In this document: positions 1 through 64,000 of the stretch, in pieces
How positions within the stretch are numbered: position 1 is the first letter of the stretch
Layout of the letters: each line of letters starts with the position of its first letter
Notes under the pieces: model-generated
What the model was told of the DNA's origin: nothing
What the model saw: the letters and a program-made list of their open reading frames with translations, nothing else
Database searches by the model: none
Program-made: the position numbers and the translations under genes
Origin: Bacteroidota bacterium
GTDB lineage: Bacteria > Bacteroidota > Bacteroidia > Bacteroidales > GCA-2748055
Direction: 5' to 3'
Assembly: GCA_039714655.1 (NCBI GenBank)
Contig: JBDLIX010000001.1
Span: forward strand, 16,878 to 80,877
Length of the DNA stretch: 64,000 nucleotides

Positions 1-106
1 CACTTATTAGTGTAATGATCATAGTGCCATTGCTTGCGCAGGAGATCTGGGTCTGGGGATCATCCTGAATAAGATGTAGGGATCTGAATCAGTTAGTAAT
101 AGCACA

Positions 107-1513
107 ATGACAGAGCAAAGCCCGACTTCCAGGAGGCTGATCCTTGTTTTAATTATCATCACCTCCTTCATCAATCCTTTCCTGGGAGCAGCAATAAATA
201 TTGCCCTTCCAACCATTAGTCAGGAGTTCTCCATGGGTGCAGTGGGAATGAGCTGGGTGGCAATGGCCTTCCTGCTTTCGTCCGCTGTCTTTCTGGTTCC
301 TCTTGGAAAACTGGCCGATATCAAGGGCAGAAAACTGGTATTCCTTCTTGGTAATATTCTCATTGTTGGTTCGTCCATCCTTTGTGCATTGTCATGGTCG
401 GGTAGTATGCTCATCGGCCTTCGAGCCTTACAAGGAATTGGAAGCGCCATGGTTTTTGGAACGGGTGTAGCCATCATCACTTCCGTATTCCCTCCCCGGG
501 AGAGAGGTAAAGCCATCGGAATTACTGTTACTTCGGTTTACATAGGTCTCTCCCTGGCTCCTTTCCTGGGAGGAATACTTACTCAGTATATGGGCTGGCG
601 CAGCATCTTTTATGTCACCATCCCATTTGAAATTCTGGTTGTCTGGATCACATGGAGATATATTAAAGAGGAGTGGGCAGATGCAAAAGGAGAGAAATTC
701 GATCTTCCCGGATCGATCCTCTACCTGCTCTCAATGTCTGCATTCATGTTCGGTTTTTCACGAATGCCGGAAATATCTGCCATCGTTCTTACCTCGGCCG
801 GACTCCTGGGTCTTATTGGTTTCACCATCATGGAAATGAAGGTCAGATTCCCCGTTTTCAACATTAAACTCTTTTCATCCAACCGTTTATTTGCATTTTC
901 TAATCTGGCTGCCCTGATAAATTATGCCACCACATATGCCATTACCTTTCTACTGAGCCTTTACCTTCAGTATGTACAGGGCCTGTCGCCAAGAGATGCG
1001 GGAATGATCCTGATTACCCAGCCGGTCACCATGGCAATTATTGCATCAATTTCGGGTAGACTTTCCGACAGGTATGATCCCAGGATACTTGCCTCAACAG
1101 GAATGGGGATTATTGTTGGGGGACTTGTGATGCTAACACTCCTTACCGAACAATCAACCATCTCTTATATGATATTGATCCTTGTCATTGTAGGTTTTGG
1201 GTTTGGCATGTTTTCCTCTCCGAATACCAATGCCATCATGGGTTCGGTGGATAAAAAATACCTGGGTATTGCCTCTGCTACAGTAGGAACCATGCGGTTA
1301 ACCGGACAGATGATGAGCATGGGGATTGCTACTTTGATTCTGCAGATATTTATTGGCAACAAGCCTATTTCAGCACACTATTCCACAGAATTCATGACCA
1401 GCATGAGAGCCAGCTTCATTGTCTTCGCAATACTCTGTATGATAGGAGTATTCGCTTCGCTGGCCAGAGGAAAATCCAATCAGGACTTGCAGACAAGCAC
1501 AAAGAGAGTTTGA
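107..1513 (+). CDS. MFS transporter (drug:H+ antiporter-like)
   Basis: 468-aa ORF that is hydrophobic throughout. It has an MFS motif-A-like 'GKLADIKGRKLVFLLG' after the second hydrophobic segment. Confidence 0.85.
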   Translation: MTEQSPTSRRLILVLIIITSFINPFLGAAINIALPTISQEFSMGAVGMSWVAMAFLLSSAVFLVPLGKLADIKGRKLVFLLGNILIVGSSILCALSWSGSMLIGLRALQGIGSAMVFGTGVAIITSVFPPRERGKAIGITVTSVYIGLSLAPFLGGILTQYMGWRSIFYVTIPFEILVVWITWRYIKEEWADAKGEKFDLPGSILYLLSMSAFMFGFSRMPEISAIVLTSAGLLGLIGFTIMEMKVRFPVFNIKLFSSNRLFAFSNLAALINYATTYAITFLLSLYLQYVQGLSPRDAGMILITQPVTMAIIASISGRLSDRYDPRILASTGMGIIVGGLVMLTLLTEQSTISYMILILVIVGFGFGMFSSPNTNAIMGSVDKKYLGIASATVGTMRLTGQMMSMGIATLILQIFIGNKPISAHYSTEFMTSMRASFIVFAILCMIGVFASLARGKSNQDLQTSTKRV

Positions 1514-1519
1514 CCAGGA

Positions 1520-2536
1520 TCAGGGATTATAATGGGATTTTCTGAGAACTTCCTGGTAATTGCGATGTGACAGAAGCTGATGAAGTGAGAACTTCGGATG
1601 CTCCTCAGCAAAAGCTTTCACAATCTGCTTGCCCTGCCAAACAGCTGCCCGACCAGGAGATTCATCGGTATAGTAGCTGGTATTGGGTGCATCCTCAACC
1701 AGTTTGCGGATGACCATGGGATCTGAAGAGAAGAGTAGTTTTTCCTCCACAAGGTGGGTCCACATCTGTTTTTCGTTGTTGTAGCACCACTTCAGCTGAT
1801 CCTCTGAAAAACCCATCTTCAGCGGCTCCTCCATTCCGGGGTACATGGCATCCACAAAATAGACCAGCATTCCCTGATAGATCATCCTGGTCAGCAAATT
1901 ATCCAGGGAATCATTGTAGGGATAGATCTGGGTGGCCCAGGCGTACATCACATCCACCGGAATCCGTTCCGGAACCTTATTCCGGGTCAGGTACCTGGGA
2001 GTACCCATAAGCTCATAGTAGTTGCAATCGGCACCAAGGTATTGGTCCAGTCCGACCCCCACGAAATGGTCTACCGTAAACAATCCCTGATTGAACCTGC
2101 TCACATACCCTACGACCCTGGGCAAAACAGAATCGGGATAATGATAGAGATAATGCCTGAATCCTTCTGTTAATTGTCCGTTGATCTCATCCATCGATGA
2201 AAACAGATTGAGGGTATAATCATATACCTCCCTGTTGGTCGGATCATTGATAAACATGGAAAGAAAGGAGGGATAGCGCCTGGCAGATGCCTGCCCAATA
2301 TTGATCACATGCACATTATAAATATCGAAGAAATCACCATAGCTGTTATAGAGTGTCCCAATGGAACTGTTGATAGAATCCTGGTCCAGGTCAAACAGGG
2401 CTTTATCGAACCGTTCCAAATGCACCACTGCATCAATTCCCGACAGATCCACATCCAGCTGATCCCGCCTGCATCCAACACCAAGCAGAGCGATGCACAA
2501 CAGAAAAACCATCAACCTTTGAACAGGTCTCATCAT
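1520..2536 (-). CDS. gldB: GldB-like gliding-motility lipoprotein
   Basis: 338 aa with a signal peptide and lipobox (LLGVGC). The N-terminal 'VHLERFDKALFDLD' resembles my recollection of the GldB family N-terminus. The size fits. Confidence 0.55.
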   Translation of the reverse strand: MMRPVQRLMVFLLCIALLGVGCRRDQLDVDLSGIDAVVHLERFDKALFDLDQDSINSSIGTLYNSYGDFFDIYNVHVINIGQASARRYPSFLSMFINDPTNREVYDYTLNLFSSMDEINGQLTEGFRHYLYHYPDSVLPRVVGYVSRFNQGLFTVDHFVGVGLDQYLGADCNYYELMGTPRYLTRNKVPERIPVDVMYAWATQIYPYNDSLDNLLTRMIYQGMLVYFVDAMYPGMEEPLKMGFSEDQLKWCYNNEKQMWTHLVEEKLLFSSDPMVIRKLVEDAPNTSYYTDESPGRAAVWQGKQIVKAFAEEHPKFSLHQLLSHRNYQEVLRKSHYNP

Positions 2537-2582
2537 AATATGTAAATTTGAGCGTTTAATTGGATAGACAAAAGTAAAAAAT

Positions 2583-3248
2583 ATGAAATTGATGAACCAA
2601 TTATTAATTACTTCAATGTTGTTTGGAGCAATTCTGACAACTCAAGGACAGTCCCAGATGAAATTCAGTGTGCATGCCGACCCGCAATTTGCCTGGTTCA
2701 GTTCCGATGAAGAGGAGGTAACTCCTGACGGCTCCATATTTCATATCCAGACAGGGATTCAGATGGATCTCTTTTTCGATAAGAATTATGCATTCACTTT
2801 GGGTTTCGGAATTAACAACATGGGTGGGAATCTTCTCTATTCCGACTCCACAAAATTTATCTCAAAGGAAGACACAATCTTTGCCACACCTGGTCAGACC
2901 GTCAAACATAATCTTCAGTACTTTGACATTCCCTTTGGACTTAAGTTAAAAACAGAGGAGTTGGGTTACGCCACCTTCTTTCTGGAGATTGGATTCAATC
3001 CCATGATCAACATCAATGCTTCTGCCACCACAAAAGATGATTCATTTGATAAAGAGAATATCCGTGAAGATACACACCTGTTTAACCTGGGATATCATAC
3101 GGGTATCGGGGTAGAATACCGGCTGGGCGGAAGCACTTCAGCCATTGGAGGAGTACGCTGGACCTCCGGGCTTACCGATGTATCCAGCAATGATAAAGCT
3201 AAGATTACCATGAATGCAATCTCCTTCCATCTGGGGATTCTCTTTTGA
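2583..3248 (+). CDS. Outer-membrane beta-barrel (porin-family) protein
   Basis: 221 aa with a signal peptide, alternating hydrophobic beta-strand pattern, and a C-terminal 'HLGILF' ending in Phe. Confidence 0.6.
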   Translation: MKLMNQLLITSMLFGAILTTQGQSQMKFSVHADPQFAWFSSDEEEVTPDGSIFHIQTGIQMDLFFDKNYAFTLGFGINNMGGNLLYSDSTKFISKEDTIFATPGQTVKHNLQYFDIPFGLKLKTEELGYATFFLEIGFNPMININASATTKDDSFDKENIREDTHLFNLGYHTGIGVEYRLGGSTSAIGGVRWTSGLTDVSSNDKAKITMNAISFHLGILF

Positions 3249-3254
3249 AATGCC

Positions 3255-4913
3255 ATGAACATTGCTCTTGCACAGCTCAACTATCTTATCGGGGACTTCG
3301 AGGGGAACCTGATGAAGATCCTGGATGCAGTTCACCGGTCCAGAGATCAGGGAGCCGATCTGGTGGTTTTTTCAGAGCTCTCCATCTGCGGATACCCTCC
3401 CCTGGACCTCCTGGAACGGAAGGATTTTATCACCACCTGCAACCTTTATATTGAGAAAATTGCCAAAAGCATTGATTCAGAAACAGGTGTGCTGGTAGGC
3501 GGACCAGAATTCAACCCGCAAAAGGAGGGCAAATTGCTTTACAACTCTGTCTTCTTTCTCCAGGGAGGAGAGATACAGCAGGTATTTCGAAAAACGCTTT
3601 TACCCACTTATGATATATTTGATGAATACAGGTACTTCGAACCTAACTTAAATTTCAACATACTCAAATTTAAAGGAAAAAGTCTTGCGATTACCATTTG
3701 TGAAGACCTCTGGGATGAGCAGCCATTTGAAAGCGAGTTTTCAAGAAGCAGACTCTACACCACCAATCCACTGGAGGAGTTGAGTGGTTACAATCCTGAT
3801 GTGATCATTAACCTGGCAGCCTCTCCTTTTGCGCACAGGAAGATGGAGGTAAAGCAATCCATATTTACCGGCAAAGCAGCCCGGTATGGAATTCCGCTGC
3901 TCTATTGCAATCAGGTGGGTGCCCATACAGAACTGATTTTTGAAGGAGGCTCATTGGCCATCAACAGTGCAGGTGATGTAATAAAGCGACTCGCTTTCTT
4001 CCAGGAAGATTATGGAGTATTTAACATCCAAAAGCTCACCCGGGAAAAACCAATTCCAGCTGAAGGGAAGATCCCAGACCGGATCGCCATGATGGCTGAC
4101 GGATTGATTTGTGGCATCAGAGACTATTTTGAAAAAATGAACTTCAGGAGTGCTACTCTGGGTCTGTCAGGCGGAATCGACTCGGCGGTGACACTGGCAC
4201 TTGCAGCAGAGGCTTTGGGACCTGAAAACATGCATGTTCTCCTGCTTCCCTCCCAGTACTCTTCCAACCACAGCATCGACGATTCGGTACAGTTAGCGAA
4301 GAACCTGGGTGTACAGTATGACATCCTCCCCATTGAGTCTGTTTTTAACCGGTTCAGGGATACGTTGCAACCACTGTTTGGAGAACTTCCGGAAGACATT
4401 ACCGAGGAGAATATTCAGGCCAGGATCAGGGGTACTTTACTCATGGCCCTCTCTAATAAATTTGGGAATATCCTGTTAAACACCAGCAATAAGAGCGAGA
4501 CAGCCGTGGGATATGGCACACTTTATGGGGACATGAGTGGTGGACTCTCGGTGCTTGGGGATGTTTATAAAACTGATGTATATCTGGTGGCCAGGTATTT
4601 TAACCGGCAAAAAGAGGTCATTCCGGAGAACATTATTACAAAACCTCCTTCTGCCGAATTGAGACCCGACCAGAAAGACACTGATTCTCTACCCCCTTAT
4701 GATGAATTGGATATGATCCTGGAAGCCTATATTGAAAGACAGCTACCTCCTGAAAAGCTGGCAGCCATGGGATTTGACAGGGACTTGGTTGGAAAGATCA
4801 TTGGCATGGTCAACCAAAATGAATATAAACGGTATCAGACCCCACCCATCCTTAGGGTATCATCCAAAGCCTTCGGAGTAGGAAGACGACTACCACTCGT
4901 AGCCAAATATTGA
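3255..4913 (+). CDS. nadE: Glutamine-dependent NAD+ synthetase
   Basis: 552 aa. The N-terminal C-N hydrolase domain has a catalytic-Cys context 'ITICEDLW'. The C-terminal domain has the PP-loop 'LSGGIDSAV'. Confidence 0.93.
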   Translation: MNIALAQLNYLIGDFEGNLMKILDAVHRSRDQGADLVVFSELSICGYPPLDLLERKDFITTCNLYIEKIAKSIDSETGVLVGGPEFNPQKEGKLLYNSVFFLQGGEIQQVFRKTLLPTYDIFDEYRYFEPNLNFNILKFKGKSLAITICEDLWDEQPFESEFSRSRLYTTNPLEELSGYNPDVIINLAASPFAHRKMEVKQSIFTGKAARYGIPLLYCNQVGAHTELIFEGGSLAINSAGDVIKRLAFFQEDYGVFNIQKLTREKPIPAEGKIPDRIAMMADGLICGIRDYFEKMNFRSATLGLSGGIDSAVTLALAAEALGPENMHVLLLPSQYSSNHSIDDSVQLAKNLGVQYDILPIESVFNRFRDTLQPLFGELPEDITEENIQARIRGTLLMALSNKFGNILLNTSNKSETAVGYGTLYGDMSGGLSVLGDVYKTDVYLVARYFNRQKEVIPENIITKPPSAELRPDQKDTDSLPPYDELDMILEAYIERQLPPEKLAAMGFDRDLVGKIIGMVNQNEYKRYQTPPILRVSSKAFGVGRRLPLVAKY

Positions 4914-4982
4914 CATGAATTTGATTATTTTTTCTATTTTTGTGTGTTATTCAACATGATATGACTAATTAATTAATATACA

Positions 4983-5684
4983 ATGCAGGAAAGGAGCTAC
5001 AATGCAGATGACTGTATCGACAATCCGAAATCTGTATTATCAGTACTTACTCCCAAAGAAAAGGAATTCCTGAAGCAAAATTATACCTGCGCTTATTACA
5101 AGAAAGGTGAGATCATTTTCAAAGAGGGTGACAAGCCCATTGGATTAATGATCCTTGCCGAAGGGAAGGTAAAGATCTTCAAAGAGGGAGTTGGTGGAAG
5201 AGAGCAAATCGTAAGGATGGCCAAACCAGTAGGATTTATTGGTTACAGGGCCCTTTTCGCAGAAGAGAATCATACCGCTACGGCAGTGGCCATTGAAGAT
5301 TGTGTCTCATGCATCGTCGATAAAGTGAGTGTTTTCAGGGTCATGCGCAGCAATGCAGAACTAAGCATGAGTATCATCCATTCCTTTGCATCCGAACTGG
5401 GTTTTTCACACGACCGGACAGTCACACTCACTCAGAAACATATTCGCGGAAGGCTGGCAGAGTCCCTCATATTCCTGAAGGACACCTATGGATCCGAAGA
5501 TGACGGAAAAACCATTAAGATCTATCTTTCCCGTGAGGACGTGGCCAACCTCTCCAATATGACCACTTCCAATGCCATTCGCACCCTCTCCACATTTGCC
5601 CAGGAGGGTGTTATTTCCATCGATGGCAGGAAAATCAGGATCCTTGACTTACCCAAGCTGGAACGCATCAGTGAGCTGGGTTAG
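4983..5684 (+). CDS. Crp/Fnr family transcriptional regulator
   Basis: 233 aa with a cNMP-binding-like beta-roll ('GEIIFKEGD...KVKIFKEG') and a C-terminal HTH ('SREDVANLSNMTTSNAIRTLSTF'). Confidence 0.85.
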   Translation: MQERSYNADDCIDNPKSVLSVLTPKEKEFLKQNYTCAYYKKGEIIFKEGDKPIGLMILAEGKVKIFKEGVGGREQIVRMAKPVGFIGYRALFAEENHTATAVAIEDCVSCIVDKVSVFRVMRSNAELSMSIIHSFASELGFSHDRTVTLTQKHIRGRLAESLIFLKDTYGSEDDGKTIKIYLSREDVANLSNMTTSNAIRTLSTFAQEGVISIDGRKIRILDLPKLERISELG

Positions 5685-5687
5685 GGC

Positions 5688-6596
5688 ATGAAGTTCCTGG
5701 GCTACATTCTGACCTACAGCCTCATCTGGTTACTTCACCTGTTGCCCGAACGCATCCTCTACTGGATTTCTGATTTTATTTACCTTCTGATCTATTATGT
5801 GATTGGCTACAGAAAGAAAGTAGTATATGGCAACATCAAAAAAGCATTCCCGGAGTATGACCAAAAAGAGATCCGTAAAACTGCCAGGAAGTTTTACCAC
5901 CACCTGTGCGATGTAATACTGGAGTCGGCAGTATCACATTTCTACTCTCAATCAAAAGCGCTGAAAAAGATCACCTATCGAAATCCTGAATTACTCAATG
6001 AAATCTACGATAAGGGAAAGCTGGTTATGGCTGTGACCGGACACTATGGCAACTGGGAATACCTCTCCACCCTCGGATTCGTTACGAAATACCCATTTAT
6101 CGCCATTTACAAGCCCTTGAAAAACAGGTATTTTGACCGGATGGTCAAGGAGAACAGGACCAAATTCGGTGCCATGGTAACTCCCATGGAAAAAATAGCA
6201 AGAGATCTGATTACCTACCACCGGGAAAGAAAGCCTGTACTAACCATCTTTCTTGCTGATCAGCGGCCTATGTTTCATCAAATCCAGTACTGGACAAAAT
6301 TCATGGGTCTGGACACACCCCTCTACCTGGGTACTGAAAAGCTGGCCCGAAAACTGAATGCGGCTGTGGTTTTTCTGAAGGTCAGAAAAGTCCAGAGAGG
6401 AAGGTACGAAGTCGAGTTTGAGCAAATCACCGATGATCCAATGGAGCATGAACCCTTTGACATCACAGAAGCACATGTGAGGATCCTGGAAAACTTGATC
6501 AGAGAAGAACCTGGTTACTGGCTCTGGTCGCACCGAAGATGGAAGCACTCCATTGAACGATACAAGAAAGAGCAGAGAAAACAGGAGAGCGGTTAA
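5688..6596 (+). CDS. Lipid A biosynthesis (LpxL/HtrB-type) lysophospholipid acyltransferase
   Basis: 302 aa with an N-terminal TM segment and 'HxxxxE/D'-type 'TGHYGNWEY' acyltransferase motif. The layout is typical of the HtrB family. Confidence 0.8.
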   Translation: MKFLGYILTYSLIWLLHLLPERILYWISDFIYLLIYYVIGYRKKVVYGNIKKAFPEYDQKEIRKTARKFYHHLCDVILESAVSHFYSQSKALKKITYRNPELLNEIYDKGKLVMAVTGHYGNWEYLSTLGFVTKYPFIAIYKPLKNRYFDRMVKENRTKFGAMVTPMEKIARDLITYHRERKPVLTIFLADQRPMFHQIQYWTKFMGLDTPLYLGTEKLARKLNAAVVFLKVRKVQRGRYEVEFEQITDDPMEHEPFDITEAHVRILENLIREEPGYWLWSHRRWKHSIERYKKEQRKQESG

Positions 6597-8455
6597 ATGC
6601 CTTTCGAACAGGTGATTAATTCCAGCACCTCTTCCTGATTTTTCTCAAAAGAGAACAACTCCTCAACCCGCTTTCTTCCTTCTCTTCCCATCTTTTCCCT
6701 AAGGGTACTGTTACCGGCCAATTCGAGAACTCTTGTAGCCATTTCCCTGGCACTGTTTCGCGCTGTAATATAGCCTGTTTCACCATGAGTGATGATCTCT
6801 GCCGAAGATCTAATATCAAATGCAACCACCGGCTTTCTACTGGCCATGGCCTCTGCAATTACATAACCAAACCCTTCGTAATGGGAAGAGAGCAGGAAAA
6901 TATCCAGGGAACGAAAGAAGGCCGGCATATCCTCCACAAAACCAAGGAACTCCACCCAATCCTCAACCCCAAGCTTTTTAGCTCTTTTTTGTAACGATTG
7001 AAGCAGTCTCCCTTCACCTGCGATTAATAACTTAAATCTCACTCCACGGTTGCGAAGAAGTTGCATCATCTCCAGCAAATAGAGATGACCCTTTTCCTCT
7101 GATAACCGACCAGCACTTCCCAATACAATTTCACCTTTTTCAGCACTATACAGGGGATCGATATCCCGGTGATACTTGGGAAGGTAAACACCGTTATAGA
7201 TAACCTTGATCTTTTCATCAGGAACCAGAGATTCGTTGTTGGCAAGGATGGTCCTTTTGGTCTCCTTGGAATTGGCCATGATCTTTGTGATCACCCTTCT
7301 TAACAGATACCTGTTTATGGGAGTATTCCTGATGGGTATGGCACTGCCTCTCCGGTAAATGATCCTTGGTACCCCGGCAATCTTTCCTGCAATGCTGGCA
7401 ATCTTCATATCGCCAGAAAGATTGGTCACCAGGATCCCCACCTTCTCTCTTTTAAAGATCCGGACAACTTTGAAAACTTTCAGTGGATTAAGAAAACTAA
7501 GGTTGGCTATACGGATTCCGTAACCGGAGATTCCTATCTCTATTAATCTTTCAGACAATGGGCTCCCAGTAGAGGATACAAACAATGCCCTGTGATGCTG
7601 CTTTTTCAGGAAGGAAGCCACATCAAAATGCCATTTCTCTCCACCACCCCAGCTCTGCATGGTATTGAAAAAACAGATGGTCTTTTTTTGATTACGACTT
7701 TCATCTTTGTAAATATTCCTGAGTTTCACATACTTCTGGAACACTTCATGGGCCGAGTTTACACTTACAATGAATCCGTAATATCCATCCAGAAAACCGG
7801 TTCGTATAATATAATCTTTGATAAACCTCCAGAACGGATGAAGAACCATGCTGAAAAAATAAACACGCCTCCCCTGCTCATAGTAGGAACGGGCCAGAAT
7901 GGTTGAGAATGAGTTCATCTGCACCAGGTGTTCATCAACTGAATAGTAGGAAAAGTGAAGGATATCTCCTTTCAGATACAACCGTGTGGCACCTTTATTC
8001 AAGTAGAACCTGTCATGCGGATTAAATCCTCCCCAGCTCCCTTTCCGGGCATCCCACAATCTCATTTTCCTGGAAGGGTACCAGGTGGTGTGACGGATCC
8101 ATTTTCCACAATAGTTGGTTAATCTGTTAAAATAGTAACCATCATGGGTCCAGTTCATCTTTACCTGCAGGATAGAGCTCCTCAGTTTGTCCGAAAGTGC
8201 TTCATCTGCATCCAGGGAAAGAATATAGGGAGAGCTGGCCTGCAAGATGGCCCAATTTTTCTGCTCAATGTGCCCGTTGAACCTGTGTTTTATAAATTTC
8301 ACATGAAACGACGTGCAAATCTCCTCCGTACGATCGGTGGAATAGCTATCCACCACAATGATTTCATCGGCCACACCTTCAAGAGATTCCAGACAACGCT
8401 GAATATTTCTTTCCTCGTTGAAAGTGATGACGACTGCAGAGATCCGTACTTCCAT
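6593..8455 (-). CDS. Fused glycosyltransferase (N-terminal GT2, C-terminal GT4/GT1)
   Basis: 620 aa. The N-terminus 'SAVVITFNEERNIQRCLES...VVDSYSTDRT...LDADE' is GT2-like. The C-terminus 'LLSSHYEGFGYVIAEAMASRKPVVA' carries the GT4 E-x7-E region. Confidence 0.8.
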   Translation of the reverse strand: MEVRISAVVITFNEERNIQRCLESLEGVADEIIVVDSYSTDRTEEICTSFHVKFIKHRFNGHIEQKNWAILQASSPYILSLDADEALSDKLRSSILQVKMNWTHDGYYFNRLTNYCGKWIRHTTWYPSRKMRLWDARKGSWGGFNPHDRFYLNKGATRLYLKGDILHFSYYSVDEHLVQMNSFSTILARSYYEQGRRVYFFSMVLHPFWRFIKDYIIRTGFLDGYYGFIVSVNSAHEVFQKYVKLRNIYKDESRNQKKTICFFNTMQSWGGGEKWHFDVASFLKKQHHRALFVSSTGSPLSERLIEIGISGYGIRIANLSFLNPLKVFKVVRIFKREKVGILVTNLSGDMKIASIAGKIAGVPRIIYRRGSAIPIRNTPINRYLLRRVITKIMANSKETKRTILANNESLVPDEKIKVIYNGVYLPKYHRDIDPLYSAEKGEIVLGSAGRLSEEKGHLYLLEMMQLLRNRGVRFKLLIAGEGRLLQSLQKRAKKLGVEDWVEFLGFVEDMPAFFRSLDIFLLSSHYEGFGYVIAEAMASRKPVVAFDIRSSAEIITHGETGYITARNSAREMATRVLELAGNSTLREKMGREGRKRVEELFSFEKNQEEVLELITCSKGI

Positions 8456-8457
8456 AA

Positions 8458-10932
8458 CTACTCCTGCAAATATACTCTTTTCACCCGCTCCGGGATAGAT
8501 GTCAATATTTCATAAGGAATGGTTCCGGCCTGACCGGCGAGAATGGATACCAGCTGGTGCTTCCCGAATATTTCAACCCTGTCACCTTCAGATACTTTTA
8601 GTCCGGTCACATCAATCATGGTCATATCCATACAAATATTTCCTATGGTTGGTGCAAATATCCCGTTAATCCATACCTTGCCCACACCATTCCCCAGATT
8701 TCGGTTCAAACCATCGGCATACCCAACCGGTATGGTGGCAATTCTACTTTCACGATCACTCTTTCCATGCCTGGAATAACCTATGGTCTCTCCCTCCATA
8801 ACAGTTCGGATCTGGGAAATGCTGGTTTTAAATGAGCTTACAGGGTGAAGGGCTTCGGCCCTGCCTATACCATGAAGTCCGATCCCCAATCTGACCATAT
8901 CATACTGTGCTTCCGGGAACCTTTCAATCCCTGCCGAATTTAGAATATGTTTATGAAACGGTTCTTCAATTTCATTGGATAGAAGGGAGGCAATTCGTTC
9001 AAATTTCTTCTGCTGCTTCTTAGTAAATTTATCATGACTGGACTCATCACTGGCTGCCAGATGAGTGAAAATAGAGGTCAACCGGAACTCCTCGCGCTTT
9101 AACCATGGGACCAGCATCTCAACTTCCTCTTCCTGAAAACCAAGCCGGTGCATTCCTGTATCCAGTTTGATATGGATCGGGTATTGCTTTAAGCCACGGT
9201 AATGGAGGATCTCATACAGCGCTTCCAGGCTCCTTAAACTGAAAATCTCTGGTTCCAGCTGATAATCCAGCATGGGTCCGAATCCGGTCGGATCGGGATT
9301 CAGTACCATAATAGGAAGGTGTATTCCTGCATTGCGAAGTTCTACACCCTCATCAATGAATGCCACAGCCAGGTAATCCACGTTATGATATTGCAACAGG
9401 TTAGCAATCTCCACATTCCCACTACCATAGGAGAATGCCTTTACCATGACCATGGTTTTCACCCCTTCATTCAACAATGATCTGAAAAAATTAAGATTTT
9501 GCACCATGGCACTCAGGTCTATCTCAAGCAAGGTCTGGTGGGTTTTCAGCTGCAGCTCAGCTGTGATTCTCTCGAATCCAAATTTCCTTGAACCCTTGAT
9601 CAGTATGGTCCGGTTCCTGAATTGGGTCCGGTCCATTCTCTTTAGAAATTCCTGTGTATCTATAAAGAAAAGAGCTGAATCGGGGAACAGTGTCCTGTAC
9701 TGCATGAGTGCCGGACCAATGCCAATGAATTGATCAATCCCCTTTTGAAGAAGCAGTTCAGCAATCTCTTTATACAATACCTGATCTTCAAGTCCGCTCT
9801 GTAAAAGATCGGAGAGGATGATCAGTTTTCCATTCCCTTTATCATGCTGAACCGTCAGGTCAAGGGCGGCCGAAAGCCCCCCGGTATCTGAATTGTAAGC
9901 ATCATTGATCAAAACAGTGCCCTGGATACCCTGAAGTATCTCCAGTCGCATGGAAACAGGTTCGAGGTTCTCAATACGTTCAGTAATCTTTTCGACAGGA
10001 ACTCCCATTTCGAGAGCAAAAGTAAGGGTCTGAAGGGCATTCTCGATGGAGGCATCATCCCCAAAAGGCAGTTTGAAACTGAACCGCCCCACAGGTGCAA
10101 TGGCTGTCAGTTCTGTATGCGATTGGGTTTGTTTCTTTTTGATATACTGGTAGGTGGCCTCTCCGTGGTAGGTGGCCTCTCCGTTCAGGCTCCAATGAAT
10201 GATCTTTGCCTGAAGATCCCCCATAAAGGATAGAATAGACCTGGATCCCACAACCTGGTCAGAACAGCAAATTACCTTTGTACAGTCCCGAAACAACAGC
10301 AACTTCTCCTTTAGTTTCGCCTCCACGCTATCAAAATTCTCCTGATGGGCCGTCCCCAGATTGGTAAACAAACCTATATGGGGCTGAATGATCGCCTGAA
10401 GCTTTTCCATCTCACCCGGGCGTGATATTCCTGCCTCGATGACAGCCATATCATGATGGTCCCCAACCATCCAAACCGAGAGAGGAACACCCACCTGGCT
10501 GTTGTAACTTTTCGGACTGCGATGCACTTTGAAAGGATCATCCAGACACTGGTATATCCACTCCTTAACGATGGTCTTTCCATTGCTACCGGAAATGGCT
10601 GCGACTGTACCTTCAAATGCCTGTCGCCTTGCCGATGCAAGACCCTGTAATCCCAACAGTGTATTTTTCACCAAACAAAATCCGGCTCCCGGATAAGATG
10701 AAATTCCGGGTAGATGCGACACCATGAATGATCGTATTCCCCTGCCATAAAGTTCGCCAATGTAGTCGTGTCCGTCGTGCTGGTCTCCTGCCAGAGCAAC
10801 AAACAGCGTGGAGTTGGAAGGGGCCAGGGTTCTGCTGTCTATGGCAAGATCAGTTACGATGAGGTTACCCTCTCCATGAACCGAGCCATCAATAAGATTG
10901 CCTATTTCATCCAGTGTCAATTCAAATCCCAT
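8458..10932 (-). CDS. murF/alr: Bifunctional UDP-MurNAc-pentapeptide synthetase (MurF) / alanine racemase (Alr)
   Basis: 824 aa. The Mur ligase P-loop is 'SGSNGKT'. The C-terminal half has the PLP-Lys context 'VMVKAFSYGSG' and alanine-racemase-like 'VGYADG'. Confidence 0.9.
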   Translation of the reverse strand: MGFELTLDEIGNLIDGSVHGEGNLIVTDLAIDSRTLAPSNSTLFVALAGDQHDGHDYIGELYGRGIRSFMVSHLPGISSYPGAGFCLVKNTLLGLQGLASARRQAFEGTVAAISGSNGKTIVKEWIYQCLDDPFKVHRSPKSYNSQVGVPLSVWMVGDHHDMAVIEAGISRPGEMEKLQAIIQPHIGLFTNLGTAHQENFDSVEAKLKEKLLLFRDCTKVICCSDQVVGSRSILSFMGDLQAKIIHWSLNGEATYHGEATYQYIKKKQTQSHTELTAIAPVGRFSFKLPFGDDASIENALQTLTFALEMGVPVEKITERIENLEPVSMRLEILQGIQGTVLINDAYNSDTGGLSAALDLTVQHDKGNGKLIILSDLLQSGLEDQVLYKEIAELLLQKGIDQFIGIGPALMQYRTLFPDSALFFIDTQEFLKRMDRTQFRNRTILIKGSRKFGFERITAELQLKTHQTLLEIDLSAMVQNLNFFRSLLNEGVKTMVMVKAFSYGSGNVEIANLLQYHNVDYLAVAFIDEGVELRNAGIHLPIMVLNPDPTGFGPMLDYQLEPEIFSLRSLEALYEILHYRGLKQYPIHIKLDTGMHRLGFQEEEVEMLVPWLKREEFRLTSIFTHLAASDESSHDKFTKKQQKKFERIASLLSNEIEEPFHKHILNSAGIERFPEAQYDMVRLGIGLHGIGRAEALHPVSSFKTSISQIRTVMEGETIGYSRHGKSDRESRIATIPVGYADGLNRNLGNGVGKVWINGIFAPTIGNICMDMTMIDVTGLKVSEGDRVEIFGKHQLVSILAGQAGTIPYEILTSIPERVKRVYLQE
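10149..10184. repeat. Perfect 18-bp in-frame tandem duplication inside murF/alr
   Basis: 'ggtaggtggcctctccgt' occurs twice back to back. On the coding strand this gives the duplicated peptide GEATYH/GEATYQ. Confidence 0.9.
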
Positions 10933-10938
10933 TATTTG

Positions 10939-11520
10939 TCACCTCCTGACATTGGCCTTTAAATAACAAATCCTGCAAAGTGGCTCATATATGTCTGTTT
11001 CACCCAACACAATCAGTTTATCTTCTTCAGATAGCCGGTGGGTATAATGTGCAAGATTCCCACATCTTACACAGATGGCATGCACCTTGGTTACATACTC
11101 TGCAATGGACATCAGCTTGGGCATTGGGCCAAAAGGTTTTCCCCTGTAATCCATATCCAGTCCGGCGATTATTACCCTTACACCGTTGTAAGCTAACTGA
11201 TTGCAAACCTCTACCAAACCATCATCAAAAAACTGAGCTTCATCGATCCCCACCACCTCTACCTCACTGGCTAGTAAAATGATATTGGCAGATGAATCGA
11301 CGGGAGTACTGTGGATGGCATTGTCATCGTGCGAAACCACCTCCTCCTCCGAATACCTGACTTCGATCTTTGGTTTGAAGATCTCAACACGCTGTTTTGC
11401 AAAGCGGGCCCTTCTCAATCGCCGTATTAGCTCTTCTGTCTTTCCTGAAAACATGGACCCGGTAATGACCTCAATCCAACCCTGCCCACTGGCTTTATCT
11501 ACCGTGTTTTCAAGAAACAT
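10939..11520 (-). CDS. tdk: Thymidine kinase
   Basis: 193 aa with the P-loop '[12 protein letters not shown]' and C-terminal zinc Cys pairs 'CVRCG...CRIC'. Confidence 0.93.
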
Positions 11521-11575
11521 GATATAAGATTATAAGAAGATTATCGTTAGTTTTGTATGGACTCCAAACCTTAAT

Positions 11576-12289
11576 ATGCGAAATACCATGGAAATAAGAC
11601 ACACCATAGAAATCCTGACTAAAGATATACAAGATATAGAAAAATTGGTCGGGAACCTTCAAAATTCTCAGGATGGTTATGCCATCGAACTGGACCTTGC
11701 TCTCTCAAAGCTGAGGAACGTTTACGAGATCCTCATGATGATCAAAGCAGACAGACTACATGAGATACTCTCGCTTGATAAACTCTCCGAACCTCCTCCG
11801 GTCCCACAACCACAGCAAGCTCCTCAAACCATATCACAACCGGATCCAGAACCAATACCACCACCGGATCCAAAACCGGATCCACAAACGGCATCTCCAA
11901 GCCCCCAGCCTGCAGTGGAAAAAAAAACCGTCCCAGCAGATCCTGAGGATAAAAAGGAAGCCGAAATAGTTGCTGAGAAGTTCTCTGCCGAATCAAGTAT
12001 TAATGAGAACCTGGCCGGACAACGGGGGAGAGAAACAGACACCAAACTTATTGGACAGCCCATTGACAACATCGGTCGGAATATTGGCATCAACGATAGG
12101 TTCCTTATGATTCGTGAATTGTTTGATGGAGATGCAGATAGTTTTAGCAACCTGGTGAGCAGTCTCGAAGGATCCGGAAATTATCAGGAGGCATTCGGTC
12201 TACTGGAAAAACAATTCACCGGCTCCATGGAACATGAAGGTGTCGAGATCCTGTCGGGTCTGCTCAAACGAAGGTTTAGCCAGGATTAA
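11576..12289 (+). CDS. Hypothetical protein with a central Pro-rich linker
   Basis: 237 aa with an N-terminal helical region, a PxP-rich low-complexity core, and a C-terminal 'GINDRFLMIRELFDGD' domain. The other-frame ORFs here are low-complexity shadows. Confidence 0.5.
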   Translation: MRNTMEIRHTIEILTKDIQDIEKLVGNLQNSQDGYAIELDLALSKLRNVYEILMMIKADRLHEILSLDKLSEPPPVPQPQQAPQTISQPDPEPIPPPDPKPDPQTASPSPQPAVEKKTVPADPEDKKEAEIVAEKFSAESSINENLAGQRGRETDTKLIGQPIDNIGRNIGINDRFLMIRELFDGDADSFSNLVSSLEGSGNYQEAFGLLEKQFTGSMEHEGVEILSGLLKRRFSQD

Positions 12290-12290
12290 T

Positions 12291-12968
12291 ATGTCGAAGT
12301 TATACCTGGTACCCACCCCTATCGGAAACCTTGGTGACATTACCTTAAGGGCCCTTGAGGTATTGAAAGAGGTTGACCTGGTGCTGGCGGAGGATACACG
12401 GAAATCAGGAATTTTGTTAAAGCATTATCAGATCAGCAAACCGGTTCAATCACATCATAAATTCAATGAACACCGTACCCTGGAGACGCTTGTGCAACGC
12501 CTCAGGGGCGGAACTTCCATAGCGATCATATCAGATGCTGGCACGCCTGGTATCTCCGATCCAGGTTTCCTTCTGGTGAGGGCATGCATTGAACAGGGAG
12601 TACCGGTAGAAACCCTTCCGGGAGCGACTGCCTTTATCCCTGCACTTGTCAACTCAGGACTTCCCTGCGACAGGTTCATTTTTGAAGGTTTCTTACCCCA
12701 GAAAAAAGGGAGGCAAAAAAGATTATCAGAGCTTTCCAAGGAGAAACGGACGCTTGTTTTGTATGAATCTCCGTTCAGGCTTGGTAAAACACTCATCCAG
12801 TTGTCCGAACATTTCGGACCGGAGAGAAAAGCTTCGGTCTCCAGAGAACTCACAAAAATTCACGAGGAGACCATAAGGGGTACGCTGGAGGAGCTTATTC
12901 AACACTTCAGCAATCACACTGTAAAAGGTGAAATCGTTTTGATCGTTGAGGGCTTCAGTGGAAAGTAA
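12291..12968 (+). CDS. rsmI: 16S rRNA (cytidine1402-2'-O)-methyltransferase
   Basis: I moved the start to the ATG at 12291, two nt after the upstream stop. 'LYLVPTPIGNLGDITLRALEVLKEVDLVLAEDTR' is the RsmI N-terminal signature. Confidence 0.9.
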   Translation: MSKLYLVPTPIGNLGDITLRALEVLKEVDLVLAEDTRKSGILLKHYQISKPVQSHHKFNEHRTLETLVQRLRGGTSIAIISDAGTPGISDPGFLLVRACIEQGVPVETLPGATAFIPALVNSGLPCDRFIFEGFLPQKKGRQKRLSELSKEKRTLVLYESPFRLGKTLIQLSEHFGPERKASVSRELTKIHEETIRGTLEELIQHFSNHTVKGEIVLIVEGFSGK

Positions 12969-12969
12969 T

Positions 12970-13869
12970 CTAATATGGCCTCAGTCTGCCCGAACCAGTG
13001 ATCTGGGAACTGATGGTAGGTGCGCCCCGATAGATGATATCCCCAGATCCGGTAATAGTCGCATCCAGGAGTTCAGCAGCCCATAAAAAGATTTTTCCAG
13101 ACCCTGTATGTGTGGCGTCCACATCATCAGCCAGAAGTTCAAGCCCATCAAGTATTCCGGATGAAGTGAGGGTATAATCAGCAATAGACACATCTCCATC
13201 CAAATCGATCCTTCCCGACCCACTCAGAATTGCATTAACAACTGTGCCATCAGTGATGGAAGCTCTCACCCGGCCCGAAGCACTATGACTTATGGTCACT
13301 TCACTGGATCCAAATACAGTACCACCATCTATGGTACCTGAACCCGACTGCCAGATACTTAGCTCATTCACACCAGATTCAATGACTTCTACAAAACCCG
13401 AACCCGTGTTACTAAGGATAGCGTTATGAGCATTGACCGCCTCGATACTTATGTGTCCCGATCCGGTATTGGAGCACTCAAAAACCGGAGTCTCGGCCAC
13501 ATCCGCAATTACTTTCCCCGACCCTGTAAGTAATAAAGCTTCCAGCTCTGGAAGAGAAACATAAACCTCCACAGGAGAGTTAGATCTGTAACAGCTCCCA
13601 TTCACTAGTTCAACCATCAGGGTATTTCCCGAAACATAAGTTTCAACAATGGGAATCAGATTCTCTTGCGCCACTACTTCCACATAAAAATCATCCGATT
13701 GCGTCACGTAGACATCAAAGGAACCATTGTTGCTTATCCCTGTAAAACCATCCACTGTGCGTATCTCTTCAACAACAGGACCTGCACCATCCAGGCATGG
13801 CCCAAAATAATAACAACCCGTATAAGCCAACATCGATATCAGTACTCCTGTGATATATAGTTTATTCAT
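12970..13869 (-). CDS. DUF2807 / head-GIN-domain (putative adhesin-like beta-helix) protein
   Basis: 299 aa with a signal peptide and many periodic 'GSG' turn motifs (GSGKV, GSGHI, GSGFV, GSGTI, GSGRI, GSGKI, GSGDI, GSGRL). Confidence 0.7.
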   Translation of the reverse strand: MNKLYITGVLISMLAYTGCYYFGPCLDGAGPVVEEIRTVDGFTGISNNGSFDVYVTQSDDFYVEVVAQENLIPIVETYVSGNTLMVELVNGSCYRSNSPVEVYVSLPELEALLLTGSGKVIADVAETPVFECSNTGSGHISIEAVNAHNAILSNTGSGFVEVIESGVNELSIWQSGSGTIDGGTVFGSSEVTISHSASGRVRASITDGTVVNAILSGSGRIDLDGDVSIADYTLTSSGILDGLELLADDVDATHTGSGKIFLWAAELLDATITGSGDIIYRGAPTISSQITGSGRLRPY

Positions 13870-14002
13870 GATTTCAAAATTAAATTAAACCAAACCACCT
13901 TTTCTCAGTCATAAAGACAAATTTAAAAACCAAAAGATGCATCAGCAGGTTCAAAAAACAGGTTGCCGAAAGGAGATGGTATTAACAGAAGCTCATCCCA
14001 AA

Positions 14003-14040
14003 GTACGTTTTCGAACACTCATGTTTCGCTTTCGTTCAGA
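14003..14040 (+). promoter_or_regulatory. ECF-sigma-type promoter-like block, copy 1 (GAAC-N16-CGTTC)
   Basis: 'gtacgttttcGAACactc...CGTTCaga'. By hand alignment 33 of 38 nt match the block at 14666-14703, including an 18-nt perfect run. It lies about 120 nt upstream of the ATG at 14162. Confidence 0.35.
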
Positions 14041-14161
14041 TTTATCACATCTTAACAAATGAAAGATAGGCTGCCATCTATCTGTTTCACTGTTTTTTAC
14101 GAAGTTTGGTACGGGTTATGTAAAATATATATTAAATCGTGAATACGACATACGCAAGATC

Positions 14162-14584
14162 ATGAAAACAACAAAATTAGTTCTAAGCATCACACTGGTT
14201 GCACTGGCAACTGCCGCTATCGGACAACGTACCTTTGTTTTAGAACGGTTGTTCCCCGACCGAGATCATCAGGAGGTAATTCTCACTTCAGAAAATCAGA
14301 CTGAATGCAGTCGTGTTGAATTCTGGATTCACAACCTTCAAGGTAAGTCAAGCAAAAAAGTCACCTGGGATGTTTATGAAACTCCTACGGTAACCCAAAC
14401 CTTTTTCGTTGAACAGGTCGAGGTCATTTATGAAGAAGAGGTTGGTCTGGAAAGCTGGATGAGTAGTCCCTTCGAAAGCAGTTTCGCAGAAGAGGATATA
14501 ATACTTGAATCATGGATGACCATCCCTTTCAACGAACCTGAGGTTATGGAGATCGAAGAGTGGATGACCACAGTCTGGTTCTGA
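14162..14584 (+). CDS. Secreted acidic E-x-W-M repeat protein, paralog 1 (unknown family)
   Basis: 140 aa with the signal peptide MKTTKLVLSITLVALATAAIGQ. Motifs present are EFWI, LESWMSSPF, LESWMTIPF and EEWMTTVWF at the C-terminus. It is followed by its own intrinsic terminator. Confidence 0.65.
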   Translation: MKTTKLVLSITLVALATAAIGQRTFVLERLFPDRDHQEVILTSENQTECSRVEFWIHNLQGKSSKKVTWDVYETPTVTQTFFVEQVEVIYEEEVGLESWMSSPFESSFAEEDIILESWMTIPFNEPEVMEIEEWMTTVWF

Positions 14585-14622
14585 TTCCATCCAGGAACGC
14601 ATGTTCCTGCCACACTTTTAAA

Positions 14623-14653
14623 AGGCCATCTCAATTGAGGTGGCCTCTTTTTT
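14623..14653 (+). terminator. Intrinsic terminator after paralog 1
   Basis: 10-bp stem 'aggccatctc/gaggtggcct' (one G-U pair), a 4-nt loop 'aatt', then 'cTTTTTT'. Confidence 0.8.
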
Positions 14654-14665
14654 CAACATCTCGGT

Positions 14666-14703
14666 GTACGTTTTCGAACACTCCTGTTACACTAACGTTC
14701 AGA
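14666..14703 (+). promoter_or_regulatory. ECF-sigma-type promoter-like block, copy 2 (GAAC-N16-CGTTC)
   Basis: It has the same 18-mer 'gtacgttttcgaacactc' and 'cgttcaga' with identical 16-nt spacing. It lies about 120 nt upstream of the ATG at 14827. Confidence 0.35.
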
Positions 14704-14826
14704 AATAAGATATTTTAACAATTGTTAAATTAAATGCTTAATGATTGATATTATGCGCTTTATGGAGTTTGGCATGAATTATGATAATTGGTGAGGGAAC
14801 ATTGAAACTGAGAAAACGCAAGAGTC

Positions 14827-15327
14827 ATGAAAACAACAAAATTAATCTTAAGCATCGCACTGGTTGCACTGGCGACTACCTCTTTTGGACAACTCTCATC
14901 TAATAAAGAGAGGTCGTTCAACAAGCAAAACCATAAAGTTAAATATCTTACTACAGATTATTGCAGCAAAGAGAGTAGCCGGATTGAAAGCTGGATGCAC
15001 GATCTTCGCAGCTGGTCAAACAACAGGGCTTACAGGAACACATACATTGCCCCCGTTGTAACCAGAACCATTAGAATAGAACAAGCTGATGTTCTATATG
15101 AAGAAGACCTTGGACTGGAAAACTGGATGACCACCCCCTTCGAATGCTGTGTTAATGATGAAAGCGGATTTGCCGAAGAAGAGCTCAGCATGGAGATCTG
15201 GATGATTACTCCCTTTGAAAGCTCCAATTTTGAGGAGGAACTGATCCTTGAATCATGGATGACCACCCCTTTCCTAGGCACTGAAGCAATGGAAGTAGAA
15301 GAATGGATGACCACAGTCTGGATCTAG
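14827..15327 (+). CDS. Secreted acidic E-x-W-M repeat protein, paralog 2 (unknown family)
   Basis: 166 aa. Its signal peptide is nearly identical to paralog 1 at the nucleotide level. Motifs present are IESWMHDL, LENWMTTPF, MEIWMITPF, LESWMTTPF and EEWMTTVWI at the C-terminus. Confidence 0.65.
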   Translation: MKTTKLILSIALVALATTSFGQLSSNKERSFNKQNHKVKYLTTDYCSKESSRIESWMHDLRSWSNNRAYRNTYIAPVVTRTIRIEQADVLYEEDLGLENWMTTPFECCVNDESGFAEEELSMEIWMITPFESSNFEEELILESWMTTPFLGTEAMEVEEWMTTVWI

Positions 15328-15364
15328 TTCTATTCCAGCGCTTGCGTACACTATATAATCAAAA

Positions 15365-15389
15365 GGCCGCCTTTGCGCGGTCTTTTTTT
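15365..15389 (+). terminator. Intrinsic terminator after paralog 2
   Basis: Stem 'ggccgc/gcggtc' (one G-U pair) with a 6-nt loop, followed by a run of 7 T. Confidence 0.7.
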
Positions 15390-15473
15390 ATTCTCTTCCA
15401 AATGCAAGCCTGCAATGAGTCACGAAGTGGCGATTTCGTTTCTTTGTTCTTTTCTCGAATGAATATTTAAAAC

Positions 15474-17012
15474 CTAGAACGGCGCTGGTTCATCAAAACC
15501 GTTGTTCATTCCAATATCGTTATTCAAGACCTTACCCCCTCCCTCTTCCTGGTTCATCTTCGAGCCAACAATAAATCCGTTCTCATCATCTTCCACCATG
15601 GCCAGCGTATCATCCAGATCCACAAACTTGGCATACTCCCTTATAAACTTCAATTGAACATCTCCCACCGGGCCGTTCCTGTGCTTGGAGACAATGATCT
15701 CGGCAATCCCCTTCAGTGAATTTCCCTCTTCATCCACATCGATACCATAGTATTCGGGACGGTGAATAAATATTACCAGGTCGGCATCCTGTTCGATAGC
15801 CCCCGATTCTCTAAGGTCAGACAATTGCGGTCGTTTGTTCCCGGAGCGCATTTCCACACTACGATTAAGCTGGGAGAGGGCAATGATGGGTATGTCAAGC
15901 TCTTTGGCTACACTTTTCAGTGACCTTGAAATGTTACTCACCTCCTGCTCCCGGCTGCCGGAATCCTTGGAGCCGGTCATCAGCTGCAGGTAGTCAATCA
16001 CCACAGCCTGGATGTCATATTTTTGTTTCAAACGACGGGCTTTAGCCCTGAATTCAAAAATGGAAATGGCGGGGGTATCATCAACGTAGATGGGAGCCTT
16101 CTCAAGGTCCTTAATCTTATATTCAAGTTGTTCCCACTCATAATTTTCCAGTCTCCCGGTCCGGATCTTGTCAGAAGCCAGATGGGTCTCCCCGATAATC
16201 AAACGGTTGACTAGCTGGATGGAAGACATTTCAAGTGAAAAGAATGCCACAGGCCGGCTGTGATCCACAGCCATATTCCTGGCCATTGATAGTACAAAGG
16301 CAGTTTTCCCCATGGAAGGACGGGCAGCCAGAATAATCAGGTCCGATTTCTGCCATCCCGAAGTGAGCCGGTCAAGCCGCGTATAACCCGAGGGTACACC
16401 GCTCAGGCTATCCTTGCGTTTCCCTGCTTCTTCAATCTGTTCGATAGCTGTTTTAAGCAGGTTGCCAAGCTTTACAGTCTCCTTTTTTATATGTCCTTCC
16501 GCAATATTCAGCAACTCCCTTTCGGAATAATCCAGAAGATCATCCACATCTGTACCTTCATCAAAAGCCCGTTCCTGGATATCTGAAGATACCCTTATGA
16601 GCTCCCGCTGGATGTGTTTCTGAGCCACAATCCGGGCATGGTATTCAAGGTGGGCGGCCGAACCTACCCTGGAGGTAAGCTGAGAAATATAAACAGCCCC
16701 TCCTACTACCTCAAGTTTCTCCAGTTTCCGAAGTTCCTCTGTAACCGTTAAAAGGTCTATGGGCTTCTCCTGCTGGGAAAGAGACTGGGCCACTTCATAA
16801 ATCTGTTGGTGCGCCTCCTTATAGAAACTGCTGGGTTCAACGATGTCCAACACTGAAAGGATGGCATCCTTTTCAAGCATGATTGCTCCCAGTACGGCCT
16901 CCTCCAGGTCCATTGCCTGGGGTGGGATTTTTCCGTAATCAAGAGCTATGGCTGGATTCTTTTTCGGGGTACTGACCTGTTGTTTTGCCATGTAGAATTT
17001 ATTTGGGCTCAT
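15474..17012 (-). CDS. dnaB: Replicative DNA helicase
   Basis: 512 aa with Walker A 'ARPSMGKTAF' and 'IPIIALSQLNR', plus a DnaB N-terminal domain. Confidence 0.93.
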   Translation of the reverse strand: MSPNKFYMAKQQVSTPKKNPAIALDYGKIPPQAMDLEEAVLGAIMLEKDAILSVLDIVEPSSFYKEAHQQIYEVAQSLSQQEKPIDLLTVTEELRKLEKLEVVGGAVYISQLTSRVGSAAHLEYHARIVAQKHIQRELIRVSSDIQERAFDEGTDVDDLLDYSERELLNIAEGHIKKETVKLGNLLKTAIEQIEEAGKRKDSLSGVPSGYTRLDRLTSGWQKSDLIILAARPSMGKTAFVLSMARNMAVDHSRPVAFFSLEMSSIQLVNRLIIGETHLASDKIRTGRLENYEWEQLEYKIKDLEKAPIYVDDTPAISIFEFRAKARRLKQKYDIQAVVIDYLQLMTGSKDSGSREQEVSNISRSLKSVAKELDIPIIALSQLNRSVEMRSGNKRPQLSDLRESGAIEQDADLVIFIHRPEYYGIDVDEEGNSLKGIAEIIVSKHRNGPVGDVQLKFIREYAKFVDLDDTLAMVEDDENGFIVGSKMNQEEGGGKVLNNDIGMNNGFDEPAPF

Positions 17013-17121
17013 AAAGGTAAGAATCCACTCCTACCCTGACTTTTGCTGTTTAGTTTTCTTATACACACTACCACCAAAGTTTTAATTAACAAATGTTGAA
17101 AAAACAATATCTTTATAACCA

Positions 17122-17961
17122 ATGATACTTTTCTCACCTGCCAAGATCAATATTGGACTTCAGATTATTGAACGCCGGGGGGATGGTTTCCACAACTTAC
17201 AATCGATCATGTATCCAGTGGGATTGTGTGACATCCTTGAAATCAGAAGATCGCCGGATGGAGGTGAAAGCATGAGATTCAGTCAGTCAGGAATCCAGAT
17301 CGACTCCCCCAACAACAAAAACCTGTGCATCAAGGCCTGGGAACTGTTTACAAAAGAGTTATCTCTTCCAGCAGTTGATTTGCATCTCCACAAACAGATC
17401 CCGGTGGGTGCCGGTCTGGGTGGAGGATCGTCCAATGCATCTGTCACTCTGAAAGGTCTGAACAGGCTGGTTGGGAATCCCCTTCCGCTAGAAATGCTAC
17501 ATGAGCTGGCCGCCACTCTGGGAAGTGATTGCCCCTTTTTCCTTCAAGAAAATCCCATGATGATGGAAGGAAGGGGAGATATTCTAAGCAGTGTATCGCT
17601 CTGTCTGGATCACCTCTATCTGGTCTTGCTTTTTCCAGAGGTCCATATCTCAACGGCTGAAGCGTATGCCGGAGTGATACCTGCTGTACATGACGGTCAT
17701 CTCCGGGAGGTGATCAGAGAGCCCATGGATCGATGGAAAGAGTTAGTGATCAACGACTTCGAATATTCAATATTTGATAGACACCCTGAAATTGACCAGC
17801 TAAAGCAGGATCTGTATCGTGCAGGTGCTCTGTATGCTTCATTAAGTGGAAGTGGCTCCTCACTGTATGGAATTTTCCCGGAATCCCCGGATCTACCTGA
17901 AAATTTGGAGCGCTACGTGATATGGAGAGGGGCCGCAGTTAGTGGGGACGAAACTAGCTAA
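17122..17961 (+). CDS. ispE: 4-diphosphocytidyl-2-C-methyl-D-erythritol kinase
   Basis: 279 aa with 'APAKINIGL'-like 'SPAKINIGLQI' and the GHMP kinase motif 'PVGAGLGGGSSNAS'. Confidence 0.9.
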   Translation: MILFSPAKINIGLQIIERRGDGFHNLQSIMYPVGLCDILEIRRSPDGGESMRFSQSGIQIDSPNNKNLCIKAWELFTKELSLPAVDLHLHKQIPVGAGLGGGSSNASVTLKGLNRLVGNPLPLEMLHELAATLGSDCPFFLQENPMMMEGRGDILSSVSLCLDHLYLVLLFPEVHISTAEAYAGVIPAVHDGHLREVIREPMDRWKELVINDFEYSIFDRHPEIDQLKQDLYRAGALYASLSGSGSSLYGIFPESPDLPENLERYVIWRGAAVSGDETS

Positions 17962-18313
17962 ACTCCACTAAAAGTTGTGACTTGGCAACCTGTTCGCCTT
18001 CAGAAATATAGATTTTCTTAATCACTCCATCAATGGGTGAAAGCACCTTGTTCTCCATTTTCATGGCTTCCAGGATCAGTAGTGGAGTTCCCTGGGTTAC
18101 CTCCGTACCCTCCTTGACCATAATTTTCTTGATATTGCCCGGAATAACTGACTCCACCCTGTTCTCATCGGGCCGGCTCCATGTTTTCCTGTTCCTGAAC
18201 TTGGTGTTAAGCCTGGTCTGGTAAGTGGCATCTCCAATCACCAATTCCTCCATGGGAGGACTGGCAACGGATTTCTTCTTTAGAAAGTTTTCTTTATTGC
18301 TCATAATCAACAA
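17954..18313 (-). CDS. Biotin carboxyl carrier (biotinyl/lipoyl domain) subunit
   Basis: 119 aa with the biotinylation motif 'LEAMKMEN'. Its start abuts the stop of the upstream carboxyltransferase. Confidence 0.8.
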   Translation of the reverse strand: MLIMSNKENFLKKKSVASPPMEELVIGDATYQTRLNTKFRNRKTWSRPDENRVESVIPGNIKKIMVKEGTEVTQGTPLLILEAMKMENKVLSPIDGVIKKIYISEGEQVAKSQLLVEFS

Positions 18314-19858
18314 TTAAAAAGGTGGAATGCCATGTTTCTTGGCGGGCATCCCCACACTTTTTTCCCCGGATACTTCAAGCGCATGCAACAACGACTTCCT
18401 GGTCTCCCAGGGTTCAATAACCGAATCGATGTACCCTTTTGCTGCCGCTACATAGGGATTGGCAAATTTTTCTTTGTACTCCTGGACCTTCTGTTTTCGC
18501 ATCTTTTCAGGATCTTCAGCCGAAGCGATCTCCTTTCGGAAAATAATATTGGTCGCCCCTTCGGGTCCCATGACTGCCACCTCAGCATCGGGCCAGGCGA
18601 AAACAAAGTCAGCCCTCAGGTGCCGTGAATTCATAGCAATGTACCCTCCTCCATAAGCCTTACGCAAGATCAGTGTTATCTTGGGTACTGTTGCCTCACT
18701 ATAAGCGTACAATACCTTTGCACCATGTCTGATTACTCCGGCATGCTCCTGGTCAACACCAGGCAGATATCCGGGCAGGTCAACAAAAGTGACAATGGGG
18801 ATATTAAAAGCATCACAGTAGCGAATAAATCTACCTGACTTGTCGGACGAATCCACATCCAGCACACCCGCCAGAATTAAGGGTTGGTTGGCTACAAAAC
18901 CAACTGTACGTCCCGCCATGGTCCCAAATCCAATGATTATGTTTGCAGCCCAACTCTCCTGGATCTCGAAGAAATCAGATCCGTCGGTGACAGCCCTGAT
19001 TACGTTGCGAACATCGTAAGGTTGCTTTTTATCGGCAGGGACGATATTTGAGATATTATATTTTTTATGAGGCTCCTTCAACTCCTTCCTGACTGGCACA
19101 TCCGTATTTGACCAGGGAAGATAGCTGAGTAAAGATTTTATCTGTTCAAAACATTCATCCTCGGTCTCTGAAAAGAAATGGGCATTCCCGGTGACTTCGC
19201 TATGCACCTTGGCACCACCCAACTCCTCCATGGAAATATCTTCTCCAAGTACTGTTTTGATTACCTCGGGTCCTGTGATGAACATCTTGGAAATATTCTC
19301 CACAACAAATACAAAATCGGTCAGTGCCGGAGAATATACCGCACCTCCTGCACAAGGCCCCAGGATCACCGAAATCTGCGGGATCACGCCCGATGCCAGG
19401 GTATTCCTAAAAAAGATCTCCCCGTATCCTGCAAGGGAGTTGACCCCCTCCTGGATCCGTGCTCCACCAGAATCGTTGATTCCAATCAGAGGCATCCTCA
19501 TTTTTAACGAGTGATCCATGATCTTGGTGATCTTTCTGGCATGCATGTTGCCAAGCGAACCACCCGCAACGGTAAAGTCCTGAGCAAAAATACATACCGG
19601 TCTGCCACCAATGGTTCCGGTACCCGTGATCACACCATCACCATGCAGGGTTTTCTGGTCCATCCCAAAATCCCTGGCTTCATGTTCCACAAAGAGATCA
19701 TATTCATTAAATGATCCTTCATCCAGAAGCTTCACAATACGTTCCCGGGCAGTCATTTTTCCCATGGCAACTTGCCTTTGGATGGCTTTTTCACCACCAC
19801 CCTGCTGTACTTCTTTCCTGCGCTTTTTGAGTTCCTGAACCTTTTTCTTGGAGGCCAT
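18314..19858 (-). CDS. Methylmalonyl-CoA / propionyl-CoA carboxyltransferase (acyl-CoA carboxylase beta family)
   Basis: 514 aa with both carboxyltransferase halves ('FAQDFTVAGGSLG', 'ANQPLILAGVLD'). Confidence 0.9.
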   Translation of the reverse strand: MASKKKVQELKKRRKEVQQGGGEKAIQRQVAMGKMTARERIVKLLDEGSFNEYDLFVEHEARDFGMDQKTLHGDGVITGTGTIGGRPVCIFAQDFTVAGGSLGNMHARKITKIMDHSLKMRMPLIGINDSGGARIQEGVNSLAGYGEIFFRNTLASGVIPQISVILGPCAGGAVYSPALTDFVFVVENISKMFITGPEVIKTVLGEDISMEELGGAKVHSEVTGNAHFFSETEDECFEQIKSLLSYLPWSNTDVPVRKELKEPHKKYNISNIVPADKKQPYDVRNVIRAVTDGSDFFEIQESWAANIIIGFGTMAGRTVGFVANQPLILAGVLDVDSSDKSGRFIRYCDAFNIPIVTFVDLPGYLPGVDQEHAGVIRHGAKVLYAYSEATVPKITLILRKAYGGGYIAMNSRHLRADFVFAWPDAEVAVMGPEGATNIIFRKEIASAEDPEKMRKQKVQEYKEKFANPYVAAAKGYIDSVIEPWETRKSLLHALEVSGEKSVGMPAKKHGIPPF

Positions 19859-19934
19859 TGGTAATTGGATTTGATTTAAGGGTACAATCTTACGAAAAAC
19901 AAAGTTGTTAGAAAAACGGTTTTAAAATATTTTC

Positions 19935-21008
19935 CTATCTGGGAGCCAGCCTCATCAGAAACAGGGCAATGATCATGAAGAAGATGTTAGGCAACCATAC
20001 TGCAGCCATGACAGGCAATATTCCACCAATGGCAAACTGCTTTGAAAATTGTGTAAATAAAATATAGGTGAAACTGATCACCACACCAATGGCAATCTGT
20101 AACCCAATTCCACCTCGCATCTTCTTGGAGGATACTGCCACCCCGATTAATGTAAGTATCAAAGTAGTAAAAGGGAACGCAATTCGATTGTGTCGTTCTA
20201 TCTGGTAAGAAGTTACATTGGTCTCCCCCTGCATCAGTTGTTTCTTAATAAACTCATCAAGTTCTTTCAGACTCATGGTTTCCACAATGGTCAATCGCAT
20301 CCTGAAATCATCTGGATGAATGCTCAGGGTTGTATCAATTAATTTTCCCTCCTCCAATGTCTCATTTAAGCCGTCGATGGTACGGATATAGTATCTCCTG
20401 GCCTGCCACTTATTGATGGTTGTATCCCATCTGATCTGGTCGGCAAACATTTTCGATACCAATTCCCCATCTTCGAACTTTTCAATGGTAAATTGATAAC
20501 CCACTTTGGAAACATTGCTATAACTTTGCAGATAAATATAAACACCCGGCTCAATCTGACGGTGAAAGTCCTTTGTTTTAAATCGTACCGGCCTCTTCTT
20601 GACATATTGTTCTTCAAAATCGAGCTTGATCTTATTGGCACCGGGGATCACCTGGTCGCTTAAATAAAAGGCCAGTAGAGCAATGAAAGCGGCTGAGATC
20701 ATGTAAGGGAGCAGCAATCGACGAAAACTCATGCCACTGTTTAGTATGGCTATGATCTCCGTATTGTACGCCAACCTGGAGGTAAAATAGATCACAGCAA
20801 TGAATGCAAACAGGGAACTGAAAAGCACAGCAAAATAGGGGACGAAATTGAGGTAGTAATCGAACAGTATCGCCTTGAGGGGTGCCTCACTTTCAATAAA
20901 ATCGTCGATCTTCTCGGAAAGGTCAAAGATCACTACGATTGAAAGGATCAGAATAATTGACAGGAAGAAGGATCCAAGGAATTTTTGGATCACATACATG
21001 TCAAACAT
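19935..21008 (-). CDS. LptF/LptG-family LPS export permease
   Basis: YjgP/YjgQ-like layout: TM bundle, periplasmic beta-jellyroll, then TM segments. I chose the ATG at 21008 (MFDMYVIQKF...) because the longer ORF start at 21068 would overlap tgt by 43 nt. Confidence 0.8.
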   Translation of the reverse strand: MFDMYVIQKFLGSFFLSIILILSIVVIFDLSEKIDDFIESEAPLKAILFDYYLNFVPYFAVLFSSLFAFIAVIYFTSRLAYNTEIIAILNSGMSFRRLLLPYMISAAFIALLAFYLSDQVIPGANKIKLDFEEQYVKKRPVRFKTKDFHRQIEPGVYIYLQSYSNVSKVGYQFTIEKFEDGELVSKMFADQIRWDTTINKWQARRYYIRTIDGLNETLEEGKLIDTTLSIHPDDFRMRLTIVETMSLKELDEFIKKQLMQGETNVTSYQIERHNRIAFPFTTLILTLIGVAVSSKKMRGGIGLQIAIGVVISFTYILFTQFSKQFAIGGILPVMAAVWLPNIFFMIIALFLMRLAPR

Positions 21009-21025
21009 TTTCAGGCCGAGAAACC

Positions 21026-22156
21026 TTACAATCTTGTACTTAAAGCCGGTATCATTTTTTCCTTCCATGCAGTGAATGTTCCGCTTCTGATTTCTTCAAA
21101 TGCTTTCCGAACTAACCAGAGGTAGAAAGCAAGGTTATGCAGACTGGCAATCTGTGCTCCAAGCATCTCCCCGGATATGATTAAATGACGCAAATAGGCC
21201 TTGGAATATTGCATATCCACATAACTGTGTCCATCAGTATCAATGGGTGAAAAATCATCCATCCATTTCCTGTTTTTAATGTTGATAATCCCGTGTCTGG
21301 TGAAAAGCATGCCGTTGCGTCCATTCCTGGTGGGCATTACACAATCGAACATGTCTACCCCAAGAGAGATGGCCACCAGAATATTTACAGGGGTCCCAAC
21401 CCCCATCAGATACCGTGGTTTATCTTCAGGTAAAATACTATTTACTACTTCCAGCATTGCATACATCTCGTCGGCTGGTTCTCCAACAGAGAGGCCTCCA
21501 ATGGCATTTCCCACAGCTCCCTTTTCCGCCACAAATTCTGCCGACTCTTTTCGCAAATCTTTAAATACACTCCCCTGGACGATGGGGAAGAATGCCTGGT
21601 TATGGTCATAAAGAGGCTCAGTGGTCGCAAACTGTTCCAGGCCCCGGTCCAGCCAGCTGTGTGTTAGATCCAATGAGCTCTTGGCATATTTTAAATCACA
21701 AGGCCAGGGAGTGCACTCATCGAATGCCATGATGATATCGGCGCCGATAATTCGTTGGATATCCACAATATTCTCTGGTGTAAAGAGATGCTTTGAGCCA
21801 TCTATATGAGATCTGAACCAGGCGCCTTCCGGCTTTAATTCTCGATTGGCAGCCAGTGAAAATACCTGGTAACCCCCACTATCGGTCAGGATAGAACGAT
21901 CCCAATTCATGAACCGGTGCAATCCGCCGGCACCTCTGATGGTATCCAGACCCGGCCTCAGGTAAAGATGGTAAGTATTACCGAGAATGATAGGTGCGTT
22001 TATATCGTTCAGCAACTCCTGCTGATGAATCCCTTTTACACTACCTGCAGTCCCAACCGGCATAAATACCGGAGTTTGGATTTCAGAGTGATCTGTTTTT
22101 ATTATGCCTGCCCTTGCGTGGCTGGCACTGTCCTGGTGTAATAATTCAAATTCCAT
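21026..22156 (-). CDS. tgt: tRNA-guanine transglycosylase (queuine tRNA-ribosyltransferase)
   Basis: 376 aa with 'LTDSGGYQVFS' and 'YLMGVGTP', plus zinc-site Cys/His near 'CxCxxC'-like 'DCVMPTRNGRNG'. Confidence 0.93.
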   Translation of the reverse strand: MEFELLHQDSASHARAGIIKTDHSEIQTPVFMPVGTAGSVKGIHQQELLNDINAPIILGNTYHLYLRPGLDTIRGAGGLHRFMNWDRSILTDSGGYQVFSLAANRELKPEGAWFRSHIDGSKHLFTPENIVDIQRIIGADIIMAFDECTPWPCDLKYAKSSLDLTHSWLDRGLEQFATTEPLYDHNQAFFPIVQGSVFKDLRKESAEFVAEKGAVGNAIGGLSVGEPADEMYAMLEVVNSILPEDKPRYLMGVGTPVNILVAISLGVDMFDCVMPTRNGRNGMLFTRHGIINIKNRKWMDDFSPIDTDGHSYVDMQYSKAYLRHLIISGEMLGAQIASLHNLAFYLWLVRKAFEEIRSGTFTAWKEKMIPALSTRL

Positions 22157-22232
22157 GGAAAAGCTTGAAATCAGCCAAAGATAAGCAATTGTTGAAAACC
22201 TGCTTTTTCTTTTCTGCTATTGGCAGCTAAAT

Positions 22233-23384
22233 TTGCACATCATGAAACTTGGGGAATTGATCGCCACTACGGTGGCATATGAGTGGATCCTGCTATCACT
22301 ATTTTTTTCAGCTTTACTGATTCAGCTGGGATATTATCTCCTTGTATTCCTTAAACTACCACGCTACAAACCCTCAAAGAAAAAAAAATCAAAAAAAGGC
22401 ATTTCGATCATCATTTGTGCCAAGAATGAAGAGGAGAACCTGGAACATTTCCTCCCCAGGGTCCTGGAACAGGAGTATCCCGAATTTGAGGTAGTGGTAG
22501 TCAATGACTGCTCCACCGATGGAACAGAACAGCTGCTATCTGAATTCTCGGTCCGTTACAAACATCTTCGGTACACTTCCATCCCGGCAAACGAGAAATT
22601 CCTGCATGGAAAAAAACTGGCAGTCACCATCGGACTAAAATCGGCCCGGTTCGATCATGTGCTCCTGACAGATGCAGATTGTTACCCGGTCAGCAATCTT
22701 TGGCTACAGAATATGGCATCCAACCTCACCAGCGAAAAAAAGATTATCCTGGGATATGGCGGATATGAACGGAGAAAAGGATTGTTAAACCTCATCATCC
22801 GATATGAAACCGTGTTCACCGCCATCCAGTACCTTTCATATGCCATCAAAGGCACTCCTTACATGGGTGTTGGCAGGAACCTTGCCTATGAAAAAGAACT
22901 CTTCTTTAACAACAAAGGATTTGCGAGTCATTACCACCTCTCTTCAGGAGATGATGACCTGTTTGTTAATGAAACTGCTGTAAAGGAAAATACAGCTGTT
23001 GAGATCAGCAAAGAGAGTCATACGCTCTCTATTCCAAAGAGTACATTCAGAAGTTGGGTAAAGCAAAAGAAAAGACACCTCTCTGTGGGAACCCTTTATA
23101 AAAGAGGATCCCGGATCCGGCTTGCAGGTGAATTGATCAGCCGGATGCTGCTCTATTTAGCCCTGTTTTTGCTCTGTTTTCTGTCGCCCTGGAAGTGGAT
23201 TGTACTGGCCTTGTTCGTGATATTCCTGATTGTCAGGATGGTCATTTTTAATTTGGGAATGCGCCGTTTGGACGAGAAATATTTATTGTTACCTTCGCTG
23301 CTGCTTGACCCGGTCTTGCCACTGGTACTTGGGATCATCTGGTTGAGCAGTAAATTCGAAACAAAGCATCATTCATGGAGTTGA
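22233..23384 (+). CDS. Membrane-anchored family-2 glycosyltransferase
   Basis: 383 aa with an N-terminal TM segment, 'ISIIICAKNEEENL...VVVVNDCSTDGT...LTDADC', and C-terminal TM helices. Confidence 0.8.
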   Translation: MHIMKLGELIATTVAYEWILLSLFFSALLIQLGYYLLVFLKLPRYKPSKKKKSKKGISIIICAKNEEENLEHFLPRVLEQEYPEFEVVVVNDCSTDGTEQLLSEFSVRYKHLRYTSIPANEKFLHGKKLAVTIGLKSARFDHVLLTDADCYPVSNLWLQNMASNLTSEKKIILGYGGYERRKGLLNLIIRYETVFTAIQYLSYAIKGTPYMGVGRNLAYEKELFFNNKGFASHYHLSSGDDDLFVNETAVKENTAVEISKESHTLSIPKSTFRSWVKQKKRHLSVGTLYKRGSRIRLAGELISRMLLYLALFLLCFLSPWKWIVLALFVIFLIVRMVIFNLGMRRLDEKYLLLPSLLLDPVLPLVLGIIWLSSKFETKHHSWS

Positions 23385-23980
23385 ATTCCAATCTTTCACT
23401 GAAGGCCCAACAAGACATGGAACTGGTGGAAAAAGCCAGGAAAGGTGATCAGTTGGCTTATGGTGAGCTGTTAGGCCGATACCGTGATGCCATTTACTTC
23501 ATGTTGCTCAAAATGGTGAACAGTTCCGTAGATGCAGAGGACCTTACCATCGAAGCTTTTGGGAAGGCTTTTAAGAATATAGATCAGTATACTCCTAATT
23601 TCGCTTTCTCTACCTGGCTCTTTAAGATCGCAACCAACAATTGCATCGACTTTATCAGAAAAAAGCGGGCCAGTCACGTTTCACTAGACCAAACCGTGGA
23701 CGGAGAGGACTCCCTTTCCCCCTCCTCATTGATCCAATCCGATTCTCCCGATCCGGAATTGACAATGATCAATAAACAGAAAATAAAGCACATGCGAAAG
23801 GTGGTTTCCCGTCTGAAACCAAGATACAGAACGCTTGTGGAGCTAAGGTATTTCAAAGAATACTCCTATGATGAGATTGCTGAAGAACTGGATATACCCA
23901 TCGGTACTGTTAAGGCACAACTATTCAGGGCCCGGGAATTACTGCTAAATATCCTAAACCGTTCCCAGGAGAAGCCCTAG
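23375..23980 (+). CDS. ECF-type RNA polymerase sigma-70 family factor
   Basis: 201 aa with a region 2 ('FSTWLFKIATNNCIDFIRKK') and a region 4 HTH ('SYDEIAEELDIPIGTVKAQLFRAR'). No adjacent anti-sigma gene. Confidence 0.85.
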   Translation: MELNSNLSLKAQQDMELVEKARKGDQLAYGELLGRYRDAIYFMLLKMVNSSVDAEDLTIEAFGKAFKNIDQYTPNFAFSTWLFKIATNNCIDFIRKKRASHVSLDQTVDGEDSLSPSSLIQSDSPDPELTMINKQKIKHMRKVVSRLKPRYRTLVELRYFKEYSYDEIAEELDIPIGTVKAQLFRARELLLNILNRSQEKP

Positions 23981-23983
23981 TGC

Positions 23984-24604
23984 ATGCATTTGATCCGTAA
24001 ATACTTTCCTGATCTTGACCAGGAACAGTTCAGGCGGTTTGAGAAACTTCTTAAAATCATTCCGCCACTAAATGAAAAGGTAAATATCATTTCCAGAAAA
24101 GATGTGATCTCCCTTGAAGAACGGCACATCCTGCACTCTCTTGCAATTGCAAAGAAATTCAGTTTCGGACAGAATAGTTCAGTCATTGATGTGGGGACAG
24201 GGGGTGGTTTTCCCGGAATCCCTCTGGCCATTCTGTTCCCGGAAACCCGGTTTACATTGGTGGATTCCATCGGGAAAAAAATTCGACTGGTTCAGGAAAT
24301 TTCAGAAATCCTGAAGTTGCAGAATGTGAGGGCCATTCAAGAGAGAATGGAAAACCTGAAAATAACTGCCGATTTTGTGGTTTCAAGGGCAGTGACCGCT
24401 TTCCCTCAGTTGTACCGATGGTCAGACAAACTCATCAAACCGGGCCTGCATAAATCCATGCCCAATGGTTTGATTTCCTTGAAGGGAGGAGACCTGGAGA
24501 AAGAACTTGAACCATTCAAAAATCGGATTGAACTCTTCCCCATCTCCACCTGGTTTGAAGAGCCATTTTTTTGCTCAAAAATGATTGTTTATCTAAAAAA
24601 ATAA
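23984..24604 (+). CDS. rsmG: 16S rRNA (guanine527-N7)-methyltransferase
   Basis: 206 aa with the SAM motif '[17 protein letters not shown]'. Confidence 0.9.
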
Positions 24605-24635
24605 CTACTTTTGCACGCTCAAAACACTTATTGTC

Positions 24636-24794
24636 ATGAAGCGAACATTTCAGCCATCCAACAGGAAAAGAAAGAACAAGCACGGTTTTAGGGAACGGAT
24701 GTCTTCAGCAAGCGGACGTGGTATTATTGCCGGAAGAAGAAAAAAAGGCCGGAAGAAACTGTCTGTCTCAGATGAGCCAAGGCATAAGGCCTAA
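24636..24794 (+). CDS. rpmH: 50S ribosomal protein L34
   Basis: I translated this by hand because it is below the ORF-track size cutoff: [52 protein letters not shown]. It carries the canonical L34 '[10 protein letters not shown]....GFR.RM' N-terminus. Confidence 0.9.
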
Positions 24795-24822
24795 CGATAA
24801 ACATTTAATAATTATCCTGAAT

Positions 24823-24853
24823 AACTGACCGGACTCCGGTTGGTTATTTTTTT
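24823..24853 (+). terminator. Intrinsic terminator after rpmH
   Basis: Stem 'aactgaccgg/ccggttggtt' (two G-U pairs) with a 3-nt loop, followed by 'aTTTTTTT'. Confidence 0.7.
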
Positions 24854-24907
24854 GCCCTGAATATTGCTGATTATTTGTATTTTCATACGGATTTCATTCC
24901 AGATGCA

Positions 24908-27733
24908 ATGGCGAAAAACGTTTCCACTAAGAAGAAAAAGCAGAAAGAGCAGCAAGCACCGAAACGCAGGCATAACCTTCAATTCCTATTTCCCGGGTCC
25001 GGCGATCAACAGGTATCCCCTGATTATCTTTCGGAATTTGCTGGCAAAATAAAAACGGAGCATTCATCACATTCAGCGATCTATTGCCTTTGCCCGGAAC
25101 CCCAACCTCCTTTGGTGGAGCATAGTTTGGTCCAAAACCTGGCTGCAGATCAAAGGGAGAGAAGCAAGATCCAGGATTCCTTTAAAGAGGGTTATGCGGT
25201 TATCTTTGAAACCCACTCACGGGATATGCAGATCAATCCCAATGAGTTTTTCAGCTTGAAGATTCCCGAAGACTCCCGGCACACTATCTTCTACGACATC
25301 TCATTTCAGGGGAAAAACAGCAAAGACCTGGGAGGTGTGATCATCCCTGCAGAAGCCATGCAATATGTGATTGCCATCACCGATAGCAAAAAATTCCCTG
25401 AGCCGGGTCTCATAAGAATACTCCTTCAAAAAAATGGTTTTGAGAGAAAAGAGGTGGTGATACATCAGGATGTTCCTTCGGGCCTAGTTCCTTCAGAGGG
25501 TACCATGGTATGGGATAAAATAAAACTAAGCCTCACCTGGACTTCCATACTACCCGTGAAAGAATCCCGGGAATCTTTCCTGAGGGACCTGTTTTTTTCA
25601 AAGGAACACCCCCTCTTCAGACTGGCTTTCTTTATCACAGCACTGGCCATCTTTATCATTCTTCCCATATTAAGTCTTGATGCCGGTCTCTCTGGTGACG
25701 ATGAGAAGCACTATCAACATGCGGTCAAAGTATACCAATATTTTTCTGAAGACAATCCATCGGCCCTGGACGATCCCAAGCATAAATTGAATTTCTACGG
25801 TCAGTCCTTTGACTTTTTCACCTACCTGCTTATTAGACTCTTCAACCTGGAGGAGAATCCCTATGAGGCCAGGCATGTGATGATAGCCATTTCAGGTGCG
25901 GCTACCATCCTGGTAACTGGACTTCTTGTAAAACTTTTTGCAGGGTATTCAGGGGGTTGGCTGGCCCTCATCCTTATGTTTCTTTCACCCAGATTCCTGG
26001 GTCATGCTTTCAACAATCCCATGGATGTTCCCTTTGCACTGGGCAACATCTTCACACTTTACCATATTATATTATTCCTGAAGAAACTGCCTCGGATTAG
26101 TGCCCGTTCTGCCCTATGGATTGCAGTGGGAATCGGGTGGAGCAATGGGATCAGGATTGGAGGACTCCTCCTCATACCATACCTTTTTATGTTTGCGGGC
26201 ATTTACCTGCTCGTTCATCGATGGCCATGGAAGATTCTTTCACTCCAATGGTGGCGATTTGCCATGAGGGGTCTGTTAACCCTTGTTTTGATCTCGGGTG
26301 CCGGTTACCTCATGAGCCTGCTTACCTGGCCCTATGCCCTTCAGGATATTATCAACCATCCCATTCAGGCATTCAAAGTAATGACAAATATCCAGGTCTC
26401 CATCAGGGTATTGTACAATGGTTTGATCCATTGGTCCGACCACCTGCCCTGGCACTATATTCCATTAAATGTCCTGATCACTGTACCTGTTATTATCCTC
26501 CTGGGATGGCTCGCTTCTGCTTTTACTTGGTACATCGACCGAAAAGAGAAACAGGGATACGGATATTTCCTTTTATGGTTCACAATCCTGTTCCCGTTAG
26601 CTTTTATCATTTACCGTGAGTCCAATGTGTATGGAGGATGGAGACATATGATGTTTATATATCCCTCCATGATCGCATTGGCAGCCATTGCCATTTCCCG
26701 GTTGATCCGGAAGGTGAGTCGGGGATGGGTGAAATACGGTTTAGTTGCCATGATAACCGCAGGCCTCCTCCACCCCCTCCTTCATATCATCCGTAATCAC
26801 CCCAACACCTATATCTATTTCAATGAATGGTCGGGAGGTATCAACAAGACATATGGCACTTTTGAGACAGATTATTATGCCAATAGTCTGAAGCCTGCAA
26901 CGAAATATTTCCTGGAGGAAATTCTTCCCGAAATCGAATCGTCTCATGATCAACCGGTACTTGTTGCCAGCAATTCTAACCTGACCTACTATTTCAGAAA
27001 TCACAGGGATCAGGTGAAACCCTACTACAGCCGTTACTACAACCTTGGAAAATATGATTGGGATTACGCCATCCTCTACTGCAATTACATTCATCCATAC
27101 CAGTTGAATAACGGTTTATGGCCACCCAAGAACACCATCCATGAGATCAAAGTGGATGATGTGGTGGTAGCTGCCATTGTGGAAAGAAAAAACAGAGATG
27201 ACCGTAAAGGGTCAATCCTGCTGGCCCGAGGAATCAGGGAGCAGGATCCGGAGAAACTTAAGGCAGCAGTGGAGTTGTTGGAGAGGGCTGTGGCATATGA
27301 TGAACACAATGTAGCTGTTTACCTTGAACTTGGAAATGCATACTCAACCTTGTTGCGACTTGAAAAGGCAAGGGCTACCATGGACCGGCTATTAGAATTT
27401 TACCCGGAGTATGACAAAGCTTTAAACCTGAAAGGGTACTCCTACCTGATTGAATCGGAGGTCAAACAGGATGTGGCGCTTTTAGACAACGCCATCCAAA
27501 TCATTAATATGGCCATTAAATCCAACTACAAGTTTTACTCGGGTTACTTCAACCTGGGATTATGCTATGCAATAAAGGACGATAAGGACAACGCTATTTA
27601 CAACTTCAAGCAAGCCATCCGCTACAATGGTAAATTCAAAGCTGCCTATGAAAAACTCGCCGAAGTGTACGAGTTTTATGGAGATAGTGATATGGCCAAC
27701 AGCGTAAGGGCACAATTAAACAGGCTCCGGTGA
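24908..27733 (+). CDS. Large integral-membrane GT-C-like (ArnT/PMT-type) glycosyltransferase with C-terminal TPR repeats and an uncharacterised N-terminal domain
   Basis: The first ATG is at 24908; the ORF-track start at 24875 is TTG. The layout is about 240 aa soluble N-terminus, then about 12 hydrophobic segments with an acidic first loop 'LSGDDEKHY', then TPR-like repeats at the C-terminus (YLELGNAY, NLKGYSY, FNLGLCYA, AYEKLAEVY). Confidence 0.5.
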   Translation: MAKNVSTKKKKQKEQQAPKRRHNLQFLFPGSGDQQVSPDYLSEFAGKIKTEHSSHSAIYCLCPEPQPPLVEHSLVQNLAADQRERSKIQDSFKEGYAVIFETHSRDMQINPNEFFSLKIPEDSRHTIFYDISFQGKNSKDLGGVIIPAEAMQYVIAITDSKKFPEPGLIRILLQKNGFERKEVVIHQDVPSGLVPSEGTMVWDKIKLSLTWTSILPVKESRESFLRDLFFSKEHPLFRLAFFITALAIFIILPILSLDAGLSGDDEKHYQHAVKVYQYFSEDNPSALDDPKHKLNFYGQSFDFFTYLLIRLFNLEENPYEARHVMIAISGAATILVTGLLVKLFAGYSGGWLALILMFLSPRFLGHAFNNPMDVPFALGNIFTLYHIILFLKKLPRISARSALWIAVGIGWSNGIRIGGLLLIPYLFMFAGIYLLVHRWPWKILSLQWWRFAMRGLLTLVLISGAGYLMSLLTWPYALQDIINHPIQAFKVMTNIQVSIRVLYNGLIHWSDHLPWHYIPLNVLITVPVIILLGWLASAFTWYIDRKEKQGYGYFLLWFTILFPLAFIIYRESNVYGGWRHMMFIYPSMIALAAIAISRLIRKVSRGWVKYGLVAMITAGLLHPLLHIIRNHPNTYIYFNEWSGGINKTYGTFETDYYANSLKPATKYFLEEILPEIESSHDQPVLVASNSNLTYYFRNHRDQVKPYYSRYYNLGKYDWDYAILYCNYIHPYQLNNGLWPPKNTIHEIKVDDVVVAAIVERKNRDDRKGSILLARGIREQDPEKLKAAVELLERAVAYDEHNVAVYLELGNAYSTLLRLEKARATMDRLLEFYPEYDKALNLKGYSYLIESEVKQDVALLDNAIQIINMAIKSNYKFYSGYFNLGLCYAIKDDKDNAIYNFKQAIRYNGKFKAAYEKLAEVYEFYGDSDMANSVRAQLNRLR

Positions 27734-27775
27734 CGTTTTTTTTCTAATTTTGGTCTCTTCAAGATAATTTAAAGG

Positions 27776-29218
27776 ATGAAGATAGCGGTGATTGGAGCCG
27801 GACCGGCGGGTATGACGGCGGCATATGAGATTTCCAAACAATTGGGCAAAAAGATTTCTGCCCTTGATCTGTTTGAAAAAAGTGACCGGGTAGGTGGATT
27901 GTCCAGGTCCATTGAACTTTGGGATCAACGAGTAGATCTTGGACCTCACCGTTTTTTTAGTCACGACACGAGAATCAATACCTTCTGGCTTGAAGTAGTC
28001 CAGGATCGATACGACATCGTAGACCGCCAAACAAGGATCTATTACAAAAAGCGCTTTTTCGATTACCCCATCCGCGCCTTCAATGCCCTGAATGGTCTGG
28101 GAATTTTTGAGGCAGGCCGTTGTTTTCTTAGTTACCTTTCAGAACGCATGTTTCCCACAAAGGAGAGGTCCACTTTCGAAGGGTGGGTCACCAGCAGATT
28201 TGGCAAAAGGTTGTATACCATCTTTTTCAAAACCTATTCGGAAAAGTTGTGGGGTATCAAGTGTACCGAGCTTGACTCAGACTTTGCTGCCCAACGAATC
28301 AAAAAGTTATCTTTTTTTGAAGCCGTCAAGAATGCGATCTTTCAGGGAAAAGGAAACAAACACGCCACATTGGTAGATCAGTTTGCTTATCCCATTGGTG
28401 GAACAGGGAGTGTTTATGAATCCATGCAGGAACAGATCGAGATCAGGGGTGGAGAGGTTCATCTGAATACCGAAGTTGAGAAAGTGATCACTTCCGGGGG
28501 CGTAACTCATTCGCTGCAACTGGAAAACGGTGAAATCAGAGAGTATGATCATATCATCTCCACCATGCCCATATCACTTCTGGTAGAAAGATTACCAGAA
28601 GTTCCGGCACCGGTGCTGGAGCAGTCAAAGAAACTGATCTTCAGAAACACAATCCTGGTTTATCTCAGAGTGGATCGGAACAACCTGTTTTCAGACCAAT
28701 GGTTGTACATCCATGATCCATCTGTGGAGGTGGGTCGGGTAACCAATTTCAGAAACTGGCTCCCATCTGTTTACGGGCAATCGGAATCCTCTATCCTTTG
28801 CCTTGAATATTGGTGTTATTTTGATGATGATCTGTGGAATCAGGACCCGGAGGAACTTATTACAAAAGCAGGGAAAGAGATTGTGATGACAGGTCTCGTA
28901 AATGAAGAAGATGTGAAAGAGGGACATGTGGTAAAACTTCCCCGATGCTATCCCGTATACTTCAGTGGTTACAGAGATGTTATGCAACCTGTGGAGGATT
29001 ATCTGACAACAGTGGGAGGATTGCATGCCATTGGCAGGTATGGGGCATATAAATACAACAATCAGGATCACAGCATTTTAATGGGAATACTTGTTTCGGA
29101 GAACATCCTGGATAAAACAGGTCATGATCTCTGGGCCATCAATACAGATTACGAGGTATACCAGGAATCGTCTGTCATCACAAAAACTGGTCTTGTTACC
29201 AAAGGTTCACAGAAATAA
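27776..29218 (+). CDS. FAD/NAD(P)-dependent oxidoreductase (amine-oxidase / protoporphyrinogen-oxidase-like fold)
   Basis: 480 aa with the N-terminal dinucleotide-binding motif 'KIAVIGAGPAGMTAAYE...LFEKSDRVGG'. Confidence 0.8.
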   Translation: MKIAVIGAGPAGMTAAYEISKQLGKKISALDLFEKSDRVGGLSRSIELWDQRVDLGPHRFFSHDTRINTFWLEVVQDRYDIVDRQTRIYYKKRFFDYPIRAFNALNGLGIFEAGRCFLSYLSERMFPTKERSTFEGWVTSRFGKRLYTIFFKTYSEKLWGIKCTELDSDFAAQRIKKLSFFEAVKNAIFQGKGNKHATLVDQFAYPIGGTGSVYESMQEQIEIRGGEVHLNTEVEKVITSGGVTHSLQLENGEIREYDHIISTMPISLLVERLPEVPAPVLEQSKKLIFRNTILVYLRVDRNNLFSDQWLYIHDPSVEVGRVTNFRNWLPSVYGQSESSILCLEYWCYFDDDLWNQDPEELITKAGKEIVMTGLVNEEDVKEGHVVKLPRCYPVYFSGYRDVMQPVEDYLTTVGGLHAIGRYGAYKYNNQDHSILMGILVSENILDKTGHDLWAINTDYEVYQESSVITKTGLVTKGSQK

Positions 29219-29252
29219 TTGAATAAACCTTAACTTTACACAAAGCATCGAA

Positions 29253-30086
29253 ATGGATTTTTTTAGGTTTCTGATCACAAAGAAATTTTTTCATCACCTG
29301 GGCCTGGCTGTTGCCCTGGGGATTATCTTACTGCTTGGCACACTTGCATGGCTCAAAATATACACCCATCATGGACAGTCTATTACTGTACCGAATCTGG
29401 CCGGATTGACGGTAGAGGAGGTTGATGATGTCACATCATCGCGGCACCTTCGGTTCGAGGTTGTAGATTCGGTATTCTCAAATGAAATGCCACGGGGTAC
29501 TGTGTTAAAGCAGAATCCAAAAGCAAGCTCCCGTGTGAAGAAAAACCGGAAGATCTTCCTCACCATGAATGCAATAAATCTGGAAATGGTCTCCATGCCC
29601 AGAATGGTTGGGTTGTCCATTCGTCAGGCGAGACTTGCACTACAAAATGCAGGATTAATCCTGGGGGAGATAGAATACAGGCCCAACTTTGCCATCAATA
29701 ACGTACTACAACAATTGCACAATGACTCCGTTATTAATGAAGGAACCGAGATTACCAAAGGGGCTGTCATCGACCTGGTGCTTGGGATGGGATTAAGCAA
29801 GGAGAAAACAAGGGTCCCCAAGCTTGTTGGCGTGTTGCTGGATGAAGCCATAGAGATAATTGCAGATTACTATTTGAATATCGGGGCCATTACGTATGAT
29901 GAAAGCATGGCTAATGCAGAAGACAGTGCACATGCGTTCATTTGGCAGCAGTATCCCGAATTCGATGAATTCAAAAGGATGAATATGGGAATGGAAGTGG
30001 ATATTTGGCTTACAGTGGATTCAACCCTTTTACCGCTGCCCGATGCGACCCTCTTTGGTGAAGACACAGAAACCGTGCATGAATAG
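29253..30086 (+). CDS. PASTA-domain protein (N-terminal TM anchor)
   Basis: 277 aa with one TM segment, then three repeats of about 65 aa with a 'VPNLAGLTVEE / MPRMVGLSIRQA / VPKLVGVLLDEA' PASTA-like pattern. Confidence 0.7.
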   Translation: MDFFRFLITKKFFHHLGLAVALGIILLLGTLAWLKIYTHHGQSITVPNLAGLTVEEVDDVTSSRHLRFEVVDSVFSNEMPRGTVLKQNPKASSRVKKNRKIFLTMNAINLEMVSMPRMVGLSIRQARLALQNAGLILGEIEYRPNFAINNVLQQLHNDSVINEGTEITKGAVIDLVLGMGLSKEKTRVPKLVGVLLDEAIEIIADYYLNIGAITYDESMANAEDSAHAFIWQQYPEFDEFKRMNMGMEVDIWLTVDSTLLPLPDATLFGEDTETVHE

Positions 30087-31947
30087 ATCCGTCAAAACTT
30101 TTATAATCATCGCATTAAGCCTGGTTGGGCACCCAGGGATCTTCGCCCAGGAGGTGGTAATGCCGCTGTTCGGGAACCCCCATGCTGCTGAGCACCACCG
30201 TGATAATCTGCACGTGAAAAAATCTGCCTCAGTCACGTTGCTGGACCTTCCATTGTTTGATGATTTCTCTGCAACTGCTGTGGTTCCCGATACCGGGATC
30301 TGGAGTGATGCCTATGCTTTCGTTAATAACAACTTTTGTAAAGATCCGGTTACCAATGGAGTTGCCACGCTGGATGCGCTTGATTCCGACGGAAGCATAT
30401 ACACAACAGCAGTCCTGGCTCCTTCCACCTTTGTAGCTGATCATATGACAAGCCACTCCATCCAGCTGGAATATCCTGCTTCGGATAGTATATACCTCAG
30501 TTTTCTTTATCAACCCGGAGGACTCTGTGACGCGCCCGAGGAACAGGACTCCCTAATGGTTGATTTTTTTGCGCCTGATTCGGGACAGTGGATCAATGTC
30601 TGGAGCATTGCCGGTAGCGATCTCCTCCCCTTCAGGCATGCCATGATCCCTGTAACCAATGAGCGGTTCCTTACCAGCGGATTCAAGTTCAGGTTCAGAA
30701 ACAGGGCCAGCCTCTCTCGCAGCAACGATTACCCTGATATGCGGAGTAATGTGGATTTCTGGCACGTGGATTATGTGCGGCTTGACCGCAATAGGTTTGC
30801 GGCAGATACCGTACTTCGTGACGTGGCCTTTAACACCCCTCTCAATTCAATCTTAAAGGATCTCACTTCCCTGCCATGGTCACATTTCGAACTGGCTTAC
30901 AATACCGTTTTGGATAAATCAGCTTTTGCCAGATACAGGAACAATGATACCATCACAAGGAACGTGACCCGGTCACTCACCATTCATGAACCAATGTACA
31001 ATGAGACCCATACACCGGAAGCTCCCACTGCCCAGGACCTTCCTGCATTGAATGATACCATAGTGAACTTCGGGTATATTTACCCTTTAGACTTTAATCG
31101 TGGAGATTCGGCCATCATCAGGTTCAAAGCAGCCCTGCGTACCGATGAATTTGATCCCAAAGTGAATGACACTGTGATCTACGACCAGCTCTTTAATGAT
31201 TACTACTCTTATGATGACGGTACGGCTGAGGCAGGCTATGGATTAAGGGGAGGAGGTACAGCAGAAGGTGTTGTAGCCATGAAGTACCACTCATATCAAC
31301 CGGATCAGCTGGGGGGTGTTTACATCTATTTTAATCATGTCTATGATTCTCTCAACCTGAATTACTATTTCAATCTTGTGGTTTGGGACGATTCAGAAGG
31401 TCAACCTGGTTCGGTGATATGGGAAGACGACAATGAATACAAGCCCATCTATTCTTCCTCCTATCCCGGATTTATAAAATACCACTTCTCCCAGCCTGTA
31501 CCGGTCAATGGGCCCTTTTACGTTGGGTGGCGACAGTACAAAGAGTATATATTGAACGTGGGACTGGACCTAAATAACCGGCCGGCATCTCCGGTTATGT
31601 TTTACAACCTGCAGGGTATCTGGGAATCATCTGCAGCCCCGGGAGTAATGATGTTCAGACCCTTTCTTTACAATGAGACCTCTGGTTTACCGGGGAATTC
31701 TGCTGAATCCTCTTCCCTGCACATTTATCCAAATCCGGCCACAGATGTGATTTATTTTGAGCTACCGGTATCCCCCAATGGAGAAAGGATCCAGCTTGAG
31801 ATCTTTGATGCATCGGGCCGACTGGCGGAGCGTACCATAACAGATTCCAACAGCATGAACATATCCTCACTGCCTGCAGGGATCTATTACATTCGGGCAC
31901 TGGTTGGCAGGAGTGTTTATCATTCGAAACTACTGATTAATCCATAG
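30079..31947 (+). CDS. Secreted protein with a T9SS (Por) C-terminal sorting domain
   Basis: I chose the ATG at 30079 (MNRSVKTFIIIALSL..., signal peptide), which overlaps the upstream stop. The C-terminus 'LHIYPNPATDVIYFEL...GIYYIRALVG...SKLLINP' is the T9SS CTD type. Confidence 0.8.
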   Translation: MNRSVKTFIIIALSLVGHPGIFAQEVVMPLFGNPHAAEHHRDNLHVKKSASVTLLDLPLFDDFSATAVVPDTGIWSDAYAFVNNNFCKDPVTNGVATLDALDSDGSIYTTAVLAPSTFVADHMTSHSIQLEYPASDSIYLSFLYQPGGLCDAPEEQDSLMVDFFAPDSGQWINVWSIAGSDLLPFRHAMIPVTNERFLTSGFKFRFRNRASLSRSNDYPDMRSNVDFWHVDYVRLDRNRFAADTVLRDVAFNTPLNSILKDLTSLPWSHFELAYNTVLDKSAFARYRNNDTITRNVTRSLTIHEPMYNETHTPEAPTAQDLPALNDTIVNFGYIYPLDFNRGDSAIIRFKAALRTDEFDPKVNDTVIYDQLFNDYYSYDDGTAEAGYGLRGGGTAEGVVAMKYHSYQPDQLGGVYIYFNHVYDSLNLNYYFNLVVWDDSEGQPGSVIWEDDNEYKPIYSSSYPGFIKYHFSQPVPVNGPFYVGWRQYKEYILNVGLDLNNRPASPVMFYNLQGIWESSAAPGVMMFRPFLYNETSGLPGNSAESSSLHIYPNPATDVIYFELPVSPNGERIQLEIFDASGRLAERTITDSNSMNISSLPAGIYYIRALVGRSVYHSKLLINP

Positions 31948-31950
31948 GCC

Positions 31951-32979
31951 ATGAGTACCGATGTGGTCGACAATCACGAATTGTTTGAGCATTTTCGCTT
32001 TTCAGCCGATCCCGGACAGGCTGTCTTAAGAATTGACAAATTTCTTTTTAACAAGATGGAAGGAACCTCCAGGAGCAGGATCCAGGCTGCCGCCAAGGCA
32101 GGGAACATCCTGGCAAACGGAACTGCTGCAAAGCCCAACTATCGTGTAAAACCCGGGGATGTCATAAGCATCGTTCTCCCCCATCCCCCGAGAAAAATAG
32201 AGTTGGTACCGGAAGATATTCCCCTCGACATAGTTCATGAGGATGAAGATATTCTCGTGGTAAATAAAGAAGCTGGATTGGTGGTTCACCCCGGTTATGG
32301 CAACTACTCCGGCACCATGGTAAATGCCCTGATGTACCACCTCAAAGATCATCCTCTTTTTAGTACCGGAGACGAACGTCCGGGCCTTGTGCACCGCATC
32401 GATAAAAATACCTCAGGATTGCTGGTAGTGGCTAAAAATGAACTGGCACTCAATAAACTGGCCAGTCAGTTTTTTAACAAGACCTCCAGGAGAACCTATT
32501 TGGCGCTTGTGTGGGGGGATATGAAAGAGGAGGAAGGCACCATCGAAGGTAACATTGGGCGCAATCCAAAGGACCGAAAACAGATGCACGTTTTCCCTGA
32601 AGGTAATCAGGGAAAAGTAGCTGTGACACACTACCGTGTTCTGGAACGATTAGGCTATGTCAACCTGGTGGAGTGCAGGCTGGAAACAGGACGAACCCAC
32701 CAGATCAGGGTTCATTTCCAATACATGTCACACCCCCTTTTCAATGATCCCGAGTATGGGGGTGACCGGATTCTGCGGGGTACCACCTTTACCAAATACA
32801 AGCAGTTTATTCAGAATTGCTTCGACCAGTTGCCCGGCCAGGCACTACATGCCCAAACCCTGGGTTTCATTCACCCAACATCCGGAAAAGAGCTATTGTT
32901 TGAGGCACCACTTCCTGAAGGTTTTAGCGCTGTACTTCAGAAATGGCACACTTATCTTCAGGGACGCAGGGATGAGTAG
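31951..32979 (+). CDS. rluD: 23S rRNA pseudouridine synthase, RluA/RluD family
   Basis: 342 aa with an S4 domain and the catalytic 'HRIDKNTSGLLVVAK' motif. Confidence 0.9.
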   Translation: MSTDVVDNHELFEHFRFSADPGQAVLRIDKFLFNKMEGTSRSRIQAAAKAGNILANGTAAKPNYRVKPGDVISIVLPHPPRKIELVPEDIPLDIVHEDEDILVVNKEAGLVVHPGYGNYSGTMVNALMYHLKDHPLFSTGDERPGLVHRIDKNTSGLLVVAKNELALNKLASQFFNKTSRRTYLALVWGDMKEEEGTIEGNIGRNPKDRKQMHVFPEGNQGKVAVTHYRVLERLGYVNLVECRLETGRTHQIRVHFQYMSHPLFNDPEYGGDRILRGTTFTKYKQFIQNCFDQLPGQALHAQTLGFIHPTSGKELLFEAPLPEGFSAVLQKWHTYLQGRRDE

Positions 32980-33114
32980 AGGAAAATGATCCAAAAATAA
33001 GGTACGTTTGTGGAGGTATGCGTACATTCGTCAATTTGAGCCTGCTATATGAATCCTCTTTCATAGAAAAGATCGTAAATTTATCGAAGGAGTACAGTGC
33101 AACATTGAGAAAAT

Positions 33115-34083
33115 ATGAATATTGCCATATTTACCGGAGGAGATTCTTCTGAATATGTGATCTCCATGAAAAGCGCCGAACAGGTCCATAAATGGCTTGA
33201 ACAAGCTGGCCATTCCTGTTTTTTGGTGGAGGTGAGAGGGGCTAAATGGACAGTTCATTACGGTGATCTTCGAATCCCGTTGGACAAAAACAGCTTAAGC
33301 TTTAAAACCGATAGTGACTCTATCCACTTTGATTTTGCATGGAATACCATCCATGGAACTCCTGGAGAGGATGGCAAGCTTCAGGGATGCTTCGATATGA
33401 TGGGGATCCCTTACAACAGCTCTAATCACCTCTCCTCAGCACTTACTTTTAATAAGTATACCTGCAAGACTTTCCTTAAACAGCACAATGTACTCACTCC
33501 GGAAGCAAGCCTGGTCAGAAGAAAAATGGATACAGACCTTGAATTGGTAGCAGAAAGCGTGGGCTTGCCATGCTTTGTAAAACCCAACAGTGGAGGATCC
33601 AGTTTCGGCATTGCCAAAGTTGGTAAATTTGAGGAACTACAACCTGCTTTGGATGAAGCCCTGAGAGAGGACAATGAGGCCATCGTTGAAAGGTACATCA
33701 AGGGTACCGAGGTGACATGCGGATTGATGAAAACCCGTCAGGGATTTTCCCTCTTTCCGGTCACAGAGATTGTCCCGAAAAATGAATTCTTCGACTATGA
33801 GGCGAAATATACCGATGGAAAAGCTGAAGAGATCACCCCTGCACGTCTTGAGGAAGGTCTTGGGCGCAAATGTCAGGAACTCGCCAAAAGGATTTATGAA
33901 CTCACCGATTCCTCCGGGATCATCAGGGTGGATTTCATCATCAAAGGCAACCAGCTTTATTTCCTGGAACTCAATTCCATTCCTGGCATGTCCAGGGAAA
34001 GCATCATTCCCAAACAGGTCAACAGCATGGGCTTAAAAATGGAGGATCTCCTTCAACAGGTCATAGACAACGCCCTGCAATAG
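33115..34083 (+). CDS. ddl: D-alanine--D-alanine ligase
   Basis: 322 aa with an ATP-grasp fold ('PCFVKPNSGGSSFGI', 'LELNSIPGMS'). Confidence 0.93.
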   Translation: MNIAIFTGGDSSEYVISMKSAEQVHKWLEQAGHSCFLVEVRGAKWTVHYGDLRIPLDKNSLSFKTDSDSIHFDFAWNTIHGTPGEDGKLQGCFDMMGIPYNSSNHLSSALTFNKYTCKTFLKQHNVLTPEASLVRRKMDTDLELVAESVGLPCFVKPNSGGSSFGIAKVGKFEELQPALDEALREDNEAIVERYIKGTEVTCGLMKTRQGFSLFPVTEIVPKNEFFDYEAKYTDGKAEEITPARLEEGLGRKCQELAKRIYELTDSSGIIRVDFIIKGNQLYFLELNSIPGMSRESIIPKQVNSMGLKMEDLLQQVIDNALQ

Positions 34084-34106
34084 TTGACTATTTGATTATT
34101 TGAAAA

Positions 34107-34877
34107 TTATTTCTCTCTCTTATATTCCATTCTACAGATGTCATTATTCGATTTAAATATTTTATCCAACTCTCTTGTTAATGGTAATGACATTTTTTGC
34201 AAGTACTCCGACATTTTATTAATTCGCTCTCCTTCTTTTCTCTTTTTTGAATTTAATCCTTTCCTGATCGATCCACTTATATAATAACTTGTTCGTATAT
34301 TTATAAATTCTTGATTGACCAATTCAAATCCATTTCCCCGCATTATCTTTTCATAATAAGTTATTGGTCTTCCTAAACATAATTCATCACCTTTTATTTC
34401 GCTTTCAATTCGTTCAAATAAATATGCTTCTGTTTTACTCACTCTTGCTAATTCACCCATTATCTTTTTTAACATGTTTTCATCTGTATTATGTTGAAGT
34501 ACCGTTGCTGTAATAACTATATCAAATTCTCTATCTTTAAACGGCAATCTAGTTCCATCAATTTTGATTATTTCCACATCTGAGGGTACTTTATTCCTGG
34601 CAAGTTTCACCATTTGTTCTGATATATCAACTCCTGTCAACCTTGATGGTTTGTGTTTATAAATTTCTATTAAATTTCCTCCAGGTCCATTTCCTATTTC
34701 AAGTACTGACTTGTCTTTGAATTCTATCTCATTCAGTAATTTTAAAAACTCTTTTCTTTTGTAACGATAATATGGTTCGTCATCTCCTGCTATTATATTC
34801 TTTCCATTCTCCCGTTCTTCTATTCTTTCTCCTACTTTTGTCCAATATCCTTCCGGATGATATTTTTCTTCTTTCAT
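34107..34877 (-). CDS. Class I SAM-dependent methyltransferase (AT-rich, likely acquired)
   Basis: 256 aa with SAM motif I 'VLEIGNGPGGNL' and post-I 'GVDISEQM'. The gene and its flanks are visibly more AT-rich and Lys/Ile/Asn/Glu-biased than their neighbours. Confidence 0.8.
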   Translation of the reverse strand: MKEEKYHPEGYWTKVGERIEERENGKNIIAGDDEPYYRYKRKEFLKLLNEIEFKDKSVLEIGNGPGGNLIEIYKHKPSRLTGVDISEQMVKLARNKVPSDVEIIKIDGTRLPFKDREFDIVITATVLQHNTDENMLKKIMGELARVSKTEAYLFERIESEIKGDELCLGRPITYYEKIMRGNGFELVNQEFINIRTSYYISGSIRKGLNSKKRKEGERINKMSEYLQKMSLPLTRELDKIFKSNNDICRMEYKREK

Positions 34878-35115
34878 TTTCTCTGTCCTTTATATTTTAT
34901 TCTAACTAGCGTCAAATTTTGTTGTTGATATTCAGTAGTTTATATTTTCTTCAAATTTAATTATTTTTCTCTGTTTTTTTCCTTCTCATTTTGTCGTTAG
35001 CTTTAGAAATCAATTGGGATTTCTTAATCCTTGGGAAATAAAACTGATCCAATCTAATCCTCGAAATTGACAATTAAAACATGATTTTCACAATTTTTAC
35101 TACTTTTGGATCCCC

Positions 35116-35556
35116 ATGATAAAGCACCTAATTAGCATCATACTGACAGCTCTTGTAGCTATGATCAGTGCGTGTACCTATTCAGAGTCAGGAATCTATC
35201 GCGTGGACCCCGTTCCTGGTGATCCACCAATGATATCGGCACATACTAACCTTGACACCATCATTGATCCAACTGTAATTGACAGTCTGGAGGTTATTTA
35301 CAACGTTGATATCGAGAATGGAAAGTTTTATCAAGTGGAAGCATTCGTTTTCGATAAGTTGGTACATAGCTCCGACACCACCCATGGTTCATTCTGGATC
35401 ACCTCCGCTTTTGTGACGGATACGGTTGTTGACACCCTCTCCCTATATTTCTTTCACAGTACCAATTCAAACAGCCTGGCTGATATTGTCGGACTGGAAT
35501 ACGATTATATTGAATTGGACTACCCGATCATCTTTGAAGAGGGAGGCAGGCGATGA
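35116..35556 (+). CDS. Hypothetical lipoprotein
   Basis: 146 aa with a signal peptide and lipobox 'AMISAC'. I recognised no other motif. Confidence 0.5.
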   Translation: MIKHLISIILTALVAMISACTYSESGIYRVDPVPGDPPMISAHTNLDTIIDPTVIDSLEVIYNVDIENGKFYQVEAFVFDKLVHSSDTTHGSFWITSAFVTDTVVDTLSLYFFHSTNSNSLADIVGLEYDYIELDYPIIFEEGGRR

Positions 35557-36269
35557 GAAAAGCACTCACACTGATCTTCCTGCTTGCTCTTCTTTATTTA
35601 CCGGAAACGGGAGCCCATGCCCAGGACAAAGGCCTGATGGCCTCTTATGGAGGAGCCACCTTTAGAATGGATGACCTGAAATACTTTCAGGAATACATAC
35701 TGAGTACCTATCCGGTGGAAGGGAAGATTATCAGCTCATTTCCTCCATACCCCTCTGCTTCAGTCAGTTTCTTCAAACAGTGGTTCCCTCAGGTCCGGAT
35801 TGGTGCAGGATATGCATATACCTCCACGGGTGGCAAATCTGACTACACCGATTATTCTGGAAATATTCATACCACCATTATGGCAGCCTCACACCGCGTG
35901 GGAGCGTTTGTCTCATATACAGTTCTGGGGAATGACCACTTTGATCTTTCACTTTTCGGAAGGCTGGATGCAAATCTCACAAGAGTAGAGGTTTCATCTT
36001 CCATATACGCCGGTGGCTATTCCAACGCCCTGCTAAACGAGTACAGATCCATCAGTCCCAATGCATCGACCGGACTGGAACTGACATATAGTTTCAAGGA
36101 CTTTGCCATCGGAATGGATGGTGGCTACCTGGTGGACTTTCCCGGAGATCTAACTGACAACGAAAGGGATAGTAAATTGTATGATCCTGTTGACGGAGAG
36201 AGGATTCTCACCTCTGATTGGACGGGATGGCGTGCCAGCATTAAAGTCATTTTTTGGTTAAATTTCTAA
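35553..36269 (+). CDS. Hypothetical outer-membrane beta-barrel protein
   Basis: 238 aa with a signal peptide, alternating-strand pattern, and C-terminal 'KVIFWLNF'. Its ATG overlaps the stop of the upstream lipoprotein gene (ATGA). Confidence 0.5.
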   Translation: MRKALTLIFLLALLYLPETGAHAQDKGLMASYGGATFRMDDLKYFQEYILSTYPVEGKIISSFPPYPSASVSFFKQWFPQVRIGAGYAYTSTGGKSDYTDYSGNIHTTIMAASHRVGAFVSYTVLGNDHFDLSLFGRLDANLTRVEVSSSIYAGGYSNALLNEYRSISPNASTGLELTYSFKDFAIGMDGGYLVDFPGDLTDNERDSKLYDPVDGERILTSDWTGWRASIKVIFWLNF

Positions 36270-37048
36270 CCGCTTTCGCCTTTAACGGAACGAATGAATT
36301 CCACCACTTTCTCTTCAAGGGGACCTTTCTCTCCCATGGCCCTGATAAATGCGCTTCCAATAATTGCCCCCTCGGCATGCATGCATGCTGTCTTGAAGGT
36401 TTCATGATTGGAGATACCGAATCCAATCAATCCAGGCAGAGGAAGGGCCATACTCCTGATACGCTGGAAATAATCGACCTGATGCTGGCTGATTCCAGAC
36501 TTCACACCCGTAGTTGATGCATCTGACACCAGATAGAGAAATCCTTTCGAGAGTCGGGCTATCTTATGGATGCGTTCTGTGGATGTATGTGGAGTGATCA
36601 GTAATATGTGGTGAATTCCATACTTCTTAAAGAGGTCAAGGTACCTGGATTCATACTCATAAGGAGGCAGGTCCGGGATGATCACCCCATCAATACCAAC
36701 CTCATGACATTTTTCCAGGAAAATCTCCATCCCCATCTGCAGCACAGGATTAAGATAACCCATCAGAACCAGCGGGATATGAACAGTAGAACGGATCCCT
36801 GAAAGCTGTCTGAATAGCAGTTTCAGGTTCATGCCATTCTGAAGTGCAAACTGACTGCTCTGCTGGATTACCGGGCCATCTGCAAGGGGATCTGAGAACG
36901 GTATCCCGATTTCCACCATATCGGTTCCGCAGGTTTGAAGAGCCCTCAAAAGAGCCGGGGTATCATTTAGATCCGGGTATCCAGCTGTTGTATAAACGGA
37001 GAGTATCTCTCCTCTCTTCTCCTTGAATAATTGATCAATCCTATTCAC
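36266..37048 (-). CDS. trpA: Tryptophan synthase alpha chain
   Basis: 260 aa with 'EIGIPFSDPLADGPVIQ'. Confidence 0.93.
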   Translation of the reverse strand: MNRIDQLFKEKRGEILSVYTTAGYPDLNDTPALLRALQTCGTDMVEIGIPFSDPLADGPVIQQSSQFALQNGMNLKLLFRQLSGIRSTVHIPLVLMGYLNPVLQMGMEIFLEKCHEVGIDGVIIPDLPPYEYESRYLDLFKKYGIHHILLITPHTSTERIHKIARLSKGFLYLVSDASTTGVKSGISQHQVDYFQRIRSMALPLPGLIGFGISNHETFKTACMHAEGAIIGSAFIRAMGEKGPLEEKVVEFIRSVKGESG

Positions 37049-37088
37049 CAGCTTTAATTTATTAATGTTCGTTTCATCTCTATTTCTC

Positions 37089-38273
37089 TTATAAACTTAA
37101 TCTATCGATATATGTCTCCATATCTTTATCCCCCCGCCCCGAAAGGTTAACCACTACCGTCTCCTCCTTACCGGGACTGATTTTATCGAGGACTGCAAGG
37201 GCATGGGCCGTTTCCAGAGCCGGAATGATTCCCTCTTTCCTGGTACAGAGCAGGGCTGCCTGAAGGGCCTCCTCATCGGTGGCAGTATACACTTTGGACC
37301 TTCCTGACCTGGCAAGCCAGGAATGGAGTGGACCCACACCGGGATAATCCAATCCTGCAGAAATTGAATAGGGTTCCTCTATCTGTCCGTCTTCATCCTG
37401 CATCAGCAGGGTTTTACTGCCGTGAATGATCCCTACTCTTCCCAAAACCGAAGTGGCTGCTGTTTGACCACTGTTGACCCCCATCCCTGCTGCTTCGGCA
37501 GAGATCAGGCGAACCCTTTCATCCTTCAGGTAATGATAATATGCTCCGGCCGCATTGCTCCCTCCTCCCACACAGGCCACCAGGTAATCGGGGAAATCCC
37601 GTCCCGTTTTTTCTGCCAGCTGGACCTTGATCTCCTCTGAGATGACCGATTGAAACCGGGTTACCATATCAGGATAGGGATGGGGTCCCACAACAGAGCC
37701 AATGATATAATGGGTCTCAACAGGATGATTGATCCAGTCGCGTATTGCTTCATTGGTAGCATCTTTGAGGGTTTTATTCCCACTGTGTACAGGCACCACC
37801 TCTGCTCCAAGCATCTTCATCTTCTTTACATTGGGCGATTGCCGCTCCACATCCAGTGCACCCATATAGACAATACAATTCATACCCGTCAGTGCACAAA
37901 CAGTCGCTGTAGCCACACCATGCTGTCCGGCACCTGTTTCAGCAATGATGCGCTTCTTTCCCAGATCTCTTGCCAGCAGGATCTGACCAATGGTATTGTT
38001 TATTTTATGGGCGCCTGTATGGTTCAGGTCTTCCCGCTTAAGATAGATGTTGGTCCCATAATGTTCCGACAGGCGATCTGCCCGGAACAGTGGTGTGGGT
38101 CTGCCGGCATAATCCTGCAACAATCGACTGAACTGCTCCCTGAACTGATCCGATCCGATAATCTTCAGATAATTCTCCTCCAGCTCCCTGATATTGGGAT
38201 AAAGCATTTCAGGAATATAGGCTCCCCCAAATTCCCCATAAAACCCATTTTGATCAATTTCAAAACCCATCAT
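37089..38273 (-). CDS. trpB: Tryptophan synthase beta chain
   Basis: 394 aa with the PLP-Lys context '[11 protein letters not shown]' and 'GGGSNA'. Confidence 0.95.
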
Positions 38274-38276
38274 TCT

Positions 38277-38912
38277 CTATTTTCTGATTTCCCTCATAAA
38301 CTCCTCCAGAAGATTCACATCTTTCAAGCCGGGAGAGAGCTCAAACCTGCTGTTCAGATCAATCCCGAATAATCCTTCAAAGTGGAGTTTCCGAATGGCA
38401 GCTCCATCTTCCGGACCAATCCCTCCGCTAAGCAGGAAAGGGTTTGGAATAAATGATTCATCGAGAAGTTCCCAGTCAAACTTCCGGCCGGTTCCCCCGT
38501 ATGTTTCTCCCGGTGTATCGATAAGGAGATAATCAACTCCCTTTTTGTATGCTTCAGGAGTAGCACCTTCAGCAATAGAATCCGGACTGAGTGCTTTAAT
38601 CACCGGTATCCCCATATCTTGCATTGTCTCACAATAGTGGGGAGATTCTTCTCCGTGCAATTGAACCATATCAAGCCGGCATAAGGAAAATATCTGTTCC
38701 ACTTTGGAAATCTCCTCATTCACAAACACCCCCACCTTCAGTGTACTCTCTGCGGGTATACCGAAAATGGCCGGATCGGGCTTCTTACCTACATACCGCT
38801 TTGATCCAGGGTAAAAAATATACCCAACAAAATCGGGCTCCAGGGCACATACCCCTTCTATGTTTTCCGGGTGAAGTAATCCACACACCTTTATTTTCAA
38901 CGAGTGCTTCAT
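38277..38912 (-). CDS. trpF: Phosphoribosylanthranilate isomerase
   Basis: 211 aa with 'KVCGL' and 'VQLHGEES'. Position in the operon supports the call. Confidence 0.9.
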   Translation of the reverse strand: MKHSLKIKVCGLLHPENIEGVCALEPDFVGYIFYPGSKRYVGKKPDPAIFGIPAESTLKVGVFVNEEISKVEQIFSLCRLDMVQLHGEESPHYCETMQDMGIPVIKALSPDSIAEGATPEAYKKGVDYLLIDTPGETYGGTGRKFDWELLDESFIPNPFLLSGGIGPEDGAAIRKLHFEGLFGIDLNSRFELSPGLKDVNLLEEFMREIRK

Positions 38913-38931
38913 TTTAGTTGACCAGTATATA

Positions 38932-39711
38932 TCACAACTTCTCCATCAGTTTTTTACACGCCTTGCCAGGATCCTGCTCCTTCATAAAGGACTCTCCCAA
39001 CAGAAATAGCTGGAAACCTGCCTCCCAAAGTCTTTTTATTTCATCACTGCTGTTCAAGCCGCTTTCAGACACCGGAACAACCCCTTCTGGCATTTGCCCG
39101 ATCAGCTCCATGCTTCTGTCAATATCTACCTGGAAGGTTTTCAGGTCACGGTTGTTTACTCCCACATAGCCGATGGAGTCGCTGTATTTTTCCAACTCAT
39201 CTCTGTCATGCACTTCGAACAGTACCTGAAGTCCAAGGGAGCTGGCCTCAAGAGCAAGATCCTCCACCTCATTCTTGTCCAGGAGGGTAGCAATCAGCAA
39301 TACCATGTCTGCACCATATGCGCTTGCCTCATGCAACTGGTAAGGATCGATAATGAAATCCTTTCTCAGAAGGACCAGGTCAGAATAAGATTCTCTTACA
39401 TGCTTCAAGTCTGAGAAGGATCCCCCGAAAAAGCTTCTGTCCGTAAGGATACTCATGGCAGCTACTCCTGCATCACGGTATGCGCCTGCCACTGCAACAG
39501 GATTGGCTTCCATATTAAGGGGACCTTTGGAAGGTGATTTTCGCTTGAATTCTGCAATGATCCCAGGAGTATCGATCAATCCTGCAGAATCAATGCCATT
39601 GGTTTTCCGCCTGTAGAATGGGAACCTGTTCAAGTTGGATAAAGGCCGCTTCTGCTTCCGCTTTAACACCTCCATTTTTTTATGCTCAACAATGGCATCC
39701 AGAATGTTCAT
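38932..39711 (-). CDS. trpC: Indole-3-glycerol-phosphate synthase
   Basis: 259 aa with 'IIAEFKRKSPSKG', 'LRKDFIIDPYQ' and 'VGVNNRDL'. Confidence 0.9.
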   Translation of the reverse strand: MNILDAIVEHKKMEVLKRKQKRPLSNLNRFPFYRRKTNGIDSAGLIDTPGIIAEFKRKSPSKGPLNMEANPVAVAGAYRDAGVAAMSILTDRSFFGGSFSDLKHVRESYSDLVLLRKDFIIDPYQLHEASAYGADMVLLIATLLDKNEVEDLALEASSLGLQVLFEVHDRDELEKYSDSIGYVGVNNRDLKTFQVDIDRSMELIGQMPEGVVPVSESGLNSSDEIKRLWEAGFQLFLLGESFMKEQDPGKACKKLMEKL

Positions 39712-39712
39712 G

Positions 39713-40705
39713 CTATTTGCTTTCTACCAGGTTTTCAAATGTGCTTAAAGCTGAACCCGATTTCAGAGAGTCTCTGGCTCTCTCCAGGCAACTTTCGATG
39801 CCCCTGGATTCATCCATACAGTACATGGCAAATGCTGCATTGGCCACTACCACATCGTTCTGGGCATGGCTTCCTTTTCCCTCCAGGATTTTCAGGAAAA
39901 CTGCAGCAGCCTCTTCCACGGTGGAACCGCCATAGATATCGGAGGGTTTCACCTGTGCAAGTCCAAGGTCGGCAGGTACAAAGGTACGATCGGTCTGCCG
40001 GGTCAGTGCCTTAAAACCACCTGTTAAAGAAATCTCATCGTACCCGTCCAGTGAATGTATGATACAATACTGTTTTTCCGATTCCTGGTATAAATAGTTG
40101 TAGAGTCTGGCCACATCAAGGCTGAAAACCCCAACCAGTTGATTCTTCGGGAAAGCCGGATTCACCATGGGTCCCAACATATTGAAAAAAGTCTTGATCC
40201 GGAGGCTCTGCCTTACAGGCGCCACATTTTTCATGGCCGGGTTGAATAGTGGGGCATGCAGGAAACAGATATTATACCGGTCCATCTCCCTCTTTAACCT
40301 GTCGTTATCGCTGGAAAAGGAATATCCGTAGTATTCCAGCACATTGGATGAGCCACAGGCTGAGGATACACTGTAGTTCCCATGTTTGGCCACCTTTTCT
40401 CCTGCACCAGCTACCACAAAGGAGGTGAGGGTGGAAATATTGAAAGTATTCTTTTCATCACCCCCGGTACCACATACGTCGATGGTATTGAATTCCGATA
40501 GATCTACCGGTGTACAAAGTTCCAGCAGGGCATCACGGAAACCCGACAACTCCTCCACTGTAATGCTTCGCATCAAATAGACCGAAATAAATGCAGCTAT
40601 CTCCGAATCATTGTATATACCCTCTGCCATATTCCTCAGGATCAGCTTGGCATCCTCCTTACCCAGGGTCCGGTGGTCAAACAAATATTGTAGTGTCTCT
40701 TTCAT
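39713..40705 (-). CDS. trpD: Anthranilate phosphoribosyltransferase
   Basis: Carries 'CGTGGDEKNTFNIST'. I chose the ATG at 40705 (MKETLQYLFDH...). A GTG at 40759 overlapping the trpG stop would add an 18-aa repeat-encoded extension. Confidence 0.88.
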   Translation of the reverse strand: MKETLQYLFDHRTLGKEDAKLILRNMAEGIYNDSEIAAFISVYLMRSITVEELSGFRDALLELCTPVDLSEFNTIDVCGTGGDEKNTFNISTLTSFVVAGAGEKVAKHGNYSVSSACGSSNVLEYYGYSFSSDNDRLKREMDRYNICFLHAPLFNPAMKNVAPVRQSLRIKTFFNMLGPMVNPAFPKNQLVGVFSLDVARLYNYLYQESEKQYCIIHSLDGYDEISLTGGFKALTRQTDRTFVPADLGLAQVKPSDIYGGSTVEEAAAVFLKILEGKGSHAQNDVVVANAAFAMYCMDESRGIESCLERARDSLKSGSALSTFENLVESK

Positions 40706-40724
40706 ACGTATCACTTCTAAGTTA

Positions 40725-40753
40725 TCACCTTTTCTGTCACCTTTTCTGTCACC
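40725..40753. repeat. 12-bp tandem repeat (about 2.4 copies) at the trpG-trpD junction
   Basis: 'tcaccttttctg' occurs twice followed by 'tcacc'. If the GTG start is used, the minus strand translates this as GDRKGDRKGD. Confidence 0.85.
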
Positions 40754-40755
40754 CG

Positions 40756-41331
40756 TCACTTATCACCATTTAGCCAGTTCAGGATGATTCTACCACCATA
40801 TTCGGTAAGGACCGACTCAGGATGAAACTGCACCCCCCTAACATCGTACCTTCTGTGTCTGATAGCCATGATATAACCCTCATCATTTTCCACTGTAATC
40901 TCCATTTCATCGGGCAATGTCTCATGCTCAACAATCCATGAGTGATAGCGTCCTGCATCAAAATCCACCGGGATCCCATCCAATAGATAATCCCCTGTCA
41001 CAACCTGCTTCATTTGTCCAACCACTCCGTGGTAAACCGTATCCAGGTTTACAATGGACCCACCATAGGCCTCCGCGATGGCCTGGTGACCAAGGCACAC
41101 ACCCAGGATGCTTTTTGTGGCACCGTATTCCCTGATCAGATCCAGGGCAATACCTGCTTCTTTCGGAATACCGGGACCCGGACTAATAAGGATTTTATCA
41201 TAAGAAGCAATTTCCTCTAAGGAGATTTGGTCGTTCCGCTTCACATCCACAGGTGCCTTCAGCACCCTCTCAATATATTGAACCAGGTTGTAGGTGAATG
41301 AATCGTAATTATCCAGAACCAGAATTTGCAT
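40756..41331 (-). CDS. trpG: Anthranilate synthase component II (glutamine amidotransferase)
   Basis: 191 aa with the catalytic 'LGVCLGHQAI' and 'VQFHPES'. Confidence 0.92.
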   Translation of the reverse strand: MQILVLDNYDSFTYNLVQYIERVLKAPVDVKRNDQISLEEIASYDKILISPGPGIPKEAGIALDLIREYGATKSILGVCLGHQAIAEAYGGSIVNLDTVYHGVVGQMKQVVTGDYLLDGIPVDFDAGRYHSWIVEHETLPDEMEITVENDEGYIMAIRHRRYDVRGVQFHPESVLTEYGGRIILNWLNGDK

Positions 41332-41347
41332 GTTCGTGTTATTTGTC

Positions 41348-42754
41348 TCAGTTAATACTCCGGGCCATCTCTATGGCCGATTTCAAAGCTGCCAGCTTAT
41401 TGTTCACTTCCTGCAGTTCCCCCTCTTCGGTTGATTCAGAAACAATCCCTGCTCCAGCCTGATAATATAGCGTATGATCCCGGGAGAGAAAGGAACGGAT
41501 CATAATGGCATGGTTGATATCACCATTGAACCTGATGAATCCGATGGTACCTCCGTAATATCCCCTTCTTTTGCCTTCATACTTATCGATCAGTTCCATA
41601 GCCCTGTACTTCGGGGCACCCGACAGGGTTCCTGCCGGGAATGATTCGGCCATGATCCGGATGGTATTTGCATCCTCTGGTAATATTCCCGACACCTTTG
41701 AAACCATATGGATCACATGCGAATAGAATTGGATCTCCCGGTAATCTTCTACAGTCACCTTTTTGGCGCTCCGGCTCAGATCATTTCTGGCCAGATCGAC
41801 CAGCATCACATGTTCGGCATTCTCCTTCTCATCCTCAGCCAGTTTCCTGGCCAATTCCTGGTCCTCCCGGTCATTACCAGTGCGCCTGAAGGTTCCTGCA
41901 ATGGGGTTGATGTAAGCTTTTCCACCTTTCACCTCGATCTGCGCTTCCGGGGAAGATCCGAATAACTTGTAGCTTCCATAATCAAAATAGAAAAGGTAGG
42001 GAGAGGGATTGATAGAGCGCAATGAACGATATACATTGAACTCATCACCTGTAAAGGATTGGCGGAATTGTCTTGAAAGGACAATCTGGAAAACATCTCC
42101 CCTGAAACAATGTTCCTTGCCTCTGGTTACCATCTGTCGGTAATCCTCATCTGTCAGGTTGGAAGATTCCTGGCCGGATACCTCAAATCCATACGTTGCT
42201 ATATTGCGGTTGTGAAGCAGTGTGGTTACCCGGTCAATCTCACTTTTGCCACCATTGACAATATGCTCGAACAGCATTAGCTCATTGGTAAGGTGATTGA
42301 TGGCCAGTACAAACCTGAAAAAATTGTACCGAACCTCAGGGATCTCCTCTTTCTCGGGCATGGGCGAATGAAACTTAATCTCTTCAAAATACTGAACCGC
42401 ATCATAGGTAGAATAACCGAATACTCCATCCACCAACATCTCCTCCCCACTTGTATCAATGTCAAAAGAGGAGATGAATTCATTCAGTAATCCCACCACA
42501 TTATTCCCGGGGTTCAACTCCGTTTGTGCCGGCTCATGCCCAGGCAGGCAGATATTCACCTCTCCCTGATTGATACTGAACTCAGCCAGTGGATCCATAC
42601 ATATGAATGAGAAGGAGTTCTCCTTGCTGTGATAGTCAGAGCTTTCAAGCAACAGTGAATTGGGATATACATCCCTCACTTTTAAATATATACTAACTGG
42701 TGTGATGATATCTGCCAATATCTTTCTTCGCTCTATCCTTACCGGTACTTTCAT
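41348..42754 (-). CDS. trpE: Anthranilate synthase component I
   Basis: 468 aa with 'FPAGTLSGAPK' and 'RGYYGGTIGF'. Confidence 0.93.
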   Translation of the reverse strand: MKVPVRIERRKILADIITPVSIYLKVRDVYPNSLLLESSDYHSKENSFSFICMDPLAEFSINQGEVNICLPGHEPAQTELNPGNNVVGLLNEFISSFDIDTSGEEMLVDGVFGYSTYDAVQYFEEIKFHSPMPEKEEIPEVRYNFFRFVLAINHLTNELMLFEHIVNGGKSEIDRVTTLLHNRNIATYGFEVSGQESSNLTDEDYRQMVTRGKEHCFRGDVFQIVLSRQFRQSFTGDEFNVYRSLRSINPSPYLFYFDYGSYKLFGSSPEAQIEVKGGKAYINPIAGTFRRTGNDREDQELARKLAEDEKENAEHVMLVDLARNDLSRSAKKVTVEDYREIQFYSHVIHMVSKVSGILPEDANTIRIMAESFPAGTLSGAPKYRAMELIDKYEGKRRGYYGGTIGFIRFNGDINHAIMIRSFLSRDHTLYYQAGAGIVSESTEEGELQEVNNKLAALKSAIEMARSIN

Positions 42755-42802
42755 CTTCAGTATAATTTTTATTTTTCATATCATTGTTCATTGCTCAATT
42801 AA

Positions 42803-42856
42803 GTGCAATAAAAAAAGGCCCCCGCCGAAGTGGAAGCCTTTATTATTTCATTGCAC
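42803..42856 (-). terminator. trp attenuator: intrinsic terminator between leader peptide and trpE
   Basis: The RNA reads GGCUUCCAC-UUCG-GCGGGGGCC followed by U7 (plus-strand 42810-42838). An outer helix GUGCAAU/AUUGCAC (42850-56 / 42803-09) and an A-tract/U-tract pair flank it. Confidence 0.7.
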
Positions 42857-42869
42857 AATGGGGCTGAAC

Positions 42870-42929
42870 CTATTCTCCGGTCTTTTGGAAATTAAGTTGC
42901 CACCACCAGTTTGTGCGAATCATTTTCAT
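42870..42929 (-). CDS. trp operon leader peptide (MKMIRTNWWWQLNFQKTGE)
   Basis: Hand translation of the minus strand gives 19 codons plus TAG, with three consecutive UGG codons. It sits about 30 nt upstream of the terminator and about 115 nt upstream of the trpE start. Confidence 0.7.
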   Translation of the reverse strand: MKMIRTNWWWQLNFQKTGE

Positions 42930-43016
42930 AGTGTAATCTTTATAGATGTCAAATTAAAGGAAAGATTTCAATTAATCCAAATTTCATTACTTTCGCCTCT
43001 CAGAAAACTCATTCCA

Positions 43017-43799
43017 ATGGCCAAAAAGTATTTCAGGAATATCTCTCTCTTCTTCATCATATGGCTGGCCGTGATGGTGATCTACTCCGTGACCCACAGA
43101 GTAACAGACCTGGATTACCTGTGGAAGTTTTTTCTGCTTCCGGCTCTGTTTCTGGGATTTATTGCTGCGCTTGCTACCACCCTTGAATATGTTTTCAATG
43201 TAAAGAAGGGGATCAACTGGATCTTCCTGGTGGTGGCAGTAGCCATAGACCAGGGGATCAAAGGGTATCTTTTTTCCCTGGATTGGCACTCCATATCCAT
43301 CCCATTGATCAAACCTGTATTTTTTATCGAGCCCACCCAAAATACCCTGGGTTCATATCTATGGGTACTCCTGGGACTAAAGCAGGGCTCCCATCTGCTG
43401 AACATCATCCTGTTCAGCCTGATCGGTATCGTATTCATCGAGGTATGGCGGTTTTATGTCAAAAGAAAGAGAAACAGTTTCTGGATCAATGGCTTTATCC
43501 ACCTCTTCCTGGCCGGTCTTGCAGCCAACCTGATAGACAATGCATTCTGGGGTGGCTCTCTGGATTATATCACCATCAAACCTTTCTATACCTTTGACCT
43601 GAAGGATCTCTATATTACGTTGTGTGAGCTGTTCCTGGTTACCGAACTGATGGACAACAGGCTACTAAAAAAGTTCATGAGAATGCCCCGAGAGGAGAGT
43701 AATCAGCTGAATAAAGATTTTATCACTTTTGTGAAACGCGATTTGGGTATTAGAAAGAAGAGGGATGATCATCATGAGTCCGGAAATGCTAATGAATAA
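43017..43799 (+). CDS. Signal peptidase II (LspA)-like membrane protein with N- and C-terminal extensions
   Basis: I trimmed the start to the ATG at 43017. LspA-like blocks present are 'VAIDQGIKGYL', 'QNTLGSY' and 'AANLIDNAFWGGSLDYI...FDLKDLYI', which retain both Asp positions. The tail is charged. Confidence 0.55.
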   Translation: MAKKYFRNISLFFIIWLAVMVIYSVTHRVTDLDYLWKFFLLPALFLGFIAALATTLEYVFNVKKGINWIFLVVAVAIDQGIKGYLFSLDWHSISIPLIKPVFFIEPTQNTLGSYLWVLLGLKQGSHLLNIILFSLIGIVFIEVWRFYVKRKRNSFWINGFIHLFLAGLAANLIDNAFWGGSLDYITIKPFYTFDLKDLYITLCELFLVTELMDNRLLKKFMRMPREESNQLNKDFITFVKRDLGIRKKRDDHHESGNANE

Positions 43800-44313
43800 C
43801 TTCTGCATCTCTTAGCATCAACATCAGTTGATAACACCTTTCAATATCCTTCACCATTGAAGATGCAGAAAATGTAGCACCCGAGATGGTATCTATATCT
43901 TTTCCCAGTTCAAGTTCCTCTCCGCTGTATCCTTTAAATTGTTTCAGCCAGCTCTTGCTGCAAATTCCCGCCCCATGTGTTGAACGGTAAACAAGAACCA
44001 TGATATTGAGAACCGTTAGCTCCTCAGAAAAGATCACACTGTAGTCAAACAGATCAAACCTCCCTTTGGCTTGTGTAGATAATAGATAACCCAGGACCAA
44101 TTCATTCCTGATCAATTCAAATACGGCATCTCCTTGCTTCAGATAGGGCTGAAGGATTGAATTATCCACGGAAATCTCAGCCTTCCGATACGCTGTTTCA
44201 CTGCCAAAAATCCGGGAAATCTCTTTTCTCTCTTTCTTTCCAGGTATTCCGGGCTCTTCTGCACTGATCCTTGTGATGCAAAACAGGCAAAATATGATTG
44301 CTATGACCCTCAT
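43789..44313 (-). CDS. Exported FMN-binding-domain protein
   Basis: I chose the ATG at 44313 (MRVIAIIFCLFCITRISA, signal peptide); the longer ORF starts at a TTG. The FMN_bind-type 'DTISGATFSASSMV' (flavinylation-type S-G-A-T) is preceded by 'WLKQFKG'. Confidence 0.7.
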   Translation of the reverse strand: MRVIAIIFCLFCITRISAEEPGIPGKKERKEISRIFGSETAYRKAEISVDNSILQPYLKQGDAVFELIRNELVLGYLLSTQAKGRFDLFDYSVIFSEELTVLNIMVLVYRSTHGAGICSKSWLKQFKGYSGEELELGKDIDTISGATFSASSMVKDIERCYQLMLMLRDAEVIH

Positions 44314-44330
44314 TTTCTCCTCTCGTTTGA

Positions 44331-45515
44331 CTAAAACCAAATAGCCACACCGGCATTCAGCTGCTGCCCGGATCCACTTGTACCGCGATTATTAAATATC
44401 TGATAGTCCAGTTTCAACATGGCTCCCGATGCTAATTTCCAACCCAAACCAAAGGTCAGGTCACTTCGGTTATTGGATTCATTCAGGATCGTCCCTTCCG
44501 CAACAGAGCCATGTGTGTGGTATTGCTCCACCCTGAGAAACGGGATCAGATCAGTTTCAAACCTGTCCGAAGCATGAAGCAAATTGTAAGCAACTTCACC
44601 ATACCACCCATAGATAGTGCTACCCAGGTCACTTCCGGTGAATTCATTATAATTCGAAGAATTTGAAACAATGCCATAATTCAACTGAGCTTTCAGTTGG
44701 AGACCTCCCTTGGAATAACGTGCATCTGCACCTATCATACTGAGTCCTACCACAGAAGAATCAGCCCTGATCATCGCATCATTGTCCGATTTGTCGAGAC
44801 CATCATAAAGAGTGGACTGTGTGTTTCCTCTATAGCCTGAAAATCCCAGCTGTAATCCTGAGATGCCAAAGTAATTGACTTTAAAGGTAAGATTAGGGGC
44901 ACTCATCAATGATTCTGCTCCCTTCTGACGACCCTTTCTGAATCCGTTGGAGCCGCTAAGATTGGCAGAACCATCATATCCATTAAATCCATTCACTATA
45001 TAGAGCTGGTATGAGAGTGAGCTGGATGGAAAGACACCTGCAAATCCTGCTCCGATTTCACGCCAGGTGGATGGAACGATGTATTTGTCCAGGTTAGGTC
45101 GCTCAACTCCGTTAAAAGTTGAGGGTTCATGATATTCATTGATAATGCCCATGGGGATCAGCATCAATCCACCTCTGAATTTCAACCAGGGAGTGATCTC
45201 ATATTGCAAAAATGCCTGTTCCACATAAATCTCCTTAACGTGTTCAAACTCCACCTCAGAAACGAATTGTGTTTTTTCATTGAATTTGTATCCGAACATC
45301 AGGACCATCCGGTGTACATCCAACCCTGCATTCTGATATGTTCCGTTTTCAACAGGCTGGTTAAAGTCAATCTGCCCATACCCTCCGATAGTAAGACGCT
45401 CAACTTCATCCATCATTCGTGTCGCACTGTTTTTCTGCTCCTGCCCACTGAGCCATATTGTACTAACCAGAAGCCCAAACGAAATGGCCATGGTTTTACA
45501 TCTCAATTCGTTCAT
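44331..45515 (-). CDS. Porin-like outer-membrane beta-barrel protein
   Basis: About 394-402 aa; the start is ambiguous (TTG 45539, ATG 45515 or ATG 45491). It has a signal peptide, a beta-strand pattern, and C-terminal 'NAGVAIWF'. Confidence 0.6.
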   Translation of the reverse strand: MNELRCKTMAISFGLLVSTIWLSGQEQKNSATRMMDEVERLTIGGYGQIDFNQPVENGTYQNAGLDVHRMVLMFGYKFNEKTQFVSEVEFEHVKEIYVEQAFLQYEITPWLKFRGGLMLIPMGIINEYHEPSTFNGVERPNLDKYIVPSTWREIGAGFAGVFPSSSLSYQLYIVNGFNGYDGSANLSGSNGFRKGRQKGAESLMSAPNLTFKVNYFGISGLQLGFSGYRGNTQSTLYDGLDKSDNDAMIRADSSVVGLSMIGADARYSKGGLQLKAQLNYGIVSNSSNYNEFTGSDLGSTIYGWYGEVAYNLLHASDRFETDLIPFLRVEQYHTHGSVAEGTILNESNNRSDLTFGLGWKLASGAMLKLDYQIFNNRGTSGSGQQLNAGVAIWF

Positions 45516-45697
45516 ATTCAGTAATGTTTCTTGTACCAAACAAAACTATGCCAAATCCAGGGTCATTTGACCCATGGCAAATTTTGGCAATACCATTCTA
45601 AATAGGAAAATTGGTTTTCTGTCTGACTGACAGGAAAATAATAGATAATAGAGATGGGTTATTTAGAATAAAATACCTAGAAGTAGGGATATCCCCA

Positions 45698-46195
45698 TTA
45701 TATCTCCCTGGCCGGCTGAACAGGGTATCTTTCGAAGATTTCAGAAGCCACTTCATGAAGTTTTGCAGCTCTCTCTTCCGGATCATAATCCAGTTCATCA
45801 ACAGCAGCGCAATGCCAAACGTGCTTCCTGGCTTGATTGTCATACATATCTACTGCAATGGCACGCTCCATGAAATTGTACCTCCACCGATAACCATAAT
45901 ATCTGTCCATCGCCTCACGGTGGTAAACAGTTATTTTGACCGAAACATCGCCATTCTCTTCTACGAACTGTAAGCCTCTTTGCTCCAGTTCCCTGGCAAT
46001 TGCTACACGAATTCGCTCCAGTTCCATCCCCGTTATGGTCTCTTTGTTCCCATCCGTAAAATCCATAAAACTGTAGGTCGCATACTGTTCGAAACTCGTT
46101 GCATCGTCCAGGTCATAATATACCCGCATGGAAGATCCACACCCGTTAAGCAGAACCACAGCAAGAATCCAAATAGGAATGAATATATTTCTCAT
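45698..46195 (-). CDS. DUF4136-like lipoprotein
   Basis: 165 aa with lipobox 'LLNGC'. Size and layout resemble my recollection of the DUF4136 family. Confidence 0.6.
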   Translation of the reverse strand: MRNIFIPIWILAVVLLNGCGSSMRVYYDLDDATSFEQYATYSFMDFTDGNKETITGMELERIRVAIARELEQRGLQFVEENGDVSVKITVYHREAMDRYYGYRWRYNFMERAIAVDMYDNQARKHVWHCAAVDELDYDPEERAAKLHEVASEIFERYPVQPAREI

Positions 46196-46329
46196 GATTT
46201 CTATCCTTATATTTAAGCATAAGAGTCACAAATACTATGCCATGCAAAAAAAGTTCCCCATAGGGTAAATCCATTTTTAAGCATCCTATATGAAAGAGCA
46301 TGATTTAAACATTAAAAAACCAAATAGTG

Positions 46330-47619
46330 ATGAAAACTTTATACTTGAACAAAGGGTCCTGGGTATTGGTTCTGGCCATTTTCTTAAGTGCATCAGTATA
46401 TGCTATGCCAATGGGAGACGAGGAGCTGATCGATACCATTAATTTCAAAGCATATTTCGGCAAGGTTATCGATGGTCATACCGCACGGGCCCTTCCTTTT
46501 GCTACTATTGAAGCGACAGGAAGTAACATTGCTACAGTATCCAATATTGATGGAGAATTCACCATAAAAATTGCCAGGGATTCAGATATATCCGATATAA
46601 AGGTCTCTTACATTGGATTTCGTAACCAAACCATACCCCTTAGTCAGTTTAAAAACAAGAAACTTACCATCAAACTGGATCCCAGCACGGTTCAGCTAAA
46701 AGAGGTCACAATCAGGCCAGCGGATGCCATGGAACTGATTGTTGATGTGCTGGCCAATGTAAGGGAGAACTATAGTAACGATCCTATGATGATGCGAGGA
46801 TTTTACCGGGAGACGATCCAGAGGGGACGAAACTACGTTTCCATCTCCGAAGCGGTAGTCGACATCTTCAAAGGAGCGTACTCCAATGAATTCCAAAGTG
46901 ACCAGGTAAAGCTTTTCAAAGGAAGGAAGAGTGCAGATGTTGAAAAAATGGATACCGTATTATTCAAAGTACAGGGTGGGCCCAACACAACCATTCTGCT
47001 TGATGTGATGAAGAACCCATACGTTCTCCTTTCAGTTGACTACTATGATATCTACGATTTTCACGTGAGTGATATCATCAACATCGATGACAAACTGCAT
47101 TATGTGGTCACATTCAATCAGAAAATGTACGTAGAGGAGCCTTATTATTACGGGAAGTTATACATCGATATGGAAAAACTTGCCATCTCAGAAGCTGAGT
47201 TTGAGCTGAATATTGAGAACCAGGAGGAAGCTGCCAGACTATTTATTAAGAGAAAACCCATGGGCATGACCATTATCCCGGAAAGGGCAGCTTATAGGGT
47301 CAAGTATACCATTGAGGAGGAGCGTTGGTACTTCAGTTATGCCCGGGCAGAAGTAAAATTCAAGGTCAATTGGAAGAAGAAACTTTTTAATACCACCTAC
47401 ACGACCATGTCGGAACTGGCCATTACGGACCGCACCTACGAGGGAATTGAAAAGTTTGCAGCAAAGGAGAGATTTAAGAGAACTGATGTGATGGGTGAAA
47501 AGGTATATATATTCTTCGACCAGGGCTTCTGGGAAGGTTACAACGTAATCGAACCAGATCAGTCTATTGAAAGTGCCATTCGCAAGCTGAATCGAAAATA
47601 CCTGAGGCGAAACAGTTGA
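46330..47619 (+). CDS. Carboxypeptidase-regulatory-like domain protein with an uncharacterised C-terminal body (paralog of 49269-50819)
   Basis: It has a signal peptide and a CarboxypepD_reg-like 'GKVIDGHTARALPFATIEATGS...DGEFTI...VSYIGF'. It is colinear with the 516-aa protein downstream (FYRET/FYRES, SEAVVDI/SEAVLDV, AEVKFKV/AEVEFKV, ELAITD/EMAITD). Confidence 0.65.
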   Translation: MKTLYLNKGSWVLVLAIFLSASVYAMPMGDEELIDTINFKAYFGKVIDGHTARALPFATIEATGSNIATVSNIDGEFTIKIARDSDISDIKVSYIGFRNQTIPLSQFKNKKLTIKLDPSTVQLKEVTIRPADAMELIVDVLANVRENYSNDPMMMRGFYRETIQRGRNYVSISEAVVDIFKGAYSNEFQSDQVKLFKGRKSADVEKMDTVLFKVQGGPNTTILLDVMKNPYVLLSVDYYDIYDFHVSDIINIDDKLHYVVTFNQKMYVEEPYYYGKLYIDMEKLAISEAEFELNIENQEEAARLFIKRKPMGMTIIPERAAYRVKYTIEEERWYFSYARAEVKFKVNWKKKLFNTTYTTMSELAITDRTYEGIEKFAAKERFKRTDVMGEKVYIFFDQGFWEGYNVIEPDQSIESAIRKLNRKYLRRNS

Positions 47620-47651
47620 TCCAGTTTAAACAGTATCTATAAATATAGTTC

Positions 47652-47718
47652 AAAGCGCTGTCTACAAGAATTGTGTAACTTTACCATCCCTGTATAAGCC
47701 ACAATAAGACAGCGCTTT
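47652..47718. repeat. Perfect 12-bp inverted repeat with a 43-nt loop upstream of the ECF sigma gene
   Basis: 'aaagcgctgtct' (47652-47663) pairs with 'agacagcgcttt' (47707-47718). It ends 12 nt before the ATG at 47731. Confidence 0.8.
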
Positions 47719-47730
47719 TCAAACCTAACA

Positions 47731-48279
47731 ATGGTCCTGAAAGAACAACAGCAGCTGAGAAAGATCCAAAAGGGTGATATCCATTCTTTTGAGAGGCTTT
47801 TTCACCGGTTTCACCCCGGGCTCTGTGGTTATGCTGAAAGTCTGGTAACTAAAGGCGAGGTTGCAGAAGAGGTGGTACAGGACGTGTTCTATAATATTTG
47901 GAAGAATAGAGAGACATTAAGGATCAACAGGAGCTGGCAAAGTTACCTGTACCGCGCGGTCTATAACAATTCCATGATGTACCTCCGTAAAATGCGCCGG
48001 GAACAACCCCTGGATGAAAGGAGCTCACTGGATCATCAGATTAACACTCCCGATCCGTCTCAGTTGATGCAGTTGAACGAAGTTTCGGAAATGATTTCGG
48101 GAACGCTTGAAGGTCTGCCTGAAAGAACCAGGGAGATCTTCTATTTGAATCGTCAGGAGGGATTGAAATACAGAGAAATTGCAGAAAGGCTCTCGATCTC
48201 AGTGAAGACCGTGGAAGCAAATATGGGCAAAGCATTAAAAGCATTGCGAAACAGCCTGGAGAAATATGAAAAAGAGTAG
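47731..48279 (+). CDS. ECF-type RNA polymerase sigma factor
   Basis: 182 aa with a region 2 ('VVQDVFYNIWKNRE') and a region 4 HTH ('KYREIAERLSISVKTVEANMGKAL'). Confidence 0.85.
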   Translation: MVLKEQQQLRKIQKGDIHSFERLFHRFHPGLCGYAESLVTKGEVAEEVVQDVFYNIWKNRETLRINRSWQSYLYRAVYNNSMMYLRKMRREQPLDERSSLDHQINTPDPSQLMQLNEVSEMISGTLEGLPERTREIFYLNRQEGLKYREIAERLSISVKTVEANMGKALKALRNSLEKYEKE

Positions 48280-49258
48280 AGACATCCATATGGCCAGGTT
48301 CCTTGCCGGCGAGATGAGTGTGAAAGAGGAGATTGCATTCAGAAATGAAGTTGAAAGCAATTCTAAACAACAGTCTGAATTGAATAACATGGAAAAGAGT
48401 TGGAAATATTTTGACGAGAATCCCTCCCGAGGACAAAGGGATTCCAGCAAAGCCTGGAGCAATTTGCACAGAAGGCTTGAAGAAGAAGGATTATTGGAGG
48501 AGCGACCTGCCGGAACAGGGAGCAAGCATATACTTCCTGCACTAAAGATAGCCGCATCAATCCTACTGATACTGGCCATCGGAATCCCGACGCTTTACTT
48601 TGGGATTATCCGAAACAGCAATGGTAAGCCTGGTCAGAGCTATTATTCCGAGAAAGGAGTCAGCACCATAGATCTTCCCGATGGCAGCCGGATATACCTC
48701 AATGAAGGAGCAGAGATTTCCTATCCCCCTGCCTTTAATCAGGAAAGATCGGTGAATCTTAAAGGTGAGGCTTTTTTCGAAGTGATGTCGGATCCTGTTA
48801 ATCCGTTTACCGTACGTACGGGCAAAGTAGTGATCTCAGTACTTGGAACCTCATTCAATGTAAAGAAATCGGGCCATGCGCAAAAGGTGGAGGTATTTGT
48901 TAAAACAGGGAAAGTCAGAATGTCCATGGAAAATGCCAAACAATTCATTACCCTGGAACCGGGGGAGATGGGGCTGGCCGAAAGTCAGAATCTGACCAGC
49001 TCTATCCAGAAAGATCCCAATTATATTTCATGGAAGACAAAAGATTTTAAATTTGTAGATGCAGAGCTTTTAGAAGTTCTCCGGGAGTTGGAAGAATCCT
49101 ACCATGTGAAAATTCACCCCGATCGGGTTGAATTGAATGATATGAAGATCACCACCTCCTACAGCGAACAATCCATTGACGCCATCCTTGAAACCATTGG
49201 CGCTGCGTTCGATTTGACAATCAGCCACAGGGAGGACGGCTATTATCTGACCAAATGA
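48266..49258 (+). CDS. FecR-family anti-sigma factor
   Basis: 330 aa with a short cytoplasmic N-terminus, one TM segment ('ILLILAIGIPTLYF'), and a FecR periplasmic domain ('DLPDGSRIYLNEGAEI...GEAFFEV'). It overlaps the sigma gene by 14 nt. Confidence 0.85.
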   Translation: MKKSRDIHMARFLAGEMSVKEEIAFRNEVESNSKQQSELNNMEKSWKYFDENPSRGQRDSSKAWSNLHRRLEEEGLLEERPAGTGSKHILPALKIAASILLILAIGIPTLYFGIIRNSNGKPGQSYYSEKGVSTIDLPDGSRIYLNEGAEISYPPAFNQERSVNLKGEAFFEVMSDPVNPFTVRTGKVVISVLGTSFNVKKSGHAQKVEVFVKTGKVRMSMENAKQFITLEPGEMGLAESQNLTSSIQKDPNYISWKTKDFKFVDAELLEVLRELEESYHVKIHPDRVELNDMKITTSYSEQSIDAILETIGAAFDLTISHREDGYYLTK

Positions 49259-49268
49259 TATAGACCAT

Positions 49269-50819
49269 ATGGGAATCTTAAAAAGGGGAAATATGACTGG
49301 TCGTCTTCGCCTGGGCCCCCTTTTCATGATGATCCTATTCCTTTCCCCTCCCCTGCAATGTCAGGATTCAATACCGGAGATCCATGTGACAGTCTCATCA
49401 AAAAGCCGAACCATCAATCAGGTCCTGGATGAGATCACCCTGCAGACAGGATACAATTTTACCTATAACGCGGGACTGATCACCGGGAAACAACGGATTC
49501 AATTCTCAGTAGAAGAATTATTACTGGAAAAAACACTGGACTCACTCCTTCAAAATCCGCAATTAGCATACCGGGAAATCGATCGTAACATTGTCATTTA
49601 TAAAAAGAATGAAACTGCTCCCATCCCAATCAACCCGGAGTTCAATCGTATCATATTTAAAGGAAGAGTACTTGACAGTCGCTCCGGAAAACCACTTCCT
49701 TATGCAACCATTGCACTTTTCGGAACCAGCCAGGGATCCATTTGCAACCAGGAGGGTGCCTTCTCTTTCAAAATCCCTGAAAGAATATCCGATCCACTGT
49801 TGGTTGTCTCATACATGGGATACAAACGATTGTTGCTGCCAGTAAGCTACCCTGTGGAAGAGGAGATCAGCATCCTGCTTGAAAGAGAAATGATTCCCCT
49901 TCAGGAAGTAATTATCAGGTTTGCAGATCCCGAATTACTGTTAATTGAAGCCATGAGTCGGATTCCCAGCAACTATCTGGATGATCATGCCACCATGACT
50001 GCTTTTTACAGGGAATCGGTGAAACGAAATGATCATTGCATGGTCTATTCTGAAGCAGTGCTGGATGTGGCAAAAGGACCTTACTCAAAAAACTCAACCG
50101 GCGACCGGGTACGGATCAGGAAGGGGAGAAAAATAGCTGATGTCTCCACAAAGGATACGGTGCTGATCAAACATCGCTCCGGGATATACACCTCCCTAAG
50201 TCTGGATGTGATCAAGGAACGTCCTGACTTTCTCGCCGATGATTTCCTTGACAGGTATGACCTTGAATTCACGGATCTGATGACTTATGGAGAGCGTTTG
50301 GTTTACGTGATCAGCTTCCGGCAGAAAAGTAATATTTCTGCCCTTCTTTTTAGTGGACAGCTATACCTGGACCAGGAGCATCTGGCCCTCCTGGCAGCTG
50401 ATTTTGAATATAACCCGGAAATGATTCACAAAGAGCCAGGGCTTTTTCTGGTGAGTCGTTCACCCAAAATTCGTATCCGTCCCACACTGGCCAGGTATCA
50501 TGTCGATTACAGGGAAATGGATGGCAAATACCATGTAAGTCAGGTTCGTGCAGAGGTAGAATTTAAGGTGCGTAAACGACGTCAATGGATCGGTGCCAGG
50601 TATCGGATCTCACTTGAAATGGCCATCACCGATGTAATCCCCGGCCAAAGGCTTCGGATCAAAGCTTCGGAAAGGGTAAGTCCGAATAGTGTTCTTTCCG
50701 ATGAATCCTTCCAATTTGACCCTTCATTCTGGGGTATCTATAACACAATTAAGCCGGAAGCCTCTCTAAGGGAGTCCATCCAACGTCTCGAGCAAAACCT
50801 CCAACAGATCAACGATTAA
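49269..50819 (+). CDS. STN (secretin/TonB N-terminal signalling) domain + CarboxypepD_reg-like protein apparently lacking a TonB-dependent barrel
   Basis: 516 aa with a signal peptide. The STN-like stretch is 'VSSKSRTINQVLDEITLQTGYNFTYNAGLI...LEKTLDSLLQNPQLAYREIDRNIVIY'. The remainder is colinear with the 430-aa protein at 46330-47619. Confidence 0.7.
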   Translation: MGILKRGNMTGRLRLGPLFMMILFLSPPLQCQDSIPEIHVTVSSKSRTINQVLDEITLQTGYNFTYNAGLITGKQRIQFSVEELLLEKTLDSLLQNPQLAYREIDRNIVIYKKNETAPIPINPEFNRIIFKGRVLDSRSGKPLPYATIALFGTSQGSICNQEGAFSFKIPERISDPLLVVSYMGYKRLLLPVSYPVEEEISILLEREMIPLQEVIIRFADPELLLIEAMSRIPSNYLDDHATMTAFYRESVKRNDHCMVYSEAVLDVAKGPYSKNSTGDRVRIRKGRKIADVSTKDTVLIKHRSGIYTSLSLDVIKERPDFLADDFLDRYDLEFTDLMTYGERLVYVISFRQKSNISALLFSGQLYLDQEHLALLAADFEYNPEMIHKEPGLFLVSRSPKIRIRPTLARYHVDYREMDGKYHVSQVRAEVEFKVRKRRQWIGARYRISLEMAITDVIPGQRLRIKASERVSPNSVLSDESFQFDPSFWGIYNTIKPEASLRESIQRLEQNLQQIND

Positions 50820-50836
50820 AATTCATATCTTCGTCC

Positions 50837-51250
50837 ATGGAGAAACTGTCGGAAAGCATCATAGAAGAACTGGTCCAACAAAAGCTGGAGGGTGAGAGTT
50901 ACTCCCGGATCAGGTCCGGACTTGCCGAACAGGGATTCACTGATGAGGAGATCAGATCATCCATCAGGAAGATTGATGAAAGGGTCCTGAGGGCCGAGAT
51001 TGAACAAGGAAGTCGTAACAGGGCAAAATCATGGTATCGGATCGGGCTTGCATTGGCTGTTGCAGGATTAATTCTTACCATTGGATCCAATGCTGGCTGG
51101 ATGCTTAAAGGAATCCCGGGATGGGTGATATATAGTCCCTTTTTTGCCGGTATCCTGATCATGTATTATGGCAAACGGTTGCAGATTAAGCAATCCAATC
51201 CCTTTGAAAAAGGAGCGGATAGAATCAGGAAGAAAAGGCCCTATAAATAG
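50837..51250 (+). CDS. Hypothetical membrane protein (soluble N-terminal domain + 2 TM)
   Basis: 137 aa with two hydrophobic segments. I recognised no motif. Confidence 0.45.
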   Translation: MEKLSESIIEELVQQKLEGESYSRIRSGLAEQGFTDEEIRSSIRKIDERVLRAEIEQGSRNRAKSWYRIGLALAVAGLILTIGSNAGWMLKGIPGWVIYSPFFAGILIMYYGKRLQIKQSNPFEKGADRIRKKRPYK

Positions 51251-51258
51251 AATATAAT

Positions 51259-51906
51259 ATGATTGAGGAGTTAGTAAAAAAACGCTTTCCATTTTTTGAA
51301 TCAGGGCTCCGGTTAGCCATTAGTGAGGAGGGAACCTATAAAGTGTTTGAGGAGAACCAGGAACTTATCCGCGAGGACCAGTTTATCAGAGCCTTCCCTA
51401 TTGTGCTCTCAGGGCTCATAAAAGTTTGCCGTACAGATGAAGCTGGCAATGAATTGCTGCTCTATTATATGCGACCGGGTGAGGTATGTACCGTATCCCT
51501 GATCTGCTGCATGGACAGGACAAAGAGCAGGGTGAAAGCCATTGCTGAAGATTCAACCACCGTGGTTTTGATCCCGGTAGAGTTGTTGGACAGTTGGATG
51601 ACACAGTTCCAGACCTGGAAAGAATATGTAATGCATTCCATGCAGATGAGGTTTGATGAATTACTTAATGCGCTGGACAGTATTGCTTTTATGAAGATGG
51701 ATGAGCGACTCGAAAGATTTTTTACTGACCGTTTCCGAACCACCGGCTCCATGATTTTTCAAGGATCACACCAGGATGTTGCTCTGGCTCTGAACAGTTC
51801 CAGAGAGGTCATTTCAAGGCTGTTGAAACAGATGGAGAAAAACGGATTGATCAGCCTCTACCGTGGAAGGATCGATTATTCTCCTTTATGTGACAAAAGT
51901 TACTGA
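51259..51906 (+). CDS. Crp/Fnr family transcriptional regulator
   Basis: 215 aa with a cNMP-binding-like fold and a C-terminal HTH ('SHQDVALALNSSREVISRLLKQM'). Confidence 0.8.
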   Translation: MIEELVKKRFPFFESGLRLAISEEGTYKVFEENQELIREDQFIRAFPIVLSGLIKVCRTDEAGNELLLYYMRPGEVCTVSLICCMDRTKSRVKAIAEDSTTVVLIPVELLDSWMTQFQTWKEYVMHSMQMRFDELLNALDSIAFMKMDERLERFFTDRFRTTGSMIFQGSHQDVALALNSSREVISRLLKQMEKNGLISLYRGRIDYSPLCDKSY

Positions 51907-51962
51907 AATCTTCACTTTACTGATGTACCTTTGCGCATGTAAAAAATTAGAGGTTTCGGACA

Positions 51963-52544
51963 ATGAAAATAACACAAGTAAAATCCTATAGCGAACTGGA
52001 AGCTGGCATCTCCTCATTGGAAAAGTCCTTCCTGCTTCTTTACAAAGGAGGAACAGAGCAAAGCGAATGCGCACTGGACCGGCTCAAGGGCCAGATCAAA
52101 GAGAAAGAGCATCCGGTATTTACAGCTGACGTAAATGAGGTAAGGGATATCCATGGCAAACTTCAAGTGACGAATGCCCCCAGCCTGGTTGTGTTCGACC
52201 AGGGTGCAATGGTCAATGTAATCAAAGGATGCCAGACCGAGTCAGCCTATGAATCGATCCTCGCAGGTAGGGCAATCGGGTCTGTTTCCACAGAGGATTC
52301 AAAAAAAACCAGGCAGGTAACAGTATATACAACCCCTACATGTTCATGGTGTACCACGCTGAAAACCTATCTGAATGAGAACCATGTTTCCTATCGTGAG
52401 GTAAATGTGGCTGCAGATACTGCAGCTTCCGAAGCCATGGTCAGGAAAAGCGGACAGCAGGGAGTGCCCCAAACAGAAATTAACGGTCAGATGATTGTGG
52501 GTTTTGACAAAAACAGAATCAATCAACTGCTGGAAATCAATTGA
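51963..52544 (+). CDS. Two-domain redox protein: uncharacterised N-terminal domain + glutaredoxin-like C-terminal domain
   Basis: 193 aa. The C-terminal ~75 aa read 'VTVYTTPTCSWCTTLKTYL...GVPQTEINGQMIVGF' (glutaredoxin-family CxxC and cis-Pro context). The N-terminal half has no CxxC. Confidence 0.7.
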   Translation: MKITQVKSYSELEAGISSLEKSFLLLYKGGTEQSECALDRLKGQIKEKEHPVFTADVNEVRDIHGKLQVTNAPSLVVFDQGAMVNVIKGCQTESAYESILAGRAIGSVSTEDSKKTRQVTVYTTPTCSWCTTLKTYLNENHVSYREVNVAADTAASEAMVRKSGQQGVPQTEINGQMIVGFDKNRINQLLEIN

Positions 52545-52580
52545 GTTCGACTCGATTAGTAAACCTAAAATCTATTTAAC

Positions 52581-52862
52581 ATGAAAGAGTTACAGCCAAT
52601 CAATCAACACGTGCTTCTGGAGATTGAAGCCACAGAAGGAAAAACAGCTTCGGGAATCATCATTCCTGATACCGTCAAAGAGAAACCTCAGTATGCAAAG
52701 GTGCTGGCAATCAGCGGGATCGAAGATCCTGAGATTTCAGTAGGCGATGTGGTTTTCTACAAGAATTTTTCAGGAACAGAACTGGAATTCGACGGTAACG
52801 AGTATCTGATGATGCCTTACGCGGATATCCTCGGAAGGATTGTTGAAACAGACGAGATCTAG
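52581..52862 (+). CDS. groES: Co-chaperonin GroES (Cpn10), not followed by groEL
   Basis: 93 aa with a mobile-loop region 'EGKTASGIIIPDTVKEKP' and C-terminal 'MPYADILGRI'. Confidence 0.8.
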   Translation: MKELQPINQHVLLEIEATEGKTASGIIIPDTVKEKPQYAKVLAISGIEDPEISVGDVVFYKNFSGTELEFDGNEYLMMPYADILGRIVETDEI

Positions 52863-52921
52863 AATCTTGCCTGACCGGCTGTAGGCAATTTCACCATTAT
52901 CAAAATCTTTAGGTTTCTGCC

Positions 52922-52960
52922 GAAGGGTTGTCACTCGACATGACAACCCTTCATTTTTTT
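52922..52960 (+). terminator. Strong intrinsic terminator after groES
   Basis: Perfect 12-bp stem 'gaagggttgtca/tgacaacccttc' with a 7-nt loop, followed by 'aTTTTTTT'. Confidence 0.85.
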
Positions 52961-53042
52961 GCGCTACTGCATGGCTTAACTCTTTGAAAGCCTGAGGAAT
53001 ACCTGTAATTTCGGCCTCATACAAAAATCAAAAATATTAGCC

Positions 53043-55148
53043 GTGAAGAAACTTATTTTATCCACCGTTGTTGCAATACTCATGCTATCAGGTTTCATTG
53101 AGAAAAACAGACAGAAAATGAATCCTTTCCTGAATGAATACAATACCCCTTTTGGGGTACCCCCCTTTGATATTATTGAAAACAGACACTTTATACCTGC
53201 ATTCGAAGCAGGTATTAGTGAGCAGGAAGCTGAAATTGATGCAATCGTTGGCAATAGCGGTGGACCAACATTTGAAAATACCATCGCAGCTTTCGATGAA
53301 AGTGGAGAGCTTTTGCGCAAGGTCAGAGGAGTCTTCGAGAAACTGAGATCGGCAGAGACCAGTGATGAGATCGATTCTATTGCCCGGATCCTGGTTCCCA
53401 TTACTTCTGCTCACCAAAGTAACATGATGTTAAATACTGCGCTGTTCGAAAAAGTGAAAACAGTATACGAGAATCAGGAGTACATGGACCTTAATTCCGA
53501 ACAAATCAGGGTCCTTGAAAAAATCTTCACCCGTTTTGTCAAAGGTGGTGCCAACCTTGATGATCAGGACAAATCGAGGATCAGGGAGGTTGATGAGAAG
53601 CTCTCCATGCTCTCCATGCAGTTTGGAAACAACTTGCTGGCCGAAACCAATTCCTACCAGCTTATCATTGTGGACGAAGCGGACCTGGCAGGATTACCAA
53701 AATCAGTTCGTTCAGCAGCTTCAGAAGCTGCCAACAGAGCCGGTCATCCTGGCAAATGGCTTTTCACCCTGCACAAACCCAGTTGGATCCCCTTTCTTCA
53801 GTATGCTGAGAATCGTACGCTTCGGGAAAAGATCTATAGAGCCATGTTCATGAGGAGCAACAACGGGAATGAGTTTGATAACCGCGAAATCATCAGGGAA
53901 ATCCTTGCCCTGCGTATTGAAAGGGCCAATCTGCTTGGATATGAAACCCATGCCGATTATAAGCTCACCGACAGGATGGCACAGAAATCCCAAAATGTAT
54001 ATGACCTGTTGAAACAGATCTGGGAGCCTGCACTAAATAAGGCCACAGAAGAGGCTGCAATGATGCAGGAGATGATTAACAGAGAGGGAGGAGATTTTAA
54101 ATTGGAATCGTGGGACTGGTGGTACTATGCAGAGAAGATCCGGAAAGAGAAATATGACCTGGATGAAGAGGAAGTGAGGGCCTATTTCAGCCTCGAAACT
54201 GTCAAAGATGGCCTCTTTCATATGGTGAACAACCTTTACGGACTCACCTTCGAACCCCTTAAGGATTTGCCGGTCTACAACGAGGAAGTGATGGCTTACG
54301 AGGTAAAAGAGAAAGACGGATCCCATGTGGGTATCCTCTATATGGACTTTCACCCCAGACCCGGGAAACGAGGTGGTGCCTGGAGCACCAGCATTCGTCA
54401 GGCTCATACCAAGAATGGGGGCCGTATCGCACCGGTTCACCTAATCGTGATGAACTTTACCCGGCCCACCGGGGGTAAACCTGCACTGCTCAGCTTCGAT
54501 GAAACCCTCACCTTCTTCCATGAGTTTGGTCACGCGCTTCACTCCATGCTTTCAAAATGTGATTACCTGACCACCTCAGGCACTTCAGTAGCTACAGATT
54601 TTGTTGAACTTCCTTCACAGATCATGGAGAACTGGGCAGCACATCCCGATGTGCTGGCCACCTATGCAAAACACTATGAAACCGGAGAGATGATTCCCCA
54701 TGAAATGATCAACAAACTGGAAGCTGCCAGCAAGTTCAATCAGGGATTTGTTACCGTGGAGTACGTGGCTGCATCCATTCTGGATATGGATTATCATACC
54801 CTCACAGATGCAACAGGGCTTGATGTGAACCAATTTGAATCTTCCTCCATGAAGAAGATCGGGCTTATTGACGAGATCATTCCACGTTACCGCTCTGCCT
54901 ACTTTCAGCACATCTTCTCCGGGGGATATTCATCAGGGTATTACAGTTACATCTGGGCTGAGGTACTTGACAAAGATGCATTTAATGCATTCCTGGAAAC
55001 CAGCCTCTATGATCAAAAGAGTGCTACGGCTTTCAGATCAAATATTTTAGAACGAGGGGGTTCTATTGATGAAATGGAGATGTATGTATCATTCAGGGGA
55101 AAAGAGCCTAATATTGAACCTTTGCTAAAAGGAAGGGGACTGCAATAA
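53043..55148 (+). CDS. dcp: M3-family peptidyl-dipeptidase (Dcp-like)
   Basis: 701 aa with a GTG start, a signal/lipoprotein-like N-terminus, and the zinc motif 'FHEFGHALH'. Confidence 0.9.
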   Translation: MKKLILSTVVAILMLSGFIEKNRQKMNPFLNEYNTPFGVPPFDIIENRHFIPAFEAGISEQEAEIDAIVGNSGGPTFENTIAAFDESGELLRKVRGVFEKLRSAETSDEIDSIARILVPITSAHQSNMMLNTALFEKVKTVYENQEYMDLNSEQIRVLEKIFTRFVKGGANLDDQDKSRIREVDEKLSMLSMQFGNNLLAETNSYQLIIVDEADLAGLPKSVRSAASEAANRAGHPGKWLFTLHKPSWIPFLQYAENRTLREKIYRAMFMRSNNGNEFDNREIIREILALRIERANLLGYETHADYKLTDRMAQKSQNVYDLLKQIWEPALNKATEEAAMMQEMINREGGDFKLESWDWWYYAEKIRKEKYDLDEEEVRAYFSLETVKDGLFHMVNNLYGLTFEPLKDLPVYNEEVMAYEVKEKDGSHVGILYMDFHPRPGKRGGAWSTSIRQAHTKNGGRIAPVHLIVMNFTRPTGGKPALLSFDETLTFFHEFGHALHSMLSKCDYLTTSGTSVATDFVELPSQIMENWAAHPDVLATYAKHYETGEMIPHEMINKLEAASKFNQGFVTVEYVAASILDMDYHTLTDATGLDVNQFESSSMKKIGLIDEIIPRYRSAYFQHIFSGGYSSGYYSYIWAEVLDKDAFNAFLETSLYDQKSATAFRSNILERGGSIDEMEMYVSFRGKEPNIEPLLKGRGLQ

Positions 55149-55179
55149 TCCGGAACCTGACATAACAGGAGGTGGTGGA

Positions 55180-56598
55180 TTAAACTCCCCTGCCCTTAAT
55201 AATGGTAATGGCTGTATAGAAGAGAATCTTCAGATCCACGAAAAGTGACATATTCTCGATATAGAGGATGTCGTACCTGAGTCTTTTGATCATTTCCTGG
55301 ACATTCTCAGCATAACCATATTTGACCTGACCCCAGGAAGTGATCCCGGGCTTCACTTTATGAAGGTGGATATAGTGAGGAGCCTCCTCGGTAATCTTAT
55401 TGATAAAGTACTCCCTTTCAGGCCGTGGTCCCACCAGTGCCATATCGCCTTTCAAAACATTAATAAAATTGGGAATCTCATCCAACCGGTGCTTACGCAT
55501 AAATTGTCCGAAGCTTGTCACCCGCGGATCATGTTTTGAAGAGAGCTCAGGTCCGTTCTCCTCAGCATTGTGATACATGGAGCGGAACTTGTAGATTTTA
55601 AATTTCCGGCCAAATCTTCCTACCCGGTCCTGTTTATAAAGTATTGGTCCGGGAGAGGAAATGATAACCCCCATGATCAAAAAAAGGTTCAGTGGCATGA
55701 GGATGATCAGTGAAAATGTAGCCAAAATCATGTCGAGCATTTGTTTTACATTTTGTTGCCAGGCTGGCATCAATCCGTGGGTAACCTCCAGCAAAGGGGT
55801 CCCGAAAATAGTGGTACTCCTCACTTTACCCGTTAAAATGTCGGTCATACTCGGTATGGCACTTACCCTTATATCCAACAATGATAAACGGTTCACAATA
55901 TCTCCAATCTTGCCATGCTCGGAAGGCTCCAGCGCTATGATCACCTCCTCAACCTGAAGGTCGCGAAGAATATGTTCCATATTTTCATGTCCGCCAAGAT
56001 GTGCAATGTGGTCTTGAAGCTGATAATGCACCTTTTGATGAACATTGACAAATCCCAGGATTTCAAGGCCGGTGGATCTCTTCTGTTCCAGAATGTCCAT
56101 GTATACATCTACTGCATTCTCATTACTGCCGATCATCACTGTTTTAAATCTGATCTTGCGGTGATGCACCCGATTAACAGTTCCACTGGTAATGATCATT
56201 CTGGAGATCAGTGTAAAAGTTAAATGGAGCAGGAAGAGTGTAAAGAAAAGGCTGTAATAGTTGGTATAATCAACGATGATATCGTCCAGGATCAATAGGA
56301 AGAAAATAATGATAACTCCCAACAATGAAGTGGTAAAGGTACGAATGAAGTCATCCAGTCTGGATCGTCGAAAAACGTCGTTGTAGAACCCGGTGAAATA
56401 GTAAAACATGATCCATACAAATGGAAGACCAATGGCCCCTGCCCAAAAACGAATTCCAAGTGTGATAGGTACGTCTATGCCAAATACCTGTGGCTCAATC
56501 TGTACCTTACGAAACATGTAAAAGAGAACCCAAGCCGCAGATGCAGCAAGGAAGTCAAAAGCGATGTAGAGAAAACGTTGGTTTCTGTGGTTCTTCAT
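55180..56598 (-). CDS. Polyprenyl-phosphate sugar phosphotransferase (WbaP/exopolysaccharide initiating enzyme family)
   Basis: 472 aa with N-terminal TM helices and a C-terminal bacterial sugar-transferase domain ('LVGPRPE', 'KPGITSWGQV'). Confidence 0.85.
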   Translation of the reverse strand: MKNHRNQRFLYIAFDFLAASAAWVLFYMFRKVQIEPQVFGIDVPITLGIRFWAGAIGLPFVWIMFYYFTGFYNDVFRRSRLDDFIRTFTTSLLGVIIIFFLLILDDIIVDYTNYYSLFFTLFLLHLTFTLISRMIITSGTVNRVHHRKIRFKTVMIGSNENAVDVYMDILEQKRSTGLEILGFVNVHQKVHYQLQDHIAHLGGHENMEHILRDLQVEEVIIALEPSEHGKIGDIVNRLSLLDIRVSAIPSMTDILTGKVRSTTIFGTPLLEVTHGLMPAWQQNVKQMLDMILATFSLIILMPLNLFLIMGVIISSPGPILYKQDRVGRFGRKFKIYKFRSMYHNAEENGPELSSKHDPRVTSFGQFMRKHRLDEIPNFINVLKGDMALVGPRPEREYFINKITEEAPHYIHLHKVKPGITSWGQVKYGYAENVQEMIKRLRYDILYIENMSLFVDLKILFYTAITIIKGRGV

Positions 56599-56666
56599 TC
56601 AATAAGTCGACCTCTACATAATATAACTGCAATTGTATTTAAATAATTGCATAAGCAGTAAAAAAA

Positions 56667-57362
56667 ATGGTCATTTATGTTCAAGAATATAAACTATCTT
56701 TACCCATTCAATCGGAACACTTGGACAGTTATCGACATAAAGGACTAAGAAATAAGCTGATAGACGATATCCGATCCAAAGGAATTAAAGATGAGGAGGT
56801 ATTGGAAGCCATGGGACGGGTACCGAGACACCTCTTTATGGATAGCAGCTTTGTCAATTTCTCCTATACCGATAAAGCCTTCCCAATCTCTGCTGGACAA
56901 ACCATTTCCCAACCCTATACGGTGGCTTACCAAACAGAGCTGCTGGATGTGAGCAGGCACCTGAAGGTTCTTGAAGTGGGAACCGGATCGGGATACCAGA
57001 CCGCCGTCCTGTTGGAATTAGGTGCCAGGGTTTATACCATTGAACGACAACGGCAACTCTTTCTCGATGCTCAGAAAACCTTAGGCCCCCTGAATTATAA
57101 ACCCACATTCTTTTATGGTGATGGTTATGAGGGATTACCTTCGTATGCCCCCTTTGACCGGATTCTTGTCACTGCCGCAGCTCCCGAGATCCCACAAAGT
57201 CTGTTGAATCAACTCAATATTGGTGGAGTGCTGGTGATTCCCGAAGGCGATCGTCACGGGCAGAGAATGATCCGGATGGTACGCGAAACTGAAGACCATT
57301 TCCAACGCAGTGAACACGGTCACTTCTCATTCGTTCCTCTCCTGAGGGGCAAAAACATTTAA
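56667..57362 (+). CDS. pcm: Protein-L-isoaspartate O-methyltransferase
   Basis: 231 aa with 'ISQPYTVA' and the SAM motif 'VLEVGTGSGYQTAVL'. The start is uncertain. Confidence 0.9.
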   Translation: MVIYVQEYKLSLPIQSEHLDSYRHKGLRNKLIDDIRSKGIKDEEVLEAMGRVPRHLFMDSSFVNFSYTDKAFPISAGQTISQPYTVAYQTELLDVSRHLKVLEVGTGSGYQTAVLLELGARVYTIERQRQLFLDAQKTLGPLNYKPTFFYGDGYEGLPSYAPFDRILVTAAAPEIPQSLLNQLNIGGVLVIPEGDRHGQRMIRMVRETEDHFQRSEHGHFSFVPLLRGKNI

Positions 57363-57363
57363 T

Positions 57364-58011
57364 ATGATCCAAATAGATACACTTGTATTCAACTCCTTTC
57401 AGGTCAACACTTATCTGGTATGGGATGAAACGGGGAAATGTCTGGTGGTTGATCCTGCATTTTACTCCCAGGAGGAGCAAGCATTGTTTGAGAATCACAT
57501 ATCTGAAAAGGGCCTCAAGATAACCGGCCAGATTAACACACACTGTCATGTAGACCATATCCTTGGCGTTCAACACGTCCAGAAACACTATGGATGCACT
57601 TTCCGGGCTCATAGGGATGAAGTCAAACTGGTGAACAACGCACCCCTTATGGGTGACGTATTTGGGTTGACCATCGAACCCTTCACAGGGATCGGTCAAA
57701 CCATAGATGATAAAGAGACCATTCACGTCGGAACTCAAATTTTACATTCGATCCATGTTCCGGGACATTCACCCGGCAGTCTGGCTTACTACTCAAAAGA
57801 GGGAGCGTTTGTAATTACCGGCGATGCCCTTTTCCAGGGAAGTATCGGAAGAACCGATCTGCCGGGTGGCGATTATGATCAGCTCATACAATCCATAAGG
57901 AGCAGGCTGCTTGTATTGCCTCCTGAAACAGTTGTTTATGCCGGCCATGGATCACCTTCCACCATCGGGTATGAGATCACCGAAAATCCGTTTCTCACCA
58001 TGTCTCAATAA
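57364..58011 (+). CDS. MBL-fold metallo-hydrolase (glyoxalase II-like)
   Basis: 215 aa with the 'THCHVDH' metal motif. Confidence 0.85.
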   Translation: MIQIDTLVFNSFQVNTYLVWDETGKCLVVDPAFYSQEEQALFENHISEKGLKITGQINTHCHVDHILGVQHVQKHYGCTFRAHRDEVKLVNNAPLMGDVFGLTIEPFTGIGQTIDDKETIHVGTQILHSIHVPGHSPGSLAYYSKEGAFVITGDALFQGSIGRTDLPGGDYDQLIQSIRSRLLVLPPETVVYAGHGSPSTIGYEITENPFLTMSQ

Positions 58012-58104
58012 CATAATTTCTGACATAAGGTTTCACACTCCGTTTACCTATATTTGAGCCTCAAACACAAACTTGTTCCATAACCATTTATTTACAATAC
58101 ATCA

Positions 58105-60975
58105 ATGAAATCTGATCACTTTAGCCTTCGTCATTTGGGTCCCCGGCAGCCGGAAATTAAAGAAATGCTGGACAAAATTGGATTAGGATCTGTTGATGAA
58201 CTGGTGGAGAAAACCATTCCCTCCTCTATCTTCAAAAATGAGCCTCTCAACTTGTCTGAAGGAGTTGATGAATACACCTATTTAAACAGGATGCGTGGTG
58301 TTGCTTCAAAGAATAAAATGTTTAAATCCTATATGGGACTGGGCTATTACAACTCCATTCTTCCTTCCGTTATACAGCGTAACATTCTGGAAAATCCCAA
58401 TTGGTATACCTCCTATACGCCCTACCAGGCTGAGATCTCCCAGGGAAGGCTCGAAGCATTACTCAATTTCCAGACCATGGTGATGGAACTTACCGCCATG
58501 GAGATCGCCAACGCCTCATTGCTGGACGAAGCAACTGCAGCTGCCGAAGCCATGATCATGTTTTTCAATGCACGACCAAGGGCAGCCGTAAAGAAGGGGA
58601 AGCGGCAGTTTTTTGTGGATGAGAACATGTTCCCCCAAACAAAGGCAGTATTAATGACCAGGGCCAAACCGTTAGGCATTGAGCTGGTTTTTGGCTCATA
58701 CGAAACCATTGCACTGAACGATTCTATGTTCGGATGCCTGATCCAATACCCGGCTGGCGATGGATCCATCAGGGATTACAGCTCCTTTACCAAATCGGCC
58801 CATGAAAAAGAGATAGCGGTGGCGGTGGCGGCTGACATCATGAGCCTGGTATTGATCACCCCTCCGGGTGAATGGGATGCAGATGTGGTAGTAGGTTCTA
58901 CCCAGCGTTTTGGAATACCCATGTTTTACGGGGGACCGCATGCAGCCTTCTTTGCTACCAAAGAGCGTTATAAAAGAGATATCCCTGGTAGGATTATTGG
59001 TATCTCCATTGATGTAAATGAAAAACCTGCCCTGCGAATGGCACTGCAAACCAGGGAGCAGCACATCAAACGTGAAAGAGCCACCTCGAACATATGCACC
59101 GCGCAAGCACTGCTGGCCAGCATGGCAGGGATGTATGCAACCTATCATGGTCCCGGGGGATTGAAAAGGATCGCCTCCAACATTCACGCCGGGGCAGCCT
59201 ATCTGTCAAACGGACTCAAAGAGCTGAAATACAACGTGGTTCATGATAATTTTTTTGATACCCTGCTTGTTGAAATGCCAGATGGAGTTTCAACTGAAAA
59301 GATCAGAACTCTGGCCGAAGAGAAAGAGATCAATTTCTATTATCCCAACCAAAACAGTGTTCAGTTTACAACCGACGAAACTACTACTGAAGAGAGGCTC
59401 AATGAGATCCTGGAGATCTTCTCAGTTGCCGTAAAAATAGGGATCCAATTTCATGAATCCATTGAACCAACAACAGCATTTGATCCGGCTTTTGCAAGGA
59501 AGTCATCCATTCTTCATCAGGAAACCTTTCATAAATACCGTTCAGAAACGGAGATGATGCGTTATATCAGAATGCTGGAGCGTAAGGACATCTCTCTTAC
59601 CCAGTCCATGATCTCCCTGGGATCCTGTACAATGAAACTGAATGCTGTCTCGCAGTTAATGCCGGTAAGCTGGCCCGAATTCGCGTCACTCCATCCGTTT
59701 GTTCCAATCAATCAGACTGAAGGCTACCACCAGATGATCAATGAACTGGAGTATGCACTGAAAGAGATCACCGGATTTGAGACCATCTCATTTCAACCCA
59801 ACTCGGGTGCGGCAGGAGAGTATGCCGGTCTGATGGTGATCCAGGCCTACCACAAAGATCAGGGGCAAACCCAAAGAAATGTGGTTTTGATCCCAGCCTC
59901 GGCTCACGGCACAAATCCCGCAAGTGCGGTGATGGCTGGACTGGAGGTCAAGGTGGTAAAATGCGACAACCATGGAAATATCGAAACTGAAGAGTTGAAG
60001 AAACTTGCTGCCGAGTATAGTGATGTTCTCTCTTCCATTATGATCACCTATCCCTCTACTCACGGAGTGTTCGAGGACAACATCCGGGAAATTATCGACA
60101 TTGTCCATTCACACGGTGGACAGGTTTACATGGACGGAGCAAACATGAATGCACAGGTAGGACTCACCAGTCCGGCCCATATTGGTGCTGATGTTTGTCA
60201 TCTCAACCTGCATAAAACCTTTGCAATCCCGCATGGAGGAGGAGGTCCGGGTGTTGGGCCCATCGGTGTAGCCAATCATCTTGTGGAGTATTTGCCCACC
60301 CATCCCCTGGTGGAGACTGGCGGAATGAAAGGCATCAACAGCGTCTCAGCCTCCCCCTATGGAAGTGCCGGAATCCTTGCAATATCTCACGCTTACATCC
60401 AAATGCTCGGAGGTGAAGGGCTCACAGAATCAACCCGAATTGCCATCCTCAACGCCAACTATGTGGCCGCATCACTAAGAGAATACTATGATATTCTTTA
60501 TACTGGTACAGAAGGATTTGTTGCCCATGAAATGATCCTCGACTGCAGGAAATTCAAAGCCATGGCCGACATTACCGAAGCTGATATTGCCAAGCGGCTG
60601 ATGGACTATGGTTTTCATGCCCCCACCTTATCGTTCCCGGTCCACGGTACCCTGATGATGGAACCCACCGAAAGCGAATCAAAAGCAGAGTTGGACCGAT
60701 TCATTGAGGCAATGATTGATATTCATCATGATATCATGGAGATTGCCGAAGGTAAGTTGGAGGCTGGGCAGAGTGTCCTGCGGAATGCTCCGCACACAGC
60801 AGAAGTGCTCTTGTCTGAAAATTGGGAACAGACCTACTCCAGAAGCAAAGCTGCATACCCCCTGCCGTGGGTAAAAGAGAACAAGTTCTGGCCCCCGGTA
60901 AGCCGTATCAATGACGGATATGGCGATCGCAACCTGGTCTGTTCATGTGATCCCATTGAATCGTACCGGGACTAG
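58105..60975 (+). CDS. gcvP: Glycine dehydrogenase (aminomethyl-transferring), single-chain P protein
   Basis: 956 aa with the PLP-Lys context 'HLNLHKTFAIPHGGGGPG'. Confidence 0.95.
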   Translation: MKSDHFSLRHLGPRQPEIKEMLDKIGLGSVDELVEKTIPSSIFKNEPLNLSEGVDEYTYLNRMRGVASKNKMFKSYMGLGYYNSILPSVIQRNILENPNWYTSYTPYQAEISQGRLEALLNFQTMVMELTAMEIANASLLDEATAAAEAMIMFFNARPRAAVKKGKRQFFVDENMFPQTKAVLMTRAKPLGIELVFGSYETIALNDSMFGCLIQYPAGDGSIRDYSSFTKSAHEKEIAVAVAADIMSLVLITPPGEWDADVVVGSTQRFGIPMFYGGPHAAFFATKERYKRDIPGRIIGISIDVNEKPALRMALQTREQHIKRERATSNICTAQALLASMAGMYATYHGPGGLKRIASNIHAGAAYLSNGLKELKYNVVHDNFFDTLLVEMPDGVSTEKIRTLAEEKEINFYYPNQNSVQFTTDETTTEERLNEILEIFSVAVKIGIQFHESIEPTTAFDPAFARKSSILHQETFHKYRSETEMMRYIRMLERKDISLTQSMISLGSCTMKLNAVSQLMPVSWPEFASLHPFVPINQTEGYHQMINELEYALKEITGFETISFQPNSGAAGEYAGLMVIQAYHKDQGQTQRNVVLIPASAHGTNPASAVMAGLEVKVVKCDNHGNIETEELKKLAAEYSDVLSSIMITYPSTHGVFEDNIREIIDIVHSHGGQVYMDGANMNAQVGLTSPAHIGADVCHLNLHKTFAIPHGGGGPGVGPIGVANHLVEYLPTHPLVETGGMKGINSVSASPYGSAGILAISHAYIQMLGGEGLTESTRIAILNANYVAASLREYYDILYTGTEGFVAHEMILDCRKFKAMADITEADIAKRLMDYGFHAPTLSFPVHGTLMMEPTESESKAELDRFIEAMIDIHHDIMEIAEGKLEAGQSVLRNAPHTAEVLLSENWEQTYSRSKAAYPLPWVKENKFWPPVSRINDGYGDRNLVCSCDPIESYRD

Positions 60976-61128
60976 GTTGGATATCGCCTAAATTCAACCA
61001 AAGCAAAACTAAGCTGAAATTGCTCTATTTCAGACCATTTTCTTACTGTATTCAATATGATGGACAAAGGGGTTTTGCTATTCAGCTATGATAGTTCCCC
61101 GCCATTTTTGAAAAAGGTAAAAATCACC

Positions 61129-61326
61129 ATGAAATACAACATGGCAAAGTTCAGAAACGGACCAACTGTCAACGAGGAGAACCTGACCATATACCAGCTA
61201 CTGGACAAATGGGATAGTTCCGGATTAATCAAATCAATTGGTGAATGCTGTGTGGATTGCTCATGTACAACAATCTTTGGTTGCATTGATAATTGCGGAG
61301 CGTTTGTGATAGGTGAGAATAAGTGA
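61129..61326 (+). CDS. Small Cys-rich hypothetical protein (coding status uncertain)
   Basis: 65 aa from the ATG at 61129 (89 aa from 61057). The C-terminus is 'GECCVDCSCTTIFGCIDNCGAFVIGENK', with six Cys in 19 residues. An opposite-strand ORF overlaps it and looks non-coding. Confidence 0.3.
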   Translation: MKYNMAKFRNGPTVNEENLTIYQLLDKWDSSGLIKSIGECCVDCSCTTIFGCIDNCGAFVIGENK

Positions 61327-61460
61327 AAGCTATTAAACGATTTGTTCAAGAAAGTAATTGATTTGTACCATAATACAAGTATTCTCTATCCTTAAGTTTC
61401 AAGATTGACTATTACCTTCTCAGTTCGTAACTTGCTGCAGAGAACGTGTAACCGTTGGTC

Positions 61461-62396
61461 ATGAATAGTTTCAAAACAGCAATCAACTGGAATACTATTC
61501 TGTGTCTGTTCATCATTTTGCCTTGTAACGCAGCTGGAACCGGTGGGCCTCTTGTTGATTCCATCCTTCAACAACAGCGGGACTCCATGGTATTTAACTT
61601 AAATCTGGAATACCTGAACGGAGTCAATGACCACAAAACACCCTTCGAACTTATCTCCATCATTGAAGAGATCCTGGAAATCGATCCGGATCAGTACAAC
61701 CACTGGTTCAATCTGGGTATAGAGAATATCAAGATTCATGAATATGACCCTGCCATTGAAGCTCTCAACCGGGGCCTGAAACTCTGTCCAACCGGGGACA
61801 ATCCAACCCTTGTTCAGATATACATTAGCCTCAGTTTCTGCTACCATAAAACCGAGAAGCACCAAAAAGAGAGGGAAATTCTCGACTTCGTTTCAAAAAT
61901 ATACCCCGACCACCCCGGTATCATAGGCAGGTATGCCGTCTGCGCCCATTCGAGAATGCGGTACATAGAAGCTGAGTCCCATCAAAAACAACTCGTTTCG
62001 ATCCTCAGGTCAAAACATGAGAATGAATCCGACATATCCTTTTATCTGGGCTGGCTCTTCCTCAACACAGACTACCTTGAGGCAGAAAAACATTTCAGAA
62101 TAGCACTTCAGTATGATCCGGATAATATTGAAAAGCGGGCTGCTCTCGCATGGGTCCTCATCAGGAATGCCTTGAAAATAGAGGAGGGTATGGCACTTAT
62201 TGCGCAGGCCATTAAAGCAGACCCAAACAATGCCATTTACATTCACCAACAGGGATATGGTTTCTATGTGATGGGCAACTACGAAGATGCCATCTCCAAT
62301 CTATACAATGCACGGGAACTTTACCAGCAATATAGTTTCGAACTGCACAATCACATCCGGATGGTGGAAGAGTCCATCGCCAGCCTGGAGAAGTAA
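61461..62396 (+). CDS. Secreted TPR-repeat protein
   Basis: About 311 aa from the ATG at 61461, with a signal peptide and TPR-like repeats (WFNLGIENIK, IYISLSFCYH, SFYLGWLFLN, IHQQGYGFYVMGNYEDAI). Confidence 0.7.
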   Translation: MNSFKTAINWNTILCLFIILPCNAAGTGGPLVDSILQQQRDSMVFNLNLEYLNGVNDHKTPFELISIIEEILEIDPDQYNHWFNLGIENIKIHEYDPAIEALNRGLKLCPTGDNPTLVQIYISLSFCYHKTEKHQKEREILDFVSKIYPDHPGIIGRYAVCAHSRMRYIEAESHQKQLVSILRSKHENESDISFYLGWLFLNTDYLEAEKHFRIALQYDPDNIEKRAALAWVLIRNALKIEEGMALIAQAIKADPNNAIYIHQQGYGFYVMGNYEDAISNLYNARELYQQYSFELHNHIRMVEESIASLEK

Positions 62397-62400
62397 ATCC

Positions 62401-62862
62401 CTAGATCAGTGCTTTGATCACTGATTTCAGATCAACTACCTTGCTTATAGTTTTATAGACATCACATTCCCTGCAATTTTCATTCTTGCACATTCTCCCC
62501 TTTTCTGAAGCTTCCCAGCAGGGATGGTAATCCTCATTGTATGCGTTACAGGAGTGCCTGTCACTTTCGGAACAATGGCAAATAGCCCAACAGGGGACTA
62601 TTGACATCATTGCCCTTATTCCAGCAAAATTCAAGCCCTTTTCATGGATCAGTAGATGTATATGCTTTAACCTGCTGATGTCATTTTGTGAAAAGAGGTG
62701 GCGCTTGGAGTCTAGCTTAAAGGGAATCAGCAATCCTCTGTCGACATATTGCCTAATGGAATGAGCTGGAATATTTGAGAGCCTGGAAGCAATACCCAAT
62801 GTATACACTGCTCTGTTGGTGTCTGATTCCGGATGTTGGAATTGAGGGTTTTCTTTTTTCAT
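62401..62862 (-). CDS. MerR-family transcriptional regulator with a Cys-rich C-terminal domain
   Basis: 153 aa with the MerR HTH 'YTLGIASRLSNIPAHSIRQYVDRGLL...RHLFSQNDISRL'. The C-terminus is 'PCWAICHCSESDRHSCNAYNEDYHPCWEASEKGRMCKNENCRECD' (9 Cys). Confidence 0.8.
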   Translation of the reverse strand: MKKENPQFQHPESDTNRAVYTLGIASRLSNIPAHSIRQYVDRGLLIPFKLDSKRHLFSQNDISRLKHIHLLIHEKGLNFAGIRAMMSIVPCWAICHCSESDRHSCNAYNEDYHPCWEASEKGRMCKNENCRECDVYKTISKVVDLKSVIKALI

Positions 62863-62942
62863 TATTCTTATTTAATCACATTATAAATAAGCTGATAATT
62901 AAGCAATTAATATACATAAACGGATTGAATTTCCAATATTTT

Positions 62943-62981
62943 CTGTATTATTATTTACAGTATATCTGTATTATATAATAC
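62943..62981. promoter_or_regulatory. Nested dyad symmetries in the AT-rich MerR/cytochrome divergent intergenic region
   Basis: The pattern is CTGTA(62943-47)-N8-TACAG(62956-60)-N5-CTGTA(62966-70). A perfect 14-bp palindrome GTATTATATAATAC (62968-62981) ends 9 nt before the cytochrome ATG. Confidence 0.3.
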
Positions 62982-62990
62982 TCATAAGAT

Positions 62991-63446
62991 ATGCCTGCTC
63001 AACTTAAAAGACTCATTCCCCTGTTTATCATCTTTGTTGGCCTCTTCCTTATTGTTCGTTATTTCCTCGTTCCTGATTCATTTGGACAATACGGTCATTA
63101 CAGGGGAGAATCACTCAAAGACAATGCCTCTAAAGAAGTTGTATTTGCCAGCCGGGAGCAGTGTTATGATTGTCATGAGGATATGCAAGAAAAGCTTGAA
63201 AATGATGTGCATTCAGATCTATCCTGCCTCACATGTCATGGCCCGGGGCTGGCACATGTAACTGATCCCATTGAAGCAAAAATCAGTAAGGAAAGCGGAA
63301 GGGAGTTCTGCGGCAGATGTCATGATATGAATGCTGCTCGTCCAATTGATGTTGTTTTGCAGGTAGATATCAAAACACATCATACAGAGAAACAGGATTG
63401 CATCGAATGTCATAATCCACACCAGGTATGGGAGGGACTCGAATGA
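62991..63446 (+). CDS. Membrane-anchored tetraheme cytochrome c
   Basis: 151 aa with an N-terminal TM helix and four CxxCH motifs (CYDCH, CLTCH, CGRCH, CIECH). Confidence 0.85.
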   Translation: MPAQLKRLIPLFIIFVGLFLIVRYFLVPDSFGQYGHYRGESLKDNASKEVVFASREQCYDCHEDMQEKLENDVHSDLSCLTCHGPGLAHVTDPIEAKISKESGREFCGRCHDMNAARPIDVVLQVDIKTHHTEKQDCIECHNPHQVWEGLE

Positions 63447-64000
63447 AATCATCCAGGAGAAAATTCATAAAGGCCTCTATGGCTGCCGCAGGTACTGTTG
63501 TTTTATCCTCTGCCGTAAAACCATTCCAGATGCTTCTGATTGCCTCAGATCCTCCCCCCGAGGAAGGTCCGTGGTGGGGAATCGGTATCGATATCAGTAA
63601 ATGCATTGGATGTGGACTCTGTGCCCGGGGATGTAAAATAGAAAACAATGTCCCGGAAGATCCATTCTACTTCAGAACATGGATTGAACATTATAGGATT
63701 CTGAACAATGGTGAAGTACAAATCGAGTCACCCAATGGAGGTATCGATGGATTTGAACAATCTCTACAGAAAGAGGAGGTCTTCAAAACCTTTTTCGTGC
63801 CCAAAATGTGTAACCATTGCGCCAGTTCACCCTGCACACAGGTTTGCCCCGTGGGAGCCTCCTATGAAAGTCCCGAGGGTATAGCACTGGTGGATGAAAA
63901 ATACTGTATCGGGTGTAGCTATTGTGTTCAGGCCTGTCCATACGGTTGCCGGTATATACATCCCCAGAAGAAAGTCGTCGACAAATGTACCCTTTGCTAT
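63443..64000 (+). CDS. Tat-exported 4Fe-4S ferredoxin-type subunit (NrfC/HybA/PsrB-like), 3' end outside the window
   Basis: Hand translation gives MKSSRRKFIKASMAAAG... (twin-arginine motif). Cluster motifs present are 'CIGCGLCARGC', 'CNHCASSPCTQVCP' and 'CIGCSYCVQACP'. Its ATG overlaps the upstream TGA (ATGA). There is no stop before position 64000. Confidence 0.85.
   Translation, partial: MKSSRRKFIKASMAAAGTVVLSSAVKPFQMLLIASDPPPEEGPWWGIGIDISKCIGCGLCARGCKIENNVPEDPFYFRTWIEHYRILNNGEVQIESPNGGIDGFEQSLQKEEVFKTFFVPKMCNHCASSPCTQVCPVGASYESPEGIALVDEKYCIGCSYCVQACPYGCRYIHPQKKVVDKCTLCY

Follow-up and report, generated by a model that had tools for sequence, protein, structure and literature searches.

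Two adjacent genes on the + strand (14162..14584 and 14827..15327) of the 64 kb stretch of DNA analysed here, which we call the window, encode members of a hitherto undescribed family, found in uncultured anaerobic Bacteroidales, of small acidic repeat proteins that are exported. To judge from their promoters, an envelope two-component system probably induces these proteins as its outputs, along with a tripartite exporter. We are highly confident that this is a real exported family under selection; our best explanation of it, taken as a whole, falls a little short of an even chance.

Both open reading frames were confirmed, with deduced products of 140 aa (gene 1, MEN8226528.1) and 166 aa (gene 2, MEN8226529.1) that are 45% identical overall. 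As described in the earlier note, the two same-strand neighbours share a Sec signal peptide (codons 1-21 at 14162-14224 in gene 1; 14827-14889 in gene 2) and an EEWMTTVW[FI] end, which reads IEEWMTTVWF (14552-14581) in the 140-aa protein and VEEWMTTVWI (15295-15324) in the 166-aa protein, in both cases directly before the stop codon. Cleavage is predicted between MKTTKLVLSITLVALATAAIG and Q in gene 1, and between MKTTKLILSIALVALATTSFG and Q in gene 2, with small residues at -3/-1 and Q at +1. Each protein contains a single hydrophobic segment, at residues 3-22, and none elsewhere, and both are devoid of Cys and therefore of a lipobox. The mature proteins, of ca. 14-17 kDa, are very acidic and repetitive. 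The open reading frames and the single N-terminal hydrophobic segment thus support the view that the genes are real and that their motif-bearing products are exported, as predicted.

The motif does repeat, although the 4 and 5 copies first reported for the two proteins did not stand. Complete [LIM]-E-x-W-M-x-x-P-F units number only two in the 140-aa protein (L96-F104 and L115-F123; 14447-14473 and 14504-14530, + strand) and three in the 166-aa protein (L97-F105, M122-F130 and L141-F149; 15115-15141, 15190-15216 and 15247-15273, + strand), with Ile at the [ST] position in M122-F130. The higher counts are reached only by adding a half-motif in the N-domain (VEFWIH and IESWMH, respectively) and the C-terminal E-E-W-M-T-T-V-W copy. 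The N-domains of the two proteins are 34% identical to each other, and 47-53% and 43-54% identical to those of their respective orthologues elsewhere; because these last values are higher, genes 1 and 2 have different orthologues in other genomes; they are old tandem paralogues.

A first search retrieved 105 homologues of these proteins, designated here ExWM proteins, and a profile search found 482 cluster representatives among 1.84 billion, leaving ca. 282 relatives after removal of redundancy, all of them of up to 263 aa. Family loci were gathered with a two-repeat DNA pattern, and the genomic matches were all in metagenome-assembled genomes of Bacteroidota, the source habitats being anoxic sediments and digesters; matches of the pattern outside this phylum were discarded as chance or non-coding repeats. 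The initial impression that the proteins belong to no recognised family was borne out, in that Pfam and NCBIfam scans with both proteins and with distant members yielded only sub-threshold noise (in Pfam, nothing at E ≤ 1), a PDB profile search and an Rfam search over 13800-15500 retrieved nothing, and the motif strings gave nothing relevant in the full-text literature. A precomputed PF28221 tag on two relatives was rejected as a faint 'VerU3_C' match, from a model that is absent from the local Pfam scan.

Family members consist of a Sec signal, an optional N-domain of ca. 70 residues, 2 to 10 repeat units and a last copy that is specialised in most of them (E-x-W-M-x-A-A-W-I and variants). 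In a logo of 1068 units from the 282 non-redundant relatives, with a modal period of 19 residues, M follows W in 98% of the units, and positions +4, +5 and -8 are occupied by P (80%), F (85%) and E (76%), respectively, a regularity far beyond chance; the consensus acidic unit of ca. 19 residues is EEEL-x-L-E-S-W-M-T-x-P-F-E. Copy number varies between orthologues from 2 to 10, and the motif copies use the Ser codons AGC and TCA, which are not interconvertible. TRF detected no tandem repeat at the DNA level, so it is the amino acid motif itself that is conserved, and the median dN/dS among close orthologues was 0.31. Since the homologues keep E-x-W-M-x-x-P-F, the argument for selection on the motif, advanced from the two genes alone, stands. 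The expectation that a C-terminal WF/WI would be equally conserved does not: W-[FI] is common, WI being the commonest ending, but the last residues of the 282 proteins are I in 85, N in 45, F in 38, K in 24, L in 18, R in 14 and E in 13, plus others, and whole subtypes end in ...LMAAACN or ...SDCLLSCCN, others in PF or in charged residues. Some subtypes also carry clusters of Cys (DCNCCP, DDNCSG..AAACN, SDCLLSCCN), located outside the repeats.

AlphaFold models of the two proteins reached a pLDDT of 61.8 with a pTM of 0.26 and, in the run that used an alignment of 97 sequences, a pLDDT of 68.8 with a pTM of 0.29. In both, the N-terminal signal segment is a confident helix and the remainder is mostly coil, with one-turn helices at each S-W-M, so that the mature chains are predicted to be mostly unfolded and to lack a compact fold. 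For acidic chains modelled in this way, the repeats would most likely act as independent short linear motifs, several of them displayed together.

The regions upstream of the two genes share one layout, all of it on the + strand. In gene 1, a first putative activator dyad (AAGTACGTTTTCGAACAC, 14001..14018) is followed by a second one (TGTTTCGCTTTCGTTCA, 14022..14038; TGT-N11-TCA), whose centre lies ca. 21 bp further on, by an AT-rich block conserved in the alignment consensus (TCTTAACAAATG, 14050..14061; family consensus TTTTAACAAtTG), and by a sigma-54-type promoter (TTTGGTACGGGTTATGT, 14105..14121, with GG at 14108-14109 and TG at 14119-14120) located 57 nt from the ATG. Likewise, gene 2 is preceded by a dyad 1 that matches the consensus perfectly (GTGTACGTTTTCGAACAC, 14664..14681), a dyad 2 (TGTTACACTAACGTTCA, 14685..14701), the block conserved in the alignment consensus (TTTTAACAATTG, 14713..14724) and a sigma-54-type promoter (TTTGGCATGAATTATGA, 14768..14784, with GG at 14771-14772 and TG at 14782-14783), 59 nt from the ATG. 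The consensus of dyad 1 is GTGTACG-N4-CGxACAC, i.e. TGT-N10-ACA, and the AT-rich block between dyads and promoter may be a DNA-bending site. A terminator-like hairpin with a T-run follows both gene 1 (14623..14655, hairpin at 14623-14646) and gene 2 (15361..15396, hairpin at 15361-15386); with dyads and hairpins located for each gene, the proposal that they form separate transcription units, each with its own upstream block and terminator, is upheld.

This layout is common to 51 of 59 non-redundant family genes and missing from the other 8. Dyad-symmetric activator sites, characteristically 80-150 bp upstream of sigma-54 promoters, appear as tandem dyads (TGTACG-N4-CGxACA, then TGT-N11-TCA), spaced by one DNA double-turn and placed ca. 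86 nt upstream of TTTGGCAC-N9-TG, which in turn lies 48-63 nt from the ATG. The consensus of sigma-54 promoters is TGGCAC-N5-TTGC. Among 88 distinct family promoters, the successive bases of TTTGGCAC were conserved at 100% (G), 100% (G), 98% (C), 99% (A) and 88% (C), and T-G occurred eleven positions past it in 100%, which is the canonical -24/-12 spacing; the base at -12 was A in 50%, T in 27%, C in 15% and G in 8%, and thus departs from the canonical C. In the window, the dyad GTGTACGNNNNCGNACAC occurs only at 14001-14018 and 14664-14681, and its count (3 matches versus 0.31 expected) was equalled or exceeded, with at least 3 matches, in 0 of 100 shuffles. A generic sigma-54 pattern with 2 mismatches was not enriched in the 64 kb window (58 matches versus 50.5 expected), so only the family-specific architecture is informative, and position-weight-matrix scans, trained on the family promoters, are partly circular. 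From this architecture, control of both genes by sigma-54 and an activator appears very probable.

A metagenome scan with dyad-N84-88-TTTGGCAC, blind to the downstream gene, retrieved 43 loci: 33 ExWM genes, five genes for other small secreted acidic repeat proteins, two family-like genes cut at the end of a contig, one chance match and two adaptor/TolC operons. These operons encode a MacA/DarC-like periplasmic adaptor (HlyD_3; best NCBIfam match, the DarC ABC adaptor) and a TolC-like channel, in some cases with an ABC ATPase as well, and have the same dyads, spacing and promoter as the ExWM genes, with CGAACA at the place of dyad 2. Their divergent neighbours are an NtrC-type response regulator, with REC, sigma-54 AAA+ and HTH domains, and a histidine kinase; this arrangement, including the two dyads and the promoter, is conserved in four lineages, with regulators that are 77-100% identical. 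The best NCBIfam match of the regulator is PrsR, at 415 bits and below the cut-off of 502; it scores 339 bits, below the cut-off of 760, with the ZraR model, and is annotated by JGI as HydG/ZraR-like. Its loop reads GAFTDA, not GAFTGA, which coincides with the non-canonical base at -12. The kinase has two adjacent membrane helices, being hydrophobic only over residues 6-51, and no periplasmic domain. A search of the 64 kb window, and of 8-20 kb around the family genes, found neither GAFTGA-type regulators nor rpoN or a regulator/kinase/adaptor locus, and no ExWM gene adjoins a pump gene.

The promoter layout shared with a pump operon that lies beside an NtrC-type regulator suggests that ExWM proteins are probably two-component outputs, and it is likely that their genes belong to the same regulon as the adaptor/TolC operon; we infer, from position only, that the regulator would bind the dyads. 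This agrees with the enrichment of sigma-54 promoters before FtsX/MacB permeases in Bacteroidia (PMC12316311), and with the sigma-54 regulon of Flavobacterium, which includes envelope stress functions and exported proteins of unknown function (PMC9723704). In Porphyromonas gingivalis, HaeSR up-regulates an efflux/ABC operon (PMC3764172) and may be a lead to the same system, although the papers establish neither orthology nor dependence on sigma-54.

In our best explanation, a signal probably arising in the membrane or envelope would lead the two-component system to switch on the ExWM genes and the tripartite ABC-type exporter, each ExWM gene being transcribed as its own unit from the -24/-12 promoter, ca. 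57 nt before the ATG, to its own terminator. The Sec signal peptide would be cleaved after ..[FI]-G, leaving Gln as the new N-terminus, and the proteins would act in the envelope or, alternatively, pass from the periplasm to the outside through the co-induced MacB-type pump, in two steps as enterotoxin STII and dispersin do. As polyanionic multivalent ligands, they would be recognised by a conserved partner through the E-x-W-M-x-x-P-F unit. The multivalent docking ligand put forward in the earlier note is the most plausible reading of the protein anatomy, with a postulated receptor. Their small size (≤263 aa) and predicted Sec signal are those of MacB-pump cargo, but export does not call for a repeated motif, which we counted against our explanation. 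A role as pump cargo or as multivalent ligand is therefore put forward tentatively, as rather less than an even prospect. A broader formulation is unlikely, if conceivable: a dedicated output system in which an intramembrane-sensing kinase, an NtrC-type regulator (with GAFTDA and a non-canonical -12) and a MacB-type exporter would serve fast-diversifying acidic repeat proteins as cargo, these acting as extracellular multivalent ligands or signals via E-x-W-M-x-x-P-F. The sets that would be co-controlled through one 5' module are the ExWM..PF, ExWM...W and RLExMA families, among others. More generally, promoter, leader and signal peptide are conserved as one 5' module, and it is the protein bodies that diversify.

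Among the other readings, the proteins might stay in the periplasm and, in the manner of ZraP, CpxP or Spy, buffer stress or feed back on the two-component system; their acidic aromatic repeats would hold or neutralise harmful molecules such as cationic peptides or misfolded envelope proteins, or damp signalling. The sigma-54/activator logic is that of zraP-zraSR, with a regulator that JGI labels HydG/ZraR-like and that reaches 339 bits with ZraR; the chains are polyanionic and disordered, the co-induced pump type is labelled antimicrobial-peptide transport by COG, and the kinase resembles intramembrane-sensing envelope-stress kinases. However, the proteins are unrelated in sequence and fold to ZraP, CpxP and Spy, their models being mostly coil instead of LTxxQ-type helical, the kinase offers no periplasmic domain for such a protein to bind, several paralogues per genome would be unusual for a feedback protein, and W, M, P and F vary so little that a specific partner is more plausible than a non-specific sponge; we thus regard this reading as unlikely, although worth keeping in view. 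Multi-copy precursors of peptides (signal peptide, pheromone or RiPP), from which units of ca. 19 residues, possibly modified at Trp, would be cut to act as signals or antimicrobials sensed by the kinase, are improbable. They would account for the near-identical units that vary from 2 to 10 between orthologues and for a conserved 5' module with diversifying bodies, and the kinase, regulator and ABC-type exporter resemble peptide-bacteriocin loci. A radical SAM/SPASM gene also adjoins short family members in 15 loci of one syntenic slot, but it was rejected as a maturase. It is a member of TIGR04133 (470 bits against a cut-off of 425), lies in convergent orientation to the family gene and already has a partner, a lipoprotein gene immediately upstream in the same operon; in the slot of the window genes it is absent. 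Moreover, no protease or maturase recurs beside the family genes, the conserved part covers 15 of the 19 residues with no obvious processing site, and the products would be strongly anionic.

The three remaining proposals stem from the earlier note and, like that of RiPP precursors, are weakly supported or contradicted. For its envelope-stress effectors, an ECF-sigma promoter (-35 GAAC, spacer of 16 nt, -10 CGTTC) would give a transcript with a long 5' leader, and CGxAC and CGTTCA are indeed conserved at a fixed 16-nt spacing, with an ECF sigma gene ca. 8 kb away in one syntenic locus. The left half-dyad TGTACG, conserved at 82-100% and thus as well as the right half of this symmetric site, would nevertheless have no role in such a promoter, the supposed -35 'AAC' keeps its first A in only 58%, the pump promoters have CGAACA where the supposed -10 CGTTCA should stand, and the invariant TTTGGCAC-N9-TG at a fixed distance from the ATG would be left unexplained. 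An activator site belonging to a sigma-54 promoter is the better reading of the upstream block, so that the link to the envelope persists by another route, sigma-54 and a two-component system, and an ECF promoter is very improbable. Equally doubtful is the buffering of Cu(I) or other soft metals through CusF-like Met/Trp sites, for which the invariant W-M of every repeat, the Glu-rich chains and the Cys clusters of some subtypes could be invoked; whereas a CusF site combines Met2-His with a Trp cap in a small beta-barrel, each 19-residue repeat has one Met, conserved His or Cys are missing from the window proteins, the clusters lie outside the repeats and only in those subtypes, Pfam, NCBIfam and PDB searches gave no match to CusF or a metal-binding family, the models show no barrel, and no metal-resistance genes were found among neighbours or regulon. 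It is scarcely less improbable that the aromatic C-terminus imitates an OMP signal (Y-x-F where DegS is activated) so as to occupy or switch on a PDZ protease of the DegS/DegP or Prc type. In its favour, VWF and VWI close the two window proteins, most members have a specialised last repeat, with WI as the commonest ending, and endings of the ...AAW/AAAC type are similar to the non-polar C-terminal degrons of Tsp/Prc. However, because the last residue varies (I, N, F, K, L, R, E and others) and entire subtypes finish with CN, CCN, PF or a charged residue, an OMP-like aromatic C-terminus is not a feature of the family, nor is a PDZ protease a conserved neighbour.

The closest parallel in control is ZraP-ZraS/ZraR of Escherichia coli, which likewise combines an NtrC-type regulator and a kinase, sigma-54 promoters with inverted repeats and a small Sec-exported protein as main output. 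However, ZraP, which ExWM proteins resemble in neither sequence nor fold, folds into a helical oligomer with an LTxxQ motif and a metal site, and its single gene adjoins that of the regulator, whereas the ExWM genes are several, dispersed, and encode disordered repeat proteins. The kinase of the ExWM system also differs from ZraS in lacking a periplasmic domain, and its regulator remains below the ZraR cut-off. PrsK/PrsR, of the PEP-CTERM system, similarly provides NtrC-type two-component control of many dispersed small secreted proteins; according to Haft's description, PrsR reportedly controls dispersed genes of this kind. In contrast, ExWM proteins have no PEP-CTERM sorting signal and no exosortase, belong to another phylum, and their regulator scores below the PrsR cut-off. 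The Bce-type modules of Firmicutes pair a two-helix kinase with an FtsX/MacB-type ABC system, as seen here down to the near absence of an external loop, but they use an OmpR-type regulator and sigma-A promoters, and have neither an outer-membrane channel nor secreted repeat proteins.

With regard to export, the small Sec-signal proteins that are cargo of MacB-type pumps (STII with MacAB-TolC; dispersin with AatPABCD) also have a MacA-like adaptor and a TolC-like channel produced alongside them. These pumps secrete Sec-dependent polypeptides of up to ca. 10 kDa from the periplasm (PMC8277102). For ExWM proteins, by contrast, such secretion is a proposal, their genes are co-regulated with the pump and not adjacent to it, and the mature proteins, of ca. 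14-17 kDa, are somewhat larger, acidic and repetitive, without the disulfide knots of STII. As to the repeats, the W-x-x-x-F/Y motifs of PEX5 are multivalent docking sites of the peroxisomal import receptor, and also consist of several di-aromatic motifs in a disordered chain of acidic character. The analogy is purely one of function, without homology; PEX5 is eukaryotic and cytosolic and has W-x3-F/Y instead of the W-x4-F of ExWM. Curli CsgA is another small Sec-exported protein with imperfect repeats, of ca. 19-23 residues, but these are rich in Gln, Asn and Gly, while those of ExWM proteins are Glu-rich and modelled as coil with a pTM below 0.3 and no repeated-strand fold. A curli-like functional amyloid was rejected for this reason, since the models contain no beta-solenoid.

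The sigma-54 regulons of Bacteroidota are poorly charted, and unexplained small exported proteins recur in them. Here, a precise promoter grammar, consisting of two dyads, fixed spacing and a -24/-12 element with an unusual base at -12, connects a single candidate regulator and a single type of exporter with dozens of orphan genes, and the proteins contain a near-invariant 15-residue motif that, like the family itself, is absent from the family, structure and RNA libraries searched. If ExWM proteins were pump cargo or multivalent envelope ligands, two-step secretion of the MacB type would reach a further phylum and take in substrates of a new class, and EEELxLESWMTxPFE would be a peptide handle on their partner.

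The question whether the DUF2807 gene is always adjacent to the family was answered by its presence in only one syntenic slot and its absence beside distant members. No TGGCAC was found toward DUF2807 in the shared intergenic region. The gene order in the window slot is TK / rsmI / DUF2807 / ExWM genes / dnaB / ispE, and DUF2807 was discarded as a functional partner, being part of this housekeeping syntenic block.

The two adjacent same-strand open reading frames proposed in the earlier note are present, gene 1 at 14162-14584 (140 aa, MEN8226528.1) and gene 2 at 14827-15327 (166 aa, MEN8226529.1), both annotated by NCBI as 'hypothetical protein' in a Bacteroidota MAG. Their products show 45% identity and, as that note had read, carry near-identical signal peptides, within the common N-terminus MKTTKL[VI]LSI[TA]LVALAT..[IF]G-Q, and the C-terminus EEWMTTVW[FI]. 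Each protein contains one hydrophobic segment (residues 3-22), with no nearby Cys and with small residues at -3/-1 followed by Gln, and their N-termini look like those of signal-peptidase-I substrates, with cleavage assigned from hydropathy and rules; Gln at +1 is typical of exported Bacteroidota proteins. The repeated motif is also there, but the four and five copies counted earlier reduce to two and three full L-E-x-W-M-x-x-P-F units in the 140- and 166-aa proteins, respectively, the higher figures being reached by adding an N-domain half-motif (VEFWIH or IESWMH) and the C-terminal copy. Likewise, each gene has its own upstream block and terminator, with a shared block before it and a hairpin followed by a T-run after it, and the gene pair is real. 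The N-domain of gene 1 shows 47–53% identity to that of the first gene of the pair in three related loci (L008, L112 and L007) and that of gene 2 shows 43–54% to the second, versus only 34% between the two window N-domains; this grouping with separate orthologues indicates that the tandem pair is old.

Searches of Pfam, NCBIfam, PDB and Rfam gave no match for either protein, and the searchable literature does not contain the motif strings, in agreement with the first impression that no family could be recognised; the ExWM family, as we call it, is thus undescribed in the libraries and literature searched. A word-index search retrieved 105 relatives, and a profile run against 1.84 billion cluster representatives yielded 482 matches at E <= 0.001, all of them of 263 aa or less, so the repeats never occur inside larger multi-domain proteins. 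When 185,579 species genomes were scanned for two consecutive W-M-x-x-P-F codon blocks, true matches came only from Bacteroidota, Bacteroidia or Bacteroidales MAGs, often with several paralogues in one genome; matches outside Bacteroidota were chance or non-coding repeats.

From 282 non-redundant proteins we collected 1068 repeat units, in which W(0) is preceded by E(-8) (76%), L(-5), [LVI](-3) and E(-2), and followed by M(+1) (98%), P(+4) (80%), F(+5) (85%) and E(+6) (51%). There are two to ten copies per protein, with a period of 19 residues in 493 cases, 18 in 190 and 16 in 142. Because close orthologues have a median dN/dS of 0.31, neither window gene contains a DNA repeat that TRF detects and the Ser codon family differs among their motif copies, the protein motif itself appears to be conserved, rather than being a product of recent DNA slippage, which bears out the selection on the motif argued for previously. 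Other parts vary: the N-domain is found in window-type members and is missing from forms of ~100 aa, some subtypes carry extra Cys clusters, and the C-termini differ by subtype (..WMxAAWI, ..DDNCSGxLMAAACN, ..SDCLLSCCN, ..CPTCS). Predicted models of the 140-aa protein (97 aligned sequences, mean pLDDT 68.8, pTM 0.29) and of the 166-aa protein (33 sequences, 61.8 and 0.26) show, besides the signal helix, only an N-domain hairpin in the former, a single N-domain helix in the latter, and short helices at most of the W-M motifs. With a pI of about 4.1–4.4 and 25–27 D+E versus 7–12 K+R, the mature products are best described, from these models, as acidic chains, disordered for the most part, that carry short linear motifs.

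Upstream regions from 51 of the 59 complete genes with sufficient flanking sequence, all non-redundant, were aligned and revealed a promoter layout common to members down to about 34% protein identity and missing in eight of the 59 genes. Dyad 1 (gGTGTACG-tTtt-CGxACAC; TGT-N10-ACA) lies at about -162 from the ATG, and dyad 2 (TGTy-N-C-N-N-TTTCGTTCA; TGT-N11-TCA) about 21 bp past it; there follow an AT-rich block (TTTTAACAAtTG), the promoter at about -58 (TTTGGCAC-N9-TG) and, directly 5' of the start, a leader (AACGCAAGAGTC-ATG), with a gap of 86 nt +/- 2 from dyad 1 to TTTGGCAC. The dyads are at 14001-14018 and 14022-14038 for gene 1, and at 14664-14681 and 14685-14701 for gene 2; matches to the 18-nt dyad GTGTACGNNNNCGNACAC (three, versus 0.31 expected) are confined in the 64 kb window to these two gene-upstream sites. 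GG and TG occur without exception in the 88 distinct promoters compared, with the 11-nt spacing that is canonical for sigma-54 -24/-12 elements, and A or T is commoner than C at the -12 base (14121 and 14784 in the window). We infer from this layout that the promoters are sigma-54 dependent and that the upstream block is a candidate activator site, the position-weight-matrix scans being partly circular. The aligned upstream regions contain no Bacteroidetes sigma-A -7 box (TAnnTTTG) at the right distance. The ECF promoter proposed earlier (GAAC-N16-CGTTC) is a possible reading and its spacing fits, but the evidence is largely contrary: the left and right half-sites are equally conserved, only 58% of the promoters have A as the first base of 'AAC', and related promoters have at '-10' CGAACA, which is a palindromic half-site. 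Further downstream, the nucleotide sequence that leads up to and runs over the start codon (AACGCAAGAGTC-ATG-AAAACAACAAAA; 14145-14176 and 14810-14841) is conserved in all family loci, even between proteins of about 35% identity, which suggests either gene conversion at this region or a constraint, acting on the short leader or on the initiation of translation.

A scan of 241 million metagenome records for dyad-N84-88-TTTGGCAC, blind to downstream content, yielded 43 loci. ExWM genes followed at the expected distance and orientation in 33, three of which (L135, L138 and L144) show the variant ExWMxDxxxW instead of P-F; two more were genes cut by contig ends with family-like N-termini (L141 and L151), and one was a high-GC chance match. 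Five loci encode other small secreted acidic repeat proteins: RLExMA..TExS..YxAP repeats in L120, L153 and L154, EYNAxxFVE..LExExW repeats in L145 and another type in L126. Counting the ExWMxDxxxW variant, several families of signal-peptide-bearing acidic tandem-repeat proteins thus lie behind this combination of dyad and sigma-54 promoter. Apparently, the regulon gathers quickly diversifying repeat proteins behind a 5' module that is itself conserved.

In the remaining two loci, the promoter precedes a gene for a 421-aa periplasmic adaptor and then a TolC-like gene. The adaptor has HlyD_3/RND_mfp domains, and its best NCBIfam match, below cut-off at 202 bits, is the darobactin-export ABC adaptor DarC. 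Divergent from this operon are genes for a 459-aa NtrC-family response regulator (REC, Sigma54_activat, HTH_8) and a 450-aa histidine kinase that is hydrophobic only at residues 6-51, from which hydropathy and rules predict a pair of adjacent membrane helices without a periplasmic sensor domain. Four lineages, whose regulators are 77–100% identical, have this gene arrangement, two of them with an additional ABC ATPase in the operon. In each of the four, the region between the regulator and adaptor genes contains two dyads and, reading toward the adaptor, TTTGGCA[CT]-N5-ATG, a layout identical to that of the ExWM promoters. Promoter grammar is therefore common to ExWM genes and to the adaptor/TolC operon beside a two-component system. 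The NtrC-type regulator would bind the dyads and control the ExWM genes, co-inducing them with the pump, presumably in response to an envelope or membrane signal. Neither the regulator/kinase/pump locus nor rpoN was found in the 64 kb of the MAG or near any family gene. The sigma-54-contacting loop of the candidate regulator (P0238) reads GAFTDA/GSFTDA rather than GAFTGA, as in 119 of its 120 closest orthologues, and this loop and the A/T at -12, both departing from the canonical sigma-54 system, may be linked. Two reports agree with co-induction: sigma-54 promoters in Bacteroidia are enriched ahead of genes for FtsX/MacB permeases (PMC12316311), and the sigma-54 regulon of Flavobacterium psychrophilum includes functions in envelope stress and in protein quality control as well as 'exported proteins of unknown function' (PMC9723704). 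A possible counterpart of the system is HaeSR of P. gingivalis, in which restoration of the HaeS kinase most strongly up-regulates the PGN_0444-0449 operon; this encodes ABC transporter components together with an adaptor and an efflux protein of the outer membrane (PMC3764172). In addition, a 188–190-aa protein with a signal peptide, a beta-barrel-like sequence and no family is encoded after TolC (L158 6421-6993; L162 6420-6986), and a 95–99-aa ORF without family assignment lies between ATPase and TolC genes (L159/L163).

ExWM products are conserved, exported, disordered, multivalent motif proteins. W, M, P and F are almost invariant, both between paralogues and between species, which leads us to propose that a specific conserved partner would recognise the motif and that the proteins are not a non-specific sponge; the variable copy number argues for avidity. 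Since MacB-type pumps export Sec-dependent periplasmic polypeptides, such as STII and the about 10 kDa dispersin (PMC8277102), we prefer to read the ExWM proteins as clients of the pump with which they would be co-induced, or as its partners in the envelope, serving as multivalent ligands. Almost as likely is a role in the periplasm similar to that of ZraP or Spy. Buffering of Cu(I) and a PDZ-signal role, both in line with proposals of the earlier note, are possible, with little or contrary evidence. The same holds for a RiPP or pheromone precursor role: in 15 loci (L076 3568-5076; also L098, L101, L104, L115, L116 and others), short ExWM genes and a radical SAM/SPASM gene with its lipoprotein gene run toward each other, but the radical SAM protein is a TIGR04133 member (470 bits, above cut-off) with a small lipoprotein partner encoded immediately upstream in its operon, and its proximity is probably only synteny. 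The family is new to the sources searched; the system-level logic, in which a sigma-54 two-component system would drive small exported proteins and an efflux pump, resembles known envelope systems.

Clustering of ORFs up to 4 kb from family genes in 102 loci identified no recurrent functional partner, and instead two syntenic slots. Slot A, that of the window, comprises thymidine kinase, a 237-aa protein, rsmI, DUF2807 (opposite strand), one to three ExWM genes, dnaB (opposite strand) and ispE; slot B, with short forms, comprises an aminotransferase, the ExWM gene, the convergent radical SAM/SPASM gene, an MGS-like gene, yceG and murB. The DUF2807 gene, whose constant adjacency had been raised as a check, is absent beside distant members, so its proximity reflects slot A synteny. 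Conserved in this syntenic block are the 237-aa protein (11576-12289), with a Pro/Gln-rich linker and no family match, and the DUF2807 (GIN-domain) protein (12970-13869), with an N-terminal Cys. Slot A also contains a third ExWM gene type (L008 8772-9179; the 144-aa gene of L112; L081 3497-3826), whose N-terminus is longer and resembles an anchor (MKNIFTTRVSRIVALGRIFLFSVIIMLISL in one case) and which has neither dyad nor sigma-54 promoter; its products may be membrane-tethered or it may be differently transcribed. In the slot of a related genome, the gene 1 orthologue is a 92-aa ORF (MHQQANKIVASGQRTFNLERL...; L005 7532-7810, L006/L099 1993-2271) without signal peptide or promoter block that looks like a decaying copy; the start of this MHQQ... 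frame (ATGCATCAGCAGG) is still recognisable in the window at 13937-13960, upstream of the gene 1 dyad.

Follow-up and report, generated by a model that had tools for sequence, protein, structure and literature searches.

A tryptophan-codon leader upstream of trpE in an uncultured Bacteroidota genome: a probable ribosome-mediated attenuator related to the Bacteroid-trp family

Introduction

What controls tryptophan synthesis in an uncultured bacterium of the phylum Bacteroidota? The 64-kb stretch of genomic DNA analysed here (the window) carries a run of trp genes on its minus strand, and ahead of trpE lies a very short open reading frame with three successive tryptophan codons, followed by an intrinsic terminator. 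An earlier note on this DNA had read the arrangement as attenuation of the enterobacterial trpL type. Comparative evidence supports that reading well: the mini-ORF is conserved, the terminator and a large hairpin (P1) covary, and the leader can be linked to Rfam family RF01692. The element is very probably a ribosome-mediated transcription attenuator of trpEGDCFBA and a divergent member of the Bacteroid-trp family. It most likely turns the tryptophan-synthesis operon on when tryptophan is low.

Attenuators were reportedly also predicted in the Bacteroidetes/Chlorobi group by Vitreschak et al. (2004). The Bacteroid-trp motif, which carries at least two UGG codons, was described as 'a loosely conserved hairpin' and 'presumably a peptide leader', and is said to control trpB and trpE (Weinberg et al. 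2010, PMC2864571). The published entry on the motif comes without a consensus diagram and without a terminator or antiterminator model (PMC2864571), and a later paper does no more than record the motif in Flavobacterium psychrophilum. An experimental test of a Bacteroidota trp leader was not found in the literature. Together with the supplement to Weinberg et al., this agrees with the statement in the earlier note that such leaders had been predicted computationally and not dissected experimentally.

The leader and its genomic setting

The 19-codon ORF with its three UGG codons is present on the minus strand just as it had first been described (Table 1), tryptophan accounting for three of the 19 codons. 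The same is true of the UUCG hairpin, the U7 tract and their spacing to trpE. The hairpin begins after a gap of 31 nt from the leader stop codon and consists of 7 bp, an A.C mismatch and, last, the C-G pair on which the UUCG loop closes, with a folding energy of -10.8 kcal/mol; the trpE ATG (42754) lies 55 nt beyond the U-tract. An independent terminator scan also finds the hairpin and its T-run, as one of four terminator-like sites in 800 nt, where shuffles lead one to expect 0.8. As in classical attenuators, the leader ORF is enriched in tryptophan codons and an intrinsic terminator stands before the first structural gene. By eye, no Shine-Dalgarno-like sequence precedes the leader ATG, as expected in Bacteroidota, a phylum largely without Shine-Dalgarno-led initiation.

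Table 1. Features of the leader region and related loci (window coordinates unless a locus is named)
Feature	Position	Strand	Basis
Promoter-like block TTTAATTTGAC	42948..42958	minus	near-unchanged in close relatives
Leader ORF, 19 codons + UAG, encoding MKMIRTNWWWQLNFQKTGE	42929-42870	minus	read from sequence
Leader ORF ends (ATG; TAG)	42929-42927; 42872-42870	minus	read from sequence
Trp codons UGG UGG UGG (proposed sensing site)	42908-42900	minus	read from sequence; invariant in alignment A2
P1 hairpin, -25.3 kcal/mol	42916-42853	minus	MFE folds, RNAalifold
Antiterminator 5' strands (candidate): CCGGAG; GG; AGCC	42880-42875; 42870-42869; 42865-42862	minus	truncated-transcript folds
Inner hairpin (candidate): AUUGU with AUAAU	42859-42855 with 42846-42842 (42842..42859)	minus	folds
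Outer helix GUGCAAU / AUUGCAC	42856-42850 / 42809-42803	minus	sequence
Terminator hairpin GGCUUCCAC-UUCG-GCGGGGGCC	42838-42817	minus	sequence, terminator scan
U7 tract of intrinsic terminator	42816-42810	minus	sequence, terminator scan
trpE	41348-42754	minus	NCBIfam
trpG	40756-41331	minus	NCBIfam
trpD	39713-40759	minus	NCBIfam
trpC	38932-39711	minus	NCBIfam
trpF	38277-38912	minus	NCBIfam
trpB	37089-38273	minus	NCBIfam
trpA	36266-37048	minus	NCBIfam
Candidate regulated operon trpEGDCFBA	36266..42754	minus	NCBIfam matches
Peptidase_A8 / lspA-like gene (lipoprotein signal peptidase)	43017-43799	plus	Pfam Peptidase_A8
Tandem leader loci	L013:2165-2431; L043:2181-2437; L071:2078-2419; L014:2097-2389
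Bacteroidales_small_SRP RNA (RF04183)	L037:1531-1623; L079:1142-1232	minus	

Which gene does the terminator serve? The TrpE encoded in the window is 100% identical to an NCBI protein from a MAG labelled 'Bacteroidota bacterium', and its nearest relatives come from Bacteroidales MAGs. On the other side of the leader lies an lspA-like gene on the plus strand, and the relatives likewise have this gene next to trpE in divergent orientation. The earlier note had called a 379-aa plus-strand ORF at this place (42660-43799) spurious; only its TTG-started 5' extension across the leader (42660-43016) is an artefact, and from the ATG at 43017 onwards it is a real lspA-like gene. Because lspA is divergent, the trp promoter must lie within the 262-nt intergenic region between lspA and trpE, and a terminator there cannot serve an upstream gene. 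With no co-directional gene upstream, a terminator between this promoter and trpE can only be regulatory.

The promoter itself is predicted. A promoter-like block is found about 20 nt before the leader ATG, which would leave a short 5' UTR rich in A; TTAATTTG is a 7/8 match to TAnnTTTG, which we take to be the consensus of the Bacteroidota -7 box. A scan for sigma-70 promoters returned nothing relevant near the leader, as expected for Bacteroidota promoters. Transcription probably starts some 10-15 nt upstream of the leader ATG.

Two minus-strand genes (43789-45539) converge on the 3' end of lspA in the window. One codes for a 183-aa protein that is FMN_bind / RnfG-like; for the product of the other, an unassigned ORF of 402 aa, neither Pfam nor NCBIfam gives a match. 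In two Cytophagales genomes, a Bacteroidales_small_SRP RNA (RF04183) that is unrelated to the leader lies about 1 kb upstream of trpE.

Conservation of the leader ORF

Could a short ORF with tryptophan codons stand beside a terminator by chance? The motif TGGTGGTGG by itself is not rare, with two copies in 64 kb against 0.57 expected, and an ORF that arose by chance beside a constitutive terminator or insulator would regulate nothing. Orthologous regions argue strongly against this. The sample comprised 160 trpE loci fetched from Bacteroidota genomes and metagenomes, to which 11 further close relatives were added. The census of mini-ORFs, defined as ORFs of at most 45 codons containing WW, covered 155 upstream regions of at least 300 nt each, drawn from the window and the 160 loci. 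A WW mini-ORF precedes trpE in 142 of these 155 Bacteroidota regions, and WWW occurs in 108; neither the reverse complements nor the shuffled sequences contained a single one (0/155 for each). A hairpin with a T-run comes after the mini-ORF in 126 loci, and in the eight loci listed the hairpin starts about 30-42 nt beyond the mini-ORF stop. The Trp-rich mini-ORF, for which the earlier note had proposed a check among orthologues, is thus conserved phylum-wide, and its arrangement with terminator and trpE is far beyond chance. Phylum-wide conservation, covariation (see below) and the fixed position before trpE effectively refute a fortuitous ORF, which is extremely improbable. Furthermore, an essential biosynthetic operon would be shut off by a constitutive terminator placed after its sole promoter.

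What exactly is conserved in the leader ORF? The 25 close relatives keep its start, frame and length. Codons 2-4 and 11-17 vary among them, and the peptide downstream of WWW is poorly conserved. By contrast, CCGGAG and the nnUAGG that follows are unchanged throughout the close family, although the encoded residues differ (the codons read ACC, GCC, UCC or CCC, then GGA, then Gnn), and the stop codon is always UAG. In one relative (L167:495-628), a 1-nt deletion shifts the end of the ORF, so that the peptide ends ..RNPEHR with UAA 4 nt later, yet the RNA segment CCGGAGCAUAGG is kept. Thus, with CCGGAG and UAGG constant while residues vary and one ORF is frameshifted, the 3' half of the ORF is constrained as RNA. 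In another close relative (L162:451-587) the leader ORF begins with GUG and not AUG; its layout is otherwise identical.

Conserved structure of the leader RNA

The leader RNA of the window folds far better than its shuffles (z -4.2). Its largest element, P1, is a hairpin with the tryptophan codons in its 5' arm, which the earlier note had overlooked. At the base, GCACAA (42916-42911) pairs with UUGUGC (42858-42853); in the interior, the tryptophan codons pair with GCCCC, and at the apex UUCC pairs with GGAG. In alignment A2, which consists of 25 unique close relatives, the helices of P1 are 79-97% paired. P1 and the terminator together are 90.6% paired. Compensatory changes are seen in the terminator, which is 96% paired in the close family, with three compensatory pairs, and every sequence in A2 has a T-run of at least 7.

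A covariance model built from A2 locates the leader, at the right position and on the right strand, in most loci across the phylum. Its matches yielded a broad alignment of 65 leaders, in which P1 and the terminator are 89% paired. Compensatory double changes are seen in 19 of 20 P1 pairs, and in 28 of 29 pairs when the terminator is included; the terminator alone is 97% paired, with all nine of its nine pairs compensated. The covariation score of P1 plus terminator is 0.55, compared with 0.21 for shuffles and 0.05-0.12 for slid partners, and these covariation figures are somewhat inflated because the 65-leader alignment was fitted to P1 and the terminator. Covariation of the stems, which the earlier note had suggested looking for in aligned trpE upstream regions, is therefore found for both hairpins. 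The outer helix that had been described as bracketing the terminator does exist in the window, but it is not conserved in 24 close relatives; apart from a partial version in one of them (L002), it is specific to the window. It is probably incidental, and was rejected as a functional part.

Relationship to the Bacteroid-trp family

Is this leader already known to Rfam? No match reaches a gathering threshold anywhere in the 64-kb window. The model of RF01692 (Bacteroid-trp) aligns to 42952-42831 with 31.7 bits, short of its gathering threshold of 49 (E 0.31); this alignment spans the full model (1-131), and the AUG, the run of UGG codons and the terminator start all fall in register. Matches to ctRNA_p42d, RsaE and Atu_C8 are sub-threshold too and were set aside, as they reflect a generic terminator hairpin and not homology. 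Of 20 orthologous loci scored against RF01692, no more than three reach its threshold, all of them Flavobacteriales leaders. All three RF01692-positive loci are found by R1, a model built from the clade (L060, E 2.7e-9; L049, 5.6e-7; L059, 2e-4). This recovery of leaders recognised by Rfam is the reason for filing the window leader as a divergent member of the Bacteroid-trp family.

The features agree with this placement. The leader lies upstream of trpE in a member of the Bacteroidota, it has at least two conserved UGG codons, and these codons sit in the 5' arm of a hairpin. It shares with Bacteroid-trp a short UGG-bearing ORF within the 5' arm of a hairpin that is long and only loosely conserved, and, after this hairpin, the start of a terminator (AAAGGCUU...). 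P1 matches the RF01692 structure and is the only part that Rfam models. The clade has invariants of its own that set it apart from RF01692, namely CCGGAG, a UAG stop embedded in structure, a cUUCGg terminator loop and an ACAAU spacer.

The size and conservation of P1 raise another possibility. In principle it could bind a factor, so that termination would respond to a protein or ligand (TRAP-like, T-box-like or riboswitch) while the mini-ORF is idle. An RNA of this kind would not need the in-frame ATG, UGG run and stop that are present in 142 of 155 regions and 0 of 155 controls, and the only relevant Rfam match, sub-threshold as it is, is to a peptide-leader family. For a TRAP-like array, inspection revealed no set of 9-11 (G/U)AG repeats, GAG and UAG occurring once each. 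Sensing by a factor is thus very improbable at this locus.

Candidate antiterminators

Which structure would compete with the terminator? The earlier note had put forward the pairing of CCGGAG with CUUCGG at the terminator apex, and had anticipated that it would be weak. This pairing is possible in 25 of 25 relatives; both strands are invariant, so it shows no covariation, and it is the helix of the antiterminator that tells least. Folds of truncated transcripts suggest a candidate core that is better supported: AGCC (42865-42862) with GGCU (42838-42835), GG (42870-42869) with CC (42833-42832), and an inner hairpin. The GG overlaps the leader stop codon, and the inner hairpin reuses the 3' strand of the P1 base. 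In relatives the inner hairpin takes the form AUUGU with ACAAU and is 90% paired in A2; its pairing would account for the conservation of the spacer AAUACAAUAUU, which is otherwise unexplained. In the window folds, the lower helices and the inner hairpin form at all three tryptophan stall positions, occupying six of the nine bases of the terminator arm, and in relatives CGGAGC with GCUUCG extends the antiterminator. An extension of the CCGGAG helix by one further pair (A2 columns 59 and 108) was discarded: it can pair in 7 of 25 sequences, which is about chance.

The antiterminator is 92% pairable in the 25 relatives, compared with 36-63% for slid controls; on the broad alignment, which was not fitted to these helices, the figures are 71% and 38-47%. 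It is almost without covariation because its segments are near-invariant in the close family, the sole double change being from G-C to A-U in one relative (L088). A comparison of covariation across three columns, one each from regions 1, 2 and 3, says little, as the columns are mostly A-U-A and the spacer is poorly aligned in distant sequences.

How strong is the candidate? In the window, the gain from adding the terminator arm is no more than about -6 kcal/mol. Dinucleotide shuffles do as well (z -0.7), which bears out the weakness that had been anticipated. The same measure gives -10.1 kcal/mol and z -4.5 for E. coli trpL. Leaders across the phylum average z -1.15 (p 4e-13), and only 24% of them fall below -2. 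The duplex energy of region 2 with the terminator arm differs significantly but little (-1.3 kcal/mol) from that of partners permuted across loci, a comparison that is a weak control since the chimeras share family-wide motifs.

At equilibrium, folds made with ribosome masks show the terminator whichever state is modelled. E. coli trpL (sequence verified) gives an equilibrium probability of the terminator of 0.95 in all states. The equilibrium test is thus uninformative, as a proven attenuator behaves identically, and a reading of these folds as 'no antiterminator' was dropped. In a kinetic test, nascent RNA lacking the terminator 3' arm was folded with a ribosome in place, for 123 leaders. 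With the ribosome at the last tryptophan codon, the terminator 5' arm is already paired at 0.645, and this falls to 0.175 when the ribosome is at the stop codon (p 7e-22). Shuffled upstream RNA gives 0.50 (p 1e-14) and chimeras give 0.59 (p 1e-4). In the same pipeline, E. coli trpL yields 0.62 when stalled and 0.004 at the stop. The candidate antiterminator therefore shows the expected dependence on ribosome position, yet in the window it has the z of -0.7 and the near absence of covariation described above.

Might tryptophan be sensed by the leader and terminator while read-through is independent of these helices? The window antiterminator cannot be distinguished statistically from shuffles, and the window terminator is itself weak, with its A.C mismatch, and could fail whenever P1 cannot form. 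Other routes could be a stalled ribosome that alters polymerase pausing at P1, or pairing of CCGGAG with CUUCGG alone; these two segments and the apical UUCCG are invariant and mutually complementary in the close Bacteroidales clade. However, the last route involves a 6-bp pairing to the apical loop that leaves both terminator arms free, and in the window folds CCGGAG stays in the P1 apex unless the ribosome is at the third tryptophan codon, that is, at two of the three stall positions. It also leaves the conservation of the ACAAU spacer and the AGCC segment unaccounted for. The phylum-wide kinetic signal, for its part, favours pre-pairing of the 5' arm. Read-through without the proposed helices is, on this evidence, unlikely.

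A model for attenuation

How might an attenuator built on the AGCC and GG helices and the inner hairpin work? In the proposed model, in which the leader ORF is presumably translated in step with transcription, three states would be distinguished. When the ribosome is absent or has departed, P1 would pair the segment of the tryptophan codons with the segment after the stop, the terminator (42838-42810) would form, and transcription would halt before trpE. When charged tRNA-Trp is ample, the ribosome would pass the three UGG codons and arrive at the UAG. Its footprint there (about 42890-42860) would hide CCGGAG, GG and AGCC; the masking of CCGGAG by a ribosome at the stop codon had been part of the original proposal, and the segment does fall inside this footprint. 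The terminator would then have no competitor, and transcription would stop.

When charged tRNA-Trp is scarce, the ribosome would stall on a UGG codon and so keep hold of the 5' arm of P1. The 3' arm of this hairpin, now free, could fold with the spacer and the emerging 5' arm of the terminator, through the helices AUUGU with AUAAU, AGCC with GGCU, and GG with CC. If the apex is covered as well, CGGAG with CUUCG would extend the antiterminator. Six of the nine bases of the terminator arm would be taken before the 3' arm is made, and RNA polymerase would read on into trpE.

What, then, is the role of the invariant UUCCG, CCGGAG and CUUCGG? It is tempting to speculate about a two-tier switch, although the idea is a long shot. 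A stall at any tryptophan codon would set free the lower antiterminator (AGCC with GGCU plus the spacer hairpin), but the upper one (CGGAG with CUUCG) would need a stall at the third. If this were true, the three UGG codons would set a graded response and not an on/off one. Alternatively, and within the same low expectation, the invariant segments may reflect a terminated leader RNA that acts in trans.

Comparison with other trp leaders

A function in trans is known from Sinorhizobium, where a trpL leader with tryptophan codons and a terminator upstream of trpE(G) gives rise to the trans-acting rnTrpL and peTrpL, as outlined in PMC7298713 and PMC7968998. Could the terminated transcript of about 130 nt, or the peptide, likewise act chiefly in trans in the window, with control of trpE in cis being secondary? 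The transcript would come with a promoter-like block of its own, fold into a stable structure and end in a terminator, and CCGGAG and other segments that can be single-stranded are invariant beyond the needs of pairing. As in Sinorhizobium, a short terminated RNA upstream of trpE is predicted. Unlike in Sinorhizobium, the window peptide beyond WWW is unconserved, and one relative is frameshifted. The element always lies immediately upstream of trpE (or of trpB too, according to the motif description in PMC2864571), and a role in trans would add to attenuation and not replace it. A leader that acts chiefly in trans is thus distinctly improbable, and attenuation in cis is the preferred reading.

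The comparison with E. coli trpL (RF00513, the Yanofsky model) is one of shared logic. Both leaders have tandem tryptophan codons, a 1:2 hairpin (of which P1 is the equivalent) and a downstream 3:4 terminator, and in both the stop codon is sited such that a terminating ribosome masks region 2. The Bacteroidota leaders and E. coli trpL also behave alike in the folding tests: the terminator arm is pre-paired at 0.62-0.65 in the stalled state and little at the stop codon, while at equilibrium the terminator prevails in both. Sequence is another matter, as RF00513 (Trp_leader) gives no match to the window and there is no similarity of sequence or model to E. coli trpL. The window leader has three tryptophan codons compared to two in E. 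coli, and its antiterminator is discontinuous and much weaker.

Tandem leaders

In several lineages (among them Prolixibacteraceae and a MAG of the Flammeovirgaceae), two complete units of leader plus terminator are found in series before trpE. The peptide of the first unit often belongs to a conserved type of its own (..NTIWLPWWGLLT or ..KSIWLWWGNTFLC), whereas the second unit encodes the usual NxWWW. As with riboswitches in tandem, such a doubling of the attenuator could make the response sharper.

Significance

What does the leader mean for the biology of the phylum? The leader is genuine, yet it is an ordinary example of a type that had already been predicted in Bacteroidota in 2010. Its description gives the trp operon of this uncultured bacterium a regulatory annotation that had been lacking, and disposes of an ORF call that misled. 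Leaders with tryptophan codons are present in about 90% of the Bacteroidota sampled, while among 20 loci Rfam passes only those of Flavobacteriales; the family is therefore under-annotated. Two products of the analysis may be of use, namely a testable antiterminator model with three helices and a leader family that is phylum-wide yet under-detected by Rfam.

Attenuation by a leader peptide needs ribosomes close behind RNA polymerase. A working attenuator in Bacteroidota would thus be direct evidence for coupling of transcription and translation in the phylum, and the Bacteroidales clade described here offers a compact, well-defined test case.

Follow-up and report, generated by a model that had tools for sequence, protein, structure and literature searches.

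TonB-dependent transducer signalling (FecA–FecR–FecI, FoxA–FoxR–FoxI and the Bacteroides SusC-type systems) and the RseB–RseA–sigmaE and MucB–MucA–AlgU pathways are the described systems closest to the locus analysed here. RseB keeps RseA from being proteolysed as long as no lipid or LPS species is bound. Among the transducers, the STN domain of FoxA binds FoxR in the absence of signal and guards it from proteolysis (PMC11637429), and the TonB box of Bt1763 (81-VDEVVV-86) lies directly after its NTE (PMC7782687). The window (the whole 64,000-nucleotide stretch of Bacteroidota bacterium DNA under analysis) carries four plus-strand genes, in the order STN-less paralog, ECF sigma, FecR and STN protein, that share parts with both kinds of pathway. 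Like the transducer systems, this cassette combines tightly linked genes for a sigma of the FecI-like clade, an anti-sigma that contains FecR, FecR_C and an invariant Gly–Thr motif, and a partner whose STN, NTE and TonB-box-like strand are collinear with SusC N-termini. However, this partner lacks a Plug and a 22-strand barrel and is predicted to end in a LolA/RseB-like half-barrel. No SusD gene follows it, and the regulated product appears to be the sensor's STN-less paralog rather than a transporter operon. Similar to RseB and MucB, which are both among its top structural matches, a LolA-like and probably periplasmic protein is coupled to the single-pass anti-sigma of an ECF sigma. In contrast to RseB and MucB, the LolA-like part is unrelated in sequence to MucB_RseB, the anti-sigma belongs to the FecR rather than the RseA type, and contact with it would run through the fused STN domain and FecR_C rather than through direct binding by the LolA-like domain; the NTE, the TonB-box-like motif and the duplicated STN-less paralog are further additions. 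Dma is likewise a Bacteroidota departure from the design of TBDT transducer plus separate anti-sigma, but there the anti-sigma itself is reported to span both membranes, whereas the present cassette keeps a canonical FecR and is novel in its STN partner.

Features of the cassette, with positions in the window and the basis of each assignment
Feature	Position	Strand	Basis
ECF-type bipartite promoter motif TAGGGTAAATCCATTTTTAAGCATCCTA (TAGGGT-N15-CATC)	46261..46288	+	Conserved across loci
STN-less paralog (430 aa)	46327..47619	+	ORF from GTG; Pfam; paralogy
Conserved hairpin and T-run, terminator-like	47652..47719	+	RNA fold, covariation
ECF sigma, Bacteroidota FecI-like type (TIGR02985), 182 aa	47731..48279	+	Pfam, NCBIfam
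FecR-type anti-sigma, 330 aa	48266..49258	+	Pfam FecR and FecR_C
Barrel-less STN sensor protein, 516 aa	49269..50819	+	ORF, Pfam, AlphaFold
STN signalling domain, aa 36-118	49374..49622	+	Pfam, Foldseek, profile comparison
NTE domain (CarbopepD_reg_2, Ig-like, as in SusC), aa 126-210	49644..49898	+	Pfam, Foldseek, profiles
TonB-box-like motif LQEVIIR, aa 211-217, low-confidence linker	49899..49919	+	Alignments to SusC/TBDR
Body, aa 218-516 (predicted fold)	49920..50816	+	AF2, Foldseek, weak LolA_like PF17131 matches

The sigma and FecR genes overlap by 14 nt, and 10 nt separate the FecR stop from the start of the gene for the STN protein. Because a 137-aa membrane protein gene and then a Crp-family regulator stand 3' of the STN gene, no SusD-like gene follows the cassette. 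The sigma matched Pfam Sigma70_r2/r4_2 and NCBIfam TIGR02985 (166.9 bits, cutoff 126.4). The anti-sigma starts in the cytoplasm, crosses the membrane once (TM helix at about aa 90-115) and carries FecR at aa 131-217 (59.9 bits) and FecR_C at aa 261-322 (34.7 bits). Its VLGTxFNV motif with the Gly–Thr pair G194-T195, invariant in 60/60 orthologues, matches the Gly–Thr self-cleavage site of FoxR; the protein is a canonical FecR anti-sigma of the self-cleaving type.

The 516-aa protein (508 aa from Met9, the start used by NCBI) runs from a signal peptide through STN, NTE and TonB-box-like motif to a C-terminal body. The signal peptide is of type I; homologues do not conserve the Cys that precedes Gln32 and show ...A|Q... 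at this site. Pfam STN scored barely above its gathering cutoff (aa 62-113, 29.0 bits against 28.4), with 34.6-39.9 bits in homologues and 17-27 bits, below threshold, in some orthologues. Foldseek matched the domain to the FoxA and FpvA signalling domains and to secretin/PilQ N0 domains, and profile comparison to the PupA signalling domain (2a02, E=0.093). The NTE is firmly assigned by Pfam (CarbopepD_reg_2, aa 131-216, 51.9 bits), by Foldseek against the SusC NTE 9hfj (TM 0.89) and by profile matches to SusC/RagA NTEs (E 1e-7 to 4e-11). The first 180 residues are collinear with annotated SusC/TBDR N-termini; a BLASTP alignment to a 1101-aa P. distasonis SusC (E=5e-13) stops at LQEVII/LDEVVV, before the SusC Plug, and similarity to a neighbouring TBDR in a profile comparison also ends at the TonB box. 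Pfam detected only STN and CarbopepD_reg_2 in the protein, with no match to Plug or TonB_dep_Rec. By sequence, then, the sensor carries the full periplasmic front end of a SusC-type transducer, without plug and barrel.

An earlier note on this DNA had described the gene order, an N-terminal STN followed by a CarboxypepD_reg-like domain, the lack of a SusD-like gene and the STN-less paralogy of the 430-aa upstream protein, all of which agree with the ORFs and with the Pfam, NCBIfam and alignment data. It had also seen no plug or TonB-box-like region in the 516-aa protein. The plug is indeed absent, but LQEVIIR falls, in alignments, where solved SusC/RagA proteins have their TonB box (LNEVVV, LDEVVV), and it likewise aligns to the TonB boxes of the neighbouring TBDR and the P. 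distasonis SusC. The paralog has LKEVTIR as its counterpart, R217 is invariant in an alignment of 87 close family members, and [LI]xE[VI]x[IV]R-xx-DP recurs in the representatives inspected. The linker holding the motif was modelled at a pLDDT of about 62 (AF2).

No Pfam model matched aa 217-516, neither Pfam nor NCBIfam has a model for the body, and the LolA models of both stayed below threshold. AF2 modelled the body at a pLDDT of 80.9 (79-81 across models) and a pTM of 0.80. In this model, 10 long antiparallel strands, interrupted by three short helices, stand between an N-terminal helix and an amphipathic helix at the C-terminus. The top 18 Foldseek matches in the PDB were all LolA-superfamily or lipid-binding open barrels (probabilities 0.85-1.00), among them DUF1329 4z48, P. 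gingivalis LolA3 9tp6, NE2245 3buu, RseB 2v42/3m4w/2p4b, MucB–MucA 6in9, MTP, lipovitellin, ApoB and LprG. TM-scores were low (0.22-0.41) and rmsd values were 10-18 A, and 'LolA-like' therefore denotes resemblance in fold class, not membership. Weak matches to LolA_like (PF17131) provide independent sequence-level support, and we predict, from the models, a LolA/RseB-like open half-barrel. The earlier note's statement that the protein holds no TBDT barrel is thus borne out, and the body does not resolve into a plug with a compact OM barrel. With Bacteroidota LolA1-3/LolB1-2 (PMC11885536, PMC13103446) and DUF1329/LolA_like, the body shares an N-terminal helix, an unclosed antiparallel barrel with short embedded helices, export through a type I signal peptide and structural matches that also include LolA 8cgm. 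Compared to these proteins, however, it is larger (about 300 aa against 180-240), adds a conserved FDPxFWGxYNxIxPE motif and the C-terminal helix, is fused to an NTE with or without STN, and would come under ECF sigma regulation. Literature searches gave no functional study and no described family with a known role, and RefSeq names domains only.

The 430-aa paralog (GTG start at 46327; NCBI uses ATG at 46330) consists of a signal peptide, an NTE/CarbopepD_reg_2 domain (aa 45-129), LKEVTIR at aa 124-130 and a LolA-like body. It is 34% identical to the STN sensor over 379 aa (E=6e-74), in an alignment that spans NTE and body. About 66 nt upstream of its start lies TAGGGTAAATCCATTTTTAAGCATCCTA, the only perfect TAGGGT-N15-CATC match in the window, where the motif is no more frequent than expected by chance. 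Across loci, the same motif with the same spacing precedes the STN-less paralog in about 50 loci, some of them at 31-35% protein identity, against about 7 other matches in 883 kb on both strands. P. distasonis has it too. It is missing from 4/5 stand-alone paralogs. Within the cassette the motif stands upstream of the paralog only, which strengthens the earlier suggestion of an effector role. We infer that the cassette sigma uses this promoter and propose the paralog as its output. In P. merdae, where the quartet arrangement was inferred from locus-tag spacing, Neu5Ac downregulates only 15 genes, and these include both family members (PMC12893687).

Between paralog and sigma genes, a terminator-like hairpin (arms 47652-47663 and 47707-47718) encloses in its loop a conserved promoter-like block, TTGTGTAACTTTACCATCCCTG (47671-47692). 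The RNA folds at -23.5 kcal/mol (z=-4.2). Its outer helix is 96% paired, with both sides changed in 5/12 pairs and 29-30 double-change cells against about 10 in shuffles (0/500 shuffles), while slid control helices pair at 31-57%. Rfam contained no match to the hairpin.

The quartet is present in 58 loci with protein identities down to 31-35%, and it was found in cultured Parabacteroides distasonis. FecR lies directly 5' of the STN-containing gene, with a gap of about 9-10 nt, in 56 of the 57 cases with enough upstream sequence, the exception (L065) having neither FecR nor sigma adjacent; sigma directly follows the STN-less gene in 55/61. Genes flanking the cassette are different and unrelated between distant loci, and comparison of these flanks revealed no other candidate sensor gene conserved alongside it. 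These data point to a self-contained, conserved Bacteroidales envelope-signalling cassette. The family comprises 1278 clusters (50% identity) at E<=1e-3, with intact members of constant length in the hundreds; of 150 representatives, 101 have the STN-NTE-body architecture and 38 the NTE-body architecture. In a tree of bodies, STN-containing and STN-less proteins form separate old clades, the latter almost pure. Some loci contain insertions 3' of the STN gene, namely S9 peptidase and FMN_bind-like genes that bear the same ECF motif, and a single relative has its NTE-body fused to a Beta-lactamase-fold serine hydrolase (PF00144). The PF00144 family includes DD-peptidases and esterases.

We favor, with moderate confidence, a model in which proteolysis of FecR is under the control of a periplasmic STN sensor and sigma, once free, switches on the STN-less paralog. 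The exported sensor would reside in the periplasm, where its STN would bind the C-terminal STN-like domain of FecR and shield it from proteases of the periplasm, in the way that FoxR is shielded by the FoxA signalling domain and RseA by RseB. A ligand, for which the leading candidate would be a hydrophobic envelope molecule (a lipid, lipoprotein acyl chain or lipid-A-like species), would occupy the LolA-like domain and break the shield, perhaps while TonB engages the TonB-box-like strand, which is exposed. FecR would then be degraded, and the freed sigma would transcribe the paralog from TAGGGT-N15-CATC, so that it accumulates as effector. The sensor's ligand might be carried or sequestered by the paralog, or the two proteins might compete for one partner, which would provide feedback. 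Read-through from its promoter would also autoregulate the sigma, FecR and sensor genes; in the window's clade, the covarying hairpin and the promoter-like block in its loop seem to split basal sensor from induced paralog expression. Since the sensor is most likely periplasmic, the signal probably has its origin inside the envelope rather than at the cell surface. The earlier proposal of a non-TBDT sensor module stands in that a barrel-less partner is encoded next to FecR; it erred on the TonB box, and STN–FecR signalling is suggested by gene adjacency and the FoxA/FoxR analogy. If true, the model suggests an undescribed mode of envelope sensing whose sensor is not an outer-membrane barrel.

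The same parts could be read as periplasmic accessory or docking factors (carriers, chaperones, hydrolase cofactors), with a non-signalling STN, with STN, NTE and TonB-box parts merely tethering the proteins to envelope machinery (TonB, BAM, secretin-like), and with sigma and FecR controlling only their expression in response to another cue. STN/N0 domains are general oligomerisation modules (PMC11637429), the orphan STN protein fits such a role, as does the hydrolase fusion, and GerS, a LolA-like protein, is reported to activate an amidase (10.1101/2025.01.13.632879). The STN-less paralog retains NTE and TonB-box-like motif, and these parts would therefore act independently of signalling. However, the STN is confined to the copy directly after FecR (56/57), at a gap of about 9-10 nt, FecR has lost neither the C-terminal domain that binds STN nor the self-cleavage motif, and no other candidate sensor gene is conserved with the cassette; we regard this alternative as unlikely, though the most credible of those considered. 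Slightly less credible is the same signalling with a non-lipid ligand, which could derive from the cell wall or a glycan or be a partner protein; the paralog would then serve an enzyme as a binding or presenting factor. Many charged and aromatic body residues are invariant, and the invariant polar ones (R248, E249, E262, K269, D279, D296, K301 and D313) exceed what a pure acyl-chain pocket would need, which counts against the lipid reading. The fusion to PF00144 hints at a non-lipid role but was seen only once; the S9 peptidase and FMN_bind-like genes, and the response of the P. merdae genes to carbon source (PMC12893687), fit too. Against this, every significant fold match is a lipid or lipoprotein binder or the lipid-sensing RseB/MucB, and the weak LolA_like sequence matches favor lipid.

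More doubtful still is that the body forms a small closed outer-membrane beta-barrel, so that the protein would be a miniature, plug-less TonB-dependent transducer signalling as FecA does. The model is rich in strands of 8-17 residues, the TonB-box-like motif is kept, and OccK/OpdK, OpcA, NalP and PorB appear among low-ranking Foldseek matches, but closed barrels reach probabilities of 0.2 or less, against 0.85-1.0 for LolA-like proteins. The 10 strands, with three short helices between them and a helix before them, follow the LolA layout (PMC11885536). About 58 residues come after the last strand, ending in an amphipathic helix (...LQQIND) without a terminal aromatic beta-signal; as read from the sequence, the invariant R248-E249 lies mid-strand and strand 401-417 is charged on both faces, and Pfam gave no OMP family match. 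Finally, both genes might be truncated or pseudogenised, functionless remnants of TonB-dependent transducers, as the 180 SusC-homologous residues and the end of that likeness at the TonB box might suggest. This reading is effectively ruled out by the conservation data: hundreds of family members are intact and of constant length, the body is conserved, confidently folded and unrelated to plug or barrel, the synteny is ancient, and the P. merdae genes are expressed and regulated (PMC12893687).

The four open reading frames proposed in the earlier note are all present, in the order STN-less paralog, ECF sigma factor, FecR anti-sigma factor and STN protein (coordinates are collected in the table). 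The sigma factor carries the Pfam domains Sigma70_r2 and r4_2 and belongs to the Bacteroidota FecI-like ECF type (NCBIfam TIGR02985, 166.9 bits against a cutoff of 126.4). The anti-sigma factor matches FecR (PF04773, 59.9 bits) and FecR_C (PF16344, 34.7 bits), and its sequence contains one hydrophobic stretch, at approximately residues 90–115, predicted to be a single transmembrane helix. In the 516-aa protein, the STN domain suspected at the N-terminus was recovered by Pfam (PF07660, residues 62–113, 29.0 bits against a cutoff of 28.4); homologues score 34.6–39.9 bits, and in some of them the domain falls below the Pfam cutoff. The CarboxypepD_reg-like domain said to follow it corresponds to CarbopepD_reg_2 (residues 131–216, hereafter NTE), while residues 217–516 have no Pfam match. 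The NTE is the only Pfam domain matched in the 430-aa protein, and the two proteins are indeed paralogs, being 34% identical over 379 aa (E=6e-74). We refer to their common C-terminal region, residues 218–516 of the STN protein, as the body. The STN protein has a type I signal peptide; the cysteine preceding Gln32 is not kept in homologues, where the site is A|Q. With a 14-nt overlap between the sigma and FecR genes and 10 nt from the FecR stop codon to the STN gene, these three genes are very likely co-transcribed. Weak FecR_C matches were seen on the STN domains of a protein at locus L060 and of five other members of a 62-member family alignment (best E=1.9e-5), in line with the established fold relatedness of STN and the FecR C-terminal domain.

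Sequence alignments identify the N-terminal module of the STN protein as a transporter front end. Its 185-aa STN and NTE stretch gave a single collinear alignment, covering 97–98% of its length, to annotated SusC/RagA and TonB-dependent receptor genes of Parabacteroides, Bacteroides, Spirosoma and Chondrinema. By Foldseek, the NTE superimposes on a SusC NTE crystal structure (9hfj) with a TM-score of 0.89, and the STN region resembles the FoxA and FpvA signalling domains and secretin or PilQ N0 domains. Homology to TonB-dependent receptors stops at the TonB box, and no part of the body aligns with a plug or a barrel. The absence of a plug, of a full barrel and of a SusD-like gene, as listed in the earlier note, held up. 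The Plug domain (PF07715) was found in neither protein nor in 62 family members; no barrel family (PF00593 or similar) was matched, and the approximately 300 aa that remain are modelled as 10 strands plus helices rather than a 22-strand barrel; and neither the window nor any of 58 related loci has a SusD-like gene. Against the SusC/RagA family TIGR04056 the two proteins scored 35.6 and 46.6 bits, compared to a cutoff of 368.25, with the NTE region alone responsible for the match.

The earlier note had also seen no TonB-box-like region, and here it has to be corrected, since 211-LQEVIIR-217 adjoins the NTE and aligns with the TonB-box position in four separate comparisons. Its partners are LNEVVV of a solved TonB-linked receptor, LDEVVV of solved SusC homologues together with RagA, at the profile level, LGLEEVVISS of a neighbouring 806-aa NTE-Plug-barrel receptor at locus L046, and LDEVVV of the 1101-aa P. 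distasonis SusC, where it lies just ahead of the Plug domain (206–334). The counterpart in the STN-less paralog is 124-LKEVTIR-130. The same position behind the NTE is taken in Bt1763 by 81-VDEVVV-86, a TonB box validated by experiment; this SusC reads 82-DEVVVTG-88, whereas the family has R-xx-DP after the motif (PMC7782687). R217 is invariant in an alignment of 87 close family members, and [LI]xE[VI]x[IV]R-xx-DP recurs among the representatives inspected. In the structural model the motif falls in a lower-confidence linker (pLDDT about 62). By its position, LQEVIIR is described here as TonB-box-like. In SusC transducers the NTE has been said to precede STN (PMC7782687); we set this order aside because alignments to several annotated SusC and TonB-dependent receptor genes put the STN-like region first. 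The P. distasonis SusC is collinear with the STN protein over the STN-like region and NTE, and Pfam STN is not reported there at E<=1e-3.

AlphaFold2 models built from the 87-sequence alignment had a pLDDT of 79.1 for the full-length protein and of 80.9 (pTM 0.80) for the body alone. The modelled body starts with a helix and goes on to ten long antiparallel strands, into which three short helices are inserted midway; it also has a conserved segment, FDPxFWGxYNxIxPE, and a C-terminal amphipathic helix. When the body alone was compared with the PDB by Foldseek, the top match was the DUF1329 protein 4z48 (E=6e-7, TM 0.41). Further matches were microsomal triglyceride transfer protein, P. gingivalis LolA3 (9tp6), RseB (2v42, 3m4w, 2p4b), the 'LolA superfamily protein' NE2245 (3buu), the MucB-MucA complex (6in9), lipovitellin, vitellogenin, ApoB and LprG, with P. 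gingivalis LolA (8cgm) lower in the list. The top 18 matches had probabilities of 0.85–1.00 and E-values from 6e-7 to 1.5e-3; their TM-scores of just 0.22–0.41 and rmsd of 10–18 Å indicate a resemblance of fold class. All of these top matches are of the LolA/LolB/RseB class, an unclosed antiparallel beta-barrel with an N-terminal helix and short embedded helices. The modelled strand and helix layout fits this class, and the body is a candidate LolA-like fold. Sub-threshold matches to LolA_like (PF17131, 16.6 bits against a cutoff of 30) in two of the 62 members lend this resemblance independent, weak support from sequence. The body has no MucB_RseB match, no LolA or LolA_like Pfam match above threshold, and no match at threshold to Pfam, NCBIfam or PDB sequences; neither Pfam nor NCBIfam holds a model of it. 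Weak matches to DUF5686 (PF18939) occur in two of the 62 members (best E=5e-5), and the DUF5686 family may be more distantly related to the body; the 806-aa NTE protein at L046, considered as a DUF5686 member, proved to be an ordinary NTE-Plug-barrel receptor. BamP (NF053692), which of the two proteins only the paralog matched, was rejected as its identity, because the score is 17.1 bits where the cutoff is 230 and the architecture differs. A metagenomic family member of 901 aa (P0293) has a tandem body duplication, STN-NTE-body-body, and its second copy is the best LolA_like match (E=0.0065).

In Bacteroidota and Bacteroidales metagenomes, close relatives of the STN protein number in the hundreds, and so do those of the paralog. 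When the body by itself was used as an exhaustive query, 1278 clusters at 50% identity had E<=1e-3, 310 of them E<=1e-30. Local HMMs built from the family were used to call the domain content of representatives; the best 150 relatives comprised 101 STN-NTE-body proteins, 38 NTE-body proteins, 10 fragments and the 901-aa protein with two bodies. Scanning species-representative genomes with the 87-sequence alignment yielded 76 loci, a taxonomic range that is a lower bound because the scan rested on two peptide patterns. The order paralog-sigma-FecR-STN protein was found in 58 of these loci, and it is kept at 31–35% identity in Salinivirgaceae, Rikenellaceae, Marinifilaceae and unclassified Bacteroidales. 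Of 61 STN-less genes, 55 have the sigma gene next in line. The cassette is present in cultured Parabacteroides distasonis, and a homologue of the STN protein in Phocaeicola massiliensis. Distant loci are flanked by unrelated housekeeping genes (PFL, EamA, RRF, DXS, DEAD helicase, GH5, hybrid kinase), which argues that the four genes are the whole conserved unit, with no TonB-dependent transducer or SusD partner. A DUF4136 lipoprotein, a porin-like protein and an FMN_bind protein, encoded divergently beside the paralog, and a 137-aa membrane protein and a Crp-type regulator beyond the STN gene, were rejected as module members, being syntenic in the closer clade alone and absent from distant loci; DUF4136 is kept out to loci at approximately 43% identity. 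In a neighbor-joining tree of body domains, the STN-less members (93 of 101) group in a pure clade, and the STN-containing ones (138 of 163) in an almost pure one. This split indicates a single old duplication followed by co-inheritance of the two forms. Paludibacter, Lacinutrix, Salinimicrobium flavum and others carry STN-less members that stand alone, and locus L065 encodes an orphan STN-NTE-body protein (STN 39.9 bits) with a SNF2 helicase upstream and neither sigma nor FecR adjacent.

Coordinates of the cassette and associated features (positions are in the window unless a locus is named)
Feature	Position	Strand	Remarks
Por_Secre_tail protein	30043-31947	+	634 aa
Divergent cluster beside paralog	43789-46195	-	DUF4136 lipoprotein (165 aa), porin-like (402 aa, weak Porin_O_P), FMN_bind (183 aa)
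Putative ECF-type promoter, TAGGGT(A)-N15-CATC(TTA)	46261-46285		bipartite, fixed spacing; upstream of paralog; position conservation
STN-less paralog	46327-47619		430 aa; GTG start (NCBI start, ATG at 46330)
Hairpin	47652-47663 with 47707-47718 (element 47652-47719)	+	12-14 bp stem, then T-run; window's clade
ECF sigma factor	47731-48279		182 aa
FecR anti-sigma factor	48266-49258		330 aa
STN protein	49269-50819		516 aa
Genes after STN gene, closer clade	50837-51906	+	137-aa membrane protein (no family match), Crp/Fnr-type regulator; genes sometimes between
Promoter-like motif, locus L017	8462-8486		upstream of S9 peptidase
Promoter-like motif, locus L025	2076-2100		upstream of FMN_bind-like protein, then S9 peptidase
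STN domain protein with weak FecR_C match, L060	5926-7497
Orphan STN-NTE-body protein, L065	5827-7497
P. distasonis SusC, L080	4417-7722		collinear with window 49380-49916
Chondrinema litorale fusion, L082	4599-6899		plasmid NZ_CP111045.1, WP_284686837.1

Two conserved non-coding elements accompany the cassette. Upstream of the paralog, TAGGGT-N15-CATC is found at the same place in approximately 50 loci, including the most divergent ones, in which the -10 part varies (GATCTTA, TCTCTTA); P. distasonis also carries it. Elsewhere it is rare (about seven matches in 883 kb, both strands), and it is missing from four of five stand-alone paralogs. The window holds a single perfect match, and matches with one mismatch are no commoner there than expected by chance, so that the weight of the motif comes from its positional conservation. 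It has the form of an ECF -35/-10 pair, and we infer that it is used by the sigma factor of the cassette itself. Two of the seven or so other matches precede genes inserted directly downstream of the STN gene. At L017 the inserted gene encodes an S9 peptidase, and at L025 an FMN_bind-like gene comes first and an S9 peptidase gene second; these may be extra regulon members.

The second element is a hairpin between the paralog and sigma genes, with an RNA folding z-score of -4.2. Its outer helix is 96% paired across loci, compared to 31–57% for slid controls, and both sides are changed in five of 12 pairs. Double-change cells number 29–30 against approximately 10 in shuffles (0 of 500 shuffles reached this value). 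The inner helix is weakly supported, with three pairs 91% paired and two 45%. In several loci G is paired with U, which fits a plus-strand RNA only. The loop, of approximately 43 nt, contains a highly conserved block, TTGTGTAACTTTACCATCCCTG, whose core TAACTTTA resembles the Bacteroidota housekeeping -7 element, TAnnTTTG; in more distant loci the core becomes TAAATTTG or TACATTTG. The possibility that the block duplicates the ECF promoter was rejected, as it shares CATCC and has no TAGGGT at the right spacing. Rfam gave no match on the cassette, hairpin included. A generic scan for sigma-70 promoters and terminators, which does not model Bacteroidota promoters and whose design does not extend to long-loop hairpins, returned nothing relevant. 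The hairpin may terminate paralog transcripts, with a basal promoter for the sigma, FecR and sensor genes nested in its loop; transcripts starting in the loop would lack the 5' arm and read through. P. distasonis has merely a short simple hairpin at the corresponding position.

The sequence V-L-G-T-x-F-N-V is kept in 60 of 60 orthologous FecR proteins, and its Gly-Thr pair (G194-T195 in the window protein) corresponds to the Gly-Thr self-cleavage site of FoxR. On this basis, the anti-sigma factor of the cassette is of the canonical FecR type and is predicted to cleave itself. In the Fox system, as long as no signal is present, the FoxA STN domain binds the STN-like domain at the C-terminus of FoxR and protects FoxR from proteolysis; TonB binds just downstream of the FoxA signalling domain, which may act even once cleaved off the barrel (PMC11637429). 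These findings make a barrel-less STN protein a plausible partner of FecR. In the reading that we prefer, with moderate confidence, the cassette looks like a hybrid of the cell-surface signalling and RseB/MucB designs. Its connector would be that of cell-surface signalling, with STN acting on FecR_C and regulated proteolysis then releasing the ECF sigma factor; its sensing domain would be of the RseB/MucB kind, a LolA-like fold guarding the anti-sigma factor; and the STN-less paralog would be the induced output. Domain architecture, the limits of homology, synteny, conservation of the motifs and covariation of the hairpin are observed; contact between STN and FecR, a periplasmic location, the kind of ligand, a part for TonB and the pairing of promoter with sigma factor are proposed. 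Compared to sugar-free medium, 10 mM Neu5Ac lowered the expression of only 15 genes in P. merdae JCM9497, both family members among them (PMC12893687). Since the locus tags step by five, the two family genes probably stand first and fourth in a quartet, and their co-regulation fits a shared sigma-dependent promoter with read-through.

A bolder reading, which we consider unlikely, is that a soluble periplasmic STN-NTE-TonB-box protein reports the loading of its LolA/RseB-like, lipid-binding domain to FecR, with TonB pulling on a protein that has no barrel. The cassette would then be a TonB-coupled stress response to envelope-lipid or lipoprotein-trafficking defects in Bacteroidales, including human gut Parabacteroides and Phocaeicola, with an inducible STN-less carrier paralog as its output. 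We think it unlikely that the family members instead serve docking or accessory roles, with an STN domain that takes no part in signalling; FecR lies directly upstream of 56 of the 57 STN-containing genes with enough upstream sequence. The same signalling scheme could also serve a non-lipid ligand or an enzyme-linked role. The invariant polar residues of the body, among them R248, E249, E262, K269 and D296, favor this version, as does a 766-aa Chondrinema litorale 'serine hydrolase' (locus L082) in which an NTE and a body-like domain (24% identity, E=6e-19) are fused to Beta-lactamase (PF00144), a possible Rosetta-stone sign of joint action between the body and a periplasmic hydrolase; set against the LolA-like fold class of the modelled body, we consider it quite unlikely. 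That the ten-stranded body is a small outer-membrane barrel appears very unlikely. Foldseek gave closed outer-membrane barrels probabilities of at most 0.2, with no TonB-dependent transducer among the significant matches. Three sequence features argue against a membrane barrel: a final strand closing on an aromatic residue is missing from the protein, the adjacent invariant residues R248 and E249 lie mid-strand, and strand 401–417 is charged on both faces. Decayed remnants of TonB-dependent transducers are effectively excluded.

STN domains and TonB boxes have been treated as features of outer-membrane barrels, in TonB-dependent transducers and secretins, and Bacteroidota ECF/FecR pairs have been assumed to report nutrient binding at SusC-type transporters. 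The present family, large (at least 1278 clusters at 50% identity), old and tightly linked, breaks the assumed link between STN domain, TonB box and barrel and appears to have rewired the ECF/FecR switch. A front end placed on a LolA/RseB-like domain suggests that the switch senses something else, most likely within the envelope. To our knowledge, no RseB-like sensor is known in Bacteroidota. We found no functional or structural study of this architecture in the full-text literature, and the ECF classification paper does not mention this context. If the proposed reading is correct, the cassette is a candidate envelope-stress or lipid-homeostasis pathway for Bacteroidota and a natural test of barrel-free STN control over FecR proteolysis, as suggested by recent FoxA work, and it leads one to ask what role TonB plays for a client that lacks a barrel. 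With a small module, a predicted promoter and output gene, and genetically tractable gut hosts, these proposals are directly testable.

Elsewhere in the window, a protein with a C-terminal Por_Secre_tail, a type IX secretion sorting domain that is absent from both family proteins, indicates a type IX secretion system in the source organism.
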